NCBI RefSeq assembly: GCF_022045235.1
Contig: NW_027266341.1
Span: 38,829,517 to 38,876,000 of the forward strand
Origin: Haliotis cracherodii
Taxonomy: Eukaryota
Direction of reading: 5' to 3'
DNA: 46,484 nt
Shown here: positions 1 through 46,484 of the stretch, piece by piece
Numbering within the stretch: the first letter of the stretch is position 1
How the letters are laid out: every line of letters begins with the position of its first letter
Notes under the pieces: generated by a model
Database searches by the model: none
The model's input: the letters and a program-made list of their open reading frames with translations, nothing else
What the model was told of the DNA's origin: nothing
Position numbers and translations under genes: made by a program

Positions 1-13442: not shown

Positions 13443-13949
13443 TGTGATACTGTGATTGAGGATAGGTGGCATCTCCAGTTAGACTGGGTAATTCTGCAAG
13501 GCTAAACCTGGATCATTACCGTGAAACCAGAAGACAATGGTGGCCCGGTGTTTTAGGTCAGAGGTAGTCCCCATAGGTATACCAGGATCACATGGCATGG
13601 GTTCAAATCCCAGATTCCCTCTGTTTATGATGGTTGGTTTTTCAGCACCACAGGTTCAACTGAAGTGGTAATCGTCTAGAATCTGCATCGTCTACATTCC
13701 ATATTAAGCTGATACGCTGCGTTACATTTGAAACGGTGTTAAAAGCGGTGTAAACACAACTAACACAGCCAATGGGCTCGAACCCGTAATGAGTGATTTG
13801 TTAACACTGGACATGATTGTATGAAATTAACGATTCAATATTTTCAAATATTTGTTTAATCATCTCAGGGAGAAAATAGCATGCATAATGTTTTAACTAT
13901 AAAGGATGTTCATGTTGAAATAATTCGAAAACCCCTTGAAAGAGAAAAA

Positions 13950-15160
13950 CTAAATAAAACACAAACAAGCTTACATATCCTTGTTATATATTCTCCATAT
14001 CTCGACGTGCAACCTATTGATAACATACTCAAAACTGAATAGAGTGTTGTTCCATATTTTGTAAAGATCAACTGTCGACGGAGTCCTGGCTCTGATCCCT
14101 GCCTCACCGAGGCACGCAGTCAGAGTTGCTGCTGTGTAGTCCGTCAACCTAACTTTTGGGACACACGTAATCATATTTACACACATCAAAATGTTTGCTT
14201 GTACCTTTATAGAAACCAATTGTTCAAAAGAAGATTGTCTCCAGAGAACACATGTCAATCCAAATATAATCAGCTAAGCTTCGGATGGTGACAACGAAAA
14301 TACTGATATTGAGGAAGAGTTGTCTGAAGATGACTCAGGTGTAGTCTGAAGAGGAATACTGAATAAGAAACATATATAGCCTTGTTCGTGGCTCTATATT
14401 TCCTATACTTTCCGTGAGCATGTTCCCAAACTCAAAACTGAAAAGCGACTTGTACCATGTATTGTAAAGATCAACTCTCGACGGAGATTCGCGGACGTGC
14501 ACCGGCTCGGATCCCTGCCTCACAAAGGCGGTTCATCACTGTCGGATTTTATGGTCTGCGCAGAACACGAGTTGTAATTAGTCTGGCTTCGTATGACGAC
14601 ACCGAAAATACTGATATTGAGAAAGAGTTGTCTGAGCTGAAGAAGGTAAGTGTTTCTTTAATTTTGAGACGCTCCCTTAAGTTTTTGACCTCAGTTCAAG
14701 CACGAGAATCACTTGCTGACATGACAGTTATCATTACCCGAGAGCTTCATTGCCTGTGTGCTATTTTGTTATATTCACTGTACATTTGGCTTCATCACGT
14801 TATCTATATGCTACTTGTTATCTATTACCTGTTGTTGTAAATATTTATCTGCTGCTTATCACAACACGTCATGGTTATATACCTCTCATCACATGGTGAT
14901 CTACATCGAAACGTCTCTATATGCAATCACCAGAAGATGTTATCCATAAAGTTTTTTTATTTTAATTTAATTTTCTTATTTTCATATTGGAAGCTTTTTT
15001 CACAAGTGTTCAAAAAAGTTTAAACAATTAGTTTCTATTTGGCACAGGCAAATAGTTCAATGTGTGTAAATATGATTTTTTAATTTACATGAATTTGAAA
15101 TAATTTGAAGATAATTGTCCCGAAAATTAGGTTGACGGATGAAGTTCTCAAAATTCAAAG
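13950..15160. repeat. Degenerate repeat with internal direct and inverted duplications (probable old DNA transposon)
   Basis: 14030-14110 resembles 14430-14525; 14285-14330 resembles 14590-14640; 14140-14225 is an inverted copy of about 15020-15140. Confidence 0.55.
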
Positions 15161-15817
15161 GAAAACGGCAAGCTTCTCATGTACAGTAAAGAACAGCAAA
15201 TCTTTCTTTATATTACTGTGGTTTGCCCAAAGCTTATTATTTCGTTACTTTATAATACACATGTATTTCAATACATTACTGTGTTGAATCAACATTTTGT
15301 GTCAGAAATTCGTTTCCCTTTCGTGTAAGCATAAAAGGAAAACAGACATGATGTTCTGTAAAGGCTGATATTTTTACATGGTGAAATATATATAGATTTC
15401 TATGTTGAACATTCACTCGATATACAAACGCACTTTCACCAACAATCCTCCTGAAGGATGTGATCTGTGAAATGTACATGTATGTCTGACCTACCTATAT
15501 ATACAGTATCCGTTACAACCCAATACGTGCAACAGTTTACCTGTATATCCAAAGTCCAATGTTTTGATTGCGTTATCAGATATTCATCGTATGCCGTTGA
15601 CACACAGAGACAAAACAAAACGTTTGCTAAAAATAACCATAAACGTTTTTTCTCCATTTCTACGTCGTATATGACGGCTATTCTATAAATAGAAATAAAC
15701 GCCTTTGACCCCAACAGTCGGTGGTAAACTTGGGCAGGACATGCTCCGTCATTTCCCGAACATCTGTTTTGTCCACTGTATGTTTACAATGATTCGTGTC
15801 TTTATACATTTAGATGA

Positions 15818-16169
15818 GGTGAGGTGAAATTGGGTTTAACGTCGCGTCCAAGATTATTGCACTTATATAGCGACGTGCATGTACGTGTATGTGTGTGGGT
15901 GGCTGCTTGTACTAGACCGGACTGATGCCGATTTATAGTGCTAGCACACTGAGATACCAGGCCGCAGTTTAACATTCATACCCCACTCAGACACAGTATA
16001 CTGACTCCGAGCCGACCAGTCCTTGTTTTAGCCCTTTAATGCCGAGCGCCAGACAGGGTAACAACACGTACCATCTTTTAACGTCTTATGGTATGACGCG
16101 GCCGGGGATCGAACCCCGGACCTTCCGCTCTCCGGGCGGACGCTCTACCACTAGACCACGGAGGCGGTC
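15818..16169 (-). mobile_element. Full-length Meta/MESC-type tRNA SINE
   Basis: tRNA head, conserved core, 13-bp TSD tacatttagatga. Confidence 0.92.
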
Positions 16170-18424
16170 TACATTTAGATGACATGGGATGCTTCGTCTG
16201 GGGCGTCCCTAGGGTATCCAGCTTCAACCTGAACATGATCCTAGATTTGTTGAGGGACCATACTCAAAGTGGTAAAGGTCTTCCACCCATGTTCAAATGA
16301 CAATATTCAATATATAACAAAGCCTGCTCTATCATCAGGGTATATGGCAGAGTCCTGTCGCTTTCATTTAAGTATTTACCTTGATAAGTGACTCAATATT
16401 ATTCAGTTATAAACTTTATTCAACAGCTGTCAGTACCAAACACATCATAAAAAACTTGAAGATATATTTAACAATGTAATAAAACAACAATAACACCTGC
16501 TTATGAAATGCAAGGATACTGGACATATGTGTTTGTACAGGAACACCTTTCCCTGAGATATGGTTGTATCAAAGTCTGACATAACAGAAAATATGAAATA
16601 GTCAGCATAACAATAAACACTGAATGGAAGACAATTATCACATTGCCATGAAAGACCCGTATGTGACATATCATAAAAGTGAGGACCTTGACGACAGTTA
16701 CTATCGCCTGCTGTGAACGTGGAACATGCACGATGTCATGAGTGTCATGAGTGTCTTGTGTTCAAGTTTCTTATTGATGGTATTTGGACAAATGGGATCA
16801 ATGTATTTTGTCATATTGGCCTTGGCTCAATTTAGAAAGACATGATTTGATGGAAATGGCATATACATTTCTGAGATGAGTATCGTCCGTTAATTTTAAT
16901 ATGTGACACCTACATAAATAAATGACCATGTTTCTAATGTAAAATGTTTCAAATAACATCAGCATATTCAACATTAGACAAAATTTACAAAGAATGTGTT
17001 GTTAATTCACTTTTTGTGCGAACTCCAATGCCCAATGGAACAAGGAACGCCGCTTGATAAATACCCAAACATTCCAGTAAGATATGTAGTGATACAATGG
17101 GTAAGAATGTACAAACAGTATGACAGTGGGCGTAGAATACAAAACTACGTTTTATCGTGTTATGGAGAAAAACAATTTCAATACCACGCTAAATATCCAC
17201 CAAACTGTTTCACCTGTATCCCCAGGGAGGTCTGACGTTACAGCCACACTGACTATATACAAGTTCGTATGAGAGCAGTACACTGGGATATCTTAAATGG
17301 AAATGCTTGGAACATATTATAAATGCAATGTGGTCATATAAGGTAATAATGAAAATACATTGAGAAAACATGTGAAAGTGTGACTGCTTGAGACTGTGAT
17401 CTGTCAATGTGTATATTATGAACTTTAATCAAAGCCAAATGTAAGAACTAAAATGTGCAAAGAAGGCTGATTTCTTAGATCTGAGGGAGCATTTAGCTAA
17501 TATTTTAGAAAGTCCTTGCCCCAAGGTGATGTACATAGGAGAGTAGGTAAAGACGTGGTGGTTTCCTTTCAAGGTTGAAAAACTTGGCATTTAGTTATCA
17601 GTTTAGTCATACGTTAGTCCTTCATTACATCTTTAGTCCAAGTGTAAAAAGGTAATAAGACCAACTGCCGCTCATATGAACTTATCTAATAAATCTCACC
17701 CCTTACGGGGCTGCTTGAATAATAAGTTATGAAAACATACATATCCTTATCAGCGTTATGCTGCCCACTGTGGCTTGCAATTAACTATTATATAATGAAT
17801 AAGACAAGTAGTATGATAAATATAAACTAATATTTGACAATAAGGCATATGATAATTAATATACAATTTTAGCTAATGTTGTTGGTATACAGGTAAATAA
17901 TAATACCATATTCAGTTAAAGCCTAGAATAGAAGGTTGGACGATAAGAACTATTATTGTATGTGTGATACAAGCTGCATGGTGAGTTGTATAATAACATA
18001 CATACAGATTTAGGTTAGCCGATAGGGCTCACAGTAATACGTTGTATCAGAATGTTTCCCGATACTGTTTACAATGGTAAGTTGAATAATACTTTTCAAT
18101 GCTTGCCAACATATATATTCACCAAGATTTCGAACAATACATATCTGTATATTTTTTAAACATGATATGCGAAGGTTAGCCGATACGGCTTACAGTTATA
18201 TGTTACATAATAACATAGCTTTTTGGATGCCAGTATGGCTCACAAGGGTAAATGTATATTATGAATATCGATCAATTGCAGTCTAGATTGGCGAAAAATC
18301 TGAACCTTGTATATTGAATATTCACTTTGTTGCTAATACAAGCCAATATGGCTTACGTTTTATTCCTAACTGGAATAGGCGTTCATTAAAAATGAACAGA
18401 TTAATTTATCGAAGAATGTTATTC

Positions 18425-19849
18425 CTAAATTAGGCATACTATCCCCGGTGAACAGGGAGCCTTGATGCCAATGGGATGAAGAAGCTTGTACTTCCTGTGA
18501 CGGGACCTCCCTCTTCTGGGAGGTGTCCGATGTCTGGTGCCGTTCTGGACATCGCAACCCCTTGGATGTGTCCGTTGAGTGGCACCATTCTGGGTGGTCA
18601 GGACATCACAACCCCTTGGCGTCAATGTTGTATGACGGCCCTCAGCTGATAAAGGAAATAAAGCAAATAACAAACACACAATAAACACAGGATATGATTC
18701 ATATAGTTAATCATCTGAACATTCTGTTGGAGTACAATGAGAACTGAATGCTTATGATTGACGGGATAAACGAACATAATCCTATGCACATCCATGTCTG
18801 GCTTTCCGATTATGTTTCTAGGTCTGTAAGTACCATACAATTGCTCGGGAGTATCACCAATGGTATACGTCTGAGACCTGTATAACTTCTGGCTTTCCGC
18901 TTACAGCAAGCTGAGACGCCGTAATATGACTTGAATACCAAAGCGGCGTTAAACCCAACTCACTCACTCGCTCACCTTATGCGCAGTAAGTGGGTGACTG
19001 GGGCATATATTACATATGTAGTACATTAGGCTGTCTGGTACTGTTATGTCAAACCAATAGAATCAACGCCGTTTGGTTGCCACATGTCACAATCGTTCTT
19101 GATCACAGCTGAGATTGAGCTGTTGATTTGCATGAACTACCCACCATACAGACGCTATTATGGTCAAAATAGTCTTCAGTTGTGAGTGACTCTGCGTGTG
19201 ATGGAACAACTGAGGTAAAGAGGTCGCGTTCAAGATTATTGCACTCACATGGGGACGTGCATGAACGTGTGTGTTCAGTATACTGACTTACTAATGTGCC
19301 AGGCGGGGTAACAACAAATGCAATCTTGTAAACAGGGATAAAAATATGCTTACATTTTGATACTCATAGCTATTTTGTTGGTGATAAAGGCTCTCGTTGT
19401 CCATACCTACCTATCTTACTGGAGCCGGAAGCAGCTGGCAGCAGGACAGATCTGGTCACGTGACAGCACGGTCGCCGGAAGTTGGCTAATCTCCGACGTT
19501 CAAAGATCCGTGGCGACTTGAGGTGACATTGAGTAACAATCTGGTTGTCGGGTCCTCTCTGTTCGCAGACAAACACTCGGGGCCTGCCGTTACATTCAGG
19601 GGGGACGTACACGACGACCGTGTCTCCTACCAATATGTTCAGGGGGAGTTTGTCACCCAACAAAACGCATACAACATTCTCGTTCCCGAGCTGCACAATC
19701 GATTCATTGTTGTCTGACTGTGCGTACGGTGTGTCACCCAATATTCTATTTAAATCGTTTGCAGCTGACTTGCGAAAGAAAGCAATGATATTTCTCTGGT
19801 GCCCAATTTGTACAACACGCTTGATTTCTATGGTATTCTGGTTATTCAT
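18425..19849 (-). CDS. Paralog A: double RHIM-like protein, 219 aa (coding exons 19849-19411, 18645-18425)
   Basis: MNNQNTIEIKRVVQIGHQRN...SIVQLGNENVV...SSKI|AEGRHTTLTPRGCDV...; phase-1 GT-AG intron; total 660 nt; in-frame stop upstream of the ATG. Confidence 0.75.
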
Positions 19850-20671
19850 TTTCCGACATTTACATTTCAATTCTCTGTTCTTTTCAATGTCTGAATGTGT
19901 GACGTCACGCGTCCCCCCTTCAGTCCTACCTGACCCCGAGTGTGAACCCGTTCCTGATGTGACTGTTACTGTTTTGCCTTACAGAACCTGCACGGGGATT
20001 CATTCCAAAACAGACAATTCACTTCTTTCAATGTATACTAAATCCACGACTATTCACTTCTATCAATGCATACAAAAAACATGACAATTCACTTCTATCA
20101 ATGCATACCAAAACCAAGACAATTTGCTCATAGCGTTTAAAAGGCGAGATAGTGTGTAAACACTAATAACCAGCGTCGTGTGCGTAAAAGTTATAATCCA
20201 ATTATTAATATAATGAGCATCGATCCACGCAATTAGAATCGATGACACGAATCAACCAAGTCAGCGAGCCTGACCAACCGATCCCGTTAGTCGCCTCTTT
20301 ACGGCAAGCATGGGTCTGAAGACCTATTCTACCCCAGATCTTCACGGGTCTGATATGCCTGTGAGTTATTTTTATTTCTAAGTCAGTGAGATCGGTCAAT
20401 ATTAAGGTGTACCCTCAGGGGAATATGTAAAAATACACTTTCATATGTTATGTGGTCGTGGCAACGCCGTGTGTCGGGGAGAATGTGGTACAGACACTTA
20501 TTCAAGCATTCCTACGAGCAATGTATCGGCTGTGAGATGAAACTGGTGGCGAGACACCAGATATAGGCATGGCTTGGTGTTTATCGATGTAGACTGTTCG
20601 AACTATATACTGTCCTGACAGATATGCACGTAACACATATAATGAAGCCAAAGAAACAAAATGGCGCCTAC

Positions 20672-20760
20672 CTGTCCTGGCTGCCTCCAGTGCAGATAGA
20701 AACATCAGCTGCAGACTGGCGAAAACAACGCAATAGCCTGTCACAGCTCTTTTATACTGC
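20672..20760 (-). promoter_or_regulatory. Paralog A TATA box (20750-20756) and non-coding exon 1
   Basis: GCAGTATAAAAGAGCT followed by donor AGCCAGGACAG|GTAGGCG, which is conserved in copies A, B, C and E. Confidence 0.75.
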
Positions 20761-20899
20761 TCCGTTACCCATAACAACAAGCTCGTCGATCAATGAGCTA
20801 TGTGCACAGCACAATGACAACACAGTCCCGCTAGGCTGCACAATTAAGATCTATTAATTGTCTTTGGTGGTAATTTATACAGAAATAAAGATTTTTTTC

Positions 20900-21745
20900 G
20901 AAATAAAAATATGATTATGCACGAGGCTAGTGACGAGACACTGATACTGATGTAACAGTGCACAACACAAGCTAACCACTCGAAAATGACGAACAGTCCT
21001 AATAATAGGATGGAAGACTATTTGACTGACATGTCATGCTAGATCTGAAATAGTGTTGGTGGCATCAGATCATAAGTAACTCCTTCACTTTGATGTGTTA
21101 TCCTTGACAACTTCTGTAACTCACGAATCGCTGCACAGACAGGTCCTTGAAATGAAAAACAAATACAGAATTCGTTACGCCTGACTCTCGTCATACTCTG
21201 ATGTGATTTCTAAATAATATCCCACGTGTTTATGAATAGGAAACTCAAGCAGTGACACAATCAACACAAAGCGTCATCTCTTAAGCTGTTTTATTGTGAC
21301 AAGTGAATGTACAGACAGGAGAGACTAGAAAACAAAGTTGCCATCCTGTGGGCACAATCATACCAATACACGCAGAGCCATCTACAGGATTCATCTTTGA
21401 GGATACTGAAACACTTCCATTGATAAATAATGTGAATGATCACCATCTACTTAGCAACAGAAACACAATGTAATGCACACGCATTGGTTTAACCGATACG
21501 GTTTACAGTTGTATTCCATACAGGAATAGTTCTGGCCACCCCTCTCGACCTACAAGAGCCCACCATCCTCAGACCACCCTCTCCCTCCCGACCAACAAGA
21601 GCCCACCATCCTCAGACCACCCTCTCCCTCCCGACCCACAAGAGCCCACCATCCTTACTGCCTCCCATCTCCCACCCGCTCCCACTCTACCATATCCCAC
21701 CCGCTCTCCTCCCACCCGTTCTCCCCCACCACGCTCTCCTCCCAT
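20900..21745. repeat. Orphan duplicate of the cluster 3' block (poly(A) signal and CT-rich array)
   Basis: Near-identical to about 23010-23830 and similar to 29840-30450. Confidence 0.85.
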
Positions 21746-23639
21746 CAACCAAGTAAGCGAGACTGGCCACCTGATCCCGTTAGTCGCCTCTTACGACAAG
21801 CATAGTCGCCTCTTACCACAAGCATGGGTTGCTGAAGACCTATTCTGCCGCGGATCTTGACGGGTCGGCACATTGGTAAACAAGTGAATGGTTATACCGC
21901 AAGGTGTAGCAGCACTGTTCGTGTTGAACCGATCAGAATGTGTTTGTGAACTTTATTTGTACAGCAACTTGCAACATCCACCCTAATACACCACTGTTAT
22001 GTAGTGAAATATCCCGTGTAGGTCCGAGGACCCGACTAATGAGGATAGAGTATGTGATTATGTGTCATCGACCTCCAGCGGTGTTGACTGTTGGTTATGC
22101 TCGCTTATATTCGACAATGTACAGGTCTTCTTGCTGTACATTGCCCTCGATATACAACAATGGCAATCTATTTATAGCTGGGACTTTCCCTGGTCGATTG
22201 CGCCACACTTTGAAATACACTGGGTTTTGCCCGGTGATCTATTAATAACTACACATCATCTTGTTTGTATTAAGTCAATCCCTCAATTCCCGAATCCCCC
22301 GGGTAGATCTGTCATTTCCTCTCCATCAAACACGTTATTACTCCTAACAAGACTTATTGCTCGAAATGACCCGTGATGATACGGGGCAGAATAGGTCTTC
22401 AGCAACCCATGCTTGCCGTAAATGGCGACTATGCTTGTCGTAAGAGGCAAATTATGTGATCGGGTGGCTAGGCTCGCTGACTTGGTTAATGCATGTTATT
22501 GTATCCCAGTATATACAAGCAGTTACACTGAAATCCTCCCGCTTGAGTGAACACAACACCCTCCCATCCCGACACAACATGCTGTCATTCCGTTATCCCA
22601 GCTGTGTCTGGGTTTCATATTTGCACCAGACTTTGACAAAGAAGGATACCGCTTTATACCTTTGTACAGGACAGCACATGTGGCCCTTTGATATACTGTT
22701 GTGTTACTGATATACTGAGTGGAAGCTAACTGATAGTCACACAAGTTTCTTATAATTTCTAGCGTTTCACTTCCCTGTCATGTATGAACCGTCTTACATG
22801 AGAAAGACTTGTTTCCCTTTGACCATGATATCATGGCGTGTCAGCTTAATGTGGGAGGAAAGCCCGAAATGATGCAGGTCTCAGACGTTTACCACTTCGG
22901 CATCTACGGAATCGAAACCAAACTGCCACATTAACAGCTTGGTTGGTCACTCACTCACTCACTCACTTCGTATGTTAGAGAACAAATTTCAACACATTCA
23001 TATTCTGGAGAAAATATGATGATGCACGAGGATAGTGACGAGACACTGATCCTGATGCAACAATGCACAATATAAGCTGACCTCTCGAAAATGACGAACA
23101 GTCCTAATAACAGGATGGAAGACTATTTGACTGACATGTCATGCTAGATCTGAAATACTGTTGGTGGCATCAGATCATAAGTGACTCCTTCACTTTGATG
23201 TGTTATCCATGACAACTTCTGTAACTCACGAATCACTGCACAGACAGGTCCTTGAAATGGATAACAAATACAGAATTCGTTACGCCTGACTCCCGTCATA
23301 CTCTGATGTGATTTCTAAATAATATCCCACGTGTTTATGAATAGGAAACTCAAGCAGTGACACAATCAACACAAAGCGTCATCTCTTAAGCTGTTTTATT
23401 GTGACAAGTGAATGTACAGACAGGAGAGACTAGAAAACAAAGCTGCCATCCTGTGGGCACAATCATACCAATACACGCAGAGCCATCTACAGGATTCCTC
23501 TTTGAGGATACTGAAACACTTCCATTGATAAATAATGTGAATAATCACCATCTACTTAGCAACAGAAACACAATGTAATGCACAGGCATTGGTTTAACCG
23601 ATACGGTTTACAGTTGTATTCCATACAGGAATAGTTCTA

Positions 23640-24090
23640 CCCACCCCTCCCGACCCACAAGAGCCCACCATCCTCAGACCTCCCTCTCCCTCCCGACCAA
23701 CAAGAGCCCACCATCCTCAGACCTCCCTCTCCCTCCCGACCCACAAGAGCCCACCATCCTCAGACCTCCCACTCCCTCCCGACCCACAAGAGCCCACCAT
23801 CCTCACTGCCTCCCATCTCCCACCCGTTCCCCTCCCACCCGCTTCCCTCCCACCTGCTCTCCTCCCACCCGTTCCCCTCCCACCCCGCTCTTCTCCCACC
23901 CCGCTCTTCTCCCACCCCGTTCTCCCCCAACCCGTTCTCCTCCCACCCGTTCTCCCCCAACCCGCTCTCCTCCCACTCGCTCTCCTCCCACCCGTTCTCC
24001 CCCAACCCGTTCTCCCCTAACCCGCTCTCCCCCCACCCGTTCTCCCCCAACCCGCTCTCCTCCCACCCGTTGCCCTCCCACCCGTTCCTC
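23640..24090. repeat. Pyrimidine/purine-asymmetric satellite (39-mer plus 15-mer units)
   Basis: cccacaagagcccaccatcctcagacctccctctccctcccga units followed by ctcccacccgttctc-type units. Confidence 0.92.
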
Positions 24091-24334
24091 TTAAGATATG
24101 CAATAATATGCACACACATTCATAACGTCGCAAATGATATGTTTTGCTGGTTTTCTAATCAAAGAAATCTCTGCAGGATACACATCAATCGCTCATATGA
24201 AAGCTTTTTTTATTTTGGATATAATATGGCTAACAGGATATTTTCAATTGCGAATTAACATCATAATCAATTCAGCTGAGGGGTAAAGTTTCTTTTGCTT
24301 ATCAGTTTACATGTTTATAGTATACAAGCTAACA

Positions 24335-24404
24335 GTTGAGTTGAGTTGAAATGGGGTTTAACGTCGCGTCCAAGATTATTGCACTTACATAGCAGCATGC
24401 ATGC

Positions 24405-24451
<47 letters not shown>

Positions 24452-24703
24452 TGTGGCTGCTTGTACTAGTCCGGACTGATGCCGATTTATAGTGCTAGCA
24501 CACTGAGATACCATGCCGCATGCCATGAATACCCCACTCAGACACAGTATACAGACTCCGAGCCGACCAGTCCTTGTTTTAGTCCCTTAATGCCGAGCGC
24601 CAGTACCATCTTTTTACGTCTTTTGGTATGACGCGGCTTGGGATCGAACCCCGGACCTTCCGCTCTCCGGGCGGACGCTCTACCACTAGACTACGGAGGC
24701 GGC
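24335..24703 (-). mobile_element. Meta/MESC-type SINE with (TG)n expansion, specific to paralog B
   Basis: Near-TSD tacaagct(a/t)acag; the matching site in paralog C (about 31005) is empty. Confidence 0.9.
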
Positions 24704-25171
24704 CTACAAGCTTACAGACAAGCTAACAGAATAAGATAGAATAATATATATAATAACATTGCAAGATATGAGTGGTCGATGTACAGATGTCATATATGAG
24801 CCAATATGGCTTACAAGGGTACATGGTCTATACTAAATATACATGTACATAAAATACAAGCTGACATTATAATATATATAATAACATTGCAAGTTAAAAA
24901 GGATCAATATACAGAATTCATAGATATATGTCTGACAGTATATTGCAATTGCAAGTTATGGAAGGTCAATATACAGATGTCATAGATATAAGCCAATATG
25001 GCCTACAGGGTATTCCTAACTGGAATGAATGTGTTGTTTTTTTCGAAACTGCCTGAGAATGTTTTCACGCGACATTCACAAATATGTCCCCCTCCTTAAG
25101 CTAATGAAACACACGTGTTGAGACAGCATAAGGAAGAGATACAACCCTCCTAGTCGCGGTGAAGGATCTTC

Positions 25172-26512
25172 TCAGGCACGACGTGTACGTAGCCACTCAT
25201 TTGAACTGAGATGGCCTGGACGAGTGGAGGTCCTGTAGCAAGGTTTCCCTCGTCCCCTTGGGTGAGTCTGGTGAGGAGCACCATGCATGATGGTCAGGAC
25301 ATCGCAATCCTGGGAGGTCAAGGTCGTATCACGGCCCGCAGCTGACAGAAGGAAAGACATGTATACACAATTTGTTTGTAACAAATATTGATAATGAGTG
25401 AGTATGGTTTTACGCCGCCTTTAGCAATATTCCAGCAATATCACGGCGGGGGACACCACAAATGGGCTTCACACATTGTATCCATGTCGGGGATCGAAAC
25501 CGGGTCTTCGGCGTGACAAGAGCGCTTTAACCACTAGGCTACCCGACCGCCCCAAATATTAATAAATTTTACTACATAGGAGGGCATTCTGTTTACTATC
25601 AGTTAAATATATTAAGCGTTGACTATATATTTAATATTCTTCTTTTAAAGTGTGTGAGTAGGAGTGTAGGCAGAAGCTGTTTGAGGGCGACTTTGTAGTA
25701 TCCTCAGCAAATCAGTGGTTGATCATCTGAACATCAATCGCCAGCTATAGGTCCCCATCACATGGAATTAATCAGTTCACGTGAGTACTATTTATATTCT
25801 ACTTCTAATTTGGACACCCAATCCTCATTTGTAAGGCGTCACCTTCTACCACAGCAGGTTCTTTAATTAAGTGAGTGCTTAACACCGCTTTGGTCAGTGC
25901 TTTAGTTAAATCTGGGCGTTTACCTTCACGTGGGAGGAATACAGTAACTACAGAAGGTCCTAAACGTTGACGACGTCGGTGAAACCCACAGCACGGGAAC
26001 GGTATTAACAAAGTCAACTGGAGATTGGATCCAGAACTTCAGATGACTAAGTTGCCTCAACCTTTGTCCTTACCTGTCTTACTGGAGCCGGAAGCAGCTG
26101 GCAGCAGGACAGATCTGGTCACGTGACAGCACGGTCGCCGGAAGTTGGCAAATCTCCGACGTTCAAAGATCCGTGGCGACTTGAGGTGACATTGAGTAAC
26201 AATCTGGTTGTCGGGTCCTCTCTGTTCGCAGACAAACACTCGGGGCCTGCCGTTACATTCAGGGGGGACGTACACGACGACCGTGTCTCCTACCAATATG
26301 TTCAGGGGGAGTTTGTCACCCAACAAAACGCATACAACATTCTCGTTCCCGAGCTGCACAATCGATTCATTGTTGTCTGACTGTGCGTACGGTGTGTCAC
26401 CCAATATTCTATTTAAATCGTTTGCAGCTGACTTGCGAAAGAAAGCAATGATATTTCTCTGGTGCCCAATTTGTACAACACGCTTGATTTCTATGGTATT
26501 CTGGTTATTCAT
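25172..26512 (-). CDS. Paralog B: double RHIM-like protein, 202 aa (coding exons 26512-26074, 25341-25172)
   Basis: Exon 2 nearly identical to A; donor AAGACAG|GTAAGG; exon 3 is C-like but diverges or frameshifts after GKPC. Confidence 0.72.
25395..25553 (-). mobile_element. tRNA-derived short SINE in intron 2 of B
   Basis: A/B boxes, (ACTC)n tail, TSD aaatatt(g/a)ataa; same insertion at 31693 in C. Confidence 0.9.
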
Positions 26513-27381
26513 TTTCCGACATTTACATTTCAATTCTCTGTTCTTTTCAATGTCTGAATGTGTGACGTCACGCGTCCCCCCTTCAGTCCTACCTGACCCC
26601 GAGTGTGAACCCGTTCCTGATGTGACTGTTACTGTTTTGCCTTACAGAACCTACACGGGGAGAGACAAAACATGGTTAGTATTACATACTAGTCTTTGTA
26701 AAGGTGTCAAGGCAATTCACTGCTATCAATGCATTCCAAAACCATGACTATTCACTTCTATCAATGCATACAAAATCTATGACTATTCAATTCTATCACT
26801 GCATATCAAAACCAAGACAATTTGCTCATAGCGTTAAAAAGGCGAGATGGTGTGTAAACACTAATAACCAGCGTCGTGTGTGTAAAAGTTATAATCCAAT
26901 GATTAATACAATGAGACATTAGAATCGATGACATGCATCAACCAAGTCAGCGAGCCTGACCAACCGATCCCGTTAGTCGCCTCTTACGACAAACATAGTT
27001 GCCTTTTACGGCAAGCATGACTTGCTGAGGACCTATTCTACCCCAGATCTTCACGGGTCTGATGTGCCTGTGAGTTATTTTTATTTCTAGGTCAGTGAGA
27101 TCGGTCAATATTATGGTGTAGTTTCAAGGGAATATGGAAAAATACACTTTCACATGTTATGTGGTCGTGGCAACGCCGTGTGTCGTGGAGAATGTGGTAC
27201 AGACACTTATTCAAGCATTCCTACGAGCAATGTATCGGCTGTGAGATGAAACTGGTGGCGAGACACCAGATATAGGCATGGTTTGGTGTTTATCGATGTA
27301 GACTGCTCATACTATATACTGTCCTGACAGATATGCACGTAACACATATAATGAAAGGCAAAGAAACAAAATGGCGCCTAC

Positions 27382-27470
27382 CTGTCCTGGCTACCTCCAG
27401 CGCTGGTTGAAACATCAGCTGCAGACTAGCGAAAACAACGCAATAGCCTGTCACAGCTCTTTTATACTGC
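27382..27470 (-). promoter_or_regulatory. Paralog B TATA box (27460-27466) and non-coding exon 1
   Basis: Same TATA and donor motif as A. Confidence 0.75.
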
Positions 27471-27618
27471 TCCGTTACCCATAACAACAAGCTCGTCGAC
27501 CAGTGAGCTGTGTGCATATCTGAACAGGGATCCATGTCCTGGTTTCCCAGCACAATGACAATACAGTCACGCCAGGCTGCATAGGTGTAACTGTCATGTC
27601 CTGTTTATGTGTTAGAGA

Positions 27619-27787
27619 GGGGCGGTCGGGTTGCCTGGTGGTTAAAGCGTTCACTCTTCACGCCGAAGACCCGGGTTCGATTCCCGACATTGGTACACTG
27701 TGTGAAGCCCATTTCTGGTGTCCCAAGTCGTGATATTCCTGGAATATGCTAAAATCAGCATAAAACCATACTCACTCACTCACTCAC
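27619..27787 (+). mobile_element. tRNA-derived short SINE
   Basis: GGGGCGGTCGGG head, GGTTCGATTCC B box, (CACT)n tail. Confidence 0.88.
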
Positions 27788-27907
27788 TTCGTATGCTAGA
27801 GAACAAACACATTCATATTCTGGATAAAATATGATGATGCACGAGGCTAGTGACGAGACACTGATCCTGATGCAACAATGCACTATATAAGCTGACCACT
27901 CGAAAAT

Positions 27908-28185
27908 AAGTGAGTGAGTTGGGTTTAACGCCGCTTTTAACAGTATACCAGTTATATCACGGCGTGTCAGCTTAATGTGGGAGAAAAAGCCCGAAGTGAT
28001 GCAGGTCTTAGACGTTTACCACTTCGGTGAAACCCACGAGCACGGGTATGGTGCTGACAAACCTAGAAACATAATCGGGGCGAACCGGGAATCGAACCCA
28101 CAATCATAGGTTTCTGGCGTGCCCAAGGGACGCAACTCTGCACAGCGAATCGCGGCGCCTTAGACGACTGGGCCACCTGTGCCCC
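27908..28185 (-). mobile_element. Fourth SINE family (long tRNA-like head, GGCTTTCCTCCCAC-type body)
   Basis: 12-bp TSD ccactcgaaaat; interrupts the conserved 3' block. Confidence 0.9.
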
Positions 28186-28394
28186 CCACTCGAAAATGAC
28201 TAACAGTCCAAACAACAGGATGGAGGACTATTTGAGCTGTACCCTTACATAAGTAACGTTGTCCACATGACTGATATGAAACATCGATAATGTATTAAAG
28301 GAGTTCACGATTTAATTAGTTCTGTAGTTTCCAATCATATTTACTGAATTCTCTCCCTCTTTCACTCTGACACACACACGTACACAAACCCAGC

Positions 28395-28860
28395 CTAGGA
28401 ATTGGCTATTTGACCATTATTAAACGATGTCGGGTCTTCGATATACCTGATTCGACAAATTCCCTTGTATTGATTTGACCAATCCGAGTAGAACTTCCGA
28501 TTCATTTGCAAGAAGATACAGCCAGCAATAATAATGCATTTGGTGTTCTCTTTCACGGGGATGCATTCTTCTTGCCTAAATGCCCTATCCACAAATATCA
28601 CCAAGTTATCAATGAGGAAGTACGGCATTTCACATATTGCTTTCTCAGTGAACATGATGACATTTGTTTTCATTTTTGGAGATTACACATAAATATTACA
28701 ATTGTCTCTGAAACGTTTTTTGTGTGTTCCTACTTGATTGTATTAAGGATTATGGTTAATGAGACAAGGATTTAGTATATATCTCTTTCTGCGGATTTTC
28801 ATGGAGCTTTGGAATCTAGTACAAAAGAGGATGGATATGTCTTACAGGTTTTAGAGTCAA
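28395..28860 (-). pseudogene. Degenerate Penelope-like reverse transcriptase fragment
   Basis: IPKLHENP..., FLIDNL...FRQ...IP and IRYIED...SFNN resemble the PLE RT motifs PKLHK, FLIDNI..QxxGIPMG and RYIDD. Confidence 0.65.
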
Positions 28861-28926
28861 CTCAAAAGTTGATGATACTGATGCATGGTTTCGGCATTCT
28901 AGCAATGACAACATCCCGCACTGATG

Positions 28927-29204
28927 TGAGTGAGTGAGTGAGTTGGGTTTAACGCCGCGTTTAACAGTATTCCAGTTATATCACGGCGTGTCAGCTTTAA
29001 TGTGGGAGGAAAGCCCGAAGTGATGCAGGTCTCAGACGTTTACCACTTCGGTGAAACCCACGGGTATGGTGCTGACAAACCTAGAAACATAATTGGGGTG
29101 AACCGGGATTCGAACCCACAATCATAGGTTTCTGGCGTGCCCAAGGGACGCAACTCTGCACAGCGAATCGCGGCGCCTTAGAAGACTGGGCCACCCGTGC
29201 CCCC
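28927..29204 (-). mobile_element. Fourth SINE family copy
   Basis: Near-identical to 27908-28185. Confidence 0.9.
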
Positions 29205-29229
29205 TAATCAACTATGAAAGACATCTAAC

Positions 29230-29540
29230 GGGTATATCTTCTCTATTAGCCCATATTTGGTCATATGCTTCGACAGTATCCATATTTATCTTTGAAAAAA
29301 GAAAATGTCACAATAACTGTCCGGATTTAGAGCGTAATCTGTGGGCCCTTTCTATGCTCACTGGTTCATCAGGTTCGAAGTTAAGTGAAGTATGCATAAA
29401 TGCTCTCACACAACTTTCACTGTCAGCCCATGTTTCTCCAGGCCTATCGGGAAGACCATGGAAAATATGATTACAACGTCGAGACTGGGCCTCCATGTTA
29501 TCAGTCTTATTTTCCAAATCACGCACTTTATATTGATTGT
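29230..29540 (-). pseudogene. LINE ORF1p (L1-type RRM) fragment
   Basis: MEAQSRRCNHIFHGLPD...ETW...SIERAHRL matches the E..SRR.N..GL.E...IERAHR signature. Confidence 0.75.
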
Positions 29541-30309
29541 TTGGCGGTTTTAACTTCGCGTTCAAGATGATTGCACTTATGTCATGTGCATGCATATGTG
29601 TGTGGCAGCCTGTACTTGCAATATGTATACCACCACTTGAATTTTATTGAGGGCACACCTTGTCAAATTGTCATAATCGCGACACCAAAGTCGTTGGTCA
29701 TTAGTTTAAATCCCAGATTCACCAACATTATGACCTTTGGTTTGTCATCACAACATCTGTGGCCGTGGGTTTTGCAAAGTCGTAAACACCGACCACCTGC
29801 GTCACTTTGGCACACATTAGGCTGACAACATGCCAGGATATATCTGAAATACTGTTGGTGGCGTTAGATTATGAGTGACTCATTCACTTTGATGGTATAC
29901 CCATGACAACTTCTGTAACTCACGAATCACTGCACAGAAAGGTCCTTGAAATGGATAACTCCCGTCATACTTTGATGCAATTTCTAAATAATACACCACG
30001 TGTTTATGAATAGGAAACTCAAGCAGTGACACAATCAACACAAAGCGTCATCTCTTAAGCTGTTTTATTGTGACAAGTGAATGTACAGACAGGAGAGACT
30101 AGAAAACAAAGCTGCCATCCTGTGGGCACAATCATACCAATACACGCAGAGCCATCTACAGGATTCCTCTTTGAGGATACTGAAACACTTCCATTGATAA
30201 ATAATGTGAATAATCACAATCTACTTAGCAACAGAAACACAATGTAATACACAGGCATTGGTTTAACCGATACGGTTTACAGTTGTATTCCATACAGGAA
30301 TAGTTCTAC

Positions 30310-30530
30310 CCACCCCTCCCGACCCACAAGAGCCCACCATCCTCACTACCTCCCATCTCCCACCCGCTCCCACTCGCCCATCTCCCACTCGCCCATCTCC
30401 CACTCGCCCATCTCCCACCCGCTCTCCTCCCACCCGCTCTCCCCCCACCCGTTCTCCTCCCACCCGCTCTCCTCCAACCCGCTCTCCCCCAACCCGCTCT
30501 CCTCCCACCCGCTGACCTCCACCCGTTCCT
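30310..30530. repeat. 15-mer CT-rich satellite (paralog C copy)
   Basis: ctcccacccgctctc-type units. Confidence 0.9.
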
Positions 30531-31436
30531 CTTAAGATATGCAATAATATGCACACACATTCATAACGTCGCACATGAAATAAGCTTTGCTGGTTTTCTA
30601 ATCAAAGAAATCTCTGCAGGCTACACATCAATCGCTCATATAAAAGCATGATTAAGTGGCTAAAGTTACGCCGCTTTTAGCACAAATGAGCTGTATGTAA
30701 TATCAATCGATGCGGCGTACAGTGGTCGGTGTACATATTAAACATGAAAATTTGTGTATGTCTCACAACAATTTGAGTATTCAAAAACATATTTACAGCC
30801 GAAAATAGCAAAATTTATTGTATTTTAAAGATAAGATGTCTAACGTACCAATTATGTGAATTTCACTTTTTAAGTTTTATATGAAATCATATTTTCACAG
30901 TTCACTATCGCTAACTTAGCATATTTTCAATTGAAAATAAACCTCATAATCAAATCAACGGAGAGGTGTAGTTTCTTTTGCTCATCAGTTTACATGTTTA
31001 TATTATACAAGATAACATAATAATAATATATATAATAACATTGCAAGATATGAGCGGTCGATGTACAGATGTCATATATATGAGCCAATATGGCTTACAA
31101 GGGTACATGGTCTATACTGAATATACATGTACATATAATACAAACTGACAGTATAATATATAAAATAACATTGCAAGTTAAAAAGGATCAATGTACAGAA
31201 TTCATAGATATACGTCTGATGGTATATTGCAATTGCACGTTATGGAAGGTCAATATACAGATGTCATAGATATAAGCCAATATGGCCTACAGGATATTCC
31301 TAACTGGAATGAATGTAATCTTTTGAAACTGCCTGAGAATGTTTTCACGCGACATTCACAAAGATGTCCCCTTCCTTAAACTAAGGACACACGTGTTGAC
31401 ACAGCTCCCTTAGCATAAGGAAGAGATACAACCCTC

Positions 31437-33005
31437 TTAGTCGCGGTGAAGGATCTTCTCAGGCACGAAGGGTACGTAGCCATGCTTTCTGGTGACCTTG
31501 ACCCCGATGGGATGGACGAGCGGGTACTTGCTGCAGCAAGGTTTCCCTCTTCCCCTTGGGTGAGTCTGGTGAGTGCCACCATGCCTGATGGTCAGGACAT
31601 CGCAATCCTGGGAGGTCAAGGTCGTATCACGGCCCGCAGCTGACAGAAGGAAAGACATGCATACACAATTTGTTTGTAACAAATATTGATAATGAGTGAG
31701 TATGGTTTTACGCCGCCTTTAGCAATATTCCAGCAATATCACGGCGGGGGACACCACAAATGGGCTTCACACATTGTATCCATGTCGGGGATCGAAACCG
31801 GGTCTTCGGCGTGACAAGAGAGCGCTTTAACCACTAGGCTACCCGACCGCCCCAAATATTAATAAATATTACTACATAGGAGGGCATTCTGTTTACTATC
31901 AGTTAAATATATTAAGCGTTGACTATATATTTAATATTCTTCTTTTAAAGTGTGTGAGTAGGAGTGTAGGCAGAAGCTGTTTGAGGGCGACTTTGTAGTA
32001 TCCTCAGCAAATCAGTGCTTGATCATCTGAACATCAAACGCCAGCTATAGGTCCCCATTACATGGATCAATCAGTTCACGTGAGCACTTTTAATATTCTG
32101 CAACTAATTTGGACACCCAATCCTCATTTGTAAGGCGTCACCTTCTACCAAAGCAGGTTCTTTAATTGAGTGAGTGCTTAACACCGCTTTGAACAGTGCT
32201 TTAGTTAAATCTGGGCGTTTCAGCTTCACGTGGGAGGAATACAATAACGACAGATGGTCCTAAACGTTGACGACGTCGGTGAAACCCACAGCACGGGAAC
32301 GGTATTAAAAAAGTCAACTGGAGATTGGATAAAAAATCCAGATGACTAAAGGTCCCACCTCTGCGTAAAGAATTGCGGCGTCCGTGAACCCAGGTTCTTG
32401 AAACTGGAGAGATATTTCATATTTTATTATAATGTAACATTGCTAACAAAGGCTTTACGCAAGTTGCCTCAACCTTTGTCCTTACCTGTCTTACTGGAGC
32501 CGGAAGCAGTTGGTAGCAGGACAGATCTGGTCACGTGACAGTACGGTCGCCGGAAGTTGGCAAATATCCGACGTTCAAAGATCCGTGGCGACTTGAGGTG
32601 ACATTGAGTAACGATCTGGTTGTCGGGTCCTCTCTGTTCGCAGACAAACACTCGGGGCCTGCCGTTACATTCAGGGGGGACGTACACGACGACCGTGTCT
32701 CCTACCAGTATGTTCAGGGGGAGTTTGTCACCCATGCATACATGTACAACGTTATTGTTCCCCAGCTGCACAATTGGTGCAGAAGTGGTAGACATTGCTC
32801 TACTTAAGTCATTCATATCTTTCTCTTGACAAAATGAAATGGTGTTTTTCTTGTGCCCAATTTGCACAATGCGTCGAATTAAGATTCCAGTGTGATCAAC
32901 TGGGCGCTCATTGCAGCTGACGTCACACGCCCCCCGTGTGTCAGGCATAACCCCGAGTGTGAACAGATCCCTGGGTCGAATGTCACCTCTTGCCTCTGTC
33001 TCCAT
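31437..33005 (-). CDS. Paralog C: double RHIM-like protein, 240 aa (coding exons 33005-32486, 31639-31437)
   Basis: Acceptor tatcgcag|acatcATG; METEARG...RRIVQIGHKKN...PIVQLGNNNVV...SSKT|AAGRDTT...EKILHRD; total 723 nt. Confidence 0.78.
31693..31853 (-). mobile_element. tRNA-derived short SINE in intron 2 of C
   Basis: Same site and sequence as 25395-25553. Confidence 0.9.
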
Positions 33006-33103
33006 GATGTCTGCGATAAAGTGGAGAAAGAATATTAGTATTAAGAACGAGATAAGGAGTAAAGATAAACTCCATTCCATAATCCATAGGTCATTTGTCA
33101 CTA

Positions 33104-33439
33104 GACCGCCTCCGTGGTCTAAAGGTAGAGCGTCCGTCCGGAGAGCGGAAGGTCCGGGGTTCGATCCCCAGCCGTGTCATACCAAAAGACGTTAAAAGAT
33201 GATGTTACCCTGTCTGGCGCTCGGCATTAAGGAGCTAAAACAAAGACTGGTCGGCTCGGAGTCAGTATACTGTGTCTGAGTGGGGTATTTATGTTAAACT
33301 GCGGCATGGTATCTCAGTGTGCTAGCACTATAAATCGGCATCGGTCCGGACAAGTACAAGCAGCCACACACACATACACGTCGCTATATAAGTGCAATAA
33401 TCTTGGACGCGACGTTAAACCCCATTTCACCTCACCTCA
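33104..33439 (+). mobile_element. Full-length Meta/MESC-type SINE
   Basis: TSD ttgtcacta; tRNA head with GGTTCGATCCC. Confidence 0.92.
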
Positions 33440-35181
33440 TTGTCACTAAATGTGGTGACCATAGATAGTTTTTTGTTCAAAATGTAGTGAGTGAGTGAAC
33501 AGTAACAGTTATATCTCGGCGGGAGGAAAGACCAAAGTGATGCAGGTCTCAGACGTTTACCACTTTGGTGAAACCCATGAGCAGGGGTATGGTGCTGACA
33601 AACCTAGAAACATAATCATGGCGAACCGGGCTACAGTCATGCGTTTCTGACGTACCCAAGGGGCGCAACTCTGCACAAATCCCTTGTACACCCACACGAA
33701 TGAGTCAGACTGCACAGGTTTTCTGAGCCAGAGTCTATCCATTTAACCCGCTTCGAAGAAAAAGGCCTCCCACTGTTTCCGATTCAATGAGAGTCACGTG
33801 ACACAGAGCAAGTTAACCTAAATCGCACAGCTGTTTTAATCAATTTTGAATTTGTTTTATTCTTTTACAATCTTAAATTTAAACATGTCTCCCGCTTAGA
33901 CATTTATTTCTCTCCATGGCGAGATACAGAGTATTTTATCAAGATCACGTGAACCAATCAGATTTCAGCATTCTAACATGGAGGTAAGATAAAGAAAAAA
34001 TTCTGCCTTGTACATTTTCACTCTCCTAGTTCCATGCGAGCAGCATAGTACCTCTGCCACAGGGCAGCGCCATGTGACGATTCGTCACATCTTACAGTCC
34101 ATTCAAGATATTGCATCTGTTTTTCATCTGTTTCATTTTTGACAAGAACATGTGTAGATAAACATATGTCATAGAATGAATATCCTAAATCATGAAAAAC
34201 TATTTCCATTTGCGTAGTTATCCTATGTTTAGATTGGTTGTACGGCTCCACGTGCTGTCATCGAAACAGAAAGGAGGGCTAGCAATACGGTCACTTTGAT
34301 CTATAAATATATATTGTCATGCAACTCACGGTCGCAGTTGTAGTAGCAGATCTATATAGTTATGCAAAGCAATATGTAAAGCGCCACCAAATACTGCATT
34401 AGTCTGTTCTATTCTGATGTCTGGAAAAGCGTGTTTGTTTACAAACAAGAGAAAAGTCCGGTCACGTGATATGCAAATTAGCCTGTGTCTGTGGTGTTAT
34501 TGTAACTGGAGTGGTTTATGTGAATGAATCACTTAACACAGGTTGATTTGTGGATGTCAGTTGTTTAATACATAAACAGAGGCCCTGTGAAAATAAATAC
34601 ACAGTTAAAATATGCACAATACCTACACATACAAATAAATCATTACATTATAACTTATTAACAAATATTAGAATCTTATATATGATCAAATACATTGTTA
34701 TGATCCATCGTAATTAGCATGAGTATTTAAGCAAATTTTGCCTAACTACATTTACATGAATACGATGGCTGATATGATATATATTTATCACACCTAACAA
34801 TATAAGTATTACTAAAAGAAGTTACAAAGAAACACTTCAAAGCACTTAAAAAGAACACATAAATAAACAATTCAAACAAACCAACCTGTGACAATTGACT
34901 GAATTATTTCAGCGATGAACCGACAACTTGTCGCCATACATAGTCAAATACAAGTGTGAATTTAAACTGACCAGTCCCATAATGCACCCTGTCACTGAAA
35001 GTAAGGGGCTGGGGCTAAACAATAGAAACCAGAGAAACAATAGAGAAGGCAAGCGCATGGGTGACTGTGCTATTGTATTAGTGAAGCAGGTTAGATTGGA
35101 GGGTAGACTAAAACTTAGATATTAAAATAAAAGGTGAGCTTAAAATACACTTGGTGATATGTACATAATTACATACTACTA

Positions 35182-35431
35182 GACCCGTGAAGATTCCGGG
35201 GTAGAATAGGTCTTCAGCAACCCATGCTTGCCGTAAAAGGTGACTATGCTTGTCGTAAAAGGCGACTAGCGGGATCGGGTGGTCAGACTGATCGGGTGAT
35301 CCCAATTGCGTGAATCGATGTTCATGATGTAAATCACTGGATTGTCTGGTCCAGACTCGATTATTTACAGACCGCTGTCATATAGCTGGAATATTGCTGA
35401 GTGCGACGTTAAACAACAAACCAACCAACCA
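35182..35431 (+). mobile_element. Headless SINE-like element (GACCCGTGAAG family) with TSD
   Basis: 11-bp TSD acatactacta; (CAAC)n tail; other 5' ends near 20350, 21866, 22368 and 27058. Confidence 0.88.
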
Positions 35432-35953
35432 ACATACTACTACATTATGCTGAGTCACCACTGCGCCGGAGTGTGGTAAATTATCTAACCCAGGTCACCG
35501 GCTGCTGTTACTGCAGCGTTTGCAGTGGGCCAATGGATTCATAATAATGATATAATGCAGACGCGCTTAATATAGGAGCATAAATGAGTGGCTGAATCGA
35601 GCTGACTATTGATTAACTCGCGTAGAAGAATCCGAAATTCTCACGTTCATATCGCACACACGCCCATGATACGAGGCTTAATACTTCAGTGAAAAGCTTG
35701 GTCTCTCTTACAGGCCTCATAGAATATATTTAATAAAACGACCATTTCACGTCCCCTTCTCAGCGCAAGTAGGCTACATCCATCCCTTTTCAGCTCTACA
35801 TGAAGAACTGAGGGATTATCATGGGTTTCATTGTTGAATTATATTTATTCAACCTTCATTGTGGTGACCGTCAATTTGTCTTGGACAAGCTGGGTGCAGG
35901 GTTGTGTCTTAAAGCAAGCACCAAATAAAGAAAGAAAAGAATCTAACGCCTAC

Positions 35954-36080
35954 CTGTCCTGGCTACCACAGTACCGAATCGAAATAGCATCAGCAGCCTT
36001 CGCAATGGAAACCCTACCCCACCGCGTGGCAGCTCTTATATACTGCCCGATTCCCCAGCAACACAATCATTAACCAATCG
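35954..36080 (-). promoter_or_regulatory. Paralog C promoter: TATA (36036-36042), inverted CCAAT (36074-36078), exon 1 donor
   Basis: CAGTATATAAGAGCT, AACCAATCGG and AGCCAGGACAG|GTAGGCG. Confidence 0.75.
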
Positions 36081-36378
36081 GCTACGTGCATCTTTCCCAG
36101 GCAAGCCTGGATAACGTGATAATGTTGACCTCAGTCACGTGGTTGTTTTTGCTTATGGTTGTAAGGGGACCGACCATATAACATATATTATGATGGCTGA
36201 CGTGACATCATTCAGTTATAAACATGTATTCAGTCGGCAGAACTGCTGTGACATTAACTAAATAAGTGTAAATCGATGTAGGTAAAATGAGCGGACATGT
36301 GTTGAACACAGAAGTGTGGATGCCAACACCCACTGAAGGCAGCCGGCATTCTACTTAAGTTGTCTTGAACTCTTGAGT

Positions 36379-36655
36379 GAGTGAGTGTGTTGGGTTTAAC
36401 GCCGCTTTTAACAGTATTCCAGTTATATCACGGCGTGTCAGCTTAATGTGGGAGGAGAGCCCGAAGTGATGCAGGTCTCAGACGTTTACCACTTCGGTGA
36501 AACCCACGAGCACGGGTATGGTGCTGACAAACCTAGAAACATAATCGGGGCAAACCGGGATTCGAACCCACAATCATAGATTTCTGGCGTGCCCAAGGGA
36601 CGCACCTCTGCTCAGCGAATCGCGGCGCCTTAGACGACCGGGCCACCCGTGTCCC
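36379..36655 (-). mobile_element. Fourth SINE family copy
   Basis: 16-bp TSD tcttgaactcttgagt. Confidence 0.92.
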
Positions 36656-37037
36656 TCTTGAACTCTTGAGTCATTTATATCAGTGCGCACAGCTTGCACA
36701 GTTAGACTGGGCTGTTCACATGAAAGGTATGTCCATGCGTGCTCAGAAGCTCAGGGCTAAATATACCAGCGGAAAAAGTAACTATGCTTAAGATACAGTT
36801 CAATAAAAAATAAATTAAATTATGCATCTCTCAAAACCTATTCATGAAGACATCTCCTCAACTTTAAGGTCGCGATTCACAATTTGCACGTGCATGGGGT
36901 ACAATTTGGATGTTTGTGTGTTTGTTGGGAGCATGATACTCACACAAGGGTGTTTTAATGTGAACAGCACACAATGATTGTTTAGCTATCATGTGCTCGT
37001 AAAACACTTTTGTTTAACCGTAAATGACGTTTGCTCA

Positions 37038-37735
37038 GTGCCACGGCTTGCTGAAAATCACCGCACCGTGGTTATGCAAACAGGAATGACGCAATACGAA
37101 ACTGCCAGACATTTTAATGTTAATCGAAAAACAATATAATATCATTGGCGACCTTATGAACAGAAGGGCAACACTGATAACATGGCACGGGCTGGTCATC
37201 CACGTATGACGTCTCGTTAACAAGACAACCATATTCAGTTGGTGCATCAACGGAATCGAAACCAAACTGCCACATTAACAGCTCGGTCAGTTCCTGGGTT
37301 TAGACCAGGTAGTGACAGAACTGGACGCAACCGGTTGAGGGGGCACAACATCTACTTCCACGTCACCGGCGAAGACAACATTTGAGAGTTAGAAGACAAT
37401 ACTCTAACAGTATACTGTTGACGGTTCATCTGGACACCTCTAATGGTTGTGAGGGGTCTTCATTCATTCTCAAGGGAGAATACGGCTCATCATTGTTAAC
37501 GGCAATTTGAATGGCGTGCGCTACCCTGTCGACTTTGTTCGAGATCATGTTCTTCCACTTGTTCAAATGTAGGGACGTAACGTCACTTTGCAGCAGGATA
37601 ATACCCACTCACATGTTGCACGTGTTGTAACAGGCATTTTGAGGCATAACATTGCTGTACCGCCATGGCCGGCATTTTCTCCAGACCCCTCCCCCATGGA
37701 ACATGTCTGGAATGAGATGAAACGACGCGCACGAC
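37038..37735 (+). pseudogene. Degenerate Tc1/mariner transposase
   Basis: GMTQYETARHFNV (HTH-like), GNLNG, QQDN..H.AR and WPAFSPDPSPMEHVW catalytic-region motifs, broken by frameshifts. Confidence 0.88.
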
Positions 37736-38214
37736 AAAAGGGGGTCTGCGCCCTCAGTGGAGGCAGCGGTAAAGTTGTGTGGATAGAGAACTAACCAGGC
37801 TCTAGGAGATCTAATGACTTGTGGTTTGTATTCTTTGATAGAATGTCTGTTTGTTAATTAACACTGTAGTCAGATATATTCTGACTAATACGTTATACCC
37901 AGTGACCACTTTCTTAACTCCAACCTCAATCGTGAGCTCTCAAGCCGCAATGGAAGTGAGGTACAATCTCATTGAATCAGAAAATCGGCACCCCCCAAAA
38001 TAACTACATGCCCAAATCGCGACAACTAAAATAACAAAGTTGATGGTCCAGTGGGTAGCTAATCCACTGCCTGTCCTCTTTATCCCAAAGTGGACTGGTC
38101 TTTTAACATACAATTACAAAAACACTGAATGATTAAAATAGAATGACTTTTTTTCTATTATTCTCACGTGTTGACATGTATAATATATGTTCAATATTTG
38201 ACATGAGTCAGAAC

Positions 38215-38715
38215 GTGTTTTATTATATTACATACAGACGAAGATGGTGCTGATGAAGGAAAGCAGGGAGAATGCGATAAACATGATCACAATCATAATC
38301 ATCATAGCCCCAATTTCAATCCAAACTAGGAGCCCAATTTTGAGGTATTCTTTGAGATCAATGTATGTATGTGTGTGTGCGTAAGAAAGAAAAGAAGTCA
38401 GTTAATACACCCTATCATGGCACGTTATACCATGAGAGTGCAAATAGTTATGTCCTATAGAAATGTGTATATATTTTCCCAAAATTATGTTTTCCTTTTA
38501 CAGTTGACCGCATTGTGAAATTTGGGTAGGTTCCTTTTCCTCAAGTTTTGCATCCCCTACTTTGGGATATCTTCATTCTTACAACCTATAAAGTGTTTTT
38601 GCTCTTAAAAGAACTCTGTCTGGGCGCATAACCACCGAACTTAACAATAAAAACAAGTGGGTTAGTGAGTGAGTGAGTAAGCGCTACTTCCCCGGACGAG
38701 GCAAACCAGTGACCA
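38215..38715 (-). pseudogene. Relic of an E-type paralog (intron-1 homology and hydrophobic terminal exon remnant)
   Basis: 38540-38700 aligns with 44680-44850; 38227-38365 reads IDLKEYLKIGLLVWIEIGAMMIMIVIMFIAF..., similar to the E tail IDLKIRLWVMMILTLIMF; AATAAA at the stop. Confidence 0.5.
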
Positions 38716-39891
38716 TATCCTACTGGGTCACGTTGACATGCACACAGCCTGACCAACGCTGTATTATGGACACCTCGTGCTGTCAGCAGTGTGGTCCTAG
38801 GAATAATGTATGTTTTTCTGTGGAAACTGAAATATCAATATGAACATATGGCACGTAACAAACAGACACTGACAAAATACTTTTTCAGCCCATATAAAGC
38901 TATATATTTCAACCTATTACAAATACATCAATTATAGAATATTGGTTTTCACCTAGCTTCTAACCAACGGTTTTTCAAGATATGTAAAGGTAAAGTTAGT
39001 CCAGGTGTGTTATTTCATTCGCCTACGCGGTTAGTGGCTGACAATGCCCTGTTGACTCATCGTACACACCTTAGTAGAGACCTGAGACTTTCTTCAAGCT
39101 GAAAGAGATGTTAATTAGCAACACCATGCGCGCATGCGCTTGTTGTGCAATACCGAATACAAGGTCCCTCTAAGTAGGATGTAATCTGATCTTGTCTTCG
39201 GGGTGACAGATAAACTGTTCCTAAATGATACCATCGTGAATCACGGGATGACTGCCGTAATGGATCTCGTTGGCCCACTGCCTTCTCCGATCCTTGACGT
39301 GGCAGATTTGATGACGGAATGTGTTAATCTGTGGAAGTGAATAATGTTATGTTCATTTTCACGAGTGGATCCATTTCATGTTCCCCATGTACGAGTTGAG
39401 GTCAACATACTAATATGATGATTGTCTTTCGCAATAGAGACTATAATCTTTGACGGAATTATAAAAAGTAAGTTTCAGGATAAACACATAAATTTCATAT
39501 ATACACACATCCATAACGTTTCAACTCTTAGGTCGCACATGAGATACATTTTACTGGCGAGCGCTTTCATCTCAAACGAACTTCTTCAAACCACACACCA
39601 TTCTCTAAAATGAATGATTTAGTGAGGTTGCAGACATGTACCATGTGAGGAATCAAACCTGGGTCTTTGGCTTGACGAGCGAACACTTTGACCACTACGC
39701 TTCCCCATCGCCCTCAAATAAAAGCTGAAACCGCTCGCCAATAAATGGATTGATTCAATTGCAAACTTTTCTTCCAATACTTACACATTATACAGTATTG
39801 ACAAATCGATATTGACACAGCTTTCAAGTGAAATGGAACGACAAGGCCTGAAGTCTGACAGTGGTAATCTGTATATCATGAATGCACAAAT

Positions 39892-40370
39892 GTGTGTAAT
39901 ATCACCCATTACAGCTTACAATGATACGCTGTACATATCAAACATACGTTTGTGTAATATCACCCATTACAGCTTACAATGATACGCTGTACATATTAAA
40001 CATTCGTTTGTGTAATATCACCCATTACAGCTTACAATGATACGCTGTACATATTAAACATACAACTTTGTGTAATATCACCCATTACAGCTTACAGTGA
40101 TACGCTGTACATATCAAACATACGTTTGTGTAATATCACCCATTACAGCTTACAATGATACGCTGTACATATTAAACATTCGTTTGTGTAATATCACCCA
40201 TTACAGCTTACAATGATACGCTGTACATATCAAACATACGTTTGTGTAATATCACCCACTACAGCTTACAATGATACGCTGTACATATTAAACATACAAC
40301 TTTGTGTAATATCACCCACTACAGCATACAATGATACGCTGTACATATTACACATAAATGTTTGTGTTAT
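39892..40370. repeat. Minisatellite, 57-59-bp unit, about 8 copies
   Basis: tgtgtaatatcacccattacagcttacaatgatacgctgtacatat(c/t)aaacatacgtt units. Confidence 0.95.
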
Positions 40371-40644
40371 GTCAGCCGATGCGGCTCACAGTGAAAAGCT
40401 GTGTATATTAAACATACATATGTATATCTTAGCTGACAGTGTATTATATGTCGCACTAACATTGCAAGGTATGTATAGTGCATAATTATACAGATGTCAT
40501 AATGTGCTTTATCTTTTCACCGCCGTCATATAGCTGGAATATTGCTGAGTGCGGCGTTAAACAACAAACCAACCAACCAACTATATTTTTTCAGGAACTG
40601 CATGAGAATGGTCAATCTTTGGTTAATTAGGATATACAACCCTC

Positions 40645-41502
40645 TCAGTCGCGGTGAAAGATCTTCTCGGGCACGAAGGGTACGCCGCCATGCTTTCCGG
40701 TGACCTTGACCCCGATGGGATGGACAAGCGGGTACTTCCTGCCACAAGGTTCCCCTCTTGTGAACCTCTTGTGAGTGGCACCATGCCTGATGGTCAGGAG
40801 ATCGCAATCTCTTGTCGTCAAGGTCGTATGACGGCCCGCAGCTGACAGAAGGAGGGACATATAAACATTATTTTGGAAAGACATATTAATTATTATTACA
40901 ACACCGATGGGTTTTGAGTTTACTATAAGTGAAATGCATTATATTCTGCTTCTCCGTCGTCCAAAGATCCGTGGCGACTTGAGAGTAACGATCTGGTTGT
41001 CAGGTCCTCTCTGTTCGCAGATAAACACTCGGGACCTGCCAACATACACGACGACCGTGTTTCCTATCAGTATGTTAAGGGGGATTATGTCTCCTAGGTA
41101 TATATGTACAATGTTTTTCTTCCTGAGCTGTACAATTGTTGCACTGTTATTAGATTTAGTTAGCAATAATCTTTTCGAGCAATTCATATCTTTCTCTTGA
41201 ATATAAGAAAACGTAATTTTCTTGTGGTCAATTTTCACAACGCGCGTGGACTAGAGGGTGATCAGAGGACACTCAATACAGCTGTCTAGCGTTTGGTCAG
41301 ATTGTTAGCACTGCTTGACATCTACCAACTTTTCTTTTCAACTTTTCTTTGAAACTGGCCGTGAAACACCTGTATTAAGGTGATTCAATTCTGAGAATTG
41401 AACTTTAATTGTGTTTTCTTTTGAAAGTCCGAAGGTACGACGTCACATGGCCCCGCCGAGTGTGAACAGATCCCAGCGTCGAAAGTCACCTCTTACCTCC
41501 AT
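40645..41502 (-). pseudogene. Paralog D: disrupted or truncated copy with both RHIM-like cores altered
   Basis: MEVRGDFRRWDLFTLG then a stop; RVVKIDHKK and IVQLRKKN replace VQIGH and VQLGN; exon 2 ends at RRRSRI*; exon-3 frame (40841-40645) is intact. Confidence 0.7.
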
Positions 41503-41594
41503 TATGAAGCGTAGGAACAAGATCAATATCTGATAGAAACAGCTTCAACTACACACCCCTTCCAGAAAGAAAACTACGCAATAGTGCGATGGTA

Positions 41595-41650
41595 GCTCTT
41601 ATATACTGTCCTGTTCCCATTACCAAAACGATAACCAACCAATCGGCTAC
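41595..41650 (-). promoter_or_regulatory. Paralog D promoter: TATA (41599-41605) and CCAAT (41639-41643)
   Basis: Same motifs as C. Confidence 0.7.
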
Positions 41651-42799
41651 GTGCATTCAGAAGTGTACATCTTTACCAGGTGAGCGTGCATAATATCACG
41701 TGCCAGAATGTCCCGATTTGGGGCTTCGCGTAATGTCATTCAATCTAAAATATTTATTCAATCGGCAGTACTTTAGTGAAATTAACTAAATAAATGTATA
41801 TCGATGTAGATTAAATGGACGAACAGATGTTGATCAAACACTGGAGGGGGTGGACACGGTATACTTAACCGGAGTCATTATTTTTTATGTAGAATGATTA
41901 GTGGTTTCTGATCTTGTGGGTGCCACTTTGAGTGATATTCATGACATATGGAATATGAATAAACAGCCTTCAAGGTGAATGTCTGTTTTATTCATTGCAA
42001 CATTAATTGTATCGTTTAGTGACAGGGTTTCGAATCACCGACCTTCCGCTCTCCTGACATACGCTCTAACCACTAGACCACTGAGGCCGTCAGCTATATG
42101 AGGTACACGTGTATTTAGAGGGGAAACATAGAAACACAACTGACCCAGTTGTCGTAACTGTTAGTACCTGCTAGTCCTGGGTTCAAATCCTAGATTCGCA
42201 TGGATTATGACCCTTGGTTAGTTGTCATCACTATACTTGTTATCATGGGTTTCACAAACAGAGGTAGACATCTCCGATGTGCGTCATAAAGGCAGCTCAC
42301 AGATAAAGCTGACATGCTTTCATTTTTTTGAAATTCTGTTTTGTGGCTTCAGATTCAAAATGACTGAACCCACGTGACAGAATACAGACTGTGCTATGCC
42401 TGACTTCCGTCATCCGTTGTAATCTGTAATTACGTTTCTCAATATTATCACATGTGTGAATTCACAATTTCTTCAAATGACACAATAAACACAAAATCGT
42501 TATCTCAACTGTTTTATTGTTATATGTACAAAGGTATAAGGGAAAACAAAGTTAACATCCTGTTTTGCAAAATAATACTTCGTTGTTCGTTGACAAAAAA
42601 AAAGGCTCTAAAGGGAGTATGGAAGCTATATACGTGTAGAGCCATCTACAGAACTCCTCTTCGAGGATACAGAAACATTTTCCGTTGATAAATAATGTGA
42701 ATAATCACCACCATCTTAGCAACAGAAAATAACCGTAATGCACACGCATTGATTTAGCCGATGCGGCATACACTTGTATTCCATACAGGAATAGGTAAA

Positions 42800-43340
42800 C
42801 CCACCCTTCCTAGCCCAAAAGAGCGCAACATCCTTACTGCCACCCACTCTCACACACTCTTTCTCCTTTCCCAAGCCCAGCATGCGCAGATTTGATGCCA
42901 GGAATCCGTGAACAGTTTTTTTTTTATTGAAATACGCGCAGGATACTAAGATTTTGTCTAATATTTTAAACATAGAATCTAGAGTGAATTCCACCCTTCA
43001 GAAAGACATATTAACGAGATTCATGTTCAACTGAGAGATCTACCTGAAGATGTCCAAGCAAAAAGGTAGAACTTGTAAATGTGTTTTACAAATAAGATAT
43101 TTCTCTGTTGAACATCAATCTCGTTAATATCTTTTTCTGGTGGTTCGAATTCAATCTGAATTTATGTTTAAAATATTACTTGCAAAATCATAGTTTCCTG
43201 CACGTATTTCAATTTTATAAACCTGTTCACGCATTCCTGACATCAAATCTGCGCATGCTGCGCTTGGGCAAGGAGAAAGAGTGTGTGAGAGTCGGTGGCA
43301 GTGAAGATGGTGCGCTCTTTGGGGTTTGGAGGTGGTTCTG
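42800..43340. repeat. Inverted repeat, arms about 115 bp (42800-42915 and 43222-43340)
   Basis: Opposite-strand ORFs share FL(A/T)SNLRML(G/R)LGKEKECVRVGGS. Confidence 0.88.
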
Positions 43341-43417
43341 TTACGTATATATATATACAACAAATATATATAATATACAACCCCGCATGATTTTACATGC
43401 AACAGTTCAATGATTGA

Positions 43418-44601
43418 TTAATCCTTCATAAACATGATCAGGGTCAGGATCATCATAACCCAAAGCCTAATCTTAAGATCAATGTCCTCGTATTTGAAGT
43501 GTGGCCTCAAGCTGCGCTTCACAGAGTTGGTTGGACGTGTGACCTTGGACTCCATACAAACTGTCCGTGTATGTTGTATGCCTGTCCTCCTTGACCTTGA
43601 CCGATGCTTCTTCCTTCCGGTTCGGACTCGTCTTGGCATTACTGAAATAATAATCAAAAAGGAACATGAGGTTATTTAAATCACCTGGTTTCATTTGTCT
43701 TTGAACTGAAATGGAATACTGAATAATTGGAATGGGATCATGTTGAAACCACCACGGGCATTTTCCATCAGGAGATGGTGACAATAAAAGCAGTCAGTTC
43801 ATTTTTAGTAAGAAATTAACACATTCAATTTCTTTTCCCAGCAAAATATACCCTTTAGATATATGTATTTGTTAATTATGAAAAAGAGAGAGAATATCCA
43901 TGCTGTCTGAAATATATTGGTCTAGATAAGGTGTTCCCTTCCACTGATTGTTTTCATCTATATCACCTAATATCTTGATTGAAAACATTTTCAGTGACCA
44001 TAATACGCACACTCTTACCATATATATGATTATACCAAATAATCTGATACCAGAGACAGTACTCATAATGAACTCCTCCACTATTAACTCTCCTCCACCT
44101 CCCTCCACCATCGTCATATTCTCCCTGCCTTCCTTCAACGGAGCCATCTCCGTCTCTTCTCCTTCCTTCACTGACGCCAGTGCCTCCTCCATCTCTCCCT
44201 CCAGTGGAATATTGATCTCTCCTCCATCTTCCTCGCCCACCAACATATTCTCCCTGCTTTCCTTCAACCGAGTCATCTCCGTCTCTTCTCCTTCCTCCGA
44301 CGACGTCAATGCCTCCTCCATCTCTTCCTCCAGAGGAATATTGATCTCTCCTCCACCTTCCTCCACCATCGTCATATTCACACTCTTCTTCTGACAAAGC
44401 ATGATCACTTTTTCTTCTCCAAGCTCCACCAACACCCCCAGGTTGACCTCATTCCATCTCTTTATCAGAGATGTCTTCAGTGTTACCGCAGTTAGCGCTA
44501 GGCTCTACTGGATTGCTAGAATCTCTTCGAGGTCTGACATTCATTCTTTCCCCACTCGTGTTCTCGTCTCTTCTGTTACGTAAGTTCGTTTGAATTTCCA
44601 T
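43418..44601 (-). pseudogene. Paralog E: divergent Gly/Arg/Asp-repeat protein, 268 codons with one internal TGA (exons 44601-44019, 43641-43418)
   Basis: Acceptor tttcag|acaATG; donor TATG|GTAAGA in phase 1; exon 3 in frame; TGA at 44449-44451; 43-aa repeat x2.3; hydrophobic C-terminus. Confidence 0.6.
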
Positions 44602-45604
44602 TGTCTGAAACCATAAGATGGCATTGCGAAACTTATTATTGGCATAATCTGTAATCTGATGCTACCGCGTTTCCTTTCTCTCAAATTTTGCATACCTGAA
44701 GGATATCTTCATTCTTAGAACCTAAAAAGTCGTTTCAGCTCTTTAAACAACAACATGGGCGCATAACCACCTAACACTAACAACTAAATAGCAAACAAGT
44801 GGGTTAGTGAATGAGTAAATTGCCAGTCAGCACTACTACCCAGGACGCATTTTACCGAGGCAAGAGCGTGCACTAGCCTTATCATTTAAGTCTTTTTTCC
44901 ATCCTTGCAATACCAAGCCGACTTTTCTGTGCTAAATATGACTGGACTATTGCACATGTCGATAGTCTAGTCAGAGAACATTAACAAAATCAACATACAC
45001 GACAGGTACACCTTCGTATGAAACTGAAAGTATTGTCGTCGCCTATGGTAGTCACCATCTTTGTGAAGCCATACGAGATAAGAAAAGTGATCTGATTGGA
45101 TATCGCGTTTTCAATACAAGGGGCACAACTCATGATCTACACAAGGTGGCACCAGGGTCGAGCCATGGAAAGTGGCCTTGATGTGGCAAGGGTAAAAACT
45201 AGACATTGATATAGGCTAGTGGACACGCTTGCCTCAGGAAGATGCCCCGGGCGAGGCAAACCAGTGACTACAACCATGTGGGACACAAGGATGGGCTTCA
45301 CACATTGTATCCATGTCGGTATTCGAACCCGGGTCCTGGGCGTGACGAGTGACCACTTTAACCACAAGAGTACCCAACCGCTCCGTTCAAAGTAACACCA
45401 GTGTTCAATGTCCTGTGTGACTTCAGTCTGCAGTACATATAGATGTAGTGGAGTTGGGAGAGGCCTGTCCAAAAGCGACAAACCCCTTCATATAATCCAT
45501 TCTACGCTTACAAAAATATCATAAGCATGTATTTATGTATCACAAGTTACGTGTAGTGTCTTCAAACAGGCACCACTAAGGAAAGGAACGAAAATAACGC
45601 CTAC

Positions 45605-45742
45605 CTGTCCTGGCTCCCACATTATCTGATAGATACAGCGTCGGCTGCCTTTTCAGTCCATCTAAAGGACAACGTAGTAGCGCGATGGTAGCTCTTATTT
45701 ACTGTCCGGTTTCACATAGCAAAGCAATCATTAACCAATCGG
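45605..45742 (-). promoter_or_regulatory. Paralog E promoter: TATA-like TAAATAA (45695-45701), CCAAT (45735-45739), exon 1 donor
   Basis: CAGTAAATAAGAGCT, AACCAATCGG and AGCCAGGACAG|GTAGGCG. Confidence 0.7.
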
Positions 45743-45979
45743 TTAATCGATGTTAGGACATCAAGCCTCGTGGTTGAAAGAGGTTTCGCTCTTTTCGCCA
45801 ACCCTTTCCGTCACTTTCCGTAATCGCAGGAAGACTCGGCTGTGAGTGTAGGAAGGGTTATCTCCCATTAGTTAGACAGCCAGTTGTCAGACACTGAAGT
45901 AGGGGATTAATTAAGACAGTGCCCACAACAATGGTACAGTCCTACTCAGTGAACTAATTAGGCATGTCTCAAGGTTCAT

Positions 45980-46350
45980 TGTCTAGCCTGGCTCTACTTC
46001 CCCCAAACCGAATGCAAGATGTATGCTGGATGTAATGAACTCTTCCCCTGATCGTCGTCGCATTGAAGATTTCAAAGACTACATGGTTATCAACTGGGGA
46101 GGGGGGGGGGGGGGGGGGGGGTGGTGGTTGATGATGCAAGGTTTCCGCTGCCCCTGTGGAATCACCATGAAACTGAAGGGCCAGGCACCAACAACAGTCT
46201 GGAAGGTTTTCACTGCCGGTTGAACCAGTCCCTGCCTCATCGCCATCCCAATATCCCAATATTGAAAGACCATCTACGCCTTGGTCAGAAGACTCCAGTT
46301 CAGTTTTTAGATGCTGTGGGCCAGCTCCTGAAACTTGCCCAAAGACCTTA
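45980..46350 (+). pseudogene. Mutator-like (MULE) transposase C-terminal relic
   Basis: FKDYMVINW...LWNH...TNNSLEGFHCRLN...HPNI matches the MULE RTNNxxEGWH...HPNI motif. Confidence 0.8.
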
Positions 46351-46484
46351 GTCTGACAACAGGATGAACCGAGTATGACGTTGTGTACATATCATGACTA
46401 AATTTAATATATGTGTATATACATCTGATGTAACAGCCAAATCTGAGATGAACGTTTATAAAATAAGTACATCTGACTTAACAC

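What the first reader, a model, noticed from the sequence alone, without database searches (positions are those of the whole stretch)
32690..32890. RHIM-like cores conserved while the surrounding sequence diverges between paralogs
A/B read IKRVVQIGHQRNIIAFFRKSAANDLNRILGDTPYAQSDNNESIVQLGNENVVCVLLGDK; C reads IRRIVQIGHKKNTISFCQEKDMNDLSRAMSTTSAPIVQLGNNNVVHVCMGDK. VQIGH, VQLGN.NVV and GDK are invariant, while the linker differs in sequence and length. This suggests purifying selection on the motifs. Two further strand-Gly-Asp units (VLLGD, ILVGD) follow, suggesting up to four stackable beta-arch units.
Basis: partly seen in the sequence, partly recalled or inferred. Interest (0 to 1): 0.7.

Follow-up and report, generated by a model that had tools for sequence, protein, structure and literature searches.

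The report
Abalone tandem half-RHIM gene family
This is a small abalone gene family, with no relative found outside abalones, whose proteins keep two short motifs resembling half of the amyloid-forming RHIM immune-signalling motif but carry no recognisable signalling domain, so they would most likely act as decoys that damp such signalling (untested).

Summary
The quoted peptides are real. They lie in exon 2 of a four-copy tandem cluster of three-exon genes on the minus strand: A, B and C are open (219, 202, 254 aa) and D is decayed. Relatives were found only in abalones. VQIG...N and VQLG..N are kept in 13 of 13 loci while the linker diverges (0.40 identity), and B versus C shows purifying selection on the two units (pS 0.56, pN 0.21). 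Three corrections. (1) A and B are one sequence here. (2) GDK and what follows lie in a near-identical B/C tract, likely gene conversion, and GDK reads DDK in 3 of 13 loci. (3) The 54 residues after the motifs are more conserved (about 0.90) than the motif units (0.76-0.79), so the cores are not islands. The units match only the core and C-terminal half of RHIM. Pfam scores are 6.7-10.1 bits against a cut-off of 20, whereas other RHIMs in this genome pass. The four-beta-arch idea is not supported. Best reading (0.4): a Pirk-like half-RHIM decoy for this genome's TIR-RHIM and RHIM-death-domain adaptors. Close rival: a folded Cys-rich orphan domain. No earlier scan note on this family.

The parts
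35954..36043 (-). Gene C exon 1 with TATA-like box (36033-36043) and first ATG (35990); transcription start inferred near 36010
   Evidence: exon 1-2 join in contigs of X2 and X11
32486..33010 (-). Gene C exon 2 (N-terminal variable part, units 1 and 2, conserved Cys-containing block)
   Evidence: AG/GT ends; contig ends at 33010-33013 and 32486
32832..32882 (-). Unit 1 of C, LIRRIVQIGHKKNTISF; tetrad VQIG 32867-32856; net charge +1 to +4 across six homologues
32775..32831 (-). Variable linker; tetrad spacing 27-39 aa; one X1 contig lacks 20 bases at 32817
32736..32774 (-). Unit 2 of C, IVQLGNNNVVHVC; tetrad VQLG 32771-32760; best RHIM C-half match
32461..32735 (-). Tract nearly identical between B and C (likely gene conversion); encodes GDKLPLNILVGD...KSPRIFER, the best-conserved block
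   Evidence: B-type contigs diverge from C exactly at 32734 in 3 of 4 runs
31437..31639 (-). Gene C exon 3 coding part, to the stop; whole C model 254 aa
   Evidence: exon 2-3 join in an X1 contig
25172..27467 (-). Gene B: exon 1 ends 27382, exon 2 26650-26074 (main ATG 26512), exon 3 25341-25172; 202 aa; the exon 1 ATG would give a 31-codon upstream ORF
   Evidence: the 26650 acceptor is inferred from sequence
18425..20757 (-). Gene A: exon 1 ends 20672, exon 2 19987-19411 (main ATG 19849), exon 3 18645-18425; 219 aa; near-identical to B in exon 2
40645..41250 (-). Decayed copy D: in-frame TAG before unit 1, cores read VKID and VQLR, internal deletions, early stop, exon 3 remnant intact

Best explanation
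These spliced abalone genes encode small proteins with two conserved half-RHIM units and no detectable effector domain, which likely act as Pirk-like decoys that would slip into or cap the RHIM amyloid stacks of the animal's own immune adaptors and so would damp signalling. Shown: gene structure, conservation of VQIG...N and VQLG..N, lack of any Pfam domain, and canonical RHIM proteins in the same genome (a TICAM-like TIR-RHIM protein; a RHIM exon with a death-domain exon about 2.2 kb downstream). Inferred: cytosolic location (no hydrophobic leader seen by eye in the spliced forms); that the Gln/Gly/Asn residues form cross-beta ladders; that the basic unit 1 would pair with the neutral or acidic unit 2 or with a partner RHIM rather than stack on itself; that the missing N-terminal RHIM strand and the bulky conserved block right behind unit 2 would stop fibril growth.
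For: Tetrads and the following Asn are kept in 13 of 13 loci. B versus C: pS 0.56, pN 0.21 over 30 unit codons, p=0.002 on rounded counts. Both cores are lost in the decayed copy D. Against 5 RHIMs of this genome, the core plus C-half of the units scores 17.4-24.2; leave-one-out scores of those RHIMs are 19.8-22.8; the top 2 of 7,134 Gly-anchored background windows score 21.4 and 16.2. RHIM is the only Pfam family shared by several members (4 of 9, below cut-off). Possible partners: 5 of 8 PF12721 matches in G000 are over the cut-off; L011 (17.1 bits, under it) carries VVQIGNDNTVKL after a domain matching TICAM2 TIR at E 5e-5; L033 has RHIM and death-domain exons. Precedent: Pirk/Rudra has repeats resembling the C-terminal half of RHIM (PMC4262963) and inhibits IMD signalling (PMC2483946). 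The region before unit 1 is poorly conserved (0.20) and A/B start 11 residues before VQIG.
Against: Pfam RHIM only 6.7-10.1 bits against a cut-off of 20, and no hit for the C- and B-type proteins P0001 and P0002; the cluster is not among the 8 genome matches. The unit region finds no PDB chain at E<=10, whereas control RHIM L007 finds RIPK3 at E 0.006. The N-half scores -13.6 to +1.2 against 0-17.2 for the genome's RHIMs. Unit 1 has one extra residue before the Asn. RHIMs are described as flanked by unstructured regions (PMC4262963), but unit 2 runs straight into the best-conserved, hydrophobic, Cys-containing block. No kappa-B-like site was found in 720 bases around any of 5 promoter candidates (0.05 expected each, so weak), whereas rudra is reported as an IMD target. 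Pirk also has a full C-terminal RHIM-like motif, which this family lacks. No immune gene was recognised by eye among 155 long ORFs in 200 kb of flanks.
Confidence: 0.4

Rival explanations
1. The roughly 100 conserved residues fold as one globular beta-rich domain, probably held by metal-binding Cys/His, that serves as an interaction module unrelated to RHIM. VQIG and VQLG would be duplicated strand-turn-strand hairpins and the linker a surface helix or loop.
For: The block after the motifs is more conserved than the motifs (0.89-0.90 against 0.76-0.79), also when only cross-lineage pairs are counted (0.82-0.85 against 0.63-0.71). Five Cys and 2 His are invariant in 6 of 6 proteins. The family fails RHIM thresholds. 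A single full motif arises in 1.5-4e-4 of shuffles, so a genome holds several by chance, and one duplication makes two. The low-confidence model draws hairpins with a helix in the linker.
Against: No confident fold (pLDDT 29 and 44), which with 8 close sequences says little. The invariant residues include exactly the Gln, Gly and Asn that a RHIM needs, in both units. With only three or four close species, high identity downstream may partly reflect concerted evolution.
Confidence: 0.37
2. A positive RHIM scaffold: the two units stack within one chain like the two-coil HET-s solenoid and seed or bridge fibrils of the TIR-RHIM and RHIM-death-domain adaptors, amplifying signalling.
For: Two related units (profile E 2e-4, hand-cropped) joined by a length-variable linker, with complementary charge (+1 to +4 against 0 to -1); tandem RHIMs occur in ZBP1 and invertebrate proteins (PMC4262963).
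Against: No sensor or effector domain to trigger or relay assembly; the N-terminal RHIM strand is missing.
Confidence: 0.13
3. A four-unit beta-arch stack or a secreted structural amyloid (shell, mucus, gamete coat).
For: Glycines recur every 10 residues (VQLG, VCMG, ILVG) in C; one annotated isoform (P0007) has a hydrophobic N-terminus.
Against: The third Gly is Asp in 3 of 13 loci; units 3 and 4 lack Gln and Asn; a Pro lies between them; self-alignment finds no internal repeat (E 0.73). The hydrophobic start of P0007 is the translated pyrimidine tract of intron 1, and the spliced forms lack it.
Confidence: 0.05

Closest known systems
[quoted passage not shown]
   Same: Small (197 aa) protein without other recognisable domains, with internal repeats resembling the C-terminal half of RHIM (PMC4262963, PMC2483946).
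   Different: No sequence homology shown; Pirk has a C-terminal RHIM-like motif plus 18-residue repeats, here two units 27-39 aa apart followed by a Cys-containing block; no kappa-B site found; inhibition untested. A resemblance of design, not membership.
Canonical RHIM (Pfam PF12721: RIPK1, RIPK3, ZBP1, TRIF)
   Same: VQIG/VQLG tetrad followed by Asn and alternating hydrophobic residues; tandem copies as in ZBP1.
   Different: N-terminal strand absent (unit 2) or closer by two residues (unit 1); below cut-off; no kinase, TIR, Z-alpha, CARD or death domain; not flanked by disorder on the C-terminal side.
Viral decoy RHIMs (MCMV M45, HSV ICP6, VZV ORF20; CARD-RHIM of bivalve iridovirus BiIV1)
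   Same: Proposed mode of action: sequestering host RHIM proteins in non-signalling amyloid (PMC13506858, PMC12452177 passages).
   Different: Host-encoded, spliced, tandem-duplicated; half motifs; no shown activity.
HET-s prion-forming domain
   Same: Two related but non-identical repeats joined by a variable linker.
   Different: No HeLo-type effector, no adjacent NLR seen, no sequence match to PDB HET-s chains.

Membership tests
RHIM (PF12721) | Core tetrad (I/V)Q(I/V/L/C)G | tested here: met
   VQIG and VQLG in 13 of 13 loci; lost in copy D
RHIM (PF12721) | Conserved Asn after the Gly, then an apolar strand | tested here: met
   Unit 2 G-x-x-N-x-V-x-h in 13 of 13; unit 1 has the Asn one place later
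RHIM (PF12721) | N-terminal hydrophobic strand and loop before the tetrad | tested here: not met
   N-half scores -13.6 to +1.2 against 0-17.2 for 5 RHIMs of this genome; Pfam aligns only positions 8-18 or 12-18 of 22
RHIM (PF12721) | Profile score at or above the curated cut-off (20 bits) | tested here: not met
   6.7-10.1 bits in 4 of 6 proteins, none in 2; 5 other loci of G000 pass
RHIM (PF12721) | Flanked by unstructured regions | tested here: inconclusive
   N-terminal side and linker are variable; C-terminal side is a conserved hydrophobic block; models have pLDDT 29 and 44
RHIM (PF12721) | Cross-beta amyloid assembly dependent on the tetrad | not testable with these tools
   needs ThT, EM or ssNMR
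Pirk/Rudra | Small protein with no effector domain | tested here: met
   202-274 aa; no Pfam family over cut-off
Pirk/Rudra | Repeats resembling the C-terminal half of RHIM | tested here: met
   two units score like the C-half of this genome's RHIMs
Pirk/Rudra | Sequence homology to insect Pirk | tested here: inconclusive
   only abalone hits, none in 11 and 46; no direct comparison with Pirk was made
Pirk/Rudra | Induced by the pathway it inhibits | tested here: inconclusive
   no kappa-B consensus in 5 of 5 promoter stretches of 720 bases; contigs cannot show expression level
Pirk/Rudra | Binds receptor or adaptor and blocks signalling | not testable with these tools
   needs co-IP and reporter assays

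The most novel reading that the evidence does not exclude
Abalones have independently evolved, and expanded by tandem duplication, a host-encoded RHIM decoy built from two half-RHIMs: a Pirk-like brake on amyloid immune signalling outside insects, implying that molluscan TIR-RHIM and RHIM-death-domain adaptors signal through regulated amyloid.
Probability: 0.35. Interest if true: 0.72.

Novelty: new variant of a known kind. Interest (0 to 1): 0.42.

Why it matters
RHIM amyloid signalling is well studied in mammals and flies. In the papers I read, the named RHIM-bearing inhibitors are insect Pirk and viral decoys. This genome holds canonical RHIM adaptors, and a cockle iridovirus encodes a CARD-RHIM protein (PMC12452177), so molluscs probably use the system. 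A host family made of half-RHIMs would show a convergent brake and would give a natural test of which half of the motif caps and which extends a fibril. If the rival holds, it is a lineage-restricted protein domain of unknown fold, of modest interest. Six literature searches listed no paper on this family; the library lacks most subscription journals and I saw only the top listings.

Tried and rejected
AlphaFold2 on 8-sequence alignments: pLDDT 29 (full length) and 44 (115-aa domain); unusable. Fold searches on the second model: no Foldseek match at E<=0.001, best VIA Z 4.5, which is background. Complex prediction of units 1-2 with three copies of the L011 RHIM: no verdict, score 0.01, alignment not used, controls not folded; no evidence either way. 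ESM Atlas: no usable hit for P0001. Searches for longer, fused forms: none among 518 and 7,993 candidates (weak, and one search covered only 462-2000 aa). PDB by profile: 0 at E<=10. A distant genome match, L051 (E 0.18), was rejected as probable chance: AT-rich frame that appears to run into a repeat, no other family exon and no DNA similarity in 59.5 kb around it. No run is on record as RNA; the kind is a guess, and I rely only on contigs that join exons. Contig depth was not used to rank genes. The 183-aa plus-strand ORFs over A and B are treated as antisense shadows, since splice sites and TATA-like boxes are on the minus strand. Pfam on 150 of 210 ORFs around four canonical RHIM loci named a same-strand partner domain only for L005/L033 (death domain) and a BIR about 15 kb from L008. 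Kleino et al. 2017 was not available; I know it only as cited in other papers. Supplements were not read; the RHIM alignments in the figures and supplements of PMC4262963 could bear on whether molluscan half-RHIM proteins were already listed.

Full report
What is there. The window is animal DNA; the homologues are all labelled Haliotis. Four related copies lie head to tail on the minus strand. A search of G000 with exon 2 of C found these four and nothing else (4 matches of 7 candidates); a second search with P0003 found the same cluster plus one weak match that I reject as chance. Each copy has a short exon 1 behind a TATA-like box, a long exon 2 and an exon 3. For C the exons are 35954 to about 36010, 32486-33010 and 31437-31639, giving 254 aa, identical to P0001 at 244 of 254 places. 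Contigs join exon 1 to exon 2 in X2 and X11 and exon 2 to exon 3 in X1; these runs are only guessed to be RNA. B gives 202 aa and A 219 aa. The three models equal public 'uncharacterized' proteins P0008-P0010, which may stem from this genome. D has an in-frame stop before unit 1, reads VKID and VQLR at the cores and ends early.

Checking the observation. The quoted peptides are correct. B and C are 52-80% identical in 45-column windows down to about 32735 and 93-100% below it until the exon ends. B-type contigs in 3 of 4 runs leave the C sequence exactly at 32734. Synonymous divergence is 11.5 of 20.5 sites in the two units and 3 of 65.5 in the tract. This points to gene conversion or a chimeric origin (inference), and it makes GDK, ILVGD and all that follows useless as paralogue evidence. 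For the two Gln units the evidence is real: pN 0.21 against pS 0.56 (p=0.002 on rounded counts); the two tetrads show 2 synonymous and 0 replacement changes; the first 11 linker codons give pN 0.36, pS 0.55. Units against linker in replacement rate is only p=0.087. Of the codons changed in C-type contigs of X1, X2 and X11, none is in a tetrad and one is in unit 1, at its first residue (X4 and positions below 32690 were not classified).

Larger alignment. Fifteen public proteins were found; two second isoforms were dropped, leaving 13 loci under four species labels. VQIG, VQLG and the following Asn are kept in 13 of 13. Mean pair identity: N-terminus 0.20, unit 1 0.79, linker 0.40, unit 2 0.76, GDK-VYVP 0.89, PEC-IFER 0.90, rest of exon 2 0.77, exon 3 0.47. 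Five Cys and two His are invariant in the 6 proteins checked. GDK is DDK in 3 of 13 loci. Outside abalones nothing was found: 6 hits among 48 candidates, 2 hits among 1.84 billion representatives, none among longer proteins.

Is it RHIM? Pfam PF12721 gives 6.7-10.1 bits in 4 of 6 proteins against a cut-off of 20 and aligns only the second half of the model. The same model finds 8 places in G000, 5 over the cut-off, none in this cluster. A control RHIM from G000 finds RIPK3 in the PDB at E 0.006, while the unit region finds nothing at E 10. Scored against five RHIMs of this genome, the core and C-half of the units reach 17.4-24.2 (leave-one-out range 19.8-22.8; background top two 21.4 and 16.2 of 7,134), while their N-halves reach -13.6 to +1.2 (range 0-17.2). 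So these are half-RHIMs by sequence, not members of the family as curated. The pattern is rare by chance: 0 in 399,996 flank codons, and two copies in 0 of 200,000 shuffles; but one copy arises in 1.5-4e-4 of shuffles and the two units may come from one duplication (profile E 2e-4). The proposed third and fourth units lack Gln and Asn; only ILVGDTVVVY weakly resembles unit 2.

Possible partners. L011 holds a TICAM2-like TIR domain (E 5e-5) followed by a RHIM-like motif, VVQIGNDNTVKL, close to unit 2. L005 has a RHIM exon with a death-domain exon about 2.2 kb downstream on the same strand, an IMD- or RIPK1-like layout (my reading; that the exons belong to one gene is inferred). A cockle iridovirus encodes a CARD-RHIM protein (PMC12452177, passages).

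Mechanism. Kajava et al. (PMC4262963, parts 1-2 of 4 read) describe Pirk/Rudra as having repeats that resemble the C-terminal half of RHIM, and note that like charges disfavour in-register homo-stacks. Rudra binds the RHIM-like region of PGRP-LE, disrupts receptor-IMD complexes and has no other recognisable motif (PMC2483946, passages; PMC9531809 and PMC13506858, passages). The abalone proteins share that design: small, no effector, two half-RHIMs, unit 1 basic and unit 2 neutral or acidic. I therefore favour a decoy that joins adaptor fibrils through the tetrad and Asn ladder and stops their growth (0.40). Every step after the sequence is inferred. Against it stand the failed thresholds, the conserved hydrophobic block behind unit 2, and no kappa-B site near the promoters. 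A folded Cys-rich domain with two hairpins is nearly as likely (0.37); a positive scaffold less so (0.13). Structure prediction could not decide.

Verdict. Six literature searches (listings seen) showed no paper on it, and three look-ups in the scan's notes showed nothing on this family. Interest 0.42; new variant of a known kind if the RHIM reading holds.

Noticed in passing
window 27382-27440 and 26650-26550 (B); 20672-20730 and 19987-19890 (A), minus strand: The exon 1 ATG homologous to C's start would give a 31-codon upstream ORF ending before the main ATG, so A and B appear to have dropped the N-terminus and start 11 residues before VQIG; acceptor inferred.
   Followed up: partly
window 32817: One contig of run X1 (depth about 8) lacks 20 bases in the linker of C, which would shift the frame between the two units: a possible null allele or assembly error.
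   Followed up: no
window 25172-25240 and 18425-18560, minus strand: Exon 3 tails differ by frameshift (B against P0002) and by an internal duplication (A); the C-terminal tail is weakly constrained.
   Followed up: partly
window 33011-33083, minus strand: An annotated isoform (P0007) starts inside intron 1 and translates the pyrimidine tract into a signal-peptide-like leader; one X4 contig runs into this intron. Probably intron retention.
   Followed up: partly
window 11946-13442, plus strand: Single-ORF gene with leucine-rich repeats and an Ig I-set domain and, by eye, a signal peptide and a transmembrane helix: a surface receptor about 5 kb from gene A.
   Followed up: partly
L011 (G000:C1:17257385-17260438): Long open frame (634 aa) with a TICAM2-like TIR domain and a C-terminal RHIM-like motif: a TRIF-like adaptor in a mollusc, missed by Pfam at E 0.1. 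A review passage says TRIF is absent from lower phyla (PMC13506858).
   Followed up: partly
L005, L006, L033 (G000:C16, about 3.88-3.93 Mb): Two near-identical RHIM exons 53 kb apart, one with a death-domain exon downstream: duplicated IMD- or RIPK1-like genes.
   Followed up: partly
window 41524-41700 and 45553-45745, minus strand: Copy D has two promoter/exon 1-like segments; only the distal one keeps the splice donor.
   Followed up: no
window 2915-3898 and 43872-44504, minus strand: Repetitive ORFs of 327 and 210 aa without Pfam matches; a similar acidic repeat recurs in L023-L024.
   Followed up: partly
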